A stretch of 64,000 nt of DNA from Candidatus Poseidoniaceae archaeon (GCA_965662895.1 CBFIJH010000001.1:164436-228435), one strand, 5' to 3'. Shown: positions 1 through 64,000, numbered from the stretch's first letter. Notes: generated from the letters alone by a model not told the origin. Translations and numbers: made by a program.

Positions 1-378
1 GTCCTGATCGGATTACTGGTGCTCTTCTTACGAGGTGGAGGTGGAACCAGTCGACAACAGATGGATGATGAATGGAACAAGACGGATGCATTTTCAGAAC
101 AGATGTTGAACATGAACAGTCAGATTCCAACCTCCACAACTGCTCCAAATGCGCCTGATTTGAATGCACCAATCCTCGTATCACCACCCGCCCAAGATAC
201 GAAGATTCCGATCTATGATTTTGGCCAATCAACCATCGAAGATACGGCAAACGAACAACCATCAAGCAGTTTGATGGGAATGATGGATGCGAACGGGCGA
301 GAACACATCGAGTATCCGATGAACAGTGGACGCCTTTGGTACCGTGACAATCCAGATTCGGATTGGATTAAGAATTAG
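1..378 (+). CDS. 3' part of a membrane-anchored protein (partial): TM helix plus cytoplasmic tail
   Basis: Frame is open from base 1 (VLIGLLVLFLRGGGG...). A P/T-rich tail ends in EHIEYPMNSGRLWYR, a tail type I recall from MGII membrane proteins. Confidence 0.7.
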   Translation, partial: VLIGLLVLFLRGGGGTSRQQMDDEWNKTDAFSEQMLNMNSQIPTSTTAPNAPDLNAPILVSPPAQDTKIPIYDFGQSTIEDTANEQPSSSLMGMMDANGREHIEYPMNSGRLWYRDNPDSDWIKN

Positions 379-1294
379 ACTTGGTTCTTTTCTTTCTCAG
401 TCCTGCTGATTCAAGCAGCCGAAGGATGTGTCGATGCAACTCAGGAAGGAGTTCAAACATGGCGATGGCCATCACAAACATGGCAAACAATGAAACCACC
501 CGTGACGCATACGAATGTCCGAATTCGAACATGGACATGCCGAGGTACTCCCATCCTTCATAGGAAAGATGCATCCAAATGAGACCAGCGTTTCTGAATA
601 GATTCAGAATATGGATAATTGGAACAGTGAAAAGCAATGCTCGAATTCTTCGTTTTCGATCAACGTCCAATACGGAGATTGCCCCAATAAAGACAATCAT
701 GGATTGAAGTGCCGTACACGCAAGGACGAAATTGATGCCAATAAATCCACCATCGGCCATGACCAATTCGGTTTGGAATGGATGTTCTGCAAATCCATCG
801 GTCATGAACCACTTGTTTCCATCCCACTCGGACCACAGAAATCTGCCTTCATCCGTATTCACCCAAGTGTCACCGAGTTTGATGTCAACCGTCCCCGTAA
901 ACGAGAGAAAAATCGCTACTTGGGATGCTACAAACCAAATCGCGAGAACCGACAACCACGGGATGTGAGCAACGAGCAGGTAAGGGCCACCCGCATATGC
1001 AACGCATCCACGAGCCCAATTCAGTGCAGCACGGTCACGTTCGGTAAGTGAACGTGCCTCTGCAATCACCAAGGCTACCGAGATGGGTAGGGCAAGAGCG
1101 GTCATTATGGTCAGAACAAGATCCTCAAGTTCAAAGTAATACATCGAGTCGTTGAAAAAATAGAATCCAACGAGAATCCACCCTGCCTGAGCTTGCCTCG
1201 ATACACCGTCATTGTGACGTTTATGCCACGAAATGGCTAACAAAACCATTCCAAGGGCGCCGGCAATGGTGGCAACATTCTTGGAAAGGAACAT
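368..1294 (-). CDS. artA: archaeosortase (ArtA-like, exosortase family)
   Basis: Multi-TM protein with catalytic Cys motif VLACTALQS, NLFRNAG (Arg) and FGHSYASR. Start could also be 1318. Confidence 0.8.
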   Translation of the reverse strand: MFLSKNVATIAGALGMVLLAISWHKRHNDGVSRQAQAGWILVGFYFFNDSMYYFELEDLVLTIMTALALPISVALVIAEARSLTERDRAALNWARGCVAYAGGPYLLVAHIPWLSVLAIWFVASQVAIFLSFTGTVDIKLGDTWVNTDEGRFLWSEWDGNKWFMTDGFAEHPFQTELVMADGGFIGINFVLACTALQSMIVFIGAISVLDVDRKRRIRALLFTVPIIHILNLFRNAGLIWMHLSYEGWEYLGMSMFEFGHSYASRVVSLFAMFVMAIAMFELLPELHRHILRLLESAGLRKKRTKSNS

Positions 1295-1367
1295 GGTTCT
1301 TCCAAAACCAATCCTCATAGAAACGTTTGCCCATTAAGTCCAACAACCCGTACATTGTCCAAGTACC

Positions 1368-1982
1368 ATGGAAGGGCCAATCGTTGATGGATTTGGCTCC
1401 GCAAACGGGCCAATCGCGTTTATCGACCGGGATGGAGTTCTCAATTATGGACGGAATGGATACGTCAATTATCCTGAAGAACTGAACATCATACCTGGTA
1501 GCGGCGAGGCCATCGCCCGATTGCGTTCAGCAGGGTACGCTGTTTGTGTCGTTACCAACCAGTCACCAATTATGCGTGGATTGTGGACCATTGAACGCTT
1601 GCAAACAATTCATGATGAATTACGGAAACAATTGCTTGATGAGCATCAGGATGCAATCATCGACATCGTTCTAACATGTCCGCACCGAAGTCGTGATCGT
1701 TGCGGTTGTCGCAAACCATGGCCGGGGATGCTTGTGAAAGGGAACAACCTTCTGCGAAATGAAAAGCGAGCAAACCAACGGATTGATTGGGCTGGAAAGA
1801 AACCTGCTGGATGGCATCCATTGGATGCAATGATTGGTGATCGGAAATCCGATATGGGTGCAGGCTGGGCTGTTGGTGCTCGAACGTTTGAAGTGTTGGA
1901 CACCCAAGGGTTGCCCCAAGTCATTGACCGTGTTCTCGACGAGAATGATACTGGCGATTTCTACGACCCGATGAGGTGGTAG
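1368..1982 (+). CDS. HAD-IIIA phosphatase (GmhB/histidinol-phosphatase-like)
   Basis: DRDGVLN, VTNQS, CPH..CGCRKP and MIGDRKSD motifs. Confidence 0.85.
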   Translation: MEGPIVDGFGSANGPIAFIDRDGVLNYGRNGYVNYPEELNIIPGSGEAIARLRSAGYAVCVVTNQSPIMRGLWTIERLQTIHDELRKQLLDEHQDAIIDIVLTCPHRSRDRCGCRKPWPGMLVKGNNLLRNEKRANQRIDWAGKKPAGWHPLDAMIGDRKSDMGAGWAVGARTFEVLDTQGLPQVIDRVLDENDTGDFYDPMRW

Positions 1983-1983
1983 C

Positions 1984-3186
1984 ATCGGTTGGCTGGGATT
2001 GGACGATACGGATTCACTTGGAGGAGGCTGCACAACAGAAGTTCTGTTTAGACTTCTTCAACAACTCCCTGAACAGGTCACAACAGGTACAAAACGACTC
2101 GTTCGATTGTGGCCATTTGCACGAAGAAGAACCCGTGGAAATGCTGCGGTTGCTGTTGAATTGAACGTTAAGAACGAACAGGTTTTGTTGGAATTCTTGG
2201 AACAATTCTGGGACAGAGAAATCCTCCCGCATAAAGGCAACAAGCATGAAAGCAACCACAGTGAACGAGAACAGTTTCCTGCGGATCCTGGAATGGTCTG
2301 GTTCTCAGAAATCAAAAGGAATGAGCAATTGTACAAATCTGGCTTGAGGCGAGAACTAACCCTCAAAGATCTCCCTGTTTCGACAAAAGCATGGGGTGGC
2401 TATGGAAAAATTGGGGCGACACTTGCCGTGGTTTGGCCTGCAAATGACGTGACATACGAAGCGATAGCATGGCGAACAAAGAAGAACGCTGAAATTCGTA
2501 AAGTGGACAATCATGCTCGTGAGGTTGTTGAAGCGATGGACGAAACGTTCCTTTGTCGGGACGAACGTCTTGGAAAATCAATGCTTGCTCCACGAGGGGC
2601 ATCGCCCGTCTTGTTTGGTATTCGAGCTTGGTCAAAAAAAGCCGCAAAGCAAGCGCTTCAGGTTCTTGTGGATGCTCCGAACACTGAATCCGTTGCAGGT
2701 TCAATGATTTTCGAAACAAATCAAGCAACAAACGATCATTTGGACGATTCCATGACAATCGAAGTAGAATCAATCGAGGTTCTTCGAGGCGGTCATACGG
2801 TTCTCCAGTCCCAGAATGACCGTTTTCTTGCATTCAAGGAATCAGGAGAGCTCGCTCGGATTTGTCAATGTCTTCGTCCAGGCGACATCATCGAGTGCAA
2901 GGGTCTCCGAGCACCAGACCATTCGATCCACATTGAATTTTTGAAAATCAATCATCTCGTAGCCGAACGTACCCGCCCAAAATGTCCCCATTGCAACAAA
3001 GCATTGTCTTCCATGGGGAGAAACCAAGGATTACGCTGCAAGAAGTGTGGATTGAAGCAGGAGGATTCTTGGAAACAAAATCAGCGCGACCTACCATTGA
3101 ACACATGGATTCAACCACCACCGTCGGCTCGCCGTCATCTTGCCAAACCACTGTTGGAAGATTCAATTCGGCAAAACAATCTTTAG
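1984..3186 (+). CDS. tiaS: tRNA(Ile2) 2-agmatinylcytidine synthetase
   Basis: WLGLDDTDSLGGCTT, RTRGNAA, PVLFGIR, TNQATNDHL, C-terminal Zn ribbon CPHC..CKKC and RRHLAKP. Start is uncertain (see findings). Confidence 0.9.
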   Translation: MGWLGLDDTDSLGGGCTTEVLFRLLQQLPEQVTTGTKRLVRLWPFARRRTRGNAAVAVELNVKNEQVLLEFLEQFWDREILPHKGNKHESNHSEREQFPADPGMVWFSEIKRNEQLYKSGLRRELTLKDLPVSTKAWGGYGKIGATLAVVWPANDVTYEAIAWRTKKNAEIRKVDNHAREVVEAMDETFLCRDERLGKSMLAPRGASPVLFGIRAWSKKAAKQALQVLVDAPNTESVAGSMIFETNQATNDHLDDSMTIEVESIEVLRGGHTVLQSQNDRFLAFKESGELARICQCLRPGDIIECKGLRAPDHSIHIEFLKINHLVAERTRPKCPHCNKALSSMGRNQGLRCKKCGLKQEDSWKQNQRDLPLNTWIQPPPSARRHLAKPLLEDSIRQNNL

Positions 3187-3207
3187 CAGTCCCAAGAATA
3201 CAGGTTT

Positions 3208-3462
3208 ATGTCGGAGGAAACGACAAAAAATGTAACGGCTCTAATTCTCATCCTGGCGTTTTTAGGAATGATGATTTTCGTAGCCCTTCGAGCTCGCCAG
3301 AATCGTGAAGAAATGATGAAGAATCACGCACCAAAAGTGGCTGGTGAAGATGAGATGGAAGGTGGTGCTCGTCATCCACAACGGTTCGATGAGCCCGATG
3401 AAGAAGCGTTGGAAGAAATGGCAAAACTTCTCGGTGAAGAATCAGACGAGAATGAAGCCTGA
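3208..3462 (+). CDS. small single-TM hypothetical protein
   Basis: 84-aa ORF with an N-terminal TM helix and acidic tail, filling an intergenic gap. Confidence 0.7.
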   Translation: MSEETTKNVTALILILAFLGMMIFVALRARQNREEMMKNHAPKVAGEDEMEGGARHPQRFDEPDEEALEEMAKLLGEESDENEA

Positions 3463-4032
3463 TTCTTCAATTTTCAACCTCTTTACATCGTCTTGTAGGT
3501 CAAGAATTGTGAAGCCGTTGTCGCCTCCATAAAGAGCCCATGTTGCAAATCCTTGCTCGCTAAATTTGGTTTCTGAGCGGATTCGGTAAGGATTTACCGA
3601 ACCTGTTACATCTGTACCTGACTTTGAAATCAATAGAAGCGAGGTATCGGAATTTATCCGTTGTGCTAGATCGAAGACTGCATCAAGATGCTCCTTCTCA
3701 ATGCGTCCGGTTGGTGAACACCAATCATCGAGAATAACCAAACCAACCCGGGGTAGACTTTGCTCTGCTTCTACAATAGCATCAACGCATCGATCCATTG
3801 CACCGATGAGATTCAATGCGTGAAATCGACTGGATTGAACGATGTTTAACGAGGAAAAGAGCTGCGAAAACCTCGTGGCGTTGGGCATTTCTGGAGATGC
3901 CCACAACACACGTCCACCAGATTGTATTTCATCGACTGCAGATTGCAAACCAAATGTTGTACCTCCACAGCCACCTGCAACGGAAAGGTGAACCCTCTTT
4001 CCTTCGAGATCCAGTGAGAAACGCTCCGACAT
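3442..4032 (-). CDS. RecA/RadB-like P-loop protein with degenerate Walker A
   Basis: VHLSVAGGCGGTTFGLQ, GGRVLW and Walker B-like LVILDD. Confidence 0.55.
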   Translation of the reverse strand: MSERFSLDLEGKRVHLSVAGGCGGTTFGLQSAVDEIQSGGRVLWASPEMPNATRFSQLFSSLNIVQSSRFHALNLIGAMDRCVDAIVEAEQSLPRVGLVILDDWCSPTGRIEKEHLDAVFDLAQRINSDTSLLLISKSGTDVTGSVNPYRIRSETKFSEQGFATWALYGGDNGFTILDLQDDVKRLKIEESGFILV

Positions 4033-4068
4033 GGTTATGCCTAGGAGTCCTACAATTTGATTGCGTTT

Positions 4069-4323
4069 ATGCAAAATGCTCATGACCTCTCCCCCACTCC
4101 AATGGCCATGAGCGGCGATACCCGAAAAGGGGAGCGTATCCCACGAAGAGATCCGCCACCTTACGAAGAAGCAGATGGATTCGGCCAAGCAGTGGCCCGA
4201 GACGGCTTCTTCAAGACGGCAATCAATGACACCAATCAGTACGGTCCGATTGGCATGATGATTCTGCTCTTCATTGTCGCCACCATTACGGGTGCTGCCA
4301 TCAAGTTGTTGGAATCTCTTTGA
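4069..4323 (+). CDS. small hypothetical membrane protein
   Basis: C-terminal TM helix; start uncertain (4069, 4101 or 4108 region). Confidence 0.6.
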   Translation: MQNAHDLSPTPMAMSGDTRKGERIPRRDPPPYEEADGFGQAVARDGFFKTAINDTNQYGPIGMMILLFIVATITGAAIKLLESL

Positions 4324-4408
4324 TGGAACTGTACCTTGTGCTTGAAAATCACCCTCGGTTTCAATTTGCGAGCGATATCTTCAAACCATTTTTGGCAAAG
4401 TCTTGCCT

Positions 4409-4873
4409 ATGAGTGAAGGCTCGGTCAATGTCGAGAGTCGTACATCATCTCAAGACAAGCGCTGGACGATTATGGCAGCACTGCTTGGAACAAACACTGC
4501 AATCATGTTGTTTCAGGGTATCGAACAAGAAGCAAACCCGACACCGATACGAGAACTTGCATTAACCATCATTGCGGCGACACTGCCCTTTCAGGCAATT
4601 TACTTTCTCATCTATACCTTTCTTCTCGAAAACAACGGTTTGCTCAGTTTCCACATGGAGAAGAAGTTGAAAACTGCATCCAATGTTTGTCAATTGTTTG
4701 CTTACTTGTCGTTGATCGGAGTTGCAATGTTGTGGTACAATCTTTCGATTTATGTTGGTGTTGTCTTCTTTACATCGACTATATTTGCAATGATTCTTGT
4801 TCGATATGCCATGATGACAGACGAAGAATCCCGTGATGAGATGAGGGCGAATGCCAGTGAGCAAGGTTCATGA
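4409..4873 (+). CDS. 4-TM hypothetical membrane protein
   Basis: Four hydrophobic segments in a ~155-aa ORF. Confidence 0.7.
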   Translation: MSEGSVNVESRTSSQDKRWTIMAALLGTNTAIMLFQGIEQEANPTPIRELALTIIAATLPFQAIYFLIYTFLLENNGLLSFHMEKKLKTASNVCQLFAYLSLIGVAMLWYNLSIYVGVVFFTSTIFAMILVRYAMMTDEESRDEMRANASEQGS

Positions 4874-4895
4874 AGCCTCTTCTTGACCAGATAAT

Positions 4896-6254
4896 ATGGC
4901 CTTCTGCCCACTGGATTACCGATACGGCTGTCAAGATTTCAAGCGAATATGGTCCGAAGTCGGCCGCCATGAGCGTCAATTGGAAGTCGAGCGTGCCCTC
5001 ATATGGGCGCATTGGCAACTCGGAAGGGTCTCAGAAGAAGATTACAATGCCGTGGCAGCCATCTCAAATCCAGAATCTGTCCGAAAAGAACGGGTCGCTG
5101 AAATCGAAGCAGAAACACGACACGACATCATGGCTTTAACAAAAGCGATGGCGGAAGCGGCCGGTGATGCAGGATGGTGCATCCACCTTGGCGCAACATC
5201 CAATGATATCGTCGACACTGCCGTCGCCCTCCAACTTCGGGACAGCATTGTCCTTCTCAGGGAGCAATTGTGTCTGCTCATCGGTGTGTGCGCAGACGTT
5301 GCTGAACGTGAGCGCGATACGGTCATGCTTGGTCGTACACACGGACAGGCGGCTGTACCGATTACATTCGGTCTGAAGGCTGCGGTATGGTTGGATGAAA
5401 TGCGTCGCCAACTCGTCCGGCTCGATGAGGCTACGCCACGAATTGCCGTCGGCAAGTTCCTCGGAGCAGTTGGAACAGGCGCAGCCCAAGGGGAACATGC
5501 ACGTGAACTTCAGCGATTGATTCTCACGCATCTTGGACTCGGTGTTCCACTGGCGACAACACAAGTTGTCGGACGGGATCGGTATGTTGAGTACGTGTCA
5601 TGGTTGGCAAACGTAGCAACAACCTGTGAGAAGATTCTTCAAGAGATACGAAATTTGCAACGCTCAGAACTTGCTGAGGCTGGTGAAGGATTCGATGTCA
5701 AAAAACAAGTGGGTTCCTCAACGATGGCTCACAAGAAAAACCCAATCAAATCTGAAAACGCTTCTGGCCTCGCTCGAATTGTTCGTTCGTTCATCATTCC
5801 AACGTACGAAAATGCTCTGCTTTGGCATGAGCGAGACCTTGCAAACTCGAGCAGTGAACGATTCACATTATCGCACGGTAGCGCACTCTGCGAAGATGTG
5901 ATATCCAAAACTCGACAAGTGTTAACCAACATGTGGGTTGATGCTGAAAGGTGTCTCGAGAACATTCGTGCACAACGAGGTTTGGTGATGGCCGAGAAGG
6001 TTATGATCGATTTGGTCGAGCGAGGAATTCCAAGAGATGAAGCACATGAGATACTCCGAGAAGCATCTTTTACCGCTGTTGCGAACAAAGAAGAATTGAT
6101 CGATGTCTGCAGTCGAACGCCTGCTATTTCGGCAGCATTCAGCGCAGAAGAATTGGAAGCTATGTTTGAACCAAGCAACCACATCGGGGTATCGGGTGAA
6201 ATCGTTGATGAAGCTGTTGCGCTTGCTCGTGCAGCCATTCAGGCAACGGAATGA
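4896..6254 (+). CDS. purB: adenylosuccinate lyase
   Basis: HLGATSNDI, GRTHGQAAVP and GSSTMAHKKNP fumarase-family signature. Confidence 0.97.
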   Translation: MAFCPLDYRYGCQDFKRIWSEVGRHERQLEVERALIWAHWQLGRVSEEDYNAVAAISNPESVRKERVAEIEAETRHDIMALTKAMAEAAGDAGWCIHLGATSNDIVDTAVALQLRDSIVLLREQLCLLIGVCADVAERERDTVMLGRTHGQAAVPITFGLKAAVWLDEMRRQLVRLDEATPRIAVGKFLGAVGTGAAQGEHARELQRLILTHLGLGVPLATTQVVGRDRYVEYVSWLANVATTCEKILQEIRNLQRSELAEAGEGFDVKKQVGSSTMAHKKNPIKSENASGLARIVRSFIIPTYENALLWHERDLANSSSERFTLSHGSALCEDVISKTRQVLTNMWVDAERCLENIRAQRGLVMAEKVMIDLVERGIPRDEAHEILREASFTAVANKEELIDVCSRTPAISAAFSAEELEAMFEPSNHIGVSGEIVDEAVALARAAIQATE

Positions 6255-6895
6255 ATGTGGTACACACCTCGGCTTGCAGTATATTCTTTCTCGCCAGTGA
6301 CTTGCAAAGAGCGAAACCATATCGGTCCACCCAAAACGAACGTCTCGTACTCGCCTCCTTCACCGTCAACATTGAAACGATGTTGAATTGAGAGGTTGTG
6401 AAGTTCGTCAAGCGTTTCCGGTGTGAGAACCCTGCCCAACCAGGCATGGTCCAAACCATCGCAAGAAATTGAGGTGAACATAATCTCAAATCCTGATTCG
6501 ACCATGCCTCGAAGGTGCTCGATTGGAGTTTGGTGCCACAAGGGCGAGAATGAATGGATTCCCAGACGCTCACTCATGCATTCAAGTCGCTGTTTTTGAT
6601 AATCGGACCGCAAGGCTCCGCTGACGATGGCATCAATGTCGAGTTGTTCAAGTGCGGCCTCAAGGGTTTGAATTTCATCTTCAACCGTTCCTGAAACCGG
6701 GACGTTTATCCAAGGTATGTCGGCAAGTTTAGCTTGTTGTTCAACCCATGTTGTTGTTGGTACTTGGAACATGTGCGAATCGCCATCCTCTACCACGACA
6801 GTTACGATTCCAACAACATCCCAGCCACGACACATCGCCCACCACCATGCAGCAGAGGAATCTTTTCCCCCAGAACTGAGCACAGCGATTCGCAT
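6239..6895 (-). CDS. dph6: diphthine-ammonia ligase
   Basis: PP-loop SGGKDS, GALRSDYQ and GEGGEYET. Confidence 0.9.
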   Translation of the reverse strand: MRIAVLSSGGKDSSAAWWWAMCRGWDVVGIVTVVVEDGDSHMFQVPTTTWVEQQAKLADIPWINVPVSGTVEDEIQTLEAALEQLDIDAIVSGALRSDYQKQRLECMSERLGIHSFSPLWHQTPIEHLRGMVESGFEIMFTSISCDGLDHAWLGRVLTPETLDELHNLSIQHRFNVDGEGGEYETFVLGGPIWFRSLQVTGEKEYTASRGVYHIHSVA

Positions 6896-7035
6896 AGTTT
6901 CGCCAAGAACTTCAACTTCATGAGATTAAGGGAAAACAAGCCAAGTGTTCAAATGGGTCCTTCAATTGGATAGGATAGAGTGGTGAAGCATCACCCTCAT
7001 AAAGCGTCGAGGACGAGAAGGAATTGGTGAGATAA

Positions 7036-7758
7036 GTGCAACCGAGTGGAAGAGGATACGATCATGGAATTACGACATTTAGCCCAGACGGACGACTATT
7101 CCAAGTCGAATATGCTCGAGAATCCGTAAAGCGTGGTACAACAACGGCTGGTTTGAAATTCAAAGAAGGCGTCGTTCTTGTCTGTGACAAGCGCATCGCA
7201 TCCCGATTGATTATTCCTGAATCCATTGAAAAGATGTTCAAAATTGATGAACACGTTGGCGTGGCAACATCAGGTCTCGTAGCAGACGCCCGACAACTCG
7301 TTGCACGTGCCCGAGTCGAATCACAAATCAACCGGATCACCTATGCAGACACTGTGCCAGTCGATGTATTGGTCAAGAAAATTTGCGACTTCAAGCAATC
7401 CTTTACTCAATACGGAGGTTCTCGTCCATTCGGTACAGCACTGTTGATTGGTGGTGTTGACGATGAAGGCATTCATCTCTATGAGACGGACCCATCAGGA
7501 GCATACCAATCCTATCACGCAGGAGCAATCGGTAGCAACCGAAATACAGTTATCGAATACTTCGAAAAGAATTGGAAGGCTGGAATGACCCTGAATGCAG
7601 CAATGAAAATGGGACTTGAAGCCCTACGTTCTGCAAATGATGCCGAATTAAATCGCGAAGCGGTTGAAGTTGTCGTTGTTGATGGCAACGGATATCGAAT
7701 CCTTGACCGTGGTGAAGTCAACAAGCAACTTGATCGTCTCAAACCTCTTGAAGACTGA
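7036..7758 (+). CDS. psmA: proteasome alpha subunit
   Basis: GYDHGITTFSPDGRLFQVEYA; GTG start with upstream GGTGA Shine-Dalgarno (SD). Confidence 0.97.
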   Translation: MQPSGRGYDHGITTFSPDGRLFQVEYARESVKRGTTTAGLKFKEGVVLVCDKRIASRLIIPESIEKMFKIDEHVGVATSGLVADARQLVARARVESQINRITYADTVPVDVLVKKICDFKQSFTQYGGSRPFGTALLIGGVDDEGIHLYETDPSGAYQSYHAGAIGSNRNTVIEYFEKNWKAGMTLNAAMKMGLEALRSANDAELNREAVEVVVVDGNGYRILDRGEVNKQLDRLKPLED

Positions 7759-7793
7759 ACAAGTTCTTGTGTACCCTCAAACAAGGTGACCAC

Positions 7794-8486
7794 ATGGTCA
7801 GTCTCGATGATGCCGTGCTTGCTCGTCTGGAAAAGGGCGGTAAACGCTACGAAGCGCTCGTTGATCCAGATCTTGTTGAACAGTGGAAAGAAGATTCTTC
7901 CAGCATTGAACTGGATGAGTTCATGGCAATGGATGAAATCTTTCACGATGCACGGGCGGGTGAACGACCAACTGAAGATGCACTGATGAAAACCTTCCAA
8001 TCGCTCGATGTTGCGACCATCCTCAACATCATTCTTGATAAAGGGTCAATTCAACTCACAACCGCACAAAGAAAAGCACGCGTTGAAAACATTCGGCAAC
8101 AAATTATTCATCACATTCACAGCCAAGCCATCGACCCGAAGAGTAAGTCTCCACACCCACGAACACGCATTGAGTTGGCGCTTGATGAATCGAAGTACTC
8201 TGTCGACCCATTCAAGCGACTTGAAGATCAAGTCAAAGATGCAATTGCGAAACTGAAACCACTTATCCCTCTTAGTTTCGAATCGGTTCGGCTCGCATTC
8301 CGAATTCCAGGAAGTGCCTATGGAAGCGTGAGTCAATTGCTTCGGCCTTACCAAAAGAAAGAGCAATGGCTTGAGAACGGAGATTGGGCGTGTGTTGTTG
8401 AGTTTCCTGCAGGGATGAAAGGCGACATGATCGGTCAAGTTCTCAAACGAGCAAACGATGCGGAAGTCAAAGAATTGTCCTCATGA
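7794..8486 (+). CDS. ribosome maturation factor SBDS/Sdo1
   Basis: MVSLDDAVLARL, GSIQLTTAQR, PHPRTRIE and position in the exosome superoperon. Confidence 0.93.
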   Translation: MVSLDDAVLARLEKGGKRYEALVDPDLVEQWKEDSSSIELDEFMAMDEIFHDARAGERPTEDALMKTFQSLDVATILNIILDKGSIQLTTAQRKARVENIRQQIIHHIHSQAIDPKSKSPHPRTRIELALDESKYSVDPFKRLEDQVKDAIAKLKPLIPLSFESVRLAFRIPGSAYGSVSQLLRPYQKKEQWLENGDWACVVEFPAGMKGDMIGQVLKRANDAEVKELSS

Positions 8487-8540
8487 CAAAAGGGTGCCCT
8501 TTATCATGGGATGTCGAGTGGGCGGAATGGAGAGAAAAGA

Positions 8541-9227
8541 ATGTCCAAAGGTCAAGTTGGCGCCGAGCAGCGCCTCGTGACCCCGGGAATGGTCATCGGA
8601 CCATCATCCGGGAAGCGAGCAGGTTCTGGTACGATTGCTGAAAACAATGAATTCATTGCCACCCGATTGGGATGGCTCAATGAACAGAACGATGTCGTTT
8701 CTGTTTCGCCAATTAACAGCGCATACATGCCACGTTCAGGTGACCTTATCATCGGATTTGTGGCTGAAGTTCGCAACAATCTCTGGTTCTTCGATGTCAA
8801 CGGACCGTTCCAAGCATTGCTTCCAATGTCCCTCGCACCTTGGAAGGTTGAATTTGGTTCGACCCGACAACACCTCGGAATCGGTGACGCTGCGCTAGCT
8901 CGCATTCAGGAAGTTGATGAAACGCACAACATGGTTCTCACCATGAAGGGCGTTGGACTTCGACGCCTCAACGAAGGCGCCGTTGTCTCAATTCCAGTCA
9001 ATTTAATCGATACCATTCGGGGCCAAAACAACACCATGCTTAGCCGAATTCGTGATGCTACCAATTGTCGCATCATCGTCGGTGACAATGGTCGTGTATG
9101 GATTCACGGAGATGCAGCAGACATGCATGTTGCACGACATTTGGTTCAAACTCTCAACGAAGAGGGACACAAAAACACATTCGAAGGTGCGGTCGAAGCA
9201 CTTGAAAACGAACGAGGTGAACACTGA
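8541..9227 (+). CDS. rrp4: exosome RNA-binding subunit Rrp4
   Basis: LVTPG, YMPRSGDLIIG (S1 domain) and IIVGDNGRVWI (KH domain). Confidence 0.9.
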   Translation: MSKGQVGAEQRLVTPGMVIGPSSGKRAGSGTIAENNEFIATRLGWLNEQNDVVSVSPINSAYMPRSGDLIIGFVAEVRNNLWFFDVNGPFQALLPMSLAPWKVEFGSTRQHLGIGDAALARIQEVDETHNMVLTMKGVGLRRLNEGAVVSIPVNLIDTIRGQNNTMLSRIRDATNCRIIVGDNGRVWIHGDAADMHVARHLVQTLNEEGHKNTFEGAVEALENERGEH

Positions 9228-9955
9228 TGGGTGGATATGGAGACGTAAAATTACTACGAGAAGATGGAAAACGACTTGATGGTCGAGCAATCGATGAGAT
9301 GCGACCGGTAACGATTGAAGCAGGGGTCCTCCCTGCTGCTGATGGTTCGGCCATGGTTACACATGGACTGAACGTTGCAGTTGCAGCGGTTTATGGACCG
9401 ATGGAAGCGCACCCTCGAAAGATTCAGCGACAAGATCGTGCTGTCATTGACGTACGTTACAATATGGCACCGTTTTCAACCGGCGACCGAATTCGACCAG
9501 GATTCAATCGACGAAGCCGTGAAATCTCAAAGGTCACCGCTGAATCACTGGAATCCGTTGTTCTCGTTGAGCGCTACCCACGTTCAAAGATTCGTGTTGA
9601 AATCGAAATCCTCGCTGCAGAGGCAGGAACGCGATGCGCAGGAATCACTGCAGCATCTGTTGCTCTTGCTGACGCTGGAATTCCTATGCGAGACATGATT
9701 GTCGGTGTCGCCTCTGGTAAGATTGAGGACACGGTTGTTCTTGACCTTGACAAGGCAGAAGACAACTATGGTCAAGCCGACCTACCCGTTGGCATTCTTC
9801 CGAACACTGGCGAGATTGCTTTCCTACAAATGGATGGTGACCTTTCCATCGATGAGTACAATCTCGCAATGGAGTACAACTACAAAGCAGCCAAAGAAAT
9901 CCATGAAATCATGGTTGATGCTCTCAAGCGACGATACGAAGGAGGTGAAGCCTGA
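9227..9955 (+). CDS. rrp41: exosome exonuclease Rrp41
   Basis: RLDGR, RYNMAPFS, RRSREIS and AGTRCA. Confidence 0.96.
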   Translation: MGGYGDVKLLREDGKRLDGRAIDEMRPVTIEAGVLPAADGSAMVTHGLNVAVAAVYGPMEAHPRKIQRQDRAVIDVRYNMAPFSTGDRIRPGFNRRSREISKVTAESLESVVLVERYPRSKIRVEIEILAAEAGTRCAGITAASVALADAGIPMRDMIVGVASGKIEDTVVLDLDKAEDNYGQADLPVGILPNTGEIAFLQMDGDLSIDEYNLAMEYNYKAAKEIHEIMVDALKRRYEGGEA

Positions 9956-10740
9956 TGGTTGAACTCGTTCCTTCCCTCTTGCGACAAGAGCTTAACCGTC
10001 TCGCTGCCGATGGCCAGCGAATTGATGGACGTGGTCAATTCGATGGACGTGAAGTTCATCTTGAAGTCGATTGTTTGTACAATGCTGAAGGATCTGCAAA
10101 AGTTGTTTGGGGAGACACCATCATTTATGCTGGTGTCAAGTTCGAAATTCGAACTCCGTGGCCAGACCGACCCACACAAGGTTCACTCATGTGTGGTGCA
10201 GAACTTCGTCCTGTCGCTCACCGAAAGTACGAACCAGGCCCACCATCGCCACAATCCATCGAACTCGGTCGAGTTGTTGATCGTGGAATCCGTGAATCCG
10301 GATGCATCGACATGGAAGAACTGTGCATTGTACCTGGAGAGAAAGTCTGGGGTGTTATGATCGACATCCACGTTCTCTCCGATGGAGGCAACATCTTCGA
10401 TGCAGCGGGGCTCGCAGCCATTGCTGCTCTCCGAACAGCTGTTGTTCCTGCCGAGCGCTTTGATGTTGGTGAAGACCACGTCTTGAAGGTCAATGGAACA
10501 CCAATTATGGCATCGTTCAAACGTGCAGGAGGACGCTTTGTTTACGACCCCAGCGAAGATGAAGAACTTGGTGGAGACGAGCGAATTCATATCACATTGG
10601 GTGATGAAGGTCACCTCCACTCACTACAGAAGGGGCTAAAAGGAGTCTTCACTCCGGACGAATTTGCCGAGATTCTAGCGGTCGCCGAACAAAAGTGCAG
10701 TGAACTGAGAGAAATGGTGGCAGAAAAGGAGGGGAACTGA
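9955..10740 (+). CDS. rrp42: exosome subunit Rrp42
   Basis: RIDGR, EPGPP, ELGRVVDRGIRES and DGGN. Confidence 0.95.
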   Translation: MVELVPSLLRQELNRLAADGQRIDGRGQFDGREVHLEVDCLYNAEGSAKVVWGDTIIYAGVKFEIRTPWPDRPTQGSLMCGAELRPVAHRKYEPGPPSPQSIELGRVVDRGIRESGCIDMEELCIVPGEKVWGVMIDIHVLSDGGNIFDAAGLAAIAALRTAVVPAERFDVGEDHVLKVNGTPIMASFKRAGGRFVYDPSEDEELGGDERIHITLGDEGHLHSLQKGLKGVFTPDEFAEILAVAEQKCSELREMVAEKEGN

Positions 10741-11097
10741 TTGGCTAAGCGAACCCAGAAAGCAAAAGCAACAGCTCGATTTGGAGCACGATACGGTGTA
10801 AGCGTACGACGAAACGCCGGTAGTGCACTCGCAAAGAAGAATGCAAAGTACACCTGCCCTGTATGCCATTACCGTAAAGTTTCACGCCAGTCCGTTGGTA
10901 TCTGGTCCTGCGGTAAATGTGGGCACACCTTCGCAGGCGGAGCATGGGAACCATTCACACGTGCAAGTGATGCAAACTCTCGAATTCTTCGCCGATCCAT
11001 CGAAGGTGCAACAACCGCTGATATGGCATTCATTGCGCAACAAGCCGCACTTGATTTCGAGCGCAAGGCTGCTGAAGATACTTCTGAAGAAGAGTGA
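10741..11097 (+). CDS. rpl37ae: 50S ribosomal protein L37Ae (eL43) with C-terminal extension
   Basis: RFGARYG, CPVC..GIWSCGKC and FAGGAW; TTG start. Confidence 0.95.
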   Translation: MAKRTQKAKATARFGARYGVSVRRNAGSALAKKNAKYTCPVCHYRKVSRQSVGIWSCGKCGHTFAGGAWEPFTRASDANSRILRRSIEGATTADMAFIAQQAALDFERKAAEDTSEEE

Positions 11098-11369
11098 TGG
11101 CAATGGCGGAGACGCCTTTCACACTTGTCTGTACAATTGGACGAGCGAATGCTTTAGACATCCAAGCGATGCGTGATTCCCTCATATCAGAAACGACGAG
11201 TGAATTGATTGACGAAAACACATTTGCATTTCGATTGGATGAAGCAAATGCCAAAGATTTGCGGGCCATGTGGAACACACGAATACGCGGCCTGATCGCT
11301 GCGGATGAAATCTTACAGGCGATTGAATCCGCAGGTTCATCAACCAACGATGATTCGAGGGAAGCATGA
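11097..11369 (+). CDS. KEOPS subunit Pcc1-like
   Basis: DLRAMWNTRIR resembles the Pcc1 LRAxxN motif; conserved position between rpl37ae and pfdB. Confidence 0.6.
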   Translation: MAMAETPFTLVCTIGRANALDIQAMRDSLISETTSELIDENTFAFRLDEANAKDLRAMWNTRIRGLIAADEILQAIESAGSSTNDDSREA

Positions 11370-11680
11370 GCACCGTTGAACAACTCCAAGTCGTTGTCTC
11401 AGAAGTTCAAAACGCTCGACATCAAGTCGCGACCGTTCGAGCCCAACTTCAAGAACTTGAAACCACAATTACCGCTGTTGAGAAGCATCCAGAAGGTATG
11501 GCTCTGCATCGACAACTTGGTGGAGTATTGGTTGAAGTTGACAAGAAGGATGAGTTGATTGAGGAGTTGAAAAAAACACACGCTACACTCTCCGAACATG
11601 CGGAGCGACTTTCAGAACATGAAGCAAAATTGGTCGCTGCATACGAAGAACTCAAGAAATCGCTTGAGGGAGAAGCTTGA
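11366..11680 (+). CDS. pfdB: prefoldin beta subunit
   Basis: Coiled coil / HRQLGGVLVEV hairpin / coiled coil; superoperon context. Confidence 0.85.
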   Translation: MSTVEQLQVVVSEVQNARHQVATVRAQLQELETTITAVEKHPEGMALHRQLGGVLVEVDKKDELIEELKKTHATLSEHAERLSEHEAKLVAAYEELKKSLEGEA

Positions 11681-12669
11681 GCGACATTGCAAACGACATC
11701 GATTCGATGAAAGAGTGGCTCGATGCTGCCATTGAGCGTGGAGCAGTACCAGTTTTAACAGGTCAAAATGGTGACATGGATACGATCGGATCGGCTGTAG
11801 CTCTCGCATCGATACACCCCTCCCTTCTTGCCTGTGGGCTTCATTTGGGTCGAATTGCGAAACGCATGGTTGATGAACTCAAAGCACCCTTTCGAAAACT
11901 CTCGGAAATAGGAACCATTTTTCCTGAACAATTGGGCGGCATTATCATTGTTGATGCTGCTGCACCAGATCAAGTAGGAATTCACTTACCCGAGGTGCCA
12001 AAACTTATTCTTGACCATCATGCAACGAACGGTTGGGTTCTCAACGACGGCGATTGTATGCTGAACTGGGACGTTCGCGCTACAACAGAAATGGTTGCAA
12101 CCTACATGTTCAAACATGCTAAAGGCGCATTGAGCGAACCCGTAAGGAAGATGCTGCTCGCAGGGATGATTACAGATACGGGTCGTTATCGACATGCAAA
12201 CGCAAGTTCGTTCGAAATTACATCACAACTTCTTAGCGATTCAAACATTGATTATGCAGAGTTTTGCGAGGACATTGAACGTGAACAGACCTCTCCATCG
12301 GAACGTGGTAGCCTCCTGCGGGGATTGAGTAGGACAAAGCATCACGATGCGGGAGCGTGGAGTCTTGTGACAACATACGCTGGAACGCTCGAAGGGCGTC
12401 TCGCATCCTTACTCCTCGGGACCGGTTGTGATGTCTCCTTGGTTTCTCGTCATCGTGATGGTGAATCCAGATTGACGGCAAGGGCGACCAGAAAAGCAAC
12501 ATTGAGCGGGGTTCATTTGGGAAAAATCATGCAAGAAATTGCTCATCAACACGGAGGCGATGGTGGTGGGCATGATGGCGCTGCAGGTTGGTCGGGAAAG
12601 GTTGATCGCATCCGTGCAGAGTCAGCATTTATCGCTCAACTTATACTACAAGAAAAGGTGAAACAATGA
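11677..12669 (+). CDS. DHH/DHHA1 family phosphoesterase
   Basis: NGDMD, IIVD, LDHH, TDTGRY and GGGHDGAAG. Confidence 0.88.
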   Translation: MSDIANDIDSMKEWLDAAIERGAVPVLTGQNGDMDTIGSAVALASIHPSLLACGLHLGRIAKRMVDELKAPFRKLSEIGTIFPEQLGGIIIVDAAAPDQVGIHLPEVPKLILDHHATNGWVLNDGDCMLNWDVRATTEMVATYMFKHAKGALSEPVRKMLLAGMITDTGRYRHANASSFEITSQLLSDSNIDYAEFCEDIEREQTSPSERGSLLRGLSRTKHHDAGAWSLVTTYAGTLEGRLASLLLGTGCDVSLVSRHRDGESRLTARATRKATLSGVHLGKIMQEIAHQHGGDGGGHDGAAGWSGKVDRIRAESAFIAQLILQEKVKQ

Positions 12670-13715
12670 GACCGAAAGCACCAGGGCTGTACATTTCGAA
12701 GTGGAGAGAAGAGGGGCCGGTGTCCCTTGAATCAGCACGAAGGTGGAGAGATGAATTTGGTTGGAACGATTGGATGGCAATCATTGAAGCAGCCCTGTAT
12801 CTCGATGCTGCTGAATTGGTTGAATTGATTTTACCGGAACTCTCACCTGCACAACGAGCAACATTCGATTTAGTGCGGCGACGAATGTTAGGTGATCAAC
12901 GTCTCGAGGAAGCCATCGATAAAGCACTCGAAATCTGTCGAACGCCAGAAACTCGAGACCTCGCACTTGAAGGTCGACTTCGAATGGAGCGGGGGCTTCA
13001 ACGGTTTGAAAAAGGAGATTCTGAAGGAGCTGAAGAAGATTTCACATGGGCAGAAACGCGATTAAAATCAGTAGCGAAAGCGAGTCGTGACCACGACCTT
13101 TCACTCCTCAACAAAGCTGCTTTTCACATGGCCTCTGGAGAAGATCTGATGGCGCTTCAAGTCTATGGCGACATTTCTCGACAAGAAAAGCACGCGCATG
13201 AAACCATCGCCATTTCTCGTATCGGAGCATCGAGAATTCATGCTCGATATGGACGGATGTTCGATGCGGCTCGAAATGCTTGGAATGGGCACGCACACGC
13301 CATTCTTGCTGGTCAAATTGCGATGGCGATTGAAGCAGGATCCCTATTTTTGGATTTGTCAATCGATGCACAAGATGCATCTGCCACACGTTTTCAACAA
13401 CAAGTCGATGAATCGAAGCCACGAGATGTGGGAGAAAAAGCACCTGAATTGAACGTCCACCCAGATGATGTTTCAGGTGTCTTTGAGTGGTGTGTCAAGC
13501 ATTTGGAGAAACAGCCAACTGGTCACGATCGACCCGATTTACGAGCCATGATCATGATGGCTCATCGTCTCGACAGACTCGATGAGTTCAGTTGGCTCAT
13601 CGATCAACCTGAAGCCGTTGAAGATTCGATGTTGGTTGCCGTAGTCCTCGGTTGCTCAATCGATGAAGAACAAAATCTTGCTTGGACTGAGCGCATGCAA
13701 TCATTGATGCCCTAG
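12666..13715 (+). CDS. hypothetical helical (TPR-like) protein
   Basis: 349-aa ORF overlapping the DHH stop codon; helical repeat character. Confidence 0.65.
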   Translation: MRPKAPGLYISKWREEGPVSLESARRWRDEFGWNDWMAIIEAALYLDAAELVELILPELSPAQRATFDLVRRRMLGDQRLEEAIDKALEICRTPETRDLALEGRLRMERGLQRFEKGDSEGAEEDFTWAETRLKSVAKASRDHDLSLLNKAAFHMASGEDLMALQVYGDISRQEKHAHETIAISRIGASRIHARYGRMFDAARNAWNGHAHAILAGQIAMAIEAGSLFLDLSIDAQDASATRFQQQVDESKPRDVGEKAPELNVHPDDVSGVFEWCVKHLEKQPTGHDRPDLRAMIMMAHRLDRLDEFSWLIDQPEAVEDSMLVAVVLGCSIDEEQNLAWTERMQSLMP

Positions 13716-14144
13716 TTCTATAGAATCGGCCCATTCGCTCAAATCATGGACCTCTTTGATGTCCCAATGCGTAAATTCTGGCAATTCTGTAAACCACTTG
13801 ACAGTTCGGACGTGCTGGTCGTCAACGTTCCATGATGTTTTTGAAAACGGATGACGTTGATCATCCACGATGATGAGCCCGACCCATCCATCTGGGTAAT
13901 ACGTGGTATTCCAGGCAACCAATTGACCAGAACCACCTACTTCTTCAGTAAGTTCCCGTTGAAGTGCCTGTTCAGGCGTCTCATTTTTTTCGATGTGACC
14001 ACCGGGAAATTCCCAACCTCGTTCGGGGTGGTTGACCAATAAGATTTGACCTGAATTCTGAATTGATCGAGCATTGCTTTGCGGCACGACGTACGCTAAA
14101 ACAAAGGATGGAGGCATACGATCACCTACATCCTTTCCCGACAC
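13701..14144 (-). CDS. NUDIX hydrolase
   Basis: GGHIEKNETPEQALQRELTEEVG Nudix box. Confidence 0.9.
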   Translation of the reverse strand: MSGKDVGDRMPPSFVLAYVVPQSNARSIQNSGQILLVNHPERGWEFPGGHIEKNETPEQALQRELTEEVGGSGQLVAWNTTYYPDGWVGLIIVDDQRHPFSKTSWNVDDQHVRTVKWFTELPEFTHWDIKEVHDLSEWADSIELGHQ

Positions 14145-15160
14145 TGGTCAAGATATGTAACAGCCCAGTCTTCGCCTGAAGCGACAAGACGTCGGGCTAA
14201 GAAAAATGCCTCCGATACGTTATCTGATTCAAGAAGCATAAGCAATCGCCTCTCATCTTTGTCAAGTTCTTGAGGTTCCTCCACTTCTTCTTGATTTATT
14301 CGAGCGTCGGTAGAATCAACCCGCACACGCTCGTTCAGTTGTTCCATTTGTTCAAGGAATGCCGTTCTATGTTCCAGTTTAGGACCGCTCCATGGAGTTT
14401 GTTCTTCACCTTCCATTCGTTCAGTTAATCGATTCAAAAATTCATCTCGCACACGCAAATGGGGCATCAGCGTTTGGACATGGTCGTAACATGACCAAGC
14501 TGAATCGATCTCTTGTCGGCGCTCATGAAGTCGCCCCAATTGCATCCAAAGTTCATGATTGGAGGGGCGATGCGCGAGAAGATGTCGGCTCAATTCGATG
14601 AATAAATCTTCAAAACCTTGCAATCGCAGGATTTCGATACGGCGAGCATAAACGATATTTGCCCGTTGATCCCTGAAATCCAAATCTCTGCATCGATCGG
14701 CAAACTCTGCAATTTCGATGAGAACTGCATCACTTTCCTCATCCCCGCCTCCGCGTTCAATCAAAGCGTCCCACCATGCCTCAGGAGTAAGAGGATCACG
14801 AACGAATGCAGCCTCAAGCAGTTCCAGACCAAATTCAAGATAATTGAGATTTTTTAGTTTCTCGAATTGTTCTGTATCCCTGCCAAGAACCGTGAAAACA
14901 TCCTCTAAGACAATGCCAAGTCCATCATTGTCCTTGAGTTGAAGTTTGATATCCGCAAGACATCGCCAGTTCCTCTCGTCCGTAAAGTCATGCAACAGAG
15001 CCTGACGCGCATTCTGCTCTGCCCATTGCATGTTGGCCGCTTTTCGTTCGGGGTCGATTTTTGCAAGGCGAACGAATTTTTGCGCCTGTGAGCGATATCG
15101 ATTGCCTAAATTCCTTCGAGGATGTTGCAAATCATCGTGAGAAGATTGACGCATGACCAT
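14126..15160 (-). CDS. hypothetical TPR-containing protein
   Basis: PSNHELWMQLGRLHE..AWSCYD TPR-like repeat. Confidence 0.7.
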   Translation of the reverse strand: MVMRQSSHDDLQHPRRNLGNRYRSQAQKFVRLAKIDPERKAANMQWAEQNARQALLHDFTDERNWRCLADIKLQLKDNDGLGIVLEDVFTVLGRDTEQFEKLKNLNYLEFGLELLEAAFVRDPLTPEAWWDALIERGGGDEESDAVLIEIAEFADRCRDLDFRDQRANIVYARRIEILRLQGFEDLFIELSRHLLAHRPSNHELWMQLGRLHERRQEIDSAWSCYDHVQTLMPHLRVRDEFLNRLTERMEGEEQTPWSGPKLEHRTAFLEQMEQLNERVRVDSTDARINQEEVEEPQELDKDERRLLMLLESDNVSEAFFLARRLVASGEDWAVTYLDQCRERM

Positions 15161-15162
15161 CC

Positions 15163-16434
15163 CTACTGGACGCTCATGTACCCATCTGGGTTATCTGAAT
15201 GATGGATGGTTGCATCAAATCCGACTTTCGACGTTTGCCCGTCTTGATACCGTGACGGATCAAGGCTCGAACCTTTTTGATTTTCAAAGATGTGCGTGTC
15301 CCGATCAGGTTGCCAACGAGTTACCATCGCCCATTCTACTCGCACAGGATTCGTTATGTCGATGTCTTCATCAACAATTGTAACCATTTTCATCGAGCGA
15401 TGACCTGCTAAAGCTGCCTCGATGGCTTTTCGACCATCGTCTTCGGAAGTTTTCCGAATTTTTACGACTGCAGCAAGCCATCCACAACCTCCTTCTGTCA
15501 TATGGACATCAATGCAATCGACAACTTTGGCAACTGCCTCTTTGATGGTTGGAGAACGAGGCAAGCCCATGAGCGTCTTGTGTTCTGCCTCACCGGGAAT
15601 GAGCGCATGGAAAATTGGATTGTTACGATGGAGAACGCCATCAACTTCGATAACAGGTTCTTGACGAACATCATCAACCGTTCCTGTAATATCGACATAT
15701 GGACCTTCATCATCATCTTCCAGCGTGATGTGGCCCCACATAGCGTACTCAGCATCCGCAGGTACCTCAATTCCATTTGGTAGTTGAACCAATTGAAGTG
15801 GTTTATCGTACAATTTTTCATGAAGCGCCGCCGCTATTGTCAATTCATCGATTGGTTCATCAAAGGACATCGCACCTGCAAGGAGTACAACAGGATCTGG
15901 AGCATTGACGATAGCGATTCGAACCTCTTCTCCACGTTCCCTCGCCTCGTCGACCATCGTTCGTAAGTGCCGGGGTACGAGACGAACGACCAGGTGATTC
16001 TTGTCACGCAAGAACTGCCGATGAAAACTCATGTTCCGGCGACCGTTCACCTCAGCGATGATAACACTCGCTGACATGTATCGGCCCCGATCTTGTGGCC
16101 AGTGGTGCGGGATGGGTAAGTTTCGCAAGTCGACGTTTTCCTGCATTTGATCATAAACAGGAGCTTCTGAGGCAGAAATAACTTCAGGAGTCGATGGATT
16201 TTTCATCGCCCAGGCAAGAGTGTCAATGTAGACCTCAGGTTGAATGCCAATGGCCTCGCAAAGCCTATCCCGTGTTAGCATGTTGACGGATATGCGCTGA
16301 CCGGGAACCTCCTCGATGTTTTCGAACAACAGGTTTGGATGGCCTTGTTTTGTGCTTTGCTCCCAAATTCCGTGGACGAGACTAACTTGCTCATCGATTC
16401 GATGAGCATGTGACAGGTGATCTCGGAATGCCAA
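15163..16434 (-). CDS. UbiD-family prFMN decarboxylase, probably anhydromevalonate-phosphate decarboxylase
   Basis: DRGRYM, NMSFHR, EGPYVDITG, VDEDID and SSLDPS. Confidence 0.85.
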   Translation of the reverse strand: MAFRDHLSHAHRIDEQVSLVHGIWEQSTKQGHPNLLFENIEEVPGQRISVNMLTRDRLCEAIGIQPEVYIDTLAWAMKNPSTPEVISASEAPVYDQMQENVDLRNLPIPHHWPQDRGRYMSASVIIAEVNGRRNMSFHRQFLRDKNHLVVRLVPRHLRTMVDEARERGEEVRIAIVNAPDPVVLLAGAMSFDEPIDELTIAAALHEKLYDKPLQLVQLPNGIEVPADAEYAMWGHITLEDDDEGPYVDITGTVDDVRQEPVIEVDGVLHRNNPIFHALIPGEAEHKTLMGLPRSPTIKEAVAKVVDCIDVHMTEGGCGWLAAVVKIRKTSEDDGRKAIEAALAGHRSMKMVTIVDEDIDITNPVRVEWAMVTRWQPDRDTHIFENQKGSSLDPSRYQDGQTSKVGFDATIHHSDNPDGYMSVQ

Positions 16435-16446
16435 CGTATCACGCCC

Positions 16447-16677
16447 TCAGAACTTGGTCTGAGTGTCTTCAAGATACCTTGGCCGTTCTTCTTCCTCCGG
16501 TTCGGATGTTGCAGACATCATGTTCAATCCGGAAAACAATCCTATAATGCCCACAGCGTGAGATGTAAGGATGTCGACGTTGGTGTCAACAAGCTCAATC
16601 CAATAATTGACAATGACCAAAAGGCCGAGAAGGATGGTTAGCAACGCCACGATTGGTCGCATGCCTTGCGGAATCAT
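16447..16677 (-). CDS. small 2-TM hypothetical protein
   Basis: 76-aa ORF with two hydrophobic helices. Confidence 0.65.
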   Translation of the reverse strand: MIPQGMRPIVALLTILLGLLVIVNYWIELVDTNVDILTSHAVGIIGLFSGLNMMSATSEPEEEERPRYLEDTQTKF

Positions 16678-16804
16678 GAATGAACTAACAGGAACTTGTT
16701 TATGATGTTATTCTTCCAATCAGGCGGTGCAATCATCACGCCGATGAAACGGCGACTTGATATATGAAAGCAAAGTCGGGAGAACGCTCGAATGAGGTTT
16801 TAAC

Positions 16805-17233
16805 ATGGGTAGAGGACTCTTTGCAGGTGCAAAAATGGCCAAGGACCGACAAAAGTTTCGTTGGTCCGACCGACGTTACAAGAAGCGCATGCTCAAATCT
16901 CGCGCCAAGCACGACCCGCTTGCCGGATCCACGCAAGCCAAGGGTATCGTTGTAGAAAAAGTTGGTATTGAAGCCAAACAACCAAATTCAGGAATCCGCA
17001 AAGCAGTCAAGATTTCGCTCATCAAAAACGGAAATAAATTGACGGCGTTCGCACCTGGAGACGGTGCAATCAACTTTATCGACGAGCACGACGAAGTCAT
17101 GGTCGAAGGTATCGGTGGACGCATGGGTCGTTCATACGGAGATATTCCCGGCGTTCGATACAAGGTCATCCAAGTCAACGGCGTATCTCTCGACGAAATG
17201 GTTCGAGGTCGAAAGGAGAAGCCAGTCCGCTGA
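16805..17233 (+). CDS. rps12: 30S ribosomal protein S12 (uS12)
   Basis: [11 protein letters not shown] and [10 protein letters not shown]. Confidence 0.98.
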
Positions 17234-17243
17234 GGTGTTTACG

Positions 17244-17858
17244 ATGTCAGAAGAACAAGAAGAAGTCGTCGTCGACAACCGCCCAATTGCCGGTATCGGA
17301 ACACTTGTTTTCGGCAAGTGGGATGCCGCTGAAGTCGTGTGCAACGACCCGGGTCTTGCACCTTACGTCAATCTCACAACCGTCGGTGTGCCTCACACTG
17401 GCGGCCGACATGCCAACATGTGGTTCGGAAAATCCAAGCTCAGCGTCGTCGAGCGTTACATCAACAAGTTGATGCGAACCGGTGCTTACACAGGAAAGAA
17501 GCAATCCGCAATGAAAGCGTTCGAAAACGCACTCGATGTTCTTGCTGAGCGCCGTAAGATGAACCCTCTACAGGTCTTTGTGGACGCGATTTGCAATGCT
17601 GCTCCAATGGAAGAGATTACCAGGATCAAATTCGGTGCTGTTTCACAACCAAAGGCAGTCGATTCATCACCCTCGCGACGTCTCGATGTTGCACTAAAGC
17701 ACCTCGCCAAAGGTGCTCAGCAAGGCACACACAAGTCCAAACGAACACTGCAACAGTGCATCGTGAACGAACTCAACAAGGCTTCTGAAGGAGATGCGAC
17801 ATCGTTCGCTGTCGCCAAGAAAGAAGAGGTTGAGCGCATCGCAGCATCCGCTCGATGA
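17244..17858 (+). CDS. rps7: 30S ribosomal protein S7 (uS7)
   Basis: PHTGGRH, AVDSSPSRRLD and KKEEVERIAASAR; GAGGTG SD. Confidence 0.97.
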   Translation: MSEEQEEVVVDNRPIAGIGTLVFGKWDAAEVVCNDPGLAPYVNLTTVGVPHTGGRHANMWFGKSKLSVVERYINKLMRTGAYTGKKQSAMKAFENALDVLAERRKMNPLQVFVDAICNAAPMEEITRIKFGAVSQPKAVDSSPSRRLDVALKHLAKGAQQGTHKSKRTLQQCIVNELNKASEGDATSFAVAKKEEVERIAASAR

Positions 17859-17949
17859 AAGCGCTTACGGCGTCGAATTTCGTCAATCTTTTGCGACTTG
17901 CTTAAGAACCCCATTCAAGTGGGCAAATTGAACCAGACAGGTGGATACC

Positions 17950-20157
17950 ATGGGACGTAAAGAAGACAACATCAAAAAGGCTACAGAAGTCATGCACATT
18001 CTTCCACAGATTCGAAATCTGTGCATCGCTGCGCACATTGATCACGGAAAAACAACACTTTCAGACAACTTGATCGCTGGAGCCGGAATGATGTCCAGCG
18101 ATTTGGCTGGTGCTGCACGAGTTTTGGATTTTGACGAGCAAGAATCCGCACGTGGTATTACCATCAACGCTGCATCTGCATCAATGGTCCACGCTGTTGA
18201 TGAAACCGACTATCTGATCAACCTCATCGACACACCCGGTCACGTTGACTTCGGTGGTGACGTAACACGTGCTATGCGTGCGGTCGATGGTTGTTTCATC
18301 CTTGCATGTGCTGTTGAGGGTCCAATGCCGCAGACTGAAACTGTTGTTCGTCAAGCATTGAAAGAGAAGGTAAAGCCTGTTCTCTTCATCAACAAAGTCG
18401 ACCGATTGATCAACGAATTGCAAGTTACACCTGAGGACATGATGAGTCGATTCCAAGAGACCATCACCAAGGTCAACAAACTCATCAAGCAATTCGCTCC
18501 TGAAGAATTCAAGAAGGAATGGCAAGTCAGTGTTATCGACGGTACAGTAGCATTTGGTAGCGCATACCACAATTGGGGAATTACCATCCCATACATGAAG
18601 AAGTCCGGAGTAAGCATGACGGATATCTTCCAATACTGCAACGATGAGAAGCAAAAGGAACTAGCGCAAGCTGCTCCTGTTCACGAAGTTCTTCTCGACA
18701 TGGCGGTAACAAAACTACCGAGCCCAGTCGATGCTCAGCCATATCGTATTCCGAACATTTGGACTGGCGACCTCGACTCTGCAATTGGAAAATCCATGAT
18801 GGCTTGTGACCCAGAAGCAGAACTTGCTATGATGATTACAAAAATTTGGATGGACCCTCACGCTGGAGAAGTTGCAGTCGGCCGTATCTATTCCGGCGCT
18901 ATTTCGCAAGGTGAATCGGTTTTCGCTATCGGTGCTGCAAAACCTGAACGTGTTCAGCAAGTTAGCATGATGGTTGGTGGTGACCGAATCACTGTACCGA
19001 AAGTCGTTGCAGGAAACATCGCTGCAATTACAGGTATCCGAAGTGCTGCTGCTGGTGTTACTCTATCACGAGACAAGGACTTCACACCGTTTGAAGCAAT
19101 ACGCCATTACTCTGATCCGGTCGTTACGGTCGCCGTTGAGCCAAAGAGCATGAAAGATCTTCCAAAGTTCATCGATGCACTTCGCTCACTCGCTAAGGCG
19201 GACGCATCCTTGCAAGTTACAACCAACCAAGAAACTGGTGAAGCGTTGTTGGCTGGAATGGGAGAACTTCACCTTGAGATTACTGTTTACCGAATTGAGG
19301 AAGAGCAAAACATCAAGGTCAGTGTCAGCCCACCGATCGTCGTTTATCGTGAAGGTATTCAAGGTAGTAACCGTGGACATGCTTTCGAAGGAAAGTCTCC
19401 GAACCGACACAACCGTTTCTTCTTTGAGATTGAGGCACTATCGGACGAAGTTGTCGGCGCTCTGCGCAATGGTGACCTCGGTGACGGTCCAGTGCGAAGC
19501 AGTGATGCAAAGGAAACCGGTAACAAGTTCGGTGAACTCGGAATGGACAAGGATTTGATGCGAAAGATCTATGCCATCAACGGAACCAATGTATTGGTCA
19601 ACGATACAAAGGGTATCCAAGGACTTCACGAGACTCGTGAGTTGATTATTGAAGCATTTAACGAAGTTTGCAAGAAAGGACCCATCGCCGATGAGCCTGT
19701 CCAAGGTATGTTTGTGCGACTCACAGATGCGAAACTCCACGAGGACGCGATTCACCGTGGACCTGCTCAAACTATCCCTGCAGTTCGAAACGGAATCAAG
19801 GGTGCAATGATGCGAGCCAAGACTGTAATTCTTGAGCCGATGCAGAAGGCATTCGTATCCGTACCAAACGACTGGCTCGGTCAAGTTACGCGTGAGGTCA
19901 CCAACCGACGTGGAATCATCGAAGACATGCCGAGTGAAGGCGATGTCACAACAGTCGTTGGTGTTCTACCAATCGCTGAAACCTTCGGTTTCTCAAACGA
20001 CATTCGTGCAGCATCGCAAGGACGTGCAGTTTGGAACACAGAAAACCTCGGATTTGAAATGCTTCCACCACAGTTGTTCGACAAGGTTGTTGGAGAAATT
20101 CGAACCCGAAAGGGATTGAAACCCGATCCAAACCCCGAATCCTATTATGCAGATTGA
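17950..20157 (+). CDS. fusA: translation elongation factor EF-2
   Basis: AHIDHGKTT, RGITI, DTPGHVDF, NKVD and intact diphthamide motif HEDAIHRGPAQ. Confidence 0.99.
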   Translation: MGRKEDNIKKATEVMHILPQIRNLCIAAHIDHGKTTLSDNLIAGAGMMSSDLAGAARVLDFDEQESARGITINAASASMVHAVDETDYLINLIDTPGHVDFGGDVTRAMRAVDGCFILACAVEGPMPQTETVVRQALKEKVKPVLFINKVDRLINELQVTPEDMMSRFQETITKVNKLIKQFAPEEFKKEWQVSVIDGTVAFGSAYHNWGITIPYMKKSGVSMTDIFQYCNDEKQKELAQAAPVHEVLLDMAVTKLPSPVDAQPYRIPNIWTGDLDSAIGKSMMACDPEAELAMMITKIWMDPHAGEVAVGRIYSGAISQGESVFAIGAAKPERVQQVSMMVGGDRITVPKVVAGNIAAITGIRSAAAGVTLSRDKDFTPFEAIRHYSDPVVTVAVEPKSMKDLPKFIDALRSLAKADASLQVTTNQETGEALLAGMGELHLEITVYRIEEEQNIKVSVSPPIVVYREGIQGSNRGHAFEGKSPNRHNRFFFEIEALSDEVVGALRNGDLGDGPVRSSDAKETGNKFGELGMDKDLMRKIYAINGTNVLVNDTKGIQGLHETRELIIEAFNEVCKKGPIADEPVQGMFVRLTDAKLHEDAIHRGPAQTIPAVRNGIKGAMMRAKTVILEPMQKAFVSVPNDWLGQVTREVTNRRGIIEDMPSEGDVTTVVGVLPIAETFGFSNDIRAASQGRAVWNTENLGFEMLPPQLFDKVVGEIRTRKGLKPDPNPESYYAD

Positions 20158-20630
20158 GCATGATAACTGGGAACATTTCTGGTCTCTTTGCAACCACAGT
20201 AGGTGGTGTACCAAAGCCAGAAGTTGATTCAATCATCGTTGGAAAACTTGGTGTAAAAGACGAGATTATTCGAGATACAAAACATCACGGTGGAGAACAA
20301 AAAGCCGTGTGTATCCTCGCTGAGGAAATCGTTCAGGATTTGCGAGAACGTGGACACCCGATTGCTGGTGGGACGACGGGTGAGAACATCCTGTTGAGTG
20401 TTCCATTCGAAGTTCTTCAACCAGGTGTTGTTCTTGAATTCGATGAAGCAGTCCTCGAGATCACCATGGCAGCTACACCTTGCAAAACCATCGCTGAATC
20501 ATTTTTGAATCAGGAGTTCACGCTCCTCTCCGACAAACGACATCCTGGAAGAACGCGTTGGTATGCACGAGTGCAAGTTGAAGGAATTATCAAAAATGGA
20601 GAAAATGTTGCAATCAACTCAAACGCTTGA
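20154..20630 (+). CDS. MOSC domain protein (YiiM-like)
   Basis: HHGGEQKAV, GENI and PCKTI. Confidence 0.85.
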   Translation: MSMITGNISGLFATTVGGVPKPEVDSIIVGKLGVKDEIIRDTKHHGGEQKAVCILAEEIVQDLRERGHPIAGGTTGENILLSVPFEVLQPGVVLEFDEAVLEITMAATPCKTIAESFLNQEFTLLSDKRHPGRTRWYARVQVEGIIKNGENVAINSNA

Positions 20631-22368
20631 GTTGAAGGTCTGTCAGTTCTCGTAATGCAAGCATTGCTGGACCATCTGGCAGACGATCCAAACAAGCATG
20701 CGCATGTTGATGATACTCATTTGCTTTGACACGAGCATATTCGATGGAGCCAAGTTCCTCCAATGCAGCGATTCCGTCTTGAATCATCTCCTCTGTTGCT
20801 TCTTCACCCTTTCCTAACACGGACAGGAGTCGTGACTTGGTTTCTGAAGTGGGTTGCTTGAGAGCATGAATGACCATCAGCGTCTGCTTACCTTGGGCAA
20901 CATCCGAACCCGTTGGTTTCCCAAGCGTTGCTGAATCTGAAAGAACGTCAATTAAGTCGTCCATCAATTGGAAACAAAGACCTACGGAAAGACCCCAATC
21001 TGCAAGGCATTTGATGACGTCTTCATCGGCTCCCGCCACTCGTGCCCCAATTTCAGCACAGATGAGAAACATGACGGCAGTTTTTCCTTCGATCATCTCA
21101 AGATATTCCTCTTCTGTGACTCGCTCGCGTGTTTCAAACTCAATGTCCATTTGTTGGCCTTCGGAAACTCGTCGAACCATCCAAGCGATTCGATTTACCA
21201 ATGAAGGTATATCTTGCAAGTCAATATTTGCTGACATAACAAGTCGCTCAAATGCAATGGCGAGCATAGCATCCCCTGCATTGATCGCTGTCGGCATATC
21301 GTACTCGATATGCACAGCATTCCGGCCTCGCCGAATTTCATCATTGTCCATGATGTCATCGTGAACGAGTGTGAAGTTGTGAATGGTTTCAATCGCAGCA
21401 CCAATATCGAGAAGACCAGAATGCGTATCGCCTACAGCCCGTCCAACCAGCCATGGAAGCGTTGCACGCATTCGTTTTCCTCCACCATGAATGAGATGCA
21501 TCATTGCACCAGCCAGACGTTCATGACGAGAAGCAGTCAAACTCTCAACAATTCGCTGTTCAATGAACGGACGGACTTCTTTGATACTCGTCAAGAGATC
21601 TGCACCTTCAGCACTTGGCAGCATGTGCGTGACATCACCCATGTCGTGAATCTTGCCATCTCGGAGTGCCTCACACGCATCCTTGTCACCTGCAGCGCTC
21701 CACCATTCAGGCGTCATAATTCTTGCCGCAATGCAACGGAACCAAGGTGCAATAACTTCGTCTGAATTATCAGCAACCAACATCGCGTCCAATTCCTCGA
21801 AGTTCACCCACCTTACTGCTGAGACTTCATTCGCATTCGGATGAAGTTCAACGTCGGCTTGAATCATGAGAATGTGATCAATTTCTCGTTCAATCCAGTC
21901 AGCATTCATTCTGGAACAATAGCGCATTTTCGTTATGAAATGAAAATCATCAATGCTGAGCGATGAAGCTGGAATCCCTAACTCCTGATCGAGTTTGCGA
22001 ATTGCAGCAAGTTTTACGCCTCTTGCATCTGTTTCATCCATCTCATCCTCACTTGCAAGAGGATGTGAGCAACAAGAGTTTGCCCAAACGCTTGGGAACG
22101 TAATCTTGTCATGTGCACGTTGCTGAAGCAGCAATTTTCCTTCCATATTGAACAATAAAACACTGAACGCCCGATGAAGTGCACCGGACTTGAAGTGGCT
22201 GTCTGCTTTGCTTATTGGGCCAATGACCACATCGTTTTCGTCGACCTGTAGGACAGCTTCCGCCATCATGCTCACTTGTGTTGAATCGGGTGACTGGGCT
22301 GCCATCAATTTTGAAACAGTATTGTCAATATCCGCTTCTGGAACATCTCCGCTTGCGTAGTTCGACAT
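20614..22368 (-). CDS. fused type-1 IPP isomerase / geranylgeranyl-diphosphate synthase
   Basis: N-terminal LHRAFSV, NSCCSHP and EREIDH; C-terminal GGKRMR, FTLVHDDIMD and FQLMDD. Confidence 0.92.
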   Translation of the reverse strand: MSNYASGDVPEADIDNTVSKLMAAQSPDSTQVSMMAEAVLQVDENDVVIGPISKADSHFKSGALHRAFSVLLFNMEGKLLLQQRAHDKITFPSVWANSCCSHPLASEDEMDETDARGVKLAAIRKLDQELGIPASSLSIDDFHFITKMRYCSRMNADWIEREIDHILMIQADVELHPNANEVSAVRWVNFEELDAMLVADNSDEVIAPWFRCIAARIMTPEWWSAAGDKDACEALRDGKIHDMGDVTHMLPSAEGADLLTSIKEVRPFIEQRIVESLTASRHERLAGAMMHLIHGGGKRMRATLPWLVGRAVGDTHSGLLDIGAAIETIHNFTLVHDDIMDNDEIRRGRNAVHIEYDMPTAINAGDAMLAIAFERLVMSANIDLQDIPSLVNRIAWMVRRVSEGQQMDIEFETRERVTEEEYLEMIEGKTAVMFLICAEIGARVAGADEDVIKCLADWGLSVGLCFQLMDDLIDVLSDSATLGKPTGSDVAQGKQTLMVIHALKQPTSETKSRLLSVLGKGEEATEEMIQDGIAALEELGSIEYARVKANEYHQHAHACLDRLPDGPAMLALRELTDLQLKRLS

Positions 22369-22436
22369 ATGAGCCCCAACCTTTCTTTTGAGAGGCGCTA
22401 CATAGAGAGTTCGCCTCAGGTCGCAGAAAACGACGC

Positions 22437-22679
22437 CTACTTTCGCCGAATGGACCAATTTTTTCGACCAAGCCCTTCGAGGGCTACGCCTGTCATTGCC
22501 CCCCATGCGAGAGGAGAATCGATGGCGAAGTAAAACATTGGAACCATGACAAGGAATGCTAGGATCCAATGATGGAGCCAGAATGTCTTTGTTCGGATAT
22601 GAAATTTTATGTTCTCAGTTGTCCAACGAACAATGGCGTAACTTGCGACGAGACCAAGTGCGTACAAACCAAAGTCCAT
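22437..22679 (-). CDS. small membrane protein
   Basis: 80-aa ORF with WLHHW motif and hydrophobic helices. Confidence 0.65.
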   Translation of the reverse strand: MDFGLYALGLVASYAIVRWTTENIKFHIRTKTFWLHHWILAFLVMVPMFYFAIDSPLAWGAMTGVALEGLGRKNWSIRRK

Positions 22680-22688
22680 AGCATCAAC

Positions 22689-23504
22689 TCAGGGTAAAAT
22701 CGTCGTACCTCTCCACGGTTCACCACGAAGAAGTGCAAGGAGACGCTCAGGCTTCTCTCCATTGAAAAGATGAACACCGATTCCGGATTTGGCAACCAAA
22801 TGCCCACGTGCCATTTTCAATCCAATTCCTCCAGTCACATCAATATCGGTTTGATGGAGTCCTTCGTACTCAATATTAGGCGACCATTCACGAATCAAAT
22901 CATTCTCAGTTGCAACATGTGGTGGCACGCGTAGCAAACCATCAACCCCTCCCATTGCAAAAAGAAGGGATTCAATATTCCTCAATTCCAGTGACAGTCT
23001 CACAACGATATCATCTCCTGAAAGGATTCCAAACTTTCGTTCATCATCAACATCAACGACATCGCCGAATGTAATGTGAACCGTCTTCGGATCTGTCTCA
23101 GAAAATCTCGTGAGTGAACCAGAGAATTCTGGTCCAAGATTGCGGGCCCAACGATGTGGTGGATGAGAGCAAACCTTCAATTTGAATCGTTCCAGTTCAG
23201 AGGCAACAATTTTGTTCAAATTCAGCATATCACCCCGAACGCTCTCAACTGCCTCAAATTGCGATTGACAGAAATCATCACTCAGTTCGAGGTCGGGAAG
23301 GTAACCTTCATTCAGACGCCATCGTTTTGCTTTCAAATGACCAAAAGAACCCGCTCCATGTACAAGGATGACTTGTATGCCGTCGTTCGTAATCGAGTGG
23401 ACTGCTTCGCATAAGTCTCGAATGATTTCAAGATGTGCTACACATTCTTCGTCCTTTTTTGTGATGAGGGCACCTCCAAATTTAATGACGATGCGTCTCA
23501 CCAT
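22689..23504 (-). CDS. ipk: isopentenyl phosphate kinase
   Basis: IKFGGALIT, VHGAGSFGH, GILSGDD and DVTGGI. Confidence 0.9.
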   Translation of the reverse strand: MVRRIVIKFGGALITKKDEECVAHLEIIRDLCEAVHSITNDGIQVILVHGAGSFGHLKAKRWRLNEGYLPDLELSDDFCQSQFEAVESVRGDMLNLNKIVASELERFKLKVCSHPPHRWARNLGPEFSGSLTRFSETDPKTVHITFGDVVDVDDERKFGILSGDDIVVRLSLELRNIESLLFAMGGVDGLLRVPPHVATENDLIREWSPNIEYEGLHQTDIDVTGGIGLKMARGHLVAKSGIGVHLFNGEKPERLLALLRGEPWRGTTILP

Positions 23505-23582
23505 GGGATGGGCACGAATCTGACCTTCATGAGTATGCCTACAAAACACAGGATTCAATAGTCTGCGTGGTTTGACAGCACT

Positions 23583-23924
23583 ATGACCGATGAGGGCCCA
23601 AGTCTCGATTCCTTCCTTCGCCACCTTCAGACAGAGGTCGAAGCGGCAAATGAGATTACAGACAAAGCGGAGCGAAACAATCGATTGTTGCAACTCGAGT
23701 CATCCATTCAAGAAGCCATCATTTTTGCGAATCGATACAAGGAACTCAAAAATCAAGGTGTTGATCCGCTTCTTCTTGTCGACCCTAAAATACAGCAGGA
23801 ACGTCCAGCTCCGCCAGCAACAAAAGGCCAATCAATCCTCTTGGGATCATCAACATGCGAAGCATGTGGCAAACTGCTTGAAAACGACTTGGACTTCTGT
23901 CCAGCCTGCGGTGCAACGAAGTAA
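23583..23924 (+). CDS. zinc-ribbon protein
   Basis: C-terminal CEAC..FCPACG. Confidence 0.7.
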   Translation: MTDEGPSLDSFLRHLQTEVEAANEITDKAERNNRLLQLESSIQEAIIFANRYKELKNQGVDPLLLVDPKIQQERPAPPATKGQSILLGSSTCEACGKLLENDLDFCPACGATK

Positions 23925-24614
23925 TTACTCTTCTTCTTCGCGTTCCCAACGTGCAACCGTATCAACAATCATCGGATCGTCTTCACCAACCCGATAGAGG
24001 TATTCAGGAGGGACCTCATCGGTGAGAAATACAGTCTTTCCAGCCCGATAGATCGTGTGCCCATCCGCTACAGCACGAACCGTGTCGACCTCGATGATTG
24101 CAGGTCGATCGATACGGACATGACCTGCTTCAAGTGCATTCACGATGGTCTTGGAAAGGTGGATATGGTTTCGAGTTCCTGAAGTGATGCCAAATTGAAC
24201 GATGGCTTCTGCTTCTTCTGGTTCACATGGCCAGTACAATGCTTCTGGAATTTCATCGGTAGGTAGGTCGAGCTCAATTTCAATGGAATGGCCGTATGTG
24301 GCTCGAATCATCTCACCCTCGACTTGGTATCGTCCTTTCTCATCAGCATTGGCAATTGCTTCAAAGTGCCAACCTCGCAACCAGTGATAGTGACGACGCT
24401 GTCCGGAAATTGAATCCGCAAGTTCTCGGGTACTCACCCATCCATTGATGTCCATTTCTACATTAAATTTCTCAGGTGCGTGTCGAAGGACAAGCGCTAG
24501 CATCCGGCCGAGACTGCCCGCCTCTCGGTCACTCATGATGAATTTCCCTTCTTCATTGCATACAGGACAGTTCGTGCCACTGAAGTGACCGTGCTTTCTA
24601 CATTGGCGCAGCAT
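23925..24614 (-). CDS. kptA: RNA 2'-phosphotransferase (Tpt1/KptA)
   Basis: LRHAP, KGRYQ, IRATYGHS and HIHLS. Confidence 0.92.
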   Translation of the reverse strand: MLRQCRKHGHFSGTNCPVCNEEGKFIMSDREAGSLGRMLALVLRHAPEKFNVEMDINGWVSTRELADSISGQRRHYHWLRGWHFEAIANADEKGRYQVEGEMIRATYGHSIEIELDLPTDEIPEALYWPCEPEEAEAIVQFGITSGTRNHIHLSKTIVNALEAGHVRIDRPAIIEVDTVRAVADGHTIYRAGKTVFLTDEVPPEYLYRVGEDDPMIVDTVARWEREEEE

Positions 24615-24697
24615 GAACGAGGCTATCGCCACCCATTCATGAACCCTGCGGGTGAACGAACCGACTCAATCAAATGCTTGTTTCGTTTGGAAGCGAC

Positions 24698-25867
24698 ATG
24701 GTCGATGTTGCAATGGTCGGTGCTAGCCAAACAAAATTTGGCAACCATCCTCTTGGACTCAAAGGGATGTGGTCTGAAGCAATGGAAAAAGCGATGCAAA
24801 GTGTTGATTTCGACTTTCATCCAACTCAAGTTGATGAAGCCTTCATTGGAAGCATCGCGTTTGGAGGATCACAATTAGGCAACACTGCCGCCCTTCTCAC
24901 TGAGCATTCAGGAATGGAAGGCGTGAGCGTTCGGCGCGTTGAAAATGCATGTGCATCATCAGGCTTTGCTCTCCGAGATGCATGGATGGCTATCAAAAGC
25001 GGACAAGCAGATGTTGTTGTGGCTGGTGGAATCGAGAAAATGAACGATTTATCAGCATCAAGAAAACGGTATTGGCTCGGCGTTTCTGGCGACACTGAAT
25101 GGGAACGCCTCGCAGGTCTAACATTTCCTGGAACCTATGCACTCACAGCACGACGCTATTTTCATGAATTTGATTCCACACACGATGACTTGGTTCACGT
25201 TTCGGTCAAAAACCACATGCATGGGTTCGACAATGAAGTCGCTCACCTACGGAAACAGGTGTCATTCGAAAAGGCAAATTCCGGATTTATGGTCGCAGAT
25301 CCTCTCACGCTCTACGATTGTTGTCCAACATCCGATGGTGCATCTGCCGTGATTTTGGTGGCAGATCATCTCGCTCACAACTTCACGGATACACCTGTCT
25401 GGGTCAAAGGCTCTGGCGCTGGTTCGGATCACCTCGCTTTGCATGATCGCCCAAGTATCACAGAACTCCGGGCGACGCAGGCCGCTGCATCCAAGGCATA
25501 CAAAACCGCAGGTGTCAATGCATCTGACATCGATTTGGCAGAAGTGCATGATTGTTTTACCATCGCTGAAGTCCTCGCCACTGAAGATCTTGGCTTTGCA
25601 TCTCGTGGGCAAGGTGGACGATTTGCTCGTGACGGAGAAGGACGGAGAAACGAAGGTCGTGTTGCCATTAATGCCAGCGGAGGTCTCAAGTCAAAAGGAC
25701 ACCCGCTTGGTGCAACAGGCACGGGTCAAGCTGTTGAAATCTTCAAACAACTGAGGCATGAGGTTGAACCAAATCGCCAAATCAGAGATGCTGAGTTGGG
25801 TCTGACACACAACGTCGGTGGTTCGGGTGCAACCTGTGCGGTGCACATTTTTGGGAGGGAGCGCTGA
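24698..25867 (+). CDS. acetyl-CoA C-acetyltransferase (archaeal/SCP2-type thiolase)
   Basis: ENACASSG, EVHDCF, KGHPLGATG and HNVGG. Confidence 0.93.
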   Translation: MVDVAMVGASQTKFGNHPLGLKGMWSEAMEKAMQSVDFDFHPTQVDEAFIGSIAFGGSQLGNTAALLTEHSGMEGVSVRRVENACASSGFALRDAWMAIKSGQADVVVAGGIEKMNDLSASRKRYWLGVSGDTEWERLAGLTFPGTYALTARRYFHEFDSTHDDLVHVSVKNHMHGFDNEVAHLRKQVSFEKANSGFMVADPLTLYDCCPTSDGASAVILVADHLAHNFTDTPVWVKGSGAGSDHLALHDRPSITELRATQAAASKAYKTAGVNASDIDLAEVHDCFTIAEVLATEDLGFASRGQGGRFARDGEGRRNEGRVAINASGGLKSKGHPLGATGTGQAVEIFKQLRHEVEPNRQIRDAELGLTHNVGGSGATCAVHIFGRER

Positions 25868-26670
25868 TGACAATTCAACACATTTCCAATGCCGACGGTG
25901 ACTTTGCATGCAGCATGTACGGACCAGAATGGGCGGGACCGGATGGGGACAGGCTCACCTTGGCTCTCGCACTGCTGAAGCATTTAGGTTCAGGAAAGGT
26001 CCAATTGCATTCCTTCGAAAATCACCTTGTGTTCCAGCCAAGCGTTGGCATTTCAGAAATTATAGAGTCAGCAACAGATTGGAACATTGCTGAGGATTCT
26101 GGCATGTATCTCCACGCCCATGCTGATTTGTTTCTCGTGGCGATGAGTACATCGAGCGAGGAACCGGTTTGGCCTCAATTTGATTCGATTGAATATTCGA
26201 AAGAATTGAAAAATGAGTTGGAAGTTCAATGGAAAAAAGAAATTTCTGGAGTGAGTCAGGGCGCATATGTATCACAGTCACAACACATGATTTCAACACC
26301 TTCACGACTCGGACTATTGGCTCAGCGGCATCAAGAACACCTCGTTTGGCCACCTCGCCAACTCAATGAAGATGGAGAACGTATTGAAACTGCAACGACG
26401 AAGTTGTCCGAGTCAGCTACAATCTTGACTTGGACGCGACTGAGTCCCGCTGGAGCACCTTCTGAGTTCTCTGAACGAGCACCAATTCTGGATGGTGTTG
26501 CAACCGTTTTGGTCGCTTTTGATCAAGGACCGAAAGGGGTTTTTATGTTAGCAGACGATGAAAAAGGGACACCGAGCATCGGATCTCGAGTATGTTTCGA
26601 AATCCGTCGATTGTATGGACAGGATGAAATGATTCATTATGGCTTGAAAGCGCGACTCTTAAATTCCTAA
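25867..26670 (+). CDS. DUF35/OB-fold thiolase partner with divergent N-terminal domain
   Basis: QGAYVS, TWTRL..GAPSEF and RRLY..IHYGLKA; overlaps the thiolase stop codon. Confidence 0.7.
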   Translation: MTIQHISNADGDFACSMYGPEWAGPDGDRLTLALALLKHLGSGKVQLHSFENHLVFQPSVGISEIIESATDWNIAEDSGMYLHAHADLFLVAMSTSSEEPVWPQFDSIEYSKELKNELEVQWKKEISGVSQGAYVSQSQHMISTPSRLGLLAQRHQEHLVWPPRQLNEDGERIETATTKLSESATILTWTRLSPAGAPSEFSERAPILDGVATVLVAFDQGPKGVFMLADDEKGTPSIGSRVCFEIRRLYGQDEMIHYGLKARLLNS

Positions 26671-26717
26671 ACGAGAGGATAGAAGCCTTCATAGAAAGTC
26701 TGAGGAGTGGGTGGCGT

Positions 26718-27734
26718 ATGGCTGGTTTTGGGGGTATCCGGAAAGGAAAAAAAGAAGCGGCAGATAATCTGAGCATCCAAGAAGATGGAGATTGTGCTCG
26801 CTGTGGAGGAGAAAGCCAACCATCAACGATGGAAGGCTATCTCGCCTGTACCCGCTGTTCATACGAGTGGGCAGATCCAAATCATGTGTCAAAGAAGGTG
26901 CGTGGACCGCCTCCGAATCACCGTCGCGATTCTGAATTAATCAATGAATTCAAGGCTGAAATGGAACGCGGCGACCTCAAAGGTGTACTCGGCGTCGATT
27001 CCAATCTCTCTGCTGAGCAAGAACAATCTCTGAAACGTCTCGAAGACAAATGGATGAGCGGCATGCAGGGTCATTACAATGCTGCATCTGAAGATCGGAA
27101 ACCTCTGATGATTAGTTTTGATGATGATGACAATCTTGTTTCGACCGAGGTTGCTGCTTTGACAATCGTTTCAAATGGATTCGATGGAGGTGAAGAAATT
27201 CGACTCGAGTATCCTGGAATTGGAACCGAATTTTATGCCTACAACGAGCGGAGCCCCACAGGTTGGAAACGTGGACGAAGCAGTGAAGAAACCGCCCGCT
27301 CGATCACCAACGTGATCAACAGATCCTCTCGGTTGGTCTATGCCAATCTTGAGGGAAGTCGAATTTCCTTTGAGTTACGCGACGACAAACTCAAACCCGA
27401 GTCGCTTGTACTGTTCGTTGACGACCCAGGCGGTCAGGACATCGTCGCAGAAAAAGGAGGAGTCATCCTCGATTTCCGCGACGTCAACGTCCTTGATGAT
27501 TACAGGAATGTAATCGCTCTTGTTCTTGAAGATGGCATCATCTCTCCAAGCGAGGATCAAATGATGTGGGTTATGCGTCAGCAATTAGGAATTACGGAAG
27601 AACAACACGTTACGTTGGTGCAAGAAATCTTTGGGGCAAACGCTCTCAAAGAATGTCCAAATTGCAACAAGATGGCAGAATTGTATCCAGAATACTCTGC
27701 ATGGTACTGTCAGCCTTGCGAAAGTTGGCTTTGA
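26718..27734 (+). CDS. hypothetical protein with N- and C-terminal Zn ribbons and a TerB-like motif
   Basis: CARC..CTRC; EDGIISPSE..LGITEEQH; CPNC..CQPC. Confidence 0.7.
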   Translation: MAGFGGIRKGKKEAADNLSIQEDGDCARCGGESQPSTMEGYLACTRCSYEWADPNHVSKKVRGPPPNHRRDSELINEFKAEMERGDLKGVLGVDSNLSAEQEQSLKRLEDKWMSGMQGHYNAASEDRKPLMISFDDDDNLVSTEVAALTIVSNGFDGGEEIRLEYPGIGTEFYAYNERSPTGWKRGRSSEETARSITNVINRSSRLVYANLEGSRISFELRDDKLKPESLVLFVDDPGGQDIVAEKGGVILDFRDVNVLDDYRNVIALVLEDGIISPSEDQMMWVMRQQLGITEEQHVTLVQEIFGANALKECPNCNKMAELYPEYSAWYCQPCESWL

Positions 27735-27842
27735 TTCTTGTTCTATAGAATATTTCGGACTATTGTTTTCCGATGAATTTGGCGAACTTTAGCGAGGGAT
27801 GCTTCATAAAGTGGACGGTATTCCCATAAATTGGCGAACGCT

Positions 27843-28868
27843 ATGGCAGAAGACGTATTGTATATTGGAATTGATTTGGGAACCTTTCGTTCAGTCATGG
27901 TCTCCTCTGGTAACCACGAAGTAGAGGAACTCACAGTAATTGGAACACCAAAAGATCAGATCGCACGCAATTTCCTGAAGAGAGATGTTCTTTTTGGAGA
28001 AGAGGCATTGAAAAACCGACTTGCGTTGAATCTCTTCCGACCATTGGAACTCGGTGTCATCAAAGACACACCAGAGGACCGTCAATTCATTGCCCACTTC
28101 ATCACCCACTTGATTGGACTCTCTGACCCTGAAGAGCACGATCGAGTGGTTGCAGTCATTGGTGCGCCAGCTGAAGCAAGTCACGTTGACAAAACGGCGA
28201 TTTTTGATGCCGCTGCCGGCAGTGTCAACGCAGCCATGATTATTTCTGAGCCATTCGCTGTCGCCTACGCACTCGACATGATTGAGCACACGCTTGTCAT
28301 CGATATCGGTGCTGGAACAACAGACCTTTGCCGTGTCTACGGAACGATTCCAGGTCCAGGCGACCAAATGCACACTGGCTATGCTGGCGACTACGTCGAC
28401 GCTCAAATCATCAAGGAGGTTCAATCAAAGTACAACGGTGCTCAGATTACAAAAGACATGGCACGACGCTGGAAGGAACAGTATTCCTTTGTGTCCACAT
28501 CAACTCCGGATGATCCAATCATGGTCGACTTCTCCATCGAAGGGAAGGCCATGAATCTCGACATCACGGATTGCATACAGAGGGCTTGCGAGTCCATTGT
28601 CGACCCCATTGTCGAAAATGTGAAGCAACTGATCGCTGACTCCAACCCTGAATATCACGACCAATTCCGCCGAAATATGGTTCTTGCCGGTGGCGGATCT
28701 GGTATCCGTGGTCTCGGTGCACTCATCGAGCGCCGACTCTCCGACATGGGCGATGTCAGCGTTCACGTTGTTGATGACCCAGTTCGACTCGGTGCAATGG
28801 GTGGTCTCCGATTGGCTATGGAAGTTCCAGAAGACATGTGGAAGAACCTCACCCTCGCATCGCGTTGA
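27843..28868 (+). CDS. actin-like ATPase, MamK-like
   Basis: GIDLGT, SEPF, DIGAGTTD and AGGGSGIRGL actin motifs, plus segments resembling MamK (GTPKD, GTIPGPGDQ, KEQYSFV, LRLAMEVP..W). Confidence 0.9.
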   Translation: MAEDVLYIGIDLGTFRSVMVSSGNHEVEELTVIGTPKDQIARNFLKRDVLFGEEALKNRLALNLFRPLELGVIKDTPEDRQFIAHFITHLIGLSDPEEHDRVVAVIGAPAEASHVDKTAIFDAAAGSVNAAMIISEPFAVAYALDMIEHTLVIDIGAGTTDLCRVYGTIPGPGDQMHTGYAGDYVDAQIIKEVQSKYNGAQITKDMARRWKEQYSFVSTSTPDDPIMVDFSIEGKAMNLDITDCIQRACESIVDPIVENVKQLIADSNPEYHDQFRRNMVLAGGGSGIRGLGALIERRLSDMGDVSVHVVDDPVRLGAMGGLRLAMEVPEDMWKNLTLASR

Positions 28869-28877
28869 GTTGTTAGC

Positions 28878-29558
28878 ATGAACAAGGGACTTGCCATTAC
28901 TGGTGGAGCCTTCTTGTTTGTTTCGCTGTTCGTCATCGTGGTCTCCTTCTTCAGCGTCCTCGATTATCGTCCAACAACTGAAAACATCCTTCATGATACG
29001 TCCAAAGATGGAACATCGTTCGAATACGATGGATCGAGCATTCCAATGGAAGTGTATGCAATAGGAAATCTAGTCAATTGTGACAATTTCAATCTGACCA
29101 TCACGGGGTATATGGGCGATATCTTTCTCCAAGACTGTGTTTCTGGTACAGATTACCCAGGCTACACGTATCTCGGGGATATCGTGGATACTGCGGCTGC
29201 TGGCAATTACACGATTACTGCTGAGGAAAACATTGTCATCGTTGATGCAAGTGAGATTATCGTACCCGCCTTTGGTATGTGCGGAGGAAGTGTTTGCTGC
29301 TTGCTTGGTCTTCTTCTCCTCCTTGTCAGCCTTGTCACTGGAAAGAAGACGCCTCAAGTCGTGCTTTACCAACAACCAGGTGCACAGATGTATCAACCGA
29401 ACCAAACCACTGTACAGCAATACGTTCCTGCTGCTCCATCTGGCCAACAGCAACAGATACAACCTGTCATTCCCAGCCAACAGCCATCTCAAGGTTTCGT
29501 GCCGATCCATCAAACCGAGTTTGAAGGATTTTCCTTTGAACACAAAAAAGACGATTGA
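28878..29558 (+). CDS. 2-TM membrane protein with extracellular domain and Q/P-rich tail
   Basis: N-terminal TM, Cys-rich second TM (MCGGSVCC) and QQP-rich C-terminus. Confidence 0.75.
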   Translation: MNKGLAITGGAFLFVSLFVIVVSFFSVLDYRPTTENILHDTSKDGTSFEYDGSSIPMEVYAIGNLVNCDNFNLTITGYMGDIFLQDCVSGTDYPGYTYLGDIVDTAAAGNYTITAEENIVIVDASEIIVPAFGMCGGSVCCLLGLLLLLVSLVTGKKTPQVVLYQQPGAQMYQPNQTTVQQYVPAAPSGQQQQIQPVIPSQQPSQGFVPIHQTEFEGFSFEHKKDD

Positions 29559-29564
29559 GAAATC

Positions 29565-30272
29565 ATGATTACAAAAGAAAGCAACGTAGTAATCTTGACA
29601 GGTGCTGGCGTTAGCGCAGAATCGGGAATTCAAACGTTTCGGGCTTCGGATGGGCTTTGGGAAAACCACCGCATCGAAGAGGTAGCAACACCTGAGGGGT
29701 GGGAAGCCAACCCCAAACTTGTGTGGAATTTTTACCAACAACGGCGAAGACAATTGTTGGAAGTTGAGCCAAACCCTGGACACTTCGCTCTTGCTGATCT
29801 GGAAAATCATATCGAGCATTTTCTTCTTGTTACGCAAAATGTTGACAACTTGCATGAACGTGCTGGGTCGAAGAATCTTATCCATATGCACGGTGAACTG
29901 GAAAAACTTCGATGCGAGCATTGTGGGCGAGTTGAAACAATGATGCAAGAGGACCATTTTGGGGATGAGCTTGTTGCGTGCAATGGGTGCGGAAATCATG
30001 TTCGGCCACACATCGTTTGGTTCAATGAAATGCCTTTTGAATTGGCAAGAATCTACGAGGCAATAGCAGAGTGTGACATCTTCATCGCAATCGGAACAAG
30101 CGGACACGTTTATCCTGCAAGTGGATTCTTACAAAGAGCGCGTCTTGCTGGAGCTCACACAATCGGGATCAACCTGGACCCTCCTGAAAACGTGTTTTTC
30201 TTTGATGAATTTATCCAAGGAAAAGCGGGTGAAATCTTGCCTATGCTCGTTAAAAAATGGTTTGGCAATTAA
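29565..30272 (+). CDS. cobB: NAD-dependent deacylase (class III sirtuin)
   Basis: GAGVSAESGIQTFR, FYQQRR, TQNVDNLH, Zn Cys pairs and GTSGHVYPA. Confidence 0.95.
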   Translation: MITKESNVVILTGAGVSAESGIQTFRASDGLWENHRIEEVATPEGWEANPKLVWNFYQQRRRQLLEVEPNPGHFALADLENHIEHFLLVTQNVDNLHERAGSKNLIHMHGELEKLRCEHCGRVETMMQEDHFGDELVACNGCGNHVRPHIVWFNEMPFELARIYEAIAECDIFIAIGTSGHVYPASGFLQRARLAGAHTIGINLDPPENVFFFDEFIQGKAGEILPMLVKKWFGN

Positions 30273-30339
30273 TTGTTGGTCAGCGATTGGAGTGTTGAGG
30301 TTGAGCAATGTTTTTTCTTCTCGGCTTACAGGTGAACCC

Positions 30340-32532
30340 ATGGCAGTTCGACCGTTGTTTGTGTTCGTATCAATTGGCCTGCTGATTGCTTTGTCAGGAA
30401 CGACGCTCGTTGAAGCGCAAGAACAGGACCAGTCTGATGAAATCGTACGAATCGTGATGCTGCCTCCTGAAGCAGAAGCCACGGGAATGTTTGTCGACGA
30501 GCAAGGTCGATTTTTTGTCAACGCCATGCATCCTGACCCAGACGACTACAAGGCAACCATCGGCGTCATCAACGGTATTGATTGGAACAGCCTCTCTAAT
30601 ACGATTCCTTCACTCGATTCATCGAGTCAACCGAGTGATGTTTGGCATGGAATTCGAACGAGTAGTGGGGAGTATCAAGTTCTTCTCCAATCAGGTGATT
30701 TGATGACGGATGGTACGCTTGCTGGCGGAATTTATTCTGTCGATGACGGTCAACAAATTCTCCTAAGTGAAAAACCAGATTTCAATGCATTCGTTCCAAC
30801 TGAAGATAATGGGAGCAGAGGGTTCCTCTACACTGCATGGGAAGATCGACCGGCCGGACTGAGTCAAATCCAAATCGAGTGGAACATGTCGTCCAATCAA
30901 TGGGATGTTCTCGATAGTCAGATGCTCAATCTCTCTAAAATAAATGGGGCTTGGGTTCTGTGTTTCGGGAGTGTGAGCCCATGGGGTACACCGTTGTTCT
31001 CAGAAGAATTGTATTTTGACGATACTGAAAACTGGAACAATCCGAATTTCCGGTACCATTCCGATCAATTGCGACTCGAGCGTTACCTTGGTTACTATCC
31101 AAATCCGTACGATTATGGATTTATCATCGAAATGAACGAAGCGACCACAACAACGCCAGAACTTGTTCGACATCTTGCTATGGGCCGATTTTCACACGAA
31201 AATGCCCTCGTTATGCCGGACCACAAAACGGTTTACTTGACCGATGATGGATACGAGACGGTGTTGTTCAAATTTGTTGCAGATGTTCCGGGGGACTTGA
31301 CGGAGGGAACACTGTTCGCTGCGAAACTCATTCAAGATGGTTCATGGGACGCATCGATCACAGGCTTCGATACCGAATGGATTGAGTTGGCTTCAGCTTC
31401 AAATGCGGACGTCCAATCTTGGATTGACGAATACGATGGAATTTCCACAACCGACTATGTGGAAGGAGAAAATGCATACATTACGGACGAGGAGATCAAC
31501 AATTGGGCTGAGGGACGTTTGAACCAAGACCTGAACAACGATGGAATCGTCGGATACGCTCTCGATGACCGTGTCGCATTTCTCGAATCACGAAAGGCTG
31601 CTGCGGCGATCGGGGCGACCGATGAATGGAACAAAATGGAAGGTGTTGCATTCAACGAGAATGCTCCCGAGCACATGTATCTGGCCATGTCCAATATTGG
31701 CAATGCTATGACAGATGGTCAAGGCGATATCGACGTCTCGCTTAACTCCTGTGGAATCGTTTACAGAATGGCTACTGACAACCAATGGGATGTTCACCGA
31801 ATAGAACCGGCCATTGTTGGTGGACCGTATCTCTCTTCAGCGGAATACAAGTGCAGCATCGACAATCTCGCAGGACCTGATAACATCCTTGTCCTCGACG
31901 ATGGAAGCGTATTGGTTGGTGAGGACACCAGATATCATAAGCACAATATGGTTTGGCTTTGGCGAGAATTCATCAATCCTGTCGTTGAAGTCGATGAACA
32001 AATTCGAATCACAACGTTAAATCTTTCAGACAATCCTTCCTCCTTGGTTTCTCCATGGACATACTCATACCAAGCTGTAGTTGATGATCTGGCCTTTGAT
32101 ACCACCTACACAGCAATCGTTGTTGCAAAGAACATCAGCAGTGGGGAATGGAGTGGTGTTTGGTGGTGGAACGATATTTCTGAAACCGGTCAACAATACA
32201 ATCTTCAAATTTCTTTGAACAGAGGATGCTATATGATCGAAACTACCCTTTACGAGAAAGACGACTTGGATGTAGATGCTGGGAATGCGACAGTTCTCTC
32301 AAGTGTTCAAAGAAACCTCACGGTAGGCAATGGGGATTGTGTCGATGGAACCTATACTGAAGCGGTTGAAGTCGAATCAGTTCCTAAAGACACAATCGAA
32401 TCAAACAACGCTCCAGGCTTTGCTTTTACTCTTCTCAGTGCTTCCATTTGTTTGGGATTGTTCTTCGCAAATCAGGAAAGAGAACATACTTGCAACAACA
32501 ACCAAGTTCAAGAGCAACCACCAATTGAGTGA
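30340..32532 (+). CDS. phoX: secreted PhoX-family (DUF839) alkaline phosphatase with PGF-type C-terminal anchor
   Basis: Signal peptide; CFGSVSPWGTPLFSEE, GRFSHE, GPDN, GEDT; APGF followed by a TM helix. Confidence 0.85.
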   Translation: MAVRPLFVFVSIGLLIALSGTTLVEAQEQDQSDEIVRIVMLPPEAEATGMFVDEQGRFFVNAMHPDPDDYKATIGVINGIDWNSLSNTIPSLDSSSQPSDVWHGIRTSSGEYQVLLQSGDLMTDGTLAGGIYSVDDGQQILLSEKPDFNAFVPTEDNGSRGFLYTAWEDRPAGLSQIQIEWNMSSNQWDVLDSQMLNLSKINGAWVLCFGSVSPWGTPLFSEELYFDDTENWNNPNFRYHSDQLRLERYLGYYPNPYDYGFIIEMNEATTTTPELVRHLAMGRFSHENALVMPDHKTVYLTDDGYETVLFKFVADVPGDLTEGTLFAAKLIQDGSWDASITGFDTEWIELASASNADVQSWIDEYDGISTTDYVEGENAYITDEEINNWAEGRLNQDLNNDGIVGYALDDRVAFLESRKAAAAIGATDEWNKMEGVAFNENAPEHMYLAMSNIGNAMTDGQGDIDVSLNSCGIVYRMATDNQWDVHRIEPAIVGGPYLSSAEYKCSIDNLAGPDNILVLDDGSVLVGEDTRYHKHNMVWLWREFINPVVEVDEQIRITTLNLSDNPSSLVSPWTYSYQAVVDDLAFDTTYTAIVVAKNISSGEWSGVWWWNDISETGQQYNLQISLNRGCYMIETTLYEKDDLDVDAGNATVLSSVQRNLTVGNGDCVDGTYTEAVEVESVPKDTIESNNAPGFAFTLLSASICLGLFFANQEREHTCNNNQVQEQPPIE

Positions 32533-32535
32533 ATT

Positions 32536-34065
32536 GTGGGTCAGAAATCGCTCTCAGAATTGCGGTGGCAATCTCGTTTTCTTGATGAGACTCCTGGAGA
32601 TACGGAGGTGGGTGGTCAACCTCGACAAGTTCCAGGCGTATGCTGGTCAAGGGTTGAGCCAACCCACGTTCCAAAACCAGTGTTGCGTTTGTGGTCGAAT
32701 GAAATGGCTCAATCCCTCAACCTGAAGAAAGGAGAACCTACAGTTCTTGGAGGAAACCAAGTGGTAGAAGGCATGGATCCATACGCACAAAGGTATGGAG
32801 GACACCAATTTGGGAATTGGGCAAATCAGCTCGGAGACGGTCGAGCCATCACACTCGGTGAAGTGGATACGGGAACGGAGGTGCTCGAACTGCAATTGAA
32901 AGGGCCAGGGAAAACACCGTATTCTCGTTTTGCAGATGGTAAGGCGGTCTTGCGCTCCTCAATTCGTGAATTTCTTTGCAGTGAAGCCATGCATCACCTT
33001 GGTATTCCCACAACACGAGCCCTTTCGTTGGTCACAACAGGAGAACATGTTGTTCGTGATGTCATGTATGATGGAAACCCTGCCCCTGAACCCGGAGCCA
33101 TTGTTTGTCGCGTTGCTCCAAGCTTCATTCGTTTTGGTTCCTTTCAGATTCATTCCATGAACGGTGACAAGGAAACGTTGCAAAAACTAGTTGATTACAC
33201 CATTAAGCATCATTTTCCTCAACATAGTTCATCGGATGAAGAAGGAATCGTCAAGTGGTTGAACCAAGTTGCTCAGGAAACAGCCAACATGATAGCGCAT
33301 TGGATGCGTGTTGGATTTGTCCATGGTGTCATGAATACCGACAATATGTCCATCCATGGCCTAACCATCGATTATGGACCGTATGGATGGATAGAAGATT
33401 ACAATCCAAATTGGACACCAAACACCACAGATGCACGCACGGGCCGTTACCGATTTGGTCAACAAGCACAAATTGGGGCGTGGAATCTTGCCCGACTGCT
33501 TGAATCGATAAGTCCACTTCTTGAACACCCTGAACGATTGTATGAATGCTTGGAGACGTACTACAATGCATACGAAGAGCAGAACAATTTGATGTGGATG
33601 CAAAAACTTGGACTTCGAGAATTCAAGGAAGATGATGCTGAATTGGTACGAAGCCTCACATCCAATCTTCAACTGGTCGAAACGGATATGACGATTTTCT
33701 TTCGCCTGTTATCATCCATTGATGAACCAGAAATCACCTCCATCCATTCGGCGTTTTATGATGTTGATTCCATACCAACGGCCGAATGGAATCAATGGCT
33801 AGAGGCTTGGTGGACGCGTGTCGAGGGTCAGCCAGATCGCAATGCAATGAAATCAGCCAACCCAAAATACGTCCTTCGAAACTGGATGGCCCAACTCGCT
33901 ATCGATGCTGCGGAAAAGGATGATTACTCGGTTGCAGAAGAATTGCATGAACTACTAAAATCTCCATACGATGAACACGAAAAGCATGAAGAGAAATGGT
34001 TCCAAAAACGGCCAGAATGGGCACGCCATCGGGTTGGATGTTCGATGTTATCGTGCTCGAGTTAG
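32536..34065 (+). CDS. selO: protein adenylyltransferase SelO/YdiU
   Basis: YGGHQFG, QLGDGRA, LKG.GKTPYSR, HGVMNTDN and C-terminal CSMLSCSS. Confidence 0.95.
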   Translation: MGQKSLSELRWQSRFLDETPGDTEVGGQPRQVPGVCWSRVEPTHVPKPVLRLWSNEMAQSLNLKKGEPTVLGGNQVVEGMDPYAQRYGGHQFGNWANQLGDGRAITLGEVDTGTEVLELQLKGPGKTPYSRFADGKAVLRSSIREFLCSEAMHHLGIPTTRALSLVTTGEHVVRDVMYDGNPAPEPGAIVCRVAPSFIRFGSFQIHSMNGDKETLQKLVDYTIKHHFPQHSSSDEEGIVKWLNQVAQETANMIAHWMRVGFVHGVMNTDNMSIHGLTIDYGPYGWIEDYNPNWTPNTTDARTGRYRFGQQAQIGAWNLARLLESISPLLEHPERLYECLETYYNAYEEQNNLMWMQKLGLREFKEDDAELVRSLTSNLQLVETDMTIFFRLLSSIDEPEITSIHSAFYDVDSIPTAEWNQWLEAWWTRVEGQPDRNAMKSANPKYVLRNWMAQLAIDAAEKDDYSVAEELHELLKSPYDEHEKHEEKWFQKRPEWARHRVGCSMLSCSS

Positions 34066-34068
34066 AAT

Positions 34069-34710
34069 CTATTCTTCTTCCCATCCATGACGTTGGGCAA
34101 GGTCACGACTTACCAGCGGATTGTTGCAATGCGGACATGTATCCTTTGGGGACAACAAGTCTGGGCGGATAGCCAAGACCGCCATGCATGTTGGACATGC
34201 GGCGAGCATTTCACCATCCTCTAAGTCAGCCTCCGGCGTTGGTACAAACGTCGTATATCCTTGTCGATAGAGAGGGGAGAAGTGATAACGGACGCGCTGA
34301 AAGGAACTGTACGATGCATAACCCATGATGAGCATAAACAACAAACCTCCGACCGCCCCAGCAAGAACCGAATACAAATTTATCAAAAACAACAAGAAGA
34401 ATATCACAGATGCGCAAGCAATAATCAGTGCTGCAGGCCAATATGCCCAACCGTTCCTAGAGCGATACGAAAACCACGTTGAAGTTGTGATAAACAAAGG
34501 AACTGCCCAAATCAGTAGCGCACCTCGTCCGATGTATGTTTGTGCGATACTTGCAAAGTCCCAAGCGATGAGGACAATGATGAGACTATCAATCGCTAGG
34601 ATAAGTGAAGTGCTTCGATGGGTTTGATCAAACAAAGCAGACAACGTTGCGGAAGCACGTTGACCTCCGGAACCTGCCAAGACGATGTCATCGCCTCTGT
34701 TGCCTGCCAT
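34069..34710 (-). CDS. membrane protein with C-terminal Zn ribbon
   Basis: Four TM helices followed by CPTC..CPHC. Confidence 0.7.
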   Translation of the reverse strand: MAGNRGDDIVLAGSGGQRASATLSALFDQTHRSTSLILAIDSLIIVLIAWDFASIAQTYIGRGALLIWAVPLFITTSTWFSYRSRNGWAYWPAALIIACASVIFFLLFLINLYSVLAGAVGGLLFMLIMGYASYSSFQRVRYHFSPLYRQGYTTFVPTPEADLEDGEMLAACPTCMAVLAIRPDLLSPKDTCPHCNNPLVSRDLAQRHGWEEE

Positions 34711-34788
34711 GCACCCACCAATCAGCCACCTCACATGAAGGCTTGTGAACAGCGAAGAAGTCTTCATGGTCCATGCACTCGGAATGGT

Positions 34789-35985
34789 ATGAGCGTCCGT
34801 GATACCGACGTTGAGAGGAAGGGTTCCAGTCTCTCTGGTAAGCGCATCCTCGTTGGTGTCACGGGGGGAATCGCTGCAGTCGACACGGTCCGTTTGCTTC
34901 GCGAAATGCGAAGACATGGAGCCGAGATGCTTGTAATTATGACAGAAAGTGCACAACGAGTTATCACGCCTCTTGCTGTTGAATGGGCAAGCCAATGCCA
35001 GGTCATTACAGACTGGGATGGCGATATGAAGCAATTGGAAGATGTGGATGCGATTCTTGTTGCACCTGCAACACGCAACACCATTGCTGCACATTTGCAT
35101 GGTATGCAACAAGGGCCTTTGCTCATGGCATTAAGCGCAGCAAGATCGAGAAACACACACGTCTTGATGGTCCCGAGCATGCATGCGGACCTTGCAGAAG
35201 ACCCTGTGACCGACGACATCGTTGATCGTCTGCGAGACGATGGTATCGACGTGATGTGGGGAGACCTTGAGGAAGGAAAACGAAAAACTCCGAATCATGA
35301 ACATATTGTAGCACGTTTCGCCCATGGAATCCACTTAAGTTCAAAATCGCGAAAGAATGTCGTCATCACCTTAGGCGGTACATATTCACCCATCGATGAT
35401 GTCCGAGGCATCCAGAACACAAGTTCTGGGGCCACAGGTTATGCTATTGCTGATGAATTGTATCGATATGGCCACGATGTGACCTGTGTTGTTGGAAAAA
35501 CAAGCGTCCGGGAACCATCGTGGTTACCGCTTTGCATTCGAGCTGAACAACCGGAGCAAATGCTTGCTGAGCTCTTTGCACTATCGAACGATGACATCGA
35601 CGCTTGGGTTCACACTGCTGCAGTCCTTGATTACGTTGTAGAAAAGCCTGCACAAGGAAAACTTGCGAGCCAACAAGGACCTCTTCAAGTTCATTTGGTT
35701 GAAGGTTCGAAACACATTCAAGAATTGAAGGAAAAAGTGCGTGGTTCGACACGTATTGGTTTCAAACTTGAAACTGGGATTAAGCAACGGGATCTCATTC
35801 ATCGAGCGACGGCGCAAATCGAACACTCCGGAATGACAGCTGTCGTTGCCAACCGATTGGAAGATCTCGGTGACCCTTCAAAACCTCGGGGCTATCTTGT
35901 CGACAAGCAAGGCAGTCATTTCGTCCTCGAATCAGAATTCGACCTCTGTGATGCCCTTCGAACCATTATCGAACGAGGGGATTGA
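34789..35985 (+). CDS. coaBC: phosphopantothenoylcysteine decarboxylase/ligase
   Basis: GVTGGIAA, APATRNT, IDDVRGIQNTSSG, AAVLDY and GFKLE. Confidence 0.93.
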   Translation: MSVRDTDVERKGSSLSGKRILVGVTGGIAAVDTVRLLREMRRHGAEMLVIMTESAQRVITPLAVEWASQCQVITDWDGDMKQLEDVDAILVAPATRNTIAAHLHGMQQGPLLMALSAARSRNTHVLMVPSMHADLAEDPVTDDIVDRLRDDGIDVMWGDLEEGKRKTPNHEHIVARFAHGIHLSSKSRKNVVITLGGTYSPIDDVRGIQNTSSGATGYAIADELYRYGHDVTCVVGKTSVREPSWLPLCIRAEQPEQMLAELFALSNDDIDAWVHTAAVLDYVVEKPAQGKLASQQGPLQVHLVEGSKHIQELKEKVRGSTRIGFKLETGIKQRDLIHRATAQIEHSGMTAVVANRLEDLGDPSKPRGYLVDKQGSHFVLESEFDLCDALRTIIERGD

Positions 35986-35986
35986 T

Positions 35987-36592
35987 GTGCGCCGTTTTGC
36001 AATCATTGGACATCGAGCCATGAGCAAGGGAAAACTTCCACTCAACGACCTCGCAGGTGGTGCTGGAAGAATGGATGTCCTGATTCGTGCAGTGATGTCC
36101 GCATTGCTTACATCGCACGGTTTACGTCCTGATGTTGAAGTCATTTTGCATCTTCAAGGTGGCCCAGGCCCACATCGTAGGTTGAAATTTGTAGGATCTG
36201 AACTACGAGGTTTTCATGCTGAAGAACGAAGCGTTGCGGGTCTGATTGCAAAGGTCCTACGCGAACCTCTACCTGCGATTGGTCAATGGGTTGAGCGAAC
36301 TCCTGGACTCTACGATGGAGGAGGTCAATTATCGCAAACACTTCGAGACTGGAGCGATTCGACACTCATACGTCTTGATGCTGATGCCGAGCGACTGTGG
36401 AAAGAGGAGAGTGTGATTCCAACACAGTCCGAAAGAAACCAACAGTCGATTGCGTTTTTACTGTCGGACGACCAACCCTTGAAGTCTCAAGATGGGGTTG
36501 CACGTTCCCTCGGAACAACATGGTTGCAGGGCCATCATGCCATTGCAATCTGCCATTTCTTACTTGACGAGGGTGTTGAACTCAACCTTTGA
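35987..36592 (+). CDS. trmY: tRNA pseudouridine(54)-N1 methyltransferase
   Basis: MRRFAIIGH, DLAGGAGRMDVL, SHGLR and FLLSDD; GTG start. Confidence 0.88.
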   Translation: MRRFAIIGHRAMSKGKLPLNDLAGGAGRMDVLIRAVMSALLTSHGLRPDVEVILHLQGGPGPHRRLKFVGSELRGFHAEERSVAGLIAKVLREPLPAIGQWVERTPGLYDGGGQLSQTLRDWSDSTLIRLDADAERLWKEESVIPTQSERNQQSIAFLLSDDQPLKSQDGVARSLGTTWLQGHHAIAICHFLLDEGVELNL

Positions 36593-37559
36593 ACCAGGCA
36601 GGGTAACCTTTCCCGTCTTGGTCAAGTGCGTGTGAGAGTAATTCATCATCCAATGTAAGCGGGTGAGTTCGTGGCCAATTTGGAAGTGAGGAAATGCTTG
36701 CATAACCCGCAGTAACTGCATCACAATCTCCTTGTTCAACAACATCCGTATCGATGTAGGCGGCTCCAATCGTGAAAGTGGTTTCAACAGAACCCATTTC
36801 ATTCTCAGAGAATTGAACTGCATTGCGATACCAGCGCATTCCCAATCGAGTCGTCTTGTACTTTCCATTCCACTCGGGGGGAACATTCAGATTGAGCATC
36901 AACTCGCCATGATGAAATGCATCGAGTAATTGCTTTCCGGCTTCTTGTTTCGTTCGCGCTGTTGAAGCATGAGGCCATGATGAAACATGAGGTGCATTCG
37001 CATCGATGTGCGGTCGACAAAGATTCTTTGGAATCTTAGGAACAAGGGTTAAGACATGTTGGACAAATTCGACCGTTGCATCGATACCAACCTGCATGCC
37101 AGATGGATCGAATGATGTGTAGGAACTTGCTACGGCTGGCATCCCATACAACCCTGCTTCTCGAGCAGCACCCATCGTACCACTATGATAGGAATCCTGG
37201 GAAAGATTTGGTCCAAGATTGACACCTGAAACAACAAGCGAAGGTTCGATATGTGGCAAAATGTGCTTCACTCCACCATCCAATGCGACAATCATCGTGT
37301 CGCAAGGAGTTCCATCGAGACTGTACAAGTGTACGCCTACAGCGTCATCAAGACCCCACTCTTGAATCAAGTCGTTTCTGTTGTGAAGGTTGATTGGTAT
37401 ACCGAGATTCAATTGCATACTACACGCTGATTTGTTGGTTGAAGGAGCAAAGGCGACCAGTGGTATTCCAGCCTTGTTTAAGGCTTTGACGAGACCCTCA
37501 AAACCCGGAGCTTCAATACCGTCGTCGTTGGTTAACAGGACCCATTTCTCTTCCGTCAT
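36582..37559 (-). CDS. surE: 5'/3'-nucleotidase SurE
   Basis: LLTNDDGIEAPG, GTPCD, SGVNLGPN and SGTMGAA. Confidence 0.93.
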   Translation of the reverse strand: MTEEKWVLLTNDDGIEAPGFEGLVKALNKAGIPLVAFAPSTNKSACSMQLNLGIPINLHNRNDLIQEWGLDDAVGVHLYSLDGTPCDTMIVALDGGVKHILPHIEPSLVVSGVNLGPNLSQDSYHSGTMGAAREAGLYGMPAVASSYTSFDPSGMQVGIDATVEFVQHVLTLVPKIPKNLCRPHIDANAPHVSSWPHASTARTKQEAGKQLLDAFHHGELMLNLNVPPEWNGKYKTTRLGMRWYRNAVQFSENEMGSVETTFTIGAAYIDTDVVEQGDCDAVTAGYASISSLPNWPRTHPLTLDDELLSHALDQDGKGYPAWFKG

Positions 37560-38536
37560 TCTATCTCCACCAATCCATTGACATTATCAAGTGATGTTTG
37601 GTTCATAACGTGTTCTCCATAGACGATTGAAAGGATACCGAGGAGAAGAATAGGTCCACCAATCCACGTCCAAAATCCCGGTATTCCCGTTGAGAAAAAC
37701 ATCCAACCAATGATTGAACCGAGAACGGGTTCGAGAGTGACACTGATCGAAATGAGCAGTGGTGAGACGTATTTTAGACAATAATTGAGACCGGTATGAC
37801 CTAAAATCCCTGCAATCAATGCGAGAAGAACGAACCACAGAAGCGTATCGTGGGAGAAATATCCAAATGCGCCATACTGTGAATAGTCCCATTCCAAGAA
37901 CCAGGAGGCTGGGATGAGAAGCAGACCTCCGAGAAGTGTTACTGGAAACGCATAGAGGAACAATGGCATCCATTCACGCAGAATACGGCCACAAACAATG
38001 TAGCCGACCACGAAAACTGCACCGAGGAATGCAAGTTGATCACCAAAGAACGTTACCGATCGATCTCCCTGAACGTCACCTGCATCAAGCATTGAAATAG
38101 CAGCTCCTACAAATGCAGCAATCCCTCCAATCAGTTCCAAGCGGTTTGGTTTTCTCACAAAAAAGAACATCCCAATGAGAATCACGAGGGGATGAGCCGT
38201 TACAAACAGCAAGGAATGGGTCAAAGATGTATAATCCAGTGATGTGACCCAGAAACCGAAATGGAGGGCGAGAAATGCCCCACTACCAGCGATAATCTTC
38301 AGTGTCGTTGGTTGGAACAACTTAGACTTCACCTCCTGTTCGATGGAGGTATACTGAAGAAAGGCGAGAGGAGCAAGAATGAGGGCTGTTAATTGCAACC
38401 GCCATGATGCTCGCAAAAGTGGAGGGATTTCGTCAACATGTGTGAAAATCGCTCCAGCGCTTGACACACCGCATATCGCCACACCGAGGACCAACCACAC
38501 GTGTGCTGGGACTGAGCCATTTGGCATGTCGGTCAC
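37556..38536 (-). CDS. EamA/DMT family transporter
   Basis: About 10 TM helices in two EamA repeats (GDQLA, LEPV). Confidence 0.9.
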   Translation of the reverse strand: MTDMPNGSVPAHVWLVLGVAICGVSSAGAIFTHVDEIPPLLRASWRLQLTALILAPLAFLQYTSIEQEVKSKLFQPTTLKIIAGSGAFLALHFGFWVTSLDYTSLTHSLLFVTAHPLVILIGMFFFVRKPNRLELIGGIAAFVGAAISMLDAGDVQGDRSVTFFGDQLAFLGAVFVVGYIVCGRILREWMPLFLYAFPVTLLGGLLLIPASWFLEWDYSQYGAFGYFSHDTLLWFVLLALIAGILGHTGLNYCLKYVSPLLISISVTLEPVLGSIIGWMFFSTGIPGFWTWIGGPILLLGILSIVYGEHVMNQTSLDNVNGLVEIE

Positions 38537-40890
38537 GACTCATTGACCAATTCAGCATCCAAAACTGGTTGCGCACCGATGACGCCCGCTCGCTTGAACA
38601 GGGCATAGATGATCCACCCAATTCCGACATTGAGGCCAATGAATCCTGCCATACGACCAATGTACCAACTCGTGCCGTTTGGGTCGGGAACAAGTGTATC
38701 AATAAACGAGAGGATACTTGATTCCGTACCAAAGAACGCCTCTCCGGTTAACAGCCCTGCAGCAACCATGAATGTGCTTAGCAAAATGAGTGCTCGCTTC
38801 TTTTCAGCTGCACTTGCACCTTCTTCTTGCTTGATCGCCTCAATCTTTGGCTTGAGTTTCTTTTCTTCCCACTTGTCTCTGCTGTACCCACCGATAAGCA
38901 TAGGAAGTGTGTGCGGAACATCGAGGTACATACCAAGGCCAAATGAAGTACCCATTCCCGTCACCCACTCAACAAACATACCAAGAAGGAAACCGAGACC
39001 AAGGAGATACAGGTCGCCTTGACCCTCTGCAAAAATAACCGAGAAGGTTGCGAACGCATTGGCTTGTGGAGCAATCAAGTCGATTCTTCCTTCCGCCAAT
39101 TGAATGGAAAGGAAGATGGCGACTGCAGCACCAATAATCGCTCCTGGGACAACACCCATGATGTTTCCTTTCGAAATGTGGTAAGGACGATTACCGATGT
39201 ACAAGCTGTTCTTGTAATCACCAATGACCGTTCCTGACATCGAAATCGCAGAACCAAAGACCGTGGTTCCAACGAGTCCGAGAAGGACCGCATCTTGCTT
39301 GTTCAAGCCAAGGGCAGCATCAAAGTTGAGGAAGATACCTAACAGCATGAGCAGAACGATGAATGAAGTCCCTGAGACAGGCTCGATGCCTGTTTCACCC
39401 ATAACACGGACGGCGATTGCACCCAGCAAGAAAGTGGTCATGATGAGGACGGTTGCGAAAATGAATGCGGCTGCAATCGGGAATCCACCGAACCAGAAAA
39501 TCAGAATCATTGAAAGGAAGGTGAGTCCCATGAAGATAGGAATATGCATCAATGGCCACTCGTACCATCCTTTTCCTTCCATGTATTCTTGGGAACCTTC
39601 GCCCTTGAACGCGGCACCAATGTCCTTGAAGATGTTCGCAAAGGTTCGCCACATTTTGGCAAGACCAAACATTCCACCACCAACGATTGAGCCTATGGCG
39701 ATGGTTCGTACCGTCTTGGAAAAGGCGATCATTTGCAGTGCTTGTCCACCTTCACTTGCATACGATTGAATCGGAACGTTGGCTTGCATGGTTGCATCAT
39801 AGACTGGGAAGTTGCTGAAGACAGCCAATGGGACCAGGAAGAACCAACCTACAAGCGTACCAAGGTTGACCAAGAAAGCCACTCGCGTCTTCATAAACCA
39901 GCCAATCGCGAACATCGACGGTGTCAAAGCAACGCCGACGTAGGTGTAGGCAAAGGGGTTCCAGGCACTATCTTCCGACCATTGCGTGTATTTCTTTGAT
40001 GAACCATCTTCGTAGATTCCAGATGGTTGGTGGATTTTTCCAGCACTGTAGAACGATGCAAGACCAACGTCACCGACATGAAGCGTCTCGGCGAGATAAT
40101 CCATGACAGACAGTTTCTTGTCCGAAAGCCAGATCAGAGGATATTCAATCAAGAACATACCAATCATGGTAATACCCGTCCATAACCCAATGGTTTTCAA
40201 CGATTCACGCGCATGTTCAACTGCGCCTGTGTTGACGTCAGAAGCGATATCCAGCATCTTCAGCGTCGCCTCAAATCCGGGGAGTGGTAGTGGATCTTCG
40301 ACGAGCCAAACACGCCTAAAAATGATGAAGTACATCACCCCAAGGAAACCAGCAAACATCGAAGCAACAATTGCGATAAATGCAAGTCTGAACGCTTCAC
40401 CATCTTCCAACGTAATCAAGGGACCATCGGCCAGTGAATACTGTGCTTTTGATGCCAACAGGAAAATAGCAGGGAATGTGAAAATGAATCCTGTTGAAGC
40501 GTGCGTTGCACCGGTTGTAGCCGAAGTAGCAATGTTCACTTCAGATGGCGACCACTTCAATGCCATTCCCAACAGGTATGCGATGTACCATGCTGCTGAG
40601 ATGGCGAGCCCGAGCTTCAAACCGATGTAAGCGGTTACACCTGAAAAGATAGCACCGATAGCAATACCGATCATCACTTTTGATGGAGACCAATGCGATA
40701 CTTCGAAGGATTCATCGAGATTTTTTTCTTCAAGATATTGTTCCAAAACACCCGTATTGAGGTTGTTGTACATCTCGTCATCGAGCCACGTGAGCGTACC
40801 ATCTTCAATGGCCTTGAGACCTTTTGCTGTGACCGGTTGACGGTATGCTGAGCGTTGAACGGTTGAGCCCGATGAAGATTTCTCATCCAT
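38533..40890 (-). CDS. OPT-family oligopeptide transporter
   Basis: YIGLKLGL, LPLPG, GETGIEPVSG, APQANA and FGLGMYL. Confidence 0.9.
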   Translation of the reverse strand: MDEKSSSGSTVQRSAYRQPVTAKGLKAIEDGTLTWLDDEMYNNLNTGVLEQYLEEKNLDESFEVSHWSPSKVMIGIAIGAIFSGVTAYIGLKLGLAISAAWYIAYLLGMALKWSPSEVNIATSATTGATHASTGFIFTFPAIFLLASKAQYSLADGPLITLEDGEAFRLAFIAIVASMFAGFLGVMYFIIFRRVWLVEDPLPLPGFEATLKMLDIASDVNTGAVEHARESLKTIGLWTGITMIGMFLIEYPLIWLSDKKLSVMDYLAETLHVGDVGLASFYSAGKIHQPSGIYEDGSSKKYTQWSEDSAWNPFAYTYVGVALTPSMFAIGWFMKTRVAFLVNLGTLVGWFFLVPLAVFSNFPVYDATMQANVPIQSYASEGGQALQMIAFSKTVRTIAIGSIVGGGMFGLAKMWRTFANIFKDIGAAFKGEGSQEYMEGKGWYEWPLMHIPIFMGLTFLSMILIFWFGGFPIAAAFIFATVLIMTTFLLGAIAVRVMGETGIEPVSGTSFIVLLMLLGIFLNFDAALGLNKQDAVLLGLVGTTVFGSAISMSGTVIGDYKNSLYIGNRPYHISKGNIMGVVPGAIIGAAVAIFLSIQLAEGRIDLIAPQANAFATFSVIFAEGQGDLYLLGLGFLLGMFVEWVTGMGTSFGLGMYLDVPHTLPMLIGGYSRDKWEEKKLKPKIEAIKQEEGASAAEKKRALILLSTFMVAAGLLTGEAFFGTESSILSFIDTLVPDPNGTSWYIGRMAGFIGLNVGIGWIIYALFKRAGVIGAQPVLDAELVNES

Positions 40891-41006
40891 AGTGTGCACT
40901 CCCAGATGTTTCTTGCTGTCGCGGGCACTTGAATACAGTTGCCCTCCATAATTTCCAATTTCCTCTATCGAGAAGGGTTTATTCCTATCTACAATGATGG
41001 CTTCCT

Positions 41007-41465
41007 ATGAGCGAGACACCGGGCGAGGCGAAGTTGACCCGATTAGGGGCACAGGATTTGAACGATGATGGACGGGTCATCAATCTCGTCATTGCAGGCT
41101 CCAGCCGTTTTTACGATTACTCAGTCATCGAAGAAATATTGGATCAATGGATTGAGATTGAGGACTATCCAGATCTGATTGTTGTTGGCGGAGCAAGTGG
41201 CGTGGATTATCTTGCAGAACGATGGGCTACAAACAACAACATCGAGGTTGTGATGTTCTCAGAGTTCTGGGATAAACCACGACCAGGCTTGGAAGATTCT
41301 GGTCGAAGCGAAGCTCCACTCGAACTGACAGAGAAACTTCTTGAGGCAGCAACACACGTTCTAGCATTCTTGAGTAAGGAAAGCAAATGGACCAAGGTGG
41401 TTGCAGATGAAGCACATCAGCGAGGCATACCGACATACGTCCATCATTTGGACGAATCAGATTGA
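41007..41465 (+). CDS. SLOG family protein (DUF2493/YspA-like)
   Basis: VIAGSSRFYDY and VGGASGVDYLAERWA. Confidence 0.75.
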   Translation: MSETPGEAKLTRLGAQDLNDDGRVINLVIAGSSRFYDYSVIEEILDQWIEIEDYPDLIVVGGASGVDYLAERWATNNNIEVVMFSEFWDKPRPGLEDSGRSEAPLELTEKLLEAATHVLAFLSKESKWTKVVADEAHQRGIPTYVHHLDESD

Positions 41466-42166
41466 GACTTTTTGAGAAGGCGAGCAGGGATTCCGGCCCA
41501 AGTCTCACCGTCTGGAATCACCTTACGTTTCGGCAAAACAGCTCGATAAGCGAGGATGCAATCTTCGCCGATTCTCGAACCCGGTCCAACCATGGTTGCC
41601 CCACCGATCGTTGAATTCTTCCCGATGATGACCTTCTCGAGGACGATGTTGCCGTGTTCGACGAGATGTCCGTTGATGGTCGCTCCACCTCCAATCACGA
41701 CGTTATCGCCCAGCTCGACCAATGAAGGGTCGTTGATTGTAACAGTGTTGATGTTGACATTTTTTCCAATTTTACAGCCTGCTAAGCGATAGTAGGCATT
41801 CGCAAAAAATGAAGGTACAATATGAGTTAGAAACGGTTGTGTTGCTCGATGGAGTTGGCCACAAATAGCCCAACGTATTGTTGTCAATGATGCGAGGGGG
41901 GCAACAATCCGGTCGTTGAGACGCATCCGAATCACGAATTGCAATGTACCTGACAACAACAAAAGAAACATTCCCCAGGTCAAGAACGCAATCGAAGCAG
42001 AGAATCCAATCAGAAGCAAGTCTGGCCAACTTTTGTCATTCGGGCCGAATGATGTCAACGCATCAAAAACGTAGATTGCTGGTGCAATCGGCAAGCCCCA
42101 GACAATACCCATCAAGAGAATCATCAGTACTGAAAGAATTGCTTGAATCTGTGTAAAGCCACGCAT
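41444..42166 (-). CDS. membrane-anchored hexapeptide-repeat acyltransferase-like protein
   Basis: Two TM helices followed by KIGKNV/ELGDNVVIG/IGKNSTIG left-handed beta-helix repeats. Start could be 42190. Confidence 0.8.
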   Translation of the reverse strand: MRGFTQIQAILSVLMILLMGIVWGLPIAPAIYVFDALTSFGPNDKSWPDLLLIGFSASIAFLTWGMFLLLLSGTLQFVIRMRLNDRIVAPLASLTTIRWAICGQLHRATQPFLTHIVPSFFANAYYRLAGCKIGKNVNINTVTINDPSLVELGDNVVIGGGATINGHLVEHGNIVLEKVIIGKNSTIGGATMVGPGSRIGEDCILAYRAVLPKRKVIPDGETWAGIPARLLKKSQSDSSK

Positions 42167-42179
42167 GGCCAAAACCCCA

Positions 42180-44198
42180 TCATGCATCATTCTTTGCTGC
42201 GGCTTCAGCACGTGCTCGTGCATCCTCTTCTTCTGCAACACGAATGCCTTCCTCAAGATCAACACGACTGGTGAGATAGGTTCCTGCGAGAATGACAATG
42301 GTAATCGTCAGAATTGCAACACGACTATCAAAGACTGAACTCGCAATACCGTACAGGAACGTTCCAATCATGGCCGCAGACTTTCCAAGGAATCCAAAGA
42401 AGCCAAAGAACTCTGAAGTTCGTGTTTCCGGAACGAGTTGTGAGAACATCGAACGAGCCTGTGCTCCTGCACTGCCCATCGCAACACCAACAAACATGCC
42501 GAGAATAATCCATTGCAAGGAAACACTGATGTTCAGTGGATCCCAAACATTGTCTCGCATGAACGTAGCCCAGCCATCAGCAGGACCACCTTGATCGACG
42601 ACGGTTGGATGACGGTCACCGAGTTCGGCCTCTCCCCCGACAGGTCCACCGACAAACAGAATCGAGAATCGATGGTCGCTGGTGTTGTTAAACGCATTTG
42701 CAAGTGAAGCGGCATCGGTTTCACCGATTTGCAAGACCTCATCTTCTGTGGTTTCCTTCTGTCCTGCGAGATACGTCGACGCGAAGATGGCAATGGCGAC
42801 CATGGCAATCATGGCGAGTACACCCAACCATCCAAGTTCCTTGCTTTGGATGAACATAATCCCTCCACCGAGAATCGCAACGAAGGCAAGTATGACAACA
42901 CAGACAATTAGCCCAGTGGCAATGGTGCTCTCACCCTTGTCCCCAACGCTGTAGTCAGGCTCAGGGAAGTATTCTTGGAAATTGTCTCGGAATGCTGCAT
43001 CACCTTTTGCAGTTTCTCCAATCCATCCTTCGTATCCACGATCGTACAGCGTTGACATGTTGTAACTGCTCGATGCCTCATCCCACGTGAAGGTGAAATC
43101 ATAGCGTTCAGCATCATCCGGCGTTCCATCATTGTCTTCATCTGCCGTTGGGTCCAACTCAAGCGGAGCGAAGCCTGCAGCGGTTACAGCGACGAAACAG
43201 TAGATGAGCAGCGCAAGCATCAGAGCAAATTTGGTTCCTTTCACGTCAGCAAGCTTTCCAAACACCAAGGTCATTGGAATCGCAACGACGTTTACAGTGA
43301 GCAGAAGAATAACGTTCATACTCGGGTTGAGTCGTAGAACAGATTCTCCAAACGCACTGGCCATACTTGCAATCGTGTTGACACCGTCATAAAACAGGAG
43401 ATAAGCAAGAAGGAAGAATGCGAGCACCTTGAATCGCTTCACTTCTCGGAATGTTTGCAGAACCTGGCCGTACGCCATCTTCGTTGCTTTTCCAAATCCT
43501 TCCCATTCCATTTCAGATGGAATCTCAGGTTCCGGCGTCCACTTGAAAATGAGTGCTCCAAAGCCCCACCACCAAATCGAAGATGTTGCGAAAATAATCG
43601 CCATTTGGAAATTTGTATCCCATGATGTGCCCAACAGGACGATGAGGTGGAAAATGAGCAGCAAAGAACCGCCAATGAACCCATAAGCATAGCCCCATGT
43701 CGATACGTGATCTTGACACTTTCGGGGAGCAAGATAGGGCATGAAGGAATAGTAGATGACGTTACCACCCGTAAACCCAATCGTACCGATGGTGTACATG
43801 AGCGCCAAGATGATGTATCCTTGTGAACCGAAATACGGTGCAGCTCCCATCAATGCTGTGAACAATATACCCGCCACAGTGTACCATTTGAGCAATTTTT
43901 TCTTAATCGGCATTTTGTCAGCGATGACACCCAAGGCAGGTGCAGTAATCACAACGAAAATCATCGAAAAGGTCAGCACCCAAGCATAGAAAGTGTCACC
44001 TGATTGCGTACCTGTTGCCGTGTTGTACAGTGCTGCCATCAATGCTGGAGCGATGACCGTCATAACGGTGAGCGCATAGGCTTGGTTTGCCCAGTCGAAG
44101 AAATACCAGCCTTTGAGAGCCTTTTTGTCATCATCGCTCATTGCCGACATGATTTCTTTGGTCGTGCGCAATTCTTCTGAAGTTGCCATCTCGCTCAT
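42180..44198 (-). CDS. MFS transporter, ATG22/UMF1 family, with large insertion
   Basis: WYFFDWANQAY, LFYDGVNT and RSMFSQLVP..SEFFGF. Confidence 0.88.
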   Translation of the reverse strand: MSEMATSEELRTTKEIMSAMSDDDKKALKGWYFFDWANQAYALTVMTVIAPALMAALYNTATGTQSGDTFYAWVLTFSMIFVVITAPALGVIADKMPIKKKLLKWYTVAGILFTALMGAAPYFGSQGYIILALMYTIGTIGFTGGNVIYYSFMPYLAPRKCQDHVSTWGYAYGFIGGSLLLIFHLIVLLGTSWDTNFQMAIIFATSSIWWWGFGALIFKWTPEPEIPSEMEWEGFGKATKMAYGQVLQTFREVKRFKVLAFFLLAYLLFYDGVNTIASMASAFGESVLRLNPSMNVILLLTVNVVAIPMTLVFGKLADVKGTKFALMLALLIYCFVAVTAAGFAPLELDPTADEDNDGTPDDAERYDFTFTWDEASSSYNMSTLYDRGYEGWIGETAKGDAAFRDNFQEYFPEPDYSVGDKGESTIATGLIVCVVILAFVAILGGGIMFIQSKELGWLGVLAMIAMVAIAIFASTYLAGQKETTEDEVLQIGETDAASLANAFNNTSDHRFSILFVGGPVGGEAELGDRHPTVVDQGGPADGWATFMRDNVWDPLNISVSLQWIILGMFVGVAMGSAGAQARSMFSQLVPETRTSEFFGFFGFLGKSAAMIGTFLYGIASSVFDSRVAILTITIVILAGTYLTSRVDLEEGIRVAEEEDARARAEAAAKNDA

Positions 44199-44319
44199 CG
44201 TATCACTATCTACTCCATGTTCAACTTGGTTTATCAAGACAACACCTGCATGGAATTGACCACGATGCATTTGGAAGGATACGACAAATGTTCAAACGCA
44301 TGGTTCTACAGGGTCGTGT

Positions 44320-45315
44320 ATGACCAAAGAATTTCCGAGGATTATGGTAACAGGCTGCACTGGTTTCCTTGGACGTCAAGTCACGCAGGAGTTTCTTACC
44401 CGTGGCTACAAGGTCCGTGGCACAACACGAACGACCAAGGACAAACACCAATCCATTCTTGAAGATTTTTCGGCAGGAGATTCTTTCGAATTACGAACGC
44501 TTGATCTTACCTCGGATGCTGGATGGGAAGAAGCAATGGATGGGATTGATGCTGTTGTTCACACAGCATCTCCGTTCTCTGCCTATGAGCCAAAAGATGA
44601 GATGGAATTGATTGGACCAGCTCGAGATGGGACGCTGAGAGTTCTTGGTTTTGCGTACGATTCTGGAATACGTAAGTTCGTGATTACTTCATCAACGGCA
44701 GCAATATCAGGTGCAACACCGACAACAAAAAACCGTACCTACACGGAAGGGGATTGGACCGACCTGAGTAAGGATATCTCCGCTTATACAAAGAGCAAAA
44801 CACTTGCAGAAAAAGCAGCACGAAAATTCGCTTCCGAACACCAAGATGTTGCGTTAACGACCGTCAATCCAAACGTGATTTTTGGCCCACTTCACAGCGG
44901 TCAATCGGGAACATCGTTGCGAATCATTGAATCGATTGTCAAAAGCTCCTATCCGGGTTTTCCAAAAATTAGTTTTGCACCTGTTGATGTGCGTGATGTG
45001 GCATGGATGCATGCAGAGGCATTGGAGCGAAGCGAATTGGATGGTGAACGCTTGATGATGGCAACCACACCGATCACGATGCCGCAAATAGCTCGACACT
45101 TGAAATCGAATGGCTACAAAGTTCGAACCCTTGCCCTGCCAAATATCATCGTCAAGGCCATGGCCATCTTCATCAAAGAGGCTCGATTGGTCACAATGGG
45201 GTTGGGGACAACCAATCATTACGATTGTTCAAACATCATCGAAAAAACAGGATGGAAGTCAAAAAGCCACGAGGAAATGATTGTCTCAGCGGCAAAATCG
45301 CTCGGGTTTCAATGA
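44320..45315 (+). CDS. NAD-dependent epimerase/aldehyde reductase (extended SDR)
   Basis: TGCTGFLG, HTASP and YTKSK. Confidence 0.9.
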   Translation: MTKEFPRIMVTGCTGFLGRQVTQEFLTRGYKVRGTTRTTKDKHQSILEDFSAGDSFELRTLDLTSDAGWEEAMDGIDAVVHTASPFSAYEPKDEMELIGPARDGTLRVLGFAYDSGIRKFVITSSTAAISGATPTTKNRTYTEGDWTDLSKDISAYTKSKTLAEKAARKFASEHQDVALTTVNPNVIFGPLHSGQSGTSLRIIESIVKSSYPGFPKISFAPVDVRDVAWMHAEALERSELDGERLMMATTPITMPQIARHLKSNGYKVRTLALPNIIVKAMAIFIKEARLVTMGLGTTNHYDCSNIIEKTGWKSKSHEEMIVSAAKSLGFQ

Positions 45316-45704
45316 TCTCGAATGATGATGTATCGGCCGAGTGCTTCCTGCCACATGATTTTCTGGCCAGCATCGATTGACATACCGCTGTCACTGTCTG
45401 GCATAGGAAGAATCATCATCGAATAGTCTCGGTCATTCATGGCGTGAACTTCGCTACCTTCGATGTGTGTGACCGTTGCGGTACCCTTCTCAATCATGGG
45501 TACGCTGATTGAATCTGTCACCGTACCAACGTGGGAGATTTTCTTGCCCGTAAAGATGCTCTCAAGAGCAAGTCGTGCTTTCGCTGAACCGTGCTTGCCT
45601 GGCTTTGATTTCGAGATGCTCAAAATCTTGTAGGCTTCATCATCAACAACACAAAATCGTCCAACTTTTAGCGTTCGAATCTCAACACGGTCGGTTCCTG
45701 GCAT
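45309..45704 (-). CDS. eif5a: translation factor aIF5A
   Basis: Hypusine-site motif SKPGKHGSAK. Confidence 0.95.
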   Translation of the reverse strand: MPGTDRVEIRTLKVGRFCVVDDEAYKILSISKSKPGKHGSAKARLALESIFTGKKISHVGTVTDSISVPMIEKGTATVTHIEGSEVHAMNDRDYSMMILPMPDSDSGMSIDAGQKIMWQEALGRYIIIRDH

Positions 45705-45757
45705 GAACCTACGCTGAGGTGGTGGCTTATGACAGTTCGGTTCACCGTATTCGGATT

Positions 45758-46501
45758 TCACAAATCCCTTACATCAAATCGATGTCCTGATTGCTCGAAC
45801 GTGTGGTGAACAATCAGGTTGTGCAACTGATCAGCAACATCCTCAGGATTGGTCAGTTGTCCATCCCGATGATATCCCGCAAACGATTCAACCAATGGAA
45901 AATCTTCAATGTTTGAGGATCGAATTTCAATTTGCATATCGGTATCGACGATGCCTGGTGCGATGGCTACGGAGGTAATTCCATGCTTCGCACCTTCCTC
46001 TGCAAGGCATCTTGACCACATATCGAGCCCTGCTTTTGAGACGCAGTAGGCCGACCACGAGTGAAGCGGGCGTAATGCTGCTCCGCTCGAAATGGTTGTC
46101 ACACGGCAATGCTTCGAGGCCTTCATCTGCTCATAGATTCCTTGGGTCAAACGTTGTACTCCGATGACGTTAACGTACAAACTACGTTCCCATTCGGAAT
46201 TGTCCGCATCTTGAAGCGGTTGAATCGGTGAAATGATTCCCGCATTGTGGACAACACCGTCGATTGCACCAACTTGTTGCAAGGATTCAATTGCGGCATC
46301 AATCGAATCCGCATGACCCAAATCACAACCGACAAAGAACGATGATGGTGAAATCGACTGAACCTCCTCGCATGCAAGCTTCAGAAGAGGTGAGGAACGG
46401 GCAAGCAAAATGACCTGAATCCCTTCTTCAGCCAATCGCTTTGCAATCGCTCGTCCAATACCCTTTGAAGCACCGGTTACAAGGTAGGTTCTGTTGCCCA
46501 T
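45758..46501 (-). CDS. short-chain dehydrogenase (benzil/sepiapterin reductase-like)
   Basis: TGASKGIG, HNAG, ISSGAA, YCVSK and PGIVDTDMQ. Confidence 0.9.
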   Translation of the reverse strand: MGNRTYLVTGASKGIGRAIAKRLAEEGIQVILLARSSPLLKLACEEVQSISPSSFFVGCDLGHADSIDAAIESLQQVGAIDGVVHNAGIISPIQPLQDADNSEWERSLYVNVIGVQRLTQGIYEQMKASKHCRVTTISSGAALRPLHSWSAYCVSKAGLDMWSRCLAEEGAKHGITSVAIAPGIVDTDMQIEIRSSNIEDFPLVESFAGYHRDGQLTNPEDVADQLHNLIVHHTFEQSGHRFDVRDL

Positions 46502-46570
46502 AAATCCAAGAGAGCAAGACGCCTAATCAGTATTGTTGAAAGCACTTTAGAAACAGGAGTATATTTACCA

Positions 46571-48868
46571 ATGCTCGAAGTTTCCTCTATGTTCGATTTA
46601 CCTGAACATCTTGCGGAAAGATGTCGTCAGGCCAACACGATTGAACAGATTCTAAGAGATGGCCCAATCATCGTTTGGTTGAAGTCGTCCCTTCGAACAC
46701 ACGAAAACCCTGCACTCGATGCTGGTCGACTTCTTGCCAATCAATACAATCTTCCTCTCCTTGTCTACCAAGCTGTCGATGAACGCTATCCGCATGCGAA
46801 TGCCCGTCACCACAATATTCTCTTCGATGCAGCCATCGATCTCTCCTCTGGTTGCCAAAAGTTGGGCATCGATTACGCACTTCACATAGCTCGGAAAGGT
46901 CATCGCCCCCCAGTTATGAAAGCGTTTGCAAAAACTGCAAGTGCAATCGTGACGGATCTGTTTCCTTTGCCCCCATGGAAAGATTGGGTTGATAAAATTG
47001 CATCCATAGCAACGTGTCCAGTGATTGAAATCGATTGCCATTGTGTTGTACCATTGCCAGTATTTGGAAAATCAATGGACCGACCATTCAGATATCGTGA
47101 TGCAACAAAAAAGTTGAGAAAGCGTCGAGTTGGTCAACCGTGGCCGTCACTCGACCTCGAGAAACCACTACGGTGGAACGGCCCTTTACCGTTTGAACAG
47201 GTCAACATCAGCGAATTGACCTCAATGGAACACCGGTTGGCATTGTTGCAACAGTGCGATATTGACATGTCTGTCCATCCGGTTTGGGACCAGCGAGGAG
47301 GTGAACGGGCTGCACTTGTGCGATGGCAGGAGTTCCTTGCAAAAGGAATCTCAGGATACGCACGTCGTAGGAACAATGCTGCGGACGCACAAGGAGTCTC
47401 TCGTCTCTCCATGGCCATCCATTATGGGATGATTTCAGTCATGAAAATCGTTCGAGAGGCGCACGAAGTCGGTACGAAAAGCGCGGAAAAGTTTCTCGAT
47501 GAATTGCTCATTTTTCGAGAACATGCGTGGCACCATGTTTACGCGAGAGATGAACCATATGGTTCTCACAATTTACCGAATTGGGCCCTCGAATCGTGGC
47601 AAGATACTGCAGATGACGTCCGAACCACGCTCCTCGAAAAAGACGACTTTGAACTCGGAGCGTCCCCAAACAAATTGTGGAATTTGTGTCAAACCTCATT
47701 GTATCGTCATGGTGAATTGCACAACAATCTTCGTATGACGTGGGGGAAGGCAACACCGCACTGGACCACCTCCCTTGAAGCATCTTTGAAAATGGGTCAG
47801 CACTTGAACGACAGATTCGCACTTGATGGAAGAGATCCGTCTTCCATTGCTGGCATTCATTGGTGTCACGGTTTGTTTGATCGGCCCTTTTTACCGCCCT
47901 TACCTGTCATGGGCGTTGTTCGGAAACGTGAACTAGCAACCCACCAGTCACGACTTGACATGGATGCCTACGAACGACATGTCATGCGAACTGCGTACAA
48001 TCAACAACGACCCTTTGTCATCGTAGGTGCTGGATATGCTGGCGCACGCTCTGCTCAAATTCTGAGCAATTATGGATACGATGTGCTCGTTCTCGACAAA
48101 GGGACAATTCCTGGAGGTCGCTCATCAACAAAACGACGTGAAGAAGGACTCTACAATCACGGATCGGATGTTCTTGGCGATGATGAAAACCTGTTCGCCG
48201 ATGCTGCGATTAACACGATGCTCGAAGGCATCGATGTTTGCTGCGAGACAACAATCACCTCCATCGAATCGCATCAGGACTGTGTTGTTCTTGAAGACGA
48301 GAGAGGATTCACGTGGGAAGCTGAAGCTGTGATTCTTACATGTCCAATACCGCAATTGCAACCAATTCTAGCAAACACCGTTCCACAAGAATGGAACGAC
48401 CATCCTTACATTTCAAATTGGACACTTATTTGCACGGGGAAAGAACACGTTCCTGAACAAATCATCAACTATGCAAGTGATTCTATAGAAGAAATCAGGA
48501 AGGGAGTACAAAAACCGGATTCGAATGTTCTGATCGTTCATATGACCAACGAATGGAGCAAGAGACATCTCGAACGTTCTAGAGACGAGGTTGTGGAATT
48601 GATTTTGAACGAACTCCAACCCATCCAATCGGATTGGTTTGAAAACGCTGGATTTCACGCTCATCGCTGGCGCTATTCACGACCGCTTACTCAGCCTGAG
48701 CGTATCCATCACGAACGAATCACATTTGCGGGAGATGCTTGGGCAGAACCCTTGGGAACCGTTGAGGGTGCGCTAAATTCCGCAGAATTCGCTGCTCTCG
48801 AATTGGTATGGAAAATCAATTATGCTCAGAATCGTCCATCAATATCAATGCAAACAACGTTGTTTTAG
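46571..48868 (+). CDS. class II CPD photolyase fused to renalase-like FAD oxidoreductase
   Basis: SRLS..HYG, ELHNNLRMTWGK, DGRDP; then VIVGAGYAG..DKG..GGR, HRWRY, AGD and VEGA..S. Confidence 0.85.
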   Translation: MLEVSSMFDLPEHLAERCRQANTIEQILRDGPIIVWLKSSLRTHENPALDAGRLLANQYNLPLLVYQAVDERYPHANARHHNILFDAAIDLSSGCQKLGIDYALHIARKGHRPPVMKAFAKTASAIVTDLFPLPPWKDWVDKIASIATCPVIEIDCHCVVPLPVFGKSMDRPFRYRDATKKLRKRRVGQPWPSLDLEKPLRWNGPLPFEQVNISELTSMEHRLALLQQCDIDMSVHPVWDQRGGERAALVRWQEFLAKGISGYARRRNNAADAQGVSRLSMAIHYGMISVMKIVREAHEVGTKSAEKFLDELLIFREHAWHHVYARDEPYGSHNLPNWALESWQDTADDVRTTLLEKDDFELGASPNKLWNLCQTSLYRHGELHNNLRMTWGKATPHWTTSLEASLKMGQHLNDRFALDGRDPSSIAGIHWCHGLFDRPFLPPLPVMGVVRKRELATHQSRLDMDAYERHVMRTAYNQQRPFVIVGAGYAGARSAQILSNYGYDVLVLDKGTIPGGRSSTKRREEGLYNHGSDVLGDDENLFADAAINTMLEGIDVCCETTITSIESHQDCVVLEDERGFTWEAEAVILTCPIPQLQPILANTVPQEWNDHPYISNWTLICTGKEHVPEQIINYASDSIEEIRKGVQKPDSNVLIVHMTNEWSKRHLERSRDEVVELILNELQPIQSDWFENAGFHAHRWRYSRPLTQPERIHHERITFAGDAWAEPLGTVEGALNSAEFAALELVWKINYAQNRPSISMQTTLF

Positions 48869-49857
48869 AATGGATTTTTCCGATACACATCCCAAGGCTT
48901 GCTGCCACGCTTACGAAACATCGAAGTTCGCATGGATTTGAGAATGGTCCAGGCAAATTTGAACGTACGTTTGATCGATTGGATGGGATGAAGCATGTAC
49001 CAAAGAGGATTTTTCCATTCTCGTAGAGGATACCTCAGTTGACGAAGCATACCCGCAGGAATCTCTTCACTGACACCGTATTTCATTGGTCTTCGATTCT
49101 TTGGCATAAAGTACGTTCCAAACAATTGATCCCACACAGGAAGAAAAGTCGAGTAATTTGTCCATATGGCATCTCGCTCGTTTGTATGATGCCAGTGATG
49201 GAATTCAGGAGTAATGATGAGTCGATGCAACCACTTCAAGCGCCATCGAACATTGGCATGGAGGAACAGTCCAAGAATCAGTTGTGCAGCAGCCAGCGCA
49301 CCAGTTAATTCAAAGGAAAATCCTGCTGCTACCAAAAAGACAAATGCTGGTGCAAGAATGGTTCCGTCCAATGGATGGCCACGGAATCCACTGGCCCAGT
49401 CCAAATGCTCAGTTGAGTGGTGAATGGCATGGAACTTCCAAAGGACCGGAATTTCATGATAAAATCGATGCGTCCAGTACACGAGCATATCGAAGAGGAG
49501 AATGCCCAGTAGAGGCATGTACTGTTCAGGAATTTGCGCAACATACGGTCGAAGAAGAAGGCCTGGAATCCATGCCAAGCTGAGAACACCAACCACGATG
49601 GCAACAATTCCAGTAAGCAAACCAAGCAATGGTGAAGCCAAAGCGTAGCCTACATCGGTATCGAGATGAGGTCGTCGAATTTTTTGTCCTTTGTGGCGAG
49701 GGAACATCTTTTCGAACGGTACAACAAGGACAAAAAGCAACAACACAACGAAGATCCCTTCAACGGAGATGTATAATGCAACAGCGATTAAGGCGAGGGT
49801 AAGCAGTCGAAGAATCATCGAGACAAGGCGGGTTTTGAAACCAACTGTCTCTTCCAT
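48865..49857 (-). CDS. sterol desaturase / fatty acid hydroxylase family
   Basis: His boxes HRFYH, HAIHH and HHWHH; WDQLFGT. Confidence 0.9.
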   Translation of the reverse strand: MEETVGFKTRLVSMILRLLTLALIAVALYISVEGIFVVLLLFVLVVPFEKMFPRHKGQKIRRPHLDTDVGYALASPLLGLLTGIVAIVVGVLSLAWIPGLLLRPYVAQIPEQYMPLLGILLFDMLVYWTHRFYHEIPVLWKFHAIHHSTEHLDWASGFRGHPLDGTILAPAFVFLVAAGFSFELTGALAAAQLILGLFLHANVRWRLKWLHRLIITPEFHHWHHTNERDAIWTNYSTFLPVWDQLFGTYFMPKNRRPMKYGVSEEIPAGMLRQLRYPLREWKNPLWYMLHPIQSIKRTFKFAWTILKSMRTSMFRKRGSKPWDVYRKNPF

Positions 49858-49945
49858 GGATGATTCATAGAATGAGCGATTAATAGAGATGTTTGGTTCA
49901 TGAATCATCACGAGAGGTGATATACCTCAATGGGCTAGTGGGAAC

Positions 49946-50128
49946 ATGGCATTCATGGCATGCTCAACCTGTCTCAGCATCCGCATCTACCCGTATATGG
50001 GTTTCATGACCGGACAACAGTATCAATGCCAAGATTGTGAAACCATTTCACCCATCGTGATTGAGTTTGACACAGAAGAGGATTTCAACGCGTTTCTCGA
50101 GGCTCGGCTCTCCGATCAGGAAGAGTGA
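49946..50128 (+). CDS. small Zn-finger protein
   Basis: CSTC..CQDC in a 60-aa ORF. Confidence 0.6.
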   Translation: MAFMACSTCLSIRIYPYMGFMTGQQYQCQDCETISPIVIEFDTEEDFNAFLEARLSDQEE

Positions 50129-50190
50129 AACCGGCCTGTAGAGGGTCATTATTGTCCCAATCTTCATATGTGAAGAGACCGAATTTTACA

Positions 50191-50601
50191 ATGGATGGGA
50201 TGCATATGATTGAGCGTAAGCAGGATGCACTACAAGGAGCAATGCTCCGAGCACTTATGGCCGAACACCTTCGAGAAGAGCGAGAAAAGGTTCAGAATAA
50301 ACCTGTCAAAGACGCGTCTTTTTCAGCGCTCGCAACACGTATTGTTGAAGATGTAAGAAACGCTACAACGCACAAATCTGCAGCTTCAAATGTCCTCTCC
50401 GAAATTGGTCTTGAAGCACCGAAAAAGTCCGTTGAGAATACACCTCTGCGTTATGTTGGACAACGCGCCAAGAAAATACCACTGAAGAAGCGAAGAGTTC
50501 GGAAAGTCAAGCGCACATCGCAAGTTCCTGCTGCGACTCGTTCACGACCTCCGGTCGGTCACGAACGAGCCAAAAGAAACCTTCGAGTCCCCCGCACCTA
50601 A
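50191..50601 (+). CDS. hypothetical protein with K/R-rich C-terminus
   Basis: ORF fills the gap between genes; start uncertain. Confidence 0.55.
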   Translation: MDGMHMIERKQDALQGAMLRALMAEHLREEREKVQNKPVKDASFSALATRIVEDVRNATTHKSAASNVLSEIGLEAPKKSVENTPLRYVGQRAKKIPLKKRRVRKVKRTSQVPAATRSRPPVGHERAKRNLRVPRT

Positions 50602-50648
50602 GACCAACGGTCAAAAAGGGACAACCCTGCGCTCTGCTAGGTGCGACC

Positions 50649-51845
50649 ATGAATGACCTTGCCAATCCGAGCGAAGAGCATCAAATGCTTCGAGAAATGA
50701 TTCGTGACTTTGTACAGGAGTTCGTCGAACCACAAGCCCATGAGTACGATAAGAAAGAACAATTCAACATTGAATTGTTTCGAGAACTCGGAGATCTTGG
50801 ACTGCTTGGAATTACGGTTCCAGAAGAATATGGTGGTGCTGGCCTTGATGCGGTTGCCGCGACCATAGCACACGAGGAACTCTCGTATTCAGACGTTGGG
50901 TTCGCACTTGCTTACTTAGCCCACTCAATGCTCTTTGTCAACAATTTAGCATACAATGGGTCCGAAGAACAAAAGCGTCGTATCCTCCCAAAGGTTTGCT
51001 CGGGTGAGTGGATTGGAGCCATGGCCATGTCGGAACCCGATGCAGGGACGGATGTTCTCGGATTGTCAACAACTGCAGAAAGGAACGGTGATGGTGATTG
51101 GGTTCTCAACGGACGAAAGATGTGGATTACCAACGGATGCATCGATGACCAAGGCACACCTGCAGACATTGTTTGGGTCTATGCTAGAACAGGTCATGAT
51201 GAACATGGGCGCGTCAAACTCTCGACCTTCCTCGTTGAGAAAGGCATGCCTGGATTCAGCGTAGGCCAGAAGATCTTCGATAAGACTGGAATGCGGGCCT
51301 CAAACACGGCCGAACTCGTTTTTGATGACTGCATTGTTCCTGCTGGAAACCTTGTTGGTGAAGAAGGAGGCTCCTTGCTTCACATGATGGGTAACCTCGA
51401 AATTGAGCGTCTTACACTTGCTGGCATGTCGGTTGGCATTGCACGACGTTGTCTCCATGAAATGAACAAATACGCTACGGAAAGAGAAGCATTCGGTGTC
51501 CAAATTCGATCCTTTGGACAGATGCAACGTCACATCGGAGAATCATGGGCAAAGTACCGAGCTATGCGTGCTTATGTCTACGATACAGCCAACAACATTC
51601 AACTCGGAAAATCAGGTCAACGCCTCGATTCCGATGGAGTCAAGTTGTTTGCGACAACGGCTGCAAAGGAAATTGCCGATGCTGCAATCCAGGTCATGGG
51701 CGGCTACGGATATGTTGCAGAATACCACGTTGAGCGACTGTGGCGTGACTCCAAACTCCTCGAAATCGGTGGAGGAACACTCGAATCGCATCAAAAGAAC
51801 ATCACTCGTGATCTTGCAAAAGATTCTGAAGCAATCAATCGATGA
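50649..51845 (+). CDS. acyl-CoA dehydrogenase (isovaleryl-CoA dehydrogenase-like)
   Basis: AMSEPDAGTD, KMWITNG, GMRAS, GGYGY and RDSKLLEIGGGT. Confidence 0.93.
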   Translation: MNDLANPSEEHQMLREMIRDFVQEFVEPQAHEYDKKEQFNIELFRELGDLGLLGITVPEEYGGAGLDAVAATIAHEELSYSDVGFALAYLAHSMLFVNNLAYNGSEEQKRRILPKVCSGEWIGAMAMSEPDAGTDVLGLSTTAERNGDGDWVLNGRKMWITNGCIDDQGTPADIVWVYARTGHDEHGRVKLSTFLVEKGMPGFSVGQKIFDKTGMRASNTAELVFDDCIVPAGNLVGEEGGSLLHMMGNLEIERLTLAGMSVGIARRCLHEMNKYATEREAFGVQIRSFGQMQRHIGESWAKYRAMRAYVYDTANNIQLGKSGQRLDSDGVKLFATTAAKEIADAAIQVMGGYGYVAEYHVERLWRDSKLLEIGGGTLESHQKNITRDLAKDSEAINR

Positions 51846-52731
51846 CTTCGTTGGTCTCTTTGATACCAACCATTTGCTTCGTCATACGCCATGCGGATGT
51901 TATCATACTCACACCAATGATGGCCGCTGAGGCGAGAACTGTTGTCCAGACCCAAGCGCTTGAGATGGTTGACAGAGATTCTTCAGAAAGAAGCATTCCC
52001 ATCATTGCTGCCATAGCAATCGCCAATGCGATTTGAATTCTGTAAAGAATTGGTACAGTTAGTACCGTCCCCACACGAGCCATTCTAAAGAAGAGAAACA
52101 TCGACCACGAAAATACACCGACTGTCCACAACAATATGCTCGGATCATATTTGTTCAACAAAAGAATATCATTGTCTCGTAGATAACCATCTGCAGAAAA
52201 CAATGAGACCAGCAAGAGAAGCGATGCTCCCATTATGTTGAGAACCTCAATCAGTACATTCCCACTTCTGACCTCTCTTCGTTCCGGTTTTTCAATTGGT
52301 TCTAAATTTTCAATCGTTGTTATTGGAGCGTCTTTGGTCACTGCAGTTCCCAACTTGGTTAGGCGCCTCTCAAGCATATCAAGTCGTTCACTTAGACGGA
52401 CCATCTCCTCAACAATCTGGATTTGTGCTTCATTTTGGGAATTTAATAATTCAAATTGTTGTGCATCGACTTCAGGTAAAATCATCATAGGAGGGGTCGA
52501 ATCAATGTAACCATCATCTTTAATTTCCGATTTAATTGATTCAAGTTTGGCTTCCTTTTTGTTTTTTGATCGTTCTTTGGACTCAATGACTTTGCTCTGA
52601 ATCGCACTGGTCGTGTTCTCAATTCCTGATTTCGTTGCACTCGCAGCCCGTTTTGAGAGGTCTGCGATTTGGACTTTGGTCTTCTGAAGGAAATCCATGA
52701 TTGAACTCTGTTTCTGAGCGTCTTCCTCCAT
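51835..52731 (-). CDS. hypothetical protein: coiled-coil N-terminus plus 4 TM
   Basis: ORF composition. Confidence 0.7.
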   Translation of the reverse strand: MEEDAQKQSSIMDFLQKTKVQIADLSKRAASATKSGIENTTSAIQSKVIESKERSKNKKEAKLESIKSEIKDDGYIDSTPPMMILPEVDAQQFELLNSQNEAQIQIVEEMVRLSERLDMLERRLTKLGTAVTKDAPITTIENLEPIEKPERREVRSGNVLIEVLNIMGASLLLLVSLFSADGYLRDNDILLLNKYDPSILLWTVGVFSWSMFLFFRMARVGTVLTVPILYRIQIALAIAMAAMMGMLLSEESLSTISSAWVWTTVLASAAIIGVSMITSAWRMTKQMVGIKETNEVID

Positions 52732-52769
52732 GTTTAGGGCAGGTTGCTGCATCTATTAGGAGATTCTGA

Positions 52770-53381
52770 TTAATACTCAACAGGAATCGGGTCAAGCGTT
52801 CTCCAGAGATACCACGATGCCATGGTTCGATAGGGCGCCCAGCGTTTTGCAACTTCTTCTGCTTCATCCATGGTTTCAACCTCAGGAAACAATCGCTTGA
52901 TTCCATTCACCAAACCGATGTCTTTTGGACTGTAAATGTCGGGAAGAAGCAATGCGAAAATCATCACCATTTCCGCTGTCCATGGTCCCACCCCCTTGAA
53001 TTGGATGAGATGTTTCCGTATCTCTTGTTCCGTCGATTCTGAAAACGGAAATTGAAGAAGTTCTTCAGAATCATTGGCCAAACCAAGAATGTAACCGCTC
53101 TTTGGACGAGTTATGCCGCATGATGCAATCTCTTCTTTGGTGAATTGACGGACGTTTTCTGGAGTGACCTTTTCGACCATCACCTCAAATCGATTCCAAA
53201 TGCTTTCAGCTGCAACGACGCTGATTTGTTGGCCGATGATGGAGCGTACAATCGTGTAGAACAAATCGCCACGCCCCTCCAGACCTTTTTTCCCGTATGT
53301 TGCAATACAATCGCCCATAATTGGATCATCGGAAAAATGTTCGAGAGCATCGTTCCACCAATCCGGTTCTCCCTTCAGCAT
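52770..53381 (-). CDS. DNA-3-methyladenine glycosylase (AlkA/HhH-GPD)
   Basis: IIGQQIS, KGVGPWTAEM and WAPYRT. Confidence 0.92.
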   Translation of the reverse strand: MLKGEPDWWNDALEHFSDDPIMGDCIATYGKKGLEGRGDLFYTIVRSIIGQQISVVAAESIWNRFEVMVEKVTPENVRQFTKEEIASCGITRPKSGYILGLANDSEELLQFPFSESTEQEIRKHLIQFKGVGPWTAEMVMIFALLLPDIYSPKDIGLVNGIKRLFPEVETMDEAEEVAKRWAPYRTMASWYLWRTLDPIPVEY

Positions 53382-53431
53382 GAATCAACCAAAGACAGAG
53401 AGGTTTTGAGTTCTCGTCAACTGCCACAACC

Positions 53432-53908
53432 ATGCGAGAAGAACTTCTTACGCTTCTACAACTGAAAGATCTTCCACGAACAGGTTGGGTTCGTGCAGGT
53501 GTTGGCAATCCAGAATCCGTTGCTGCACATTCATGGGGAATGGCTGTCCTCGCTCTGCGTTTATGCCCCGAGCATCTCGATCTTTCGAAGGTTCTCTCGA
53601 TGTGTCTTGTTCATGATGTAGCCGAGGTTGTTGTTGGCGACCTTACGCCACACGATGCCATCAAAGGGCAAGAGAAGCATGAACTTGAACGAGCAGCAAT
53701 GCTCAAAATCGCGCCTCAATGGATTGACCTATTCGATGAATACGAACAAGGGGTGAGTCAAGAGGCGCAATTTGTCAAAACCATGGACAAACTCGACATG
53801 GGCTTGCAAGCCGTAAACTACCAACAACAAGGCCTTGATTTGAGCGAATTCATCGCCAGTGCACGCTCAAGAACAGACGAAACGGAATTCGCATCTCTGC
53901 TTGATTGA
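53432..53908 (+). CDS. HD-domain 5'-deoxynucleotidase (YfbR/HDDC2-like)
   Basis: RTGW, ESVAAHSW, VHDVAE and DKLD. Confidence 0.9.
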   Translation: MREELLTLLQLKDLPRTGWVRAGVGNPESVAAHSWGMAVLALRLCPEHLDLSKVLSMCLVHDVAEVVVGDLTPHDAIKGQEKHELERAAMLKIAPQWIDLFDEYEQGVSQEAQFVKTMDKLDMGLQAVNYQQQGLDLSEFIASARSRTDETEFASLLD

Positions 53909-53958
53909 GGCCTACAAGCCGACAAGGACAAAAACAAGAACATCCGCCCACGGACTAC

Positions 53959-54031
53959 AGCCCGATGGTGTAGTGGTCCATCATGGTGGGTTTTGGTCCC
54001 GCCGACCTCGGTTCGAATCCGAGTCGGGCTA
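53959..54031 (+). tRNA. tRNA-Gln(UUG)
   Basis: Acceptor stem AGCCCGA/TCGGGCT with the A1-U72 pair typical of archaeal tRNA-Gln; anticodon arm GTGGG-TTTTGGT-CCCGC; T-loop GGTTCGAATCC; CCA not encoded. Confidence 0.95.
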
Positions 54032-54079
54032 CTTTCCCACATACGCAACTTCATCAATCGCTTGCGTTTCGACCTTTAC

Positions 54080-54928
54080 ATGGCAATTCAGAACATCGCC
54101 GTTCTTGGCGCAGGACAAATGGGGAATGGAATCACACAAGTTGCAGCAGCAGCTGGTTACAACGTGACCATGATCGATATTGAACAAGAATACGTTGACA
54201 AGGGTCTTGCAACCATCGAACGATCACTCAGCAAGCTTGTCGCGAAAGAACGCATGTCCCAAGAGGATGCGGATGCAACACTCGCTCGAATCTCACTCTC
54301 AACCGACCGTGCGGATTGCGCTGACTGTGACCTTGTGGTCGAAGCAGTTCCAGAGATTGTAGACTTGAAGACATCCATCTTTGCGGAACTCGATTCGATT
54401 TGCAAACCTGAAACCATTCTTGCTTCGAATACCTCATCGATTTCCATCAGCACCATTGCAGAGGCAACCAATCGTCCCGACAAGGTCATCGGTATGCACT
54501 TCATGAATCCCGTTCCAATCATGAAGTTGGTTGAAGTCATCAATGGCAACAAGACCAGTACAGAAACCAACGCTGCTGTCATCGAAGCATCCGAAAAGAT
54601 GGGCAAGATTGCTCTTTCTTGCAACGACTCACCAGGATTTGTATCGAACAGAATCCTTTGCCCAATGCTTAACGAAGCCATTCTCACCTTGCAAGAAGGC
54701 GTTGCAGAACCTGAAGCCATTGATGGTATCATGAAGTTGGGAATGAACCATCCTATCGGTCCACTCGCTCTCTCAGATTTGATCGGGCTCGATACCGTCC
54801 TTCACATCATGAACGTTCTTTATGAAGGACTCAAGCAAGAGAAGTACGCACCTGCACCTCTTCTCATCCAAATGGTTGAGGAAGGCAAACTCGGTCGCAA
54901 GACCGGTGAAGGCTTCTACACGTACTGA
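54080..54928 (+). CDS. 3-hydroxyacyl(butyryl)-CoA dehydrogenase
   Basis: [25 protein letters not shown] and GFVSNR. Confidence 0.95.
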
Positions 54929-54930
54929 AC

Positions 54931-55278
54931 TCAATCTTGTCCAACAAGCTTGTAGTCATCAGACAGAGGTGTTGCACCTGTTTCCATCGAAATGATTTTT
55001 CCGTCCTTGAAACGAATGAAGGAAAGAACAGCTTCTGAATCTGAATCGTTGGCAAAGTGAACAATGGAATGCGCAACAGCGACTTCTTCATTTTCAAACA
55101 AAACTCGGTCGTTCTCAGAGGAGGTGTGTCCAGATCCTGCAAATTGCATCATATCGGACTTCCCCATGGTCACGCCACCGACGTGCGGGTTGAACACGAA
55201 ATCTTCGTGAACAAGTGCATCCAGTGCTTCTTTGTCTCCAGTTTTCCAGGCTTCGTTGTATGCAGCAATAATCGACAT
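54931..55278 (-). CDS. NTF2/SnoaL-like protein
   Basis: AYNEAWKTGDKEAL..LVHEDF and RFKDGKI. Confidence 0.75.
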   Translation of the reverse strand: MSIIAAYNEAWKTGDKEALDALVHEDFVFNPHVGGVTMGKSDMMQFAGSGHTSSENDRVLFENEEVAVAHSIVHFANDSDSEAVLSFIRFKDGKIISMETGATPLSDDYKLVGQD

Positions 55279-55407
55279 GAATCTCACTCACGCTCCTAGT
55301 GTATAAGCAGAACGCTATAATTTGATTAGAATATATTCCAAACGACATGGTTTAGACTCACAAGGAAATGTGTTCGAAATTACCTAATGAAGCGAATTTG
55401 ATTAAAT

Positions 55408-55447
55408 AAAAAAAGGCCCCTGCACACATCGGAATGTGTGCAGGGGC
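55408..55447 (-). terminator. intrinsic-terminator-like hairpin followed by a U-tract, downstream of the pilin gene
   Basis: Perfect 14-bp stem GCCCCTGCACACAT-(4 nt)-ATGTGTGCAGGGGC followed on the minus strand by CTTTTTTTATTT. Confidence 0.75.
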
Positions 55448-55518
55448 GGCTTTGCGCATGTGTACATGCACAATTTTCCTTGCAGGCAAGGAATCAACGT
55501 TTCTTAGCAACACTTGGT

Positions 55519-56958
55519 TCAGTTTTCTGCACCAGGAGTTGGGCCAGTTGTGTATCCCCAAACTCCTGTGTTGTCCATGACGTAGACATCATCGGAAGTA
55601 TCTGGAAGTGCACCTGATCCATGGATAAGGTCACCCGATGAGGTGTACAAAGAAGCAGAATCATCGCCTCCAATGCCGAAGGCAAATTGCGCATCTCCAC
55701 TTGTCGAATCATCATTGCACAGGAGCATGTATTCTCCCGCAGCAAGTGAGGTGCCAGATGCAAACGTGTACTGGTCTTCATCTCCGAATCCTTTGGAGTC
55801 AACAACGACCATGCCAGACAAATCCATAGAGGATGCTCCGTAGTTCCAGATTTCGATCCAGTCTTCGGTGTCTCCACTGCCATCAGAGTTCAAGCAAGTT
55901 CCAGCACTTCCCTTGTTTGCAACTTCGTTGATTACGAGGGTGGTTGCATAACAGTTGTTTGCAGCACCTGGTGTTGAACCGTGTGGTCCCGAAGTTTGGA
56001 CGCCGTTTGAACAATCAAATTCAGTTGAACCTGCTTCGTCTCCAAGTGTGTCGTAGTCCGTTTCAGTGCCATCAGGAGCCCTTAGGTGAACAGTGTCGCC
56101 ACTGCCCTTGATACCAAATCCAAAGACTTGGGAATCAGCACCACTGCATACGCCTTCACAGAACCACATGTAACCGTTCGCGGAAATTGTATCTCCACTC
56201 ACGAAAACGATGCGCTCATCGCACTTGGATGTCCCTACTCCGCCAATGGCGTCACAGTCTTCCTTGACGCCCTTGTCGTAAATTTGGAAACCGTCAAGAT
56301 CGCACTCAGCACCTGAGTTGTGGATTTCAATCCAGTCCTCTGGAGCACCGCCACCATGCATCTCTGAGATGGTGATTGCAGATGCAGTACATGCTGGCGT
56401 GCCTGATGTTGAGCCTCCAGTTGTTCCGCCAGTGTTGCCACCTGTGTTTCCTCCAAGTCCAGCAAGGGTTATTTCTGTGCTTTCATAGATGAGTTTGTTT
56501 GATGCTCGGTCGAGGACCTTCACTTGAATTAAACAGACTCCTCCACCATCGCAAAGGTTGTCTGTTCCTTCGCTAATGGTTACTTCTTCGCCAAAAGTCC
56601 ACTTGCCATCGTTGTTGTCCGTTACTGCACAAACTGTTTCAACAGATTTGCCTGGGTTTGTACACTCCGTGTAGGAACTATCTTCAGCAGAGAGTTGGAC
56701 GACGACAGTCGACCATGAGAGATCTTCACCTGCCTCCATCGATACGTAGGCAAGTGCTTCGCCTGAATCGCTTGACAACGACGTTCCAGAATCCCTGACT
56801 TCGAAGTCATACATCGAGAAGTCACCGTCTGTGTTTCCTTCTGCTAGCTGCGATGCCCAGACGTAGAGTACGCCAGACAACACAACAGTGATTGCAACCA
56901 TCAAAATCGTTGCAATAACTGGGCTAACCGCTTTTTCATTCATTTTCATTTCTTTCAT
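55519..56958 (-). CDS. archaeal type IV pilin (DUF1628-type N-terminus) with two lamin-tail domains
   Basis: Class III signal NEKA|VSPVIATILMVAITVVLSGVLYVW; two LTD repeats (ISEM..EDWIEIHN and INEV..EDWIEIWN..DLSG, each ending TPGA.N). Confidence 0.88.
   Translation of the reverse strand: MKEMKMNEKAVSPVIATILMVAITVVLSGVLYVWASQLAEGNTDGDFSMYDFEVRDSGTSLSSDSGEALAYVSMEAGEDLSWSTVVVQLSAEDSSYTECTNPGKSVETVCAVTDNNDGKWTFGEEVTISEGTDNLCDGGGVCLIQVKVLDRASNKLIYESTEITLAGLGGNTGGNTGGTTGGSTSGTPACTASAITISEMHGGGAPEDWIEIHNSGAECDLDGFQIYDKGVKEDCDAIGGVGTSKCDERIVFVSGDTISANGYMWFCEGVCSGADSQVFGFGIKGSGDTVHLRAPDGTETDYDTLGDEAGSTEFDCSNGVQTSGPHGSTPGAANNCYATTLVINEVANKGSAGTCLNSDGSGDTEDWIEIWNYGASSMDLSGMVVVDSKGFGDEDQYTFASGTSLAAGEYMLLCNDDSTSGDAQFAFGIGGDDSASLYTSSGDLIHGSGALPDTSDDVYVMDNTGVWGYTTGPTPGAEN
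56401..56454 (-). repeat. degenerate 12-bp repeat encoding a GGNTGGNTGGTTGGST linker
   Basis: Low-complexity Gly/Thr linker between the pilin domain and the LTDs. Confidence 0.6.
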
Positions 56959-57103
56959 TTTTGTTCACCTGAGAACTATTTCTCCAAGTCGTCTAAAGAT
57001 TCCTCACATGTTTGGTCTAGAACCATTTATTTTACATATACATATATTGTAGTAATGAGAATAAATAGAATACCATGGCCTAGTAGTAGATTATAGAGAC
57101 AAC
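56959..57103. promoter_or_regulatory. AT-rich divergent promoter region (pilin / pstS operon)
   Basis: TTTATTTTACATATACATATATT TATA-like tract between divergent genes; AGGTGA SD for the pilin. Confidence 0.55.
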
Positions 57104-58282
57104 ATGCCGCAAAATTTGGCCATCACCTCGTGTATGTGCATGATGTTTCTTCTTGCTCCACTTGCAGGTTGCGTCAGTGAAAGCGAAGATAGCGATGCAG
57201 GTGCACGAACCCTTATTGGAGGACAAAATACAGACAGTGCATCCATCAAAATCGCCGGCTCATCCACGGTCTATCCACTCGCCACAGGTTGGATTGAGGA
57301 TTTTACAGAACGAAACCCTGACGTATCAGCGAGTGTTGCACTTGGAGGGTCAGGTGCGGGCGCAGCTGCCGTTTGCAGTACAGGAAACGATCATGTTGAG
57401 ATTGGCTCAATGTCACGCACCTTCAAACCAATCGAGGCAACTCTTGTTGATGGTGAGCGTTTCTTCAATTGCAAATCCTCCGATATCGAGTTAACTCAGG
57501 TTCCCATTGCAATGGATGGAATCACCATTGTCCTCAAACGTGGCGGTGGTGCACAGCAATGCGTCGAATCCATAGGTGGTCTGAGCGTAGCCCAACTGCG
57601 TTGGATTTTTTCTGATTGGACCGAAGACGACCTTGTTTACTCCCAAGAAGGTGGTCTCGAACTATCCAGTATTACTCCAAACAACGATGGGGATGGTGTA
57701 CGAGAATGGTCCGACTTTTCCGAAAATCCGTCCTGTGAAGAATTGAACATTAACCTCTGGGGTCCTGACTCGCAATCTGGAACCTACGAATATTTTGGAG
57801 AAATGATCTTTTGCAAAAAATGCTTCCTTGGAAACTATGGTTATCCTGAAGAATCCTTTGACTCGCAACGGGTAGGTGGCTACCAAAACAGCGCCAATGA
57901 CAACGTCATCATCAACGGTGTGAGTGAAGATGGCGCTGCTATTGGATTCCTAGGCTATTCGTATTATGATGAACACAAATCCGAATTGACTGCAGTGGGT
58001 TTATCGAAAAACATCACACACTCTGCTTTGGATGGAATCGAACCAATAATTCAACCAACCAGTGATTCAATTCGAAGTGAGACGTATCTTCCTCTGTCGC
58101 GTGAAATCTACATGAATGTTGATAATGCATCTTGGAGTACGGTTCTACCGTTTTTTGAGTACGCATTTTCAGACGACGGACAATCAACCATTCTCGAAGT
58201 TGGGTTCGTTCCACTCCCAGAATCGACATTCAATGAAACCATGGCCATACTCAATCTCCACAATTCCGAGGTGGTAGAATGA
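57104..58282 (+). CDS. pstS: phosphate-binding lipoprotein PstS
   Basis: LAGC lipobox, AGSSTVYP, GGSGAG, SMSR, SGTYEYF and YLPLSRE. Confidence 0.9.
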   Translation: MPQNLAITSCMCMMFLLAPLAGCVSESEDSDAGARTLIGGQNTDSASIKIAGSSTVYPLATGWIEDFTERNPDVSASVALGGSGAGAAAVCSTGNDHVEIGSMSRTFKPIEATLVDGERFFNCKSSDIELTQVPIAMDGITIVLKRGGGAQQCVESIGGLSVAQLRWIFSDWTEDDLVYSQEGGLELSSITPNNDGDGVREWSDFSENPSCEELNINLWGPDSQSGTYEYFGEMIFCKKCFLGNYGYPEESFDSQRVGGYQNSANDNVIINGVSEDGAAIGFLGYSYYDEHKSELTAVGLSKNITHSALDGIEPIIQPTSDSIRSETYLPLSREIYMNVDNASWSTVLPFFEYAFSDDGQSTILEVGFVPLPESTFNETMAILNLHNSEVVE

Positions 58283-59289
58283 AAGGTGCGGTATTTGTTG
58301 CCCTGGTTCTGTTGGCTTGTGGACTCGCAGGATGCACGTCTGAGGATGATGCACAATCCACCTACATGACCATCGATATTGTTGATGTACCGCAAAAAAT
58401 TGGGTTTAACAAGCAAGACCAATTGGTGGAGCTTTTGGTTCGTAATCACCCTGACAGTGGATATGAATGGGAAGACCTTTCCGTCGAATTATCGATTTAT
58501 GATGCTGAACAAATGGATGAACCATTGCTAACGGAAGTTTGCCTACCTCCGAGTATTTCCTCTGCTGAGGCGATAGAAGGAAGCGGTCCAGCAAACGTTC
58601 GAATTAACGAGCTCATGGCGAGTAACGATTTCGGTTATCCAGATCCTGATGACAGTGGAGATGCTTACGATGATTGGATTGAATTGTTCAATCCTGGTGC
58701 AGAGGCGATGTCTCTCGAAGGTTGGGTCATGACCGATGCTTATGAAGAGTACATTGCTGGTGGAAAATCTGGCCACACCTTTGACCAGACCGTTTCCATT
58801 CCTGCTGGAGGTTTTCTCATCGTATGGGCCGATGATGAATCCGAGCAAGGTCCTGTTCACATGAATTTCAAACTGAAATCTGAGGGTGAGACCGTGTCCT
58901 TGATCAATCCTCAAGGCGAGGTGCATCAAAATATTTCATGGGGTGCTCAAACCACAGATACTTCCTACACTGCTGTTCCTGATGGTTCAATCAATTTCCA
59001 AGTCGATCGCACTCCGACTCCAATGCGAACCAATGGTGTGATGTCAGGCGAGAACATTCGTCCTGAATCAGCTCCAGGTTCCATGGGTACTGGATGTATG
59101 ATTAGCCAATCCATCGACGACGAATTCTGGCACGCTGATGAGACAGTTACACTCATCGAAGATGGTGTGAGCCTCTGTGGCGTGCATGATTCATCCTCCA
59201 ATGCATTCCCCATCTGCTACATACGATTGATCATCTCACACGATTCGCATATTGTACTTTACAACGATGGTTTAATTGGTTTAACGTGA
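58279..59289 (+). CDS. lipoprotein with lamin-tail domain
   Basis: LAGC; RINELMA..DDWIELFN..SLEGW..TPTP.RTN. Confidence 0.82.
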   Translation: MKGAVFVALVLLACGLAGCTSEDDAQSTYMTIDIVDVPQKIGFNKQDQLVELLVRNHPDSGYEWEDLSVELSIYDAEQMDEPLLTEVCLPPSISSAEAIEGSGPANVRINELMASNDFGYPDPDDSGDAYDDWIELFNPGAEAMSLEGWVMTDAYEEYIAGGKSGHTFDQTVSIPAGGFLIVWADDESEQGPVHMNFKLKSEGETVSLINPQGEVHQNISWGAQTTDTSYTAVPDGSINFQVDRTPTPMRTNGVMSGENIRPESAPGSMGTGCMISQSIDDEFWHADETVTLIEDGVSLCGVHDSSSNAFPICYIRLIISHDSHIVLYNDGLIGLT

Positions 59290-59298
59290 GGTGAAATT

Positions 59299-62200
59299 AT
59301 GAAAAATAAAGCATTCTTCCTGATACTTGTAATGACGTTGTCACTCTTCGCTGGTTGCTTCGGCGGAGATAGTGAAACCAATGAAGAACCAATCTACGAA
59401 GCATACGAATGTCGGATTGAAGAAGACAATACCTCATTGTGGTGCACCCAAGAGCGTGGAGTAGCCAAGTTGCCGATGGTCGTCGAATCAGGCTACATCA
59501 CATCGTGTGTTTTCGGGGCAATGGACGAGGAAGGGGACACGAAACTAACTTGCAACGGAATCAGTGCAACGATCGAAACCTATCCTGTTGGAGAACGTAT
59601 TCGACATCTCGATAACAATTGTCGCTTGGCTCTCCTTGCCAATGGAGAAAGTATTGTTTCGTGCTCTAATGGATGGCAAGCTCGGCTCGCATCTTCCGCG
59701 AATGCTTGCGTTCGTATTTTGGAAGATACAAGCGAAAAGGGCGTGTATGAACGAGCAAGTTGCAACGGTCTTGACATCAATTACGGCGCTCCCAATTCGG
59801 GAGTCACCATTCAGGCCAACCTTCTCGGAATGTATGACCACGATGCAGGGACCTTCGGAACATTGGAAATTCCAGCATATGACCCAGTTACGCAACGAAT
59901 TTTCCTCGTCAACGTTCTTGAGAAATCTGTTGATATTGTCTCGATAGCTGATCCCAGTGACCCTCAACTCGTCGGTCGAGTTGACCTATCAAAGATTGGA
60001 GAACCCAACAGCATTGATATTCGGCCAAGTGACGGACTACTCGCTATAGCAGTTCACAGAGAGACAGACGTCTTGAATTATGAGGATGGTCCACTCCCGT
60101 TTGTTGTTACAAAGGATCGACCTGACACAGGACTGGTCTATTTTATGGACACAGACGGGCAACGGTTGAACATCGTGGATGATGTGGGCTACCAACCTGA
60201 TATGATTACATTCACGCCTGACGGAAACAAGGTTTTGGTTGCAAACGAAGGGCAGCCATCTACTGATTACAAATTCGATCCAGAGGGGTCGGTCGACATC
60301 ATCGACGTAAGTGGACCAATCTCAGACGTCGGTGAGGAGCATGTCACCCATGTCACATTTCATGCGTTTGAAGAGGACAAGTCATCCTTGATACAAATGG
60401 GCATTCGAATCAACGGACCAGGTGCAAATTTGAGCATGGATTTTGAGCCAGAATACATTACTGTATCCCCAGATTCTTTGACGGCCTATGTGGCGATTCA
60501 AGAGGCAAACGCCATTGCAGTTCTCGATGTCGAAGCGGGACAATTTACCGAAATTATGCCAATGGGATACAAACCTCATTCCTCTGGTGCAGCAGTCCAC
60601 ACATCCCTGACCTGGGCCGACGCACAAATAACCGACACATCCGGTTGGATGTTCCTTGGTGAAGACGCAACACTTGGAACAGAGGTATACTTGATGCTAT
60701 CAGATGCCTCAAACGAGTTGCACCTTGTCGATTACAATCCGGCAACAGAGACGTTGTCCATGAGAGCAAATCCGTTGGTTACACTCTCCAGCGAGGCTGA
60801 TTTCGAAGATCTTGCCGTCTGTGAGTATGATGGTCTGAATGCATTTATCCTCGCAGAAGAGTCAATCCCATCCTTGCAATTCTTCGATGGCGAGGGAAGT
60901 CAAATTACACGACTTGTTCCTGAAAATTCTTCCTTTACGTTGGCTGGCGATCACGCTATTCTTCCCTCTGCCATATCGGATATTGAAACCAACAAAGGTT
61001 TCGAGAGCGTTGCATGCTTCGGCAACCACCTCTACACAATGACGCAATCCTCACTCAGTACAGCCGGTTCAACCGAGCAATGGATACGACTACTCGACAT
61101 CAACATCGACACCATGACACTTGAGGGCCAATACCTCTACCCAGTCGAATTGACCGATGGGGCCTACTCCCGTGGAGGTAAGATGGACAAAGTCACGTCA
61201 ATGGTTGCCATCGGTGAAGGTGAGCTTCTCGTCATTGAACGTGATTCTTCCACCGGTGATTCGGCAAGCAAGTGGGTCTTCAGAGTGGACCTATCGCAGG
61301 GAACAAACCTGATGGATTTGGATGAAAGTATGCGAGCATCAGGCGTACTCGAACAAATGAGTATGAATGAATTCACTGACATTGAAGTCGACACACCCGA
61401 TGTTGATCTCTCTCAAACCCTGATCGAAGACCGCATACTCATAAACGAACTCGCCAGCAAAGTCTCCCTTGGGCCCCCAAACCCATATTTGGACGGTGCT
61501 ACAGACTCGGATTACATTGAATTGTACAACCCGACAAATGCGGATATCGATCTCTCTGGTTGGAGAATATACGACGACATTAGCAAAGCATACACCTTCC
61601 CGGACGGTTCGAGTATCGGGCCAATGTCCTACCTCTTGCTGTTCGCTGATGACACGAACGATGGAACGCAGGATTGGGATGTAACCATCGATGAAAATGG
61701 AGCCCATCACCTTCCAATCAAATTGTCATCGGGGGGTGAAAGTGTAACCTTGGAAGACAACAATCAGGTCGTTGTTGAAAACATTATCTTCCCTGCTTTA
61801 AGCCAAGACACCTCCTATGGCCGCTTGATAACGGCCTCTTCTGTCTTCGGAGTCACTGAACTGACTCCACTTGAGGAGAACGTGGAATACGTCGGAGGCG
61901 AAGGTGGCCCATCGGCTGCCAGTCAAGGAATCAAACCCGTGCTAAAATCTCCCTTTGTTGAATTGGCTGATCGATACGGTGCAAAGCCAGAAGCGCTGAC
62001 CATTGTTGCTGGCTCGATCCAAGGAGCCTTCATCTCTGGTGTCTCCTCTGACCTGTCATTGAATCAACAACTCTCCCTTGATACTGCAAACTACAATGCG
62101 TTCTCTCAAGGGGATACGGTCAACGAGTCAACAATGAATCAACTTGAAGGAAGTGGACTCGATTATTGCTCATTCCACGATGCGTTCACATTTGCCAACG

Positions 62201-63750
62201 ACGGAGGCGAAGTGTTCCTCGTCGATGGAAATGATGGTCAAGTCTTGGACGTATACAGTCTAGCGAATGCTGATTTTGAAGGCGTCACATGCGATGATGA
62301 AGGAAGAATTTATGTCGCAAATGAAGCAACAACCCAAATCCATGTGCTTGAATACGCTACCGATTTTAGCCTCATTGGAACATTGAATCTTGAGAATCTA
62401 TCCGTGGATTTGGATGATGGTAAAGGATTGGAATCTGTGAGTTATGTTGCATCTTCGCAAGCACCGAGTATGTGGCCAGCATCGACCGAAGGTTACCTCA
62501 TTGCTGGAAGTCAGGATGCAACTGCAGTCAACGTTTACTCCATACCGGCTAGCATGAGTGGTGAGGTCGATTTGCAAGCAGTTGCATCCATTGAACTCAC
62601 CCTCAACGACGTTGCTGGACTGGATGTTGCAAATGATCTCATCTTTTCATTGCATGATAGCCATGATACTGTTCGAGTTCATGATTTGGAGGGGAACTTT
62701 ATCGCATCGTATGCAACACCACCGACATTGCAAGACACGGAAGGTATCGATGTACAATTTGATTGCACAAACCAAACAATGGAGATTGCATTTGCAGATG
62801 ATGAATTCAGTGACTTCTTCATTGCAACACTTGGCGGTTCGATATGTGTATCGCAAACGACGACGGAAATCGAGCTCCTCGATTTCATCAAAGAAGAACC
62901 TCCGTTTGAATTCGATATGACTGGTGAATTGCGATTGGGGATTCTCACCGATGCAGGTGGAACTGCTACGAGCATACCGTTCGGCTTTGTTGATATCAGG
63001 CTCCATCCACTGGATGGTAGCGATGAAGACGGTTACAATCCATTCCCTTGGCCTGTTATGGCCCTTTACATGCCGGATGGGATCACATCGTACACTGTGG
63101 ATGGGGAAATGTACCTGATCACTGGAAACGAAGGTGACCTTCGCGATTACCGTTACTTCAACAGCTCATCTGGTATGAATGTCATCGGGCATAATGAAGA
63201 AATTCGAATTGCATCGACAACCCTCGACCCGATGCGATTCCCTGATGCGAATTCGATGCAACAAATGAGTCAACTCGGTCGACTTAATGTTCCCAACAAC
63301 TGTGGTGATTCTGATGCTGATGGTGACCTCGACTTCATATGTGCTGTAGGTGCTCGTTCCTTCTCCATCTGGACCACAGATATGGAAATGGTATGGGACA
63401 GTGGCCACGACCTTTCATACTACTCAACGAAAAATGGGCAGCATCGAATAGATGAAATGAATTCTCGAGACGATAACAAAGGAATCGAACCAGAAGGTGT
63501 AAGAGTCGGTGTTATCGATGACAGGACCTATCTTTTCGTTTCCATGGAACGCAGTTTTGGCGTCATGATCTATGACATCTCAAATCCCCATCAACCAACA
63601 TTCCAACAATGGATTCAAGTTGACGGCGCAACAAATCCGGAAGATATGGAATTCATTCCGGCTGAGATATCACCAACGTCGTCTCCATTGCTTGTTGTGG
63701 CCAACGAGGATTCTGGAACTGTCGGCATTTGGGAGTTAGCCCTCTTGTAG
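59299..63750 (+). CDS. large multidomain lipoprotein: choice-of-anchor I, phytase-like, LTD and additional propeller domains
   Basis: FAGC; PDMITFTPDG..VANEGQP, FEPEYI, YMPDGI, GNEGD, RDDNKGIEPEG; NKGFES and LVIERD (phytase-like); LTD. Confidence 0.85.
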   Translation: MKNKAFFLILVMTLSLFAGCFGGDSETNEEPIYEAYECRIEEDNTSLWCTQERGVAKLPMVVESGYITSCVFGAMDEEGDTKLTCNGISATIETYPVGERIRHLDNNCRLALLANGESIVSCSNGWQARLASSANACVRILEDTSEKGVYERASCNGLDINYGAPNSGVTIQANLLGMYDHDAGTFGTLEIPAYDPVTQRIFLVNVLEKSVDIVSIADPSDPQLVGRVDLSKIGEPNSIDIRPSDGLLAIAVHRETDVLNYEDGPLPFVVTKDRPDTGLVYFMDTDGQRLNIVDDVGYQPDMITFTPDGNKVLVANEGQPSTDYKFDPEGSVDIIDVSGPISDVGEEHVTHVTFHAFEEDKSSLIQMGIRINGPGANLSMDFEPEYITVSPDSLTAYVAIQEANAIAVLDVEAGQFTEIMPMGYKPHSSGAAVHTSLTWADAQITDTSGWMFLGEDATLGTEVYLMLSDASNELHLVDYNPATETLSMRANPLVTLSSEADFEDLAVCEYDGLNAFILAEESIPSLQFFDGEGSQITRLVPENSSFTLAGDHAILPSAISDIETNKGFESVACFGNHLYTMTQSSLSTAGSTEQWIRLLDINIDTMTLEGQYLYPVELTDGAYSRGGKMDKVTSMVAIGEGELLVIERDSSTGDSASKWVFRVDLSQGTNLMDLDESMRASGVLEQMSMNEFTDIEVDTPDVDLSQTLIEDRILINELASKVSLGPPNPYLDGATDSDYIELYNPTNADIDLSGWRIYDDISKAYTFPDGSSIGPMSYLLLFADDTNDGTQDWDVTIDENGAHHLPIKLSSGGESVTLEDNNQVVVENIIFPALSQDTSYGRLITASSVFGVTELTPLEENVEYVGGEGGPSAASQGIKPVLKSPFVELADRYGAKPEALTIVAGSIQGAFISGVSSDLSLNQQLSLDTANYNAFSQGDTVNESTMNQLEGSGLDYCSFHDAFTFANDGGEVFLVDGNDGQVLDVYSLANADFEGVTCDDEGRIYVANEATTQIHVLEYATDFSLIGTLNLENLSVDLDDGKGLESVSYVASSQAPSMWPASTEGYLIAGSQDATAVNVYSIPASMSGEVDLQAVASIELTLNDVAGLDVANDLIFSLHDSHDTVRVHDLEGNFIASYATPPTLQDTEGIDVQFDCTNQTMEIAFADDEFSDFFIATLGGSICVSQTTTEIELLDFIKEEPPFEFDMTGELRLGILTDAGGTATSIPFGFVDIRLHPLDGSDEDGYNPFPWPVMALYMPDGITSYTVDGEMYLITGNEGDLRDYRYFNSSSGMNVIGHNEEIRIASTTLDPMRFPDANSMQQMSQLGRLNVPNNCGDSDADGDLDFICAVGARSFSIWTTDMEMVWDSGHDLSYYSTKNGQHRIDEMNSRDDNKGIEPEGVRVGVIDDRTYLFVSMERSFGVMIYDISNPHQPTFQQWIQVDGATNPEDMEFIPAEISPTSSPLLVVANEDSGTVGIWELALL

Positions 63751-63806
63751 AGGATGTCTCACAAGCGCTTGAACCTCGTAAGGTTCGGACGACATGGTCT
63801 CCGGAA

Positions 63807-63998
63807 TCAATTTGGAGGAACGATTTCTCGTCCATCGCTCATCTTTGCGAAGCGGCCTTGTTCACGAGGATGGACGATGTCGGAAGGGCCCCATGGCCAT
63901 CCACCAAACTCTGTTCGCCGATAATCGCTGAAGGCTTGGTAGATCTCTTCGACGGTATTCATGACGAATGGTCCGTGTTTTGAGACAGGTTCGGCAAT
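63807..63998 (-). CDS. pirin family protein, C-terminal part (partial, absent from the ORF track)
   Basis: Manual translation IAEPVSKHGPFVMNTVEEIYQAFSDYRRTEFGGWPW...PPN* matches the Pirin_C GPFVMNT motif. Confidence 0.85.
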   Translation of the reverse strand: MAEPVSKHGPFVMNTVEEIYQAFSDYRRTEFGGWPWGPSDIVHPREQGRFAKMSDGREIVPPN

Positions 63999-64000
63999 TG

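Follow-up and report, generated by a model that had tools for sequence, protein, structure and literature searches.

A candidate accessory phosphorus-scavenging surface module with lamin-tail domains, a nested propeller lipoprotein and a cargo pilin in marine group II archaea

Described systems and the locus

Surface oceans hold abundant marine group II archaea, but these are uncultured, and their phosphorus acquisition is therefore known only from gene lists. Here, we discuss a four-gene unit at positions 55519–63750 of a 64,000-nucleotide stretch from a Candidatus Poseidoniaceae archaeon (the window). In the Sulfolobus bindosome (Bas system), as in this unit, a pilin-type N-terminus bears a non-pilin head and the genes lie beside transporter or nutrient genes, not filament assembly genes; moreover, relatives of this archaeon encode a true pilin–PstS fusion. 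The unit differs from the bindosome in that its head consists of two lamin-tail domains (LTDs) rather than a binding protein, a conserved globular scaffold lies between helix and head, and the proposed substrate is phosphorus, not sugar. The bindosome-type pilin N-terminus on a binding protein is missing from the PstS of the window, which has a lipobox, and occurs in four proteins of relatives (P0088, P0169, P0185 and P0188), where the same pilin scaffold is fused to PstS instead of LTDs. The terms “phosphate”, “PstS”, “lamin” and “Poseidoni” did not turn up when PMC13705601 was searched for them.

Bacterial proteins combining COA-I and phytase-like domains share the order COA-I N-terminal half, phytase-like domain, COA-I C-terminal half with the largest protein of the unit (the giant), with 29–44% identity over aligned pieces, and the giant keeps all family-invariant residues. 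Unlike them, the archaeal giant adds a Cys-rich N-terminal region and a lipobox anchor, and its insertion also holds an LTD and a further propeller-like segment. To judge by annotation, COA-I may be the family of the atypical PhoA (PhoAaty) of Synechococcus PCC 7942; indirect evidence for this is that COA-I rings are present in the Synechococcus elongatus control genome. In the cyanobacterium Nodularia, NSP_RS03145, annotated as “atypical alkaline phosphatase”, is induced by P limitation (PMC9846622), and BLAST hits of PhoAaty include “marine animals” (PMC4548154).

Other systems resemble the unit in single traits. The Haloferax volcanii lipoprotein Hvo_1477, which combines a nuclease domain with an LTD, is needed for growth on DNA as a phosphorus source (PMC3929857), and the activity of Shewanella ExeM was lost in vitro without its LTD (PMC6085458). 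The likeness lies in surface-anchored LTD proteins that exploit extracellular DNA, in Haloferax for phosphorus, whereas both proteins have a recognised nuclease domain, which the present module lacks. Marine bacteria such as HIMB59 reportedly have phosphate-related flexible genomic islands (PMC10734472), likewise patchy, strain- or species-variable sets of P-acquisition genes, but the island here belongs to an archaeal lineage and has other gene content. The PstS-rich appendages of Pseudomonas aeruginosa are reported (PMC2242829) also to place a phosphate-binding protein on appendage-like surface structures, in a bacterium and with neither pilin fusion nor LTD.

The earlier note had read the locus as a pilin gene opposite an operon of three lipoproteins with the lipoboxes LAGC, LAGC and FAGC, and this layout held: all four ORFs are intact. 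On the minus strand lies an LTD “cargo pilin” of 479 aa (55519–56958; Pilin_N and two LTDs in Pfam, TIGR02537). It faces, across a divergent intergenic region of 145 bp (56959–57103) with an AT-rich block at its centre, presumably a shared promoter region through which both sides may be co-regulated, the plus-strand genes of a solo PstS-family lipoprotein (57104–58282, 392 aa, LAGC; PBP_like_2, TIGR02136), an LTD lipoprotein (58279–59289, 336 aa, LAGC; Pfam LTD) and the giant (59299–63750, 1483 aa, FAGC), a nested beta-propeller protein by Pfam and NCBIfam. Coupling within the three-lipoprotein operon is tight: pstS ends in an overlap with the start of the LTD lipoprotein (ATGA), and the giant begins 10 nt past the stop of the latter. 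In relatives, the divergent region measures 148 bp (locus L003), 122 bp (L007) and 113 bp (L010). Literature searches turned up no description of an LTD pilin or of a PstS/LTD lipoprotein/giant operon, in agreement with the earlier note, whose author knew of none.

Lipoproteins of the operon

The PstS-family protein passes the Pfam cut-off for PBP_like_2 (E 1.5e-19) and falls below the NCBIfam cut-offs for TIGR02136 (146 vs 206.6 bits) and TIGR00975 (31 vs 205 bits); therefore, we filed it as a divergent PstS-family member, not as an equivalog. Its identity with the three PstS domains in the pst operon on contig C2 is 40–44% in each case, and it keeps the GSST, GGSG and SGTYEYF motifs of the genome's canonical PstS domains, while the Asp of their G-D-M-S-R motif is replaced by Ser in 5/5 orthologues of the window protein. 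It is not linked to pstCAB in its own genome, where pstCAB sits on contig C2; in one related genus (L007 and L010), pstB and pstA lie about 2 kb from the pilin and about 2–3 kb from the module.

The giant scores 434 bits against choice_anch_I (NF038117; cut-off 300) and matches PF22494 in two halves (E 2.5e-97), the N-terminal half at 59818–60606 (residues 174–436, the best Pfam stretch) and the C-terminal half at 63007–63735 (about residues 1227–1470, NCBIfam). Between them are a Phytase-like domain (PF13449, 104 bits vs a cut-off of 27.6; 60787–61323, residues 497–675), an LTD (PF00932; 61492–61776, residues 732–826) and an SdiA-regulated-like propeller stretch (Pfam; 62152–62460, residues 952–1054). 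The predicted architecture of the giant is a COA-I seven-bladed propeller into which the phytase-like domain, the LTD and another propeller-like stretch are nested. The SdiA-regulated-like stretch belongs to an extra segment of about 300 aa that is missing from the 1189-aa variant at locus L011. For this relative, not the window protein itself, a structure model was obtained (pLDDT 78, pTM 0.75) in which both COA-I halves close into one seven-bladed propeller; its residues 173–1189 matched seven-bladed propellers with Z about 30 and rmsd 2.3–2.5 over about 290–300 residues. Modelling, which the earlier note had suggested, supports the ring for this relative. Fold searches returned generic propellers only, and no close solved structural relative was found.

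None of PhoX (PF05787), PhoD (PF09423), PhoA (PF00245), beta-propeller phytase (PF02333) and metallophosphoesterase was detected in the four proteins at E<=0.01 (Pfam); none of the module's domains has proven phosphatase chemistry, and the “phosphatase-like” label of the giant comes from family names only. The nesting of the phytase-like domain in COA-I is kept in bacterial proteins of about 930–1050 aa. Among the 120 homologue matches listed, 26 also have a 5'-nucleotidase, PhoD, EEP, metallophosphoesterase or beta-propeller phytase domain, 10 carry an LTD, and only 4 clusters have the full architecture of the giant. In the fused bacterial COA-I proteins, catalysis could sit wholly in the partner domains. 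The COA-I/phytase-like family is widespread in bacteria, often fused to known phosphoesterases and annotated as “atypical alkaline phosphatase”.

Fifty-six alignment columns are invariant over 55 archaeal and bacterial sequences of the giant family, many of them Asp, Glu or Asn. Such acidic residues would also suit the capture of mineral or polymeric inorganic phosphorus, in which Ca-binding propellers and LTDs hold calcium phosphate, polyphosphate–cation granules or particles of a similar kind and PstS strips off phosphate without ester hydrolysis. Among the matches listed, giant homologues are often fused to hemolysin-type Ca-binding and Calx-beta domains, and in animal biomineralisation COA-I is known as the MSP130 domain, with conserved predicted Ca-binding sites and a tie to animal calcification (PMC11878542). 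However, no prokaryotic member is known to bind mineral, and the fusions to nucleotidase, PhoD and EEP, together with the P-limitation-induced “atypical alkaline phosphatase” of the phytase-like family, point to ester substrates, so that we regard mineral capture as quite improbable.

In the LTD lipoprotein, the LTD spans 58585–58944 (residues 103–222; PF00932, 63.6 bits, E 1.3e-16), and only four full-length homologue clusters were found for the protein. Its residues 252–336 (59032–59286) share homology with the pilin-type globular domain, namely with the C-terminal half of the latter. The earlier note had suggested that two genes share a pilin-type globular domain. Comparing the pilin globular-domain family with the lipoprotein family by hhalign upheld this for the C-terminal 50–70 residues (probability 96–97%, E 5e-9 to 1e-10) but not for the N-terminal half (E 0.065); plain BLASTP gave E 0.27.

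Four PF00932 copies are spread over three of the four genes, as noted earlier and now confirmed by profile matches, with only LTD 1 of the pilin under the cut-off (31.5 vs 34.3 bits). Of the 12 LTD matches, in six frames, that the 1.86-Mb genome contains, 4 matches in three frames fall within the module's 8.2 kb, and this clustering is not due to chance. The four are mutual best BLAST hits among the LTDs of the genome. Its other LTD proteins are secreted hydrolases, one with six LTDs and two PLD-like domains and one with an LTD and an amidohydrolase domain.

Putative cargo pilin and its exchangeable heads

Residues 1–42 of the pilin (56833–56958; Pfam, NCBIfam, alignment) comprise a class III signal peptide together with a transmembrane/filament helix, with matches to Pilin_N (PF07790, E 3.5e-8) and to TIGR02537 (arch_flag_Nterm, 48.4 bits vs a cut-off of 20), and the helix motif does not vary across 14 aligned homologues. 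This is the N-terminal layout of archaeal type IV pilins, in which a conserved hydrophobic helix comes after the class III signal peptide. Residues 43–168 (56455–56832) form the pilin-type globular scaffold domain, and a Gly/Thr linker joins it to LTD 1 (56056–56388, 31.5 bits; the second LTD stretch in the Pfam search) and LTD 2 (55621–55944, 52.9 bits), which together match PF00932 in two stretches at E 2.6e-22. The scaffold is a small family, with 136 representative clusters at E<=1e-3 among 1.84 billion. In 114 homologues, it lies C-terminally in 68, after a pilin helix in 45 and internally in 1, and the C-terminal cases include lipoproteins.

The earlier note's view of a surface- or pilus-associated system gains support from the relatives in which this scaffold is joined to PstS. 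P0088 is 70% identical across the first third of the pilin (helix and scaffold). Full-length pilin–PstS fusions occur in 3 of the 401 genomes of the order, 2 of which also have the module. LTD and PstS on one pilin scaffold offer a natural “swap” in evidence for the recently proposed nutrient-capture functionalisation of archaeal type IV filaments. The genome has four T2SSE and five T2SSF matches, which form three type IV filament ATPase/platform pairs on contigs C8, C3 and C7; no such pair or other filament assembly gene adjoins the pilin gene. For prepilin peptidase, PF01478, the only family searched, had no match in this genome, which is 92% complete.

A pilin with LTD heads may also call to mind a competence-like system, in which the protein binds or takes up extracellular DNA as genetic material, not for phosphorus. 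In archaea and bacteria, LTDs are found alongside extracellular nucleases and ComEC-like metallo-beta-lactamase proteins, and DNA-receptor pilins of bacteria bind DNA. Yet no nuclease, ComEC-like channel or DNA-processing gene was seen at the ten loci described below, and the conserved partner is a phosphate-binding protein; we consider DNA uptake highly improbable.

Distribution, neighbourhoods and proposed function

Of the 401 genomes of the order, 10 carry the LTD lipoprotein at full length; they come from four genera in two families, and their ten loci amount to about four divergent lineages, kin not being independent. Synteny in relatives, a check proposed in the earlier note, was conserved: the giant adjoins the LTD lipoprotein in 10/10 loci, PstS in 9/9 reaching that far, and the LTD pilin in 6/6 long enough to include it. 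Outer flanks vary, which agrees with the earlier reading of the four genes as one unit. Across the six loci, pilin identity is 39–82%, and the pilin gene is divergent in five and downstream on the same strand in L011.

The neighbourhoods of relatives' modules contain phosphorus genes, in line with the proposed role in phosphorus acquisition. In L003, PhoX (E 1e-32) comes immediately after the pilin; L011 has a PhoA-type phosphatase (E 1e-40) two genes off, and L002 a 5'-nucleotidase lipoprotein three genes from the giant; glycosyltransferase, metallophosphoesterase, PstB and PstA are further neighbours. This context bears on another explanation, by which LTDs and giant are adhesins or lectins for particle attachment on pilus and lipid anchors, with PstS nearby only through a variable surface-protein region. 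By definition, COA-I is a surface-anchored domain, and it equals the MSP130 cell-surface domain, the fold matches are to generic, mostly non-enzymatic propellers, and the same pilin scaffold elsewhere bears thrombospondin-type and LDL-A heads, all of which would suit adhesion. On the other hand, PstS is inside the operon in 9/9 loci with overlapping stop and start codons, four different neighbourhoods have phosphatases, a nucleotidase or pst genes, and 26 of the 120 giant homologues among the matches listed are fused to phosphoesterases. Adhesion is thus unlikely in our view.

Because the genes stay together and adjoin phosphorus-acquisition genes in relatives, the most likely role of the island is to harvest phosphorus at the surface of the cell. 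We put the probability that marine group II archaea have in it an accessory surface module for phosphorus scavenging, with a bindosome-like design, at roughly 0.6. Against this reading count the rarity of the module, the distant pstCAB, the sub-threshold NCBIfam scores of its PstS and the Ser in the G-D-M-S-R motif, the generic fold matches, and the missing PF01478 match and filament assembly neighbours. In this scheme, three lipid-anchored proteins and one protein anchored by its pilin-type N-terminus would be displayed outside the membrane. The giant, by the family of its COA-I propeller with nested phytase-like domain, may free phosphate from organic or polymeric phosphorus. The four LTDs would be a module-specific subtype whose members bind the same ligand; the most plausible candidates are the cell envelope or a polymer rich in phosphate, for example nucleic acid. 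The PstS paralogue would catch the freed phosphate and pass it to the PstCAB permease, whose genes lie elsewhere in this genome. The pilin would act as a “cargo pilin”, whose conserved signal peptide, helix and globular scaffold carry exchangeable heads (two LTDs here, PstS in relatives).

A bolder version, a phosphate bindosome, would have cargo pilins form a phosphorus-harvesting filament or surface lattice, LTD heads taking phosphate-rich polymers such as extracellular nucleic acid, PstS heads in relatives taking the phosphate set free and the lipid-anchored nested-propeller enzyme performing hydrolysis; we think it doubtful, with perhaps a modest chance of being right. If true, it would be the first defined prokaryotic function for LTDs and COA-I domains. 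The island connects a single testable physiological role with prokaryotic LTDs, class-III-signal cargo proteins and the COA-I/MSP130 propeller, all three poorly understood, and it offers a compact protein set for the biochemistry of a family that may be a widespread “atypical alkaline phosphatase”.

The module is a patchy, rare accessory island, present in about 2.5% of sampled species genomes, and could be a sign of adaptation to water low in phosphate. This genome and that of a relative (G023) cease to be homologous about 115 bp past the pilin stop; beyond this edge lies PhoX in G023 and a SnoaL-like gene in this genome.

A conserved four-gene island

Four intact open reading frames occupy positions 55519–63750 of the window. 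The minus-strand gene encodes a 479-aa pilin with an archaeal pilin N-terminus and two lamin-tail domains (LTDs, PF00932), and after a 145-bp AT-rich gap three plus-strand genes follow: a PstS-family protein (392 aa, lipobox LAGC), an LTD lipoprotein (336 aa, LAGC) whose start overlaps the pstS stop, and a giant protein (1483 aa, FAGC) that starts 10 nt past the lipoprotein stop. The earlier note had described a pilin divergent from an operon of three lipoproteins, and its frames, strands and lipoboxes were all found as claimed; the lipoboxes recur in the orthologues, except in one lipoprotein orthologue with a plain membrane anchor. The source genome (1.86 Mb, 26 contigs, 92% complete) contributes the window as the final 64 kb of contig C1, which ends 250 bp past the giant gene.

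Across this genome, 12 LTD matches were found in six frames, and four of them, in three frames, lie within the 8.2 kb of the island, which agrees with the four copies over three of four genes counted before. When the 12 domains were compared all against all by BLAST, those of the island were mutual best matches and stood apart from the six that a 1629-aa protein encoded on contig C4 contains. Because its four LTDs match one another best, the island has an LTD subtype of its own.

A profile search recovered the full-length LTD lipoprotein in 10 of 401 genomes of the order, from four genera and two families. The giant gene adjoins it in all 10 loci (three giants are truncated at a contig end or shorter). 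Where the contig extends far enough, pstS is adjacent in 9 of 9 loci and the LTD pilin in 6 of 6. The pilin is divergent from pstS in five loci; in the locus of the other family it lies downstream of the giant and has a single LTD. The four genes thus form a conserved island encoding proteins with surface anchoring signals, a PstS-family binding protein among them, and three carry the island-specific LTD subtype. Identity to the window proteins drops to 39–44% (pilin), 48% (lipoprotein), 43% (giant) and 60% (PstS). The full-length giant is encoded by 3 of 24 further species in the genus and by none of the 16 first-sampled genomes of other families. The named homologues come from Candidatus Poseidoniaceae, in line with the marine group II affiliation supposed in the earlier note.

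The outer flanks of the island vary, and nucleotide similarity to another genome of the order (G023) ends about 115 bp past the pilin stop. Neighbours include PhoX immediately behind the pilin and co-oriented with it (locus L003), a lipoprotein phosphatase of PhoA type two genes farther along (L011, of the other family), a 5'-nucleotidase lipoprotein three genes past the giant (L002), and, in loci L007 and L010 of the related genus g12, a glycosyltransferase and a metallophosphoesterase, then pstB and pstA. We consider it likely that the island serves phosphorus acquisition. The glycosyltransferase and metallophosphoesterase of g12 lie between pstB and the LTD pilin (L010:14917–16901; L007:8157–10141) and may resemble the PlcP–Agt lipid-remodelling pair of phosphorus-starved marine bacteria. 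A tRNA-Gln gene at 53959–54032 of the window, 1.5 kb outside the pilin end of the island, could mark an integration point; no integrase was seen.

PstS and the giant nested-propeller protein

The pst operon of the source genome lies outside the window on contig C2:38489–49332. It comprises a divergent, upstream AbrB–PhoU-type regulator, a 1075-aa triple-PstS lipoprotein, PstC (813 aa) and PstA (1275 aa) with very large extra domains, and PstB (434 aa) with an acidic N-terminal extension; relatives also have frames with three or four PstS domains (1076–1416 aa). The island PstS is 40–44% identical to each of the three PstS domains on C2. At residues 101–105 (window 57404–57418), G-S-M-S-R is present in 5 of 5 island PstS orthologues, whereas the canonical PstS domains of the same genome have G-D-M-S-R, and this Ser-for-Asp change could alter ligand preference.

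The choice-of-anchor-I propeller (COA-I; PF22494/NF038117) matches the giant in two halves, at about 174–436 and 1227–1470 (Pfam, NCBIfam), with a phytase-like domain, an LTD and an SdiA-regulated-like stretch between them. Bacterial homologues of about 930–1050 aa found by BLAST keep the order of COA-I N-terminal half, phytase-like domain and COA-I C-terminal half, and this shared order marks the nesting as ancient and widely distributed. In the archaeal lineage there were added the LTD and a further ~300–400 residues inside the nest, as well as a Cys-rich N-terminal region; the full archaeal architecture is common to only four clusters among the matches listed. In the alignment, 56 columns hold one and the same residue in the bacteria and in these archaea, and many of those residues are acidic.

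We modelled the 1189-aa relative of the giant from L011 (55 sequences; pLDDT 78, pTM 0.75). Its residues 173 to 1189 align as one seven-bladed propeller (VIA-align wide, Z about 30), confirming that the two COA-I halves close around the insertion. A Foldseek search of the PDB with this model returned generic multi-propeller proteins only (TM 0.08–0.19), and sequence and profile searches of the PDB returned only a Methanosarcina S-layer YVTN propeller and weaker matches; these searches said nothing of the giant's chemistry beyond "propeller".

Among the matches listed, 26 of 120 giant homologues have a fused domain of the 5'-nucleotidase, PhoD, EEP, metallophosphoesterase or beta-propeller phytase type, and 10 of 120 contain an LTD. 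Bacterial LTD–COA-I and LTD–phytase-like architectures recur in the protein atlas. Fusion partners and annotation tie the family of the nested propeller to putative phosphoester hydrolysis, and COA-I may correspond to the atypical alkaline phosphatase PhoAaty. Against such a role, Pfam matched no classical phosphatase family in any of the four island proteins. COA-I is also the MSP130 domain of calcifying animals, with predicted Ca sites, and the paper on that domain does not mention "phosphatase" (PMC11878542). We give even odds that the giant itself is the hydrolase. A second COA-I protein (contig C6:1–2727, locus L004; also L005) combines two COA-I propellers in tandem, neither of them interrupted, with a collagen repeat and DUF7151; matches to it came from 4 or 5 of 24 further species in the genus.

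The pilin scaffold and its heads

Among the best 120 of 293 pilin homologues, the first ~170 residues (signal peptide, helix and globular domain) recur at 45–70% identity as a common scaffold with differing C-terminal heads: two LTDs in the orthologues, a complete PstS domain in the homologues P0088, P0169, P0185 and P0188, or thrombospondin-type repeats with a membrane anchor. Of 401 genomes of the order, 3 encode a full-length pilin–PstS fusion, in each case as a solo gene, and the contexts are unrelated; two of the three (G021 and G123) also have the island. Judged from these sequences, the pilin is a cargo scaffold, and one that elsewhere carries a predicted PstS. The globular domain alone closes many lipobox proteins, some also with LDL-A modules; of 114 homologues, 68 have it at the C-terminus, 45 behind the pilin helix and 1 in an internal position. 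Its family is small: a search of 1.84 billion proteins gave 136 representative clusters at E ≤ 1e-3.

The earlier note had proposed that two of the genes share a pilin-type globular domain, and for pilin and lipoprotein this could be confirmed in the C-terminal half alone. BLASTP between these two proteins matched the LTDs only (globular parts, E 0.27). When the profile of the pilin globular domain (114 homologues) was compared with the lipoprotein family alignment (5 sequences) by hhalign, the last 50–70 residues matched with a probability of 96–97% (E 5e-9 to 1e-10), whereas the N-terminal halves were co-linear but non-significant (E 0.065). The lipoprotein structure model (5 sequences; mean pLDDT 50.7, pTM 0.37) was too poor for a fold search, and so cannot decide whether the LTD was inserted into a complete pilin-like sandwich. 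The predicted complex of pilin 44–479 and lipoprotein 24–336 scored 0.00 in both runs, a value that is uninformative either way.

The genome has three gene pairs for a type IV filament ATPase and a platform protein, none near the pilin, and no prepilin peptidase match (PF01478) was found in this 92% complete assembly. Incorporation of the pilin into a filament seems to us somewhat doubtful. Contig C9:76176–84476 holds a 2766-aa open frame, either two genes or a fusion, in which a giant surface protein, anchored in the membrane at its C-terminus, is followed in frame by a pilin-type N-terminus 88% identical to the LTD pilin across 34 residues.

Proposed working and possible role of the LTDs

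We give a probability of about 0.6 to the whole explanation in its cautious form, that the island is an accessory phosphorus-scavenging surface module. The LTDs would hold a phosphate-rich polymer or keep the proteins at the envelope, the giant would set phosphate free, and PstS would capture it for PstCAB, while the pilin-type protein might be displayed via the type IV filament route in the manner of the bindosome. The divergent intergenic region is short (113–148 bp in four loci) and would permit joint control of pilin and operon; AT-rich blocks and short inverted repeats were seen by eye, without statistics, in these regions and upstream of the pst operon, and we claim no motif. In two metatranscriptome runs of one sample, contigs about 92% identical covered 55835–56948 of the pilin gene (word depth 36 and 144), and short pieces of the operon were matched as well. 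These RNA-library contigs do not prove transcription, rank the genes or bear on phosphate, and we give them no weight as evidence.

The closest design is the recently generalised bindosome concept (PMC13705601); phosphate genomic islands of marine bacteria are also close. In the open-access literature, we found no paper on Poseidoniales treating such a module, and "lamin tail" with "pilin" led only to a Halorubrum biofilm proteome that describes no such protein. The module is ordinary in purpose and unusual in parts, and it could help assign functions to three orphan domain families.

LTDs accompany membrane-associated hydrolases, and loss of the LTD slows the ExeM nuclease in vitro (PMC6085458); growth of Haloferax on DNA as a phosphorus source needs Hvo_1477, a lipoprotein that combines a thermonuclease domain with an LTD (PMC3929857); and in sediment bacteria, LTDs are found in loci for DNA degradation (PMC8289736). 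Other LTD proteins of the source genome are likewise secreted hydrolases, combining six LTDs with two PLD-like domains or an LTD with an amidohydrolase. This fits a role for the LTDs in binding or tethering beside phosphodiester-cleaving enzymes, with the ligand left unnamed by the evidence.

The six LTDs and two PLD-like (PLDc_2) domains belong to the secreted 1629-aa protein at contig C4:80032–84921 (L029), which may be the group's principal phosphodiesterase with LTDs; LTD-matching frames of ~1.5–1.8 kaa recur in most genomes of the order. At contig C11:9961–11928 (L028), the gene for a membrane protein of 378 aa, whose LTD is weak, precedes a KaiC/RecA-like gene.
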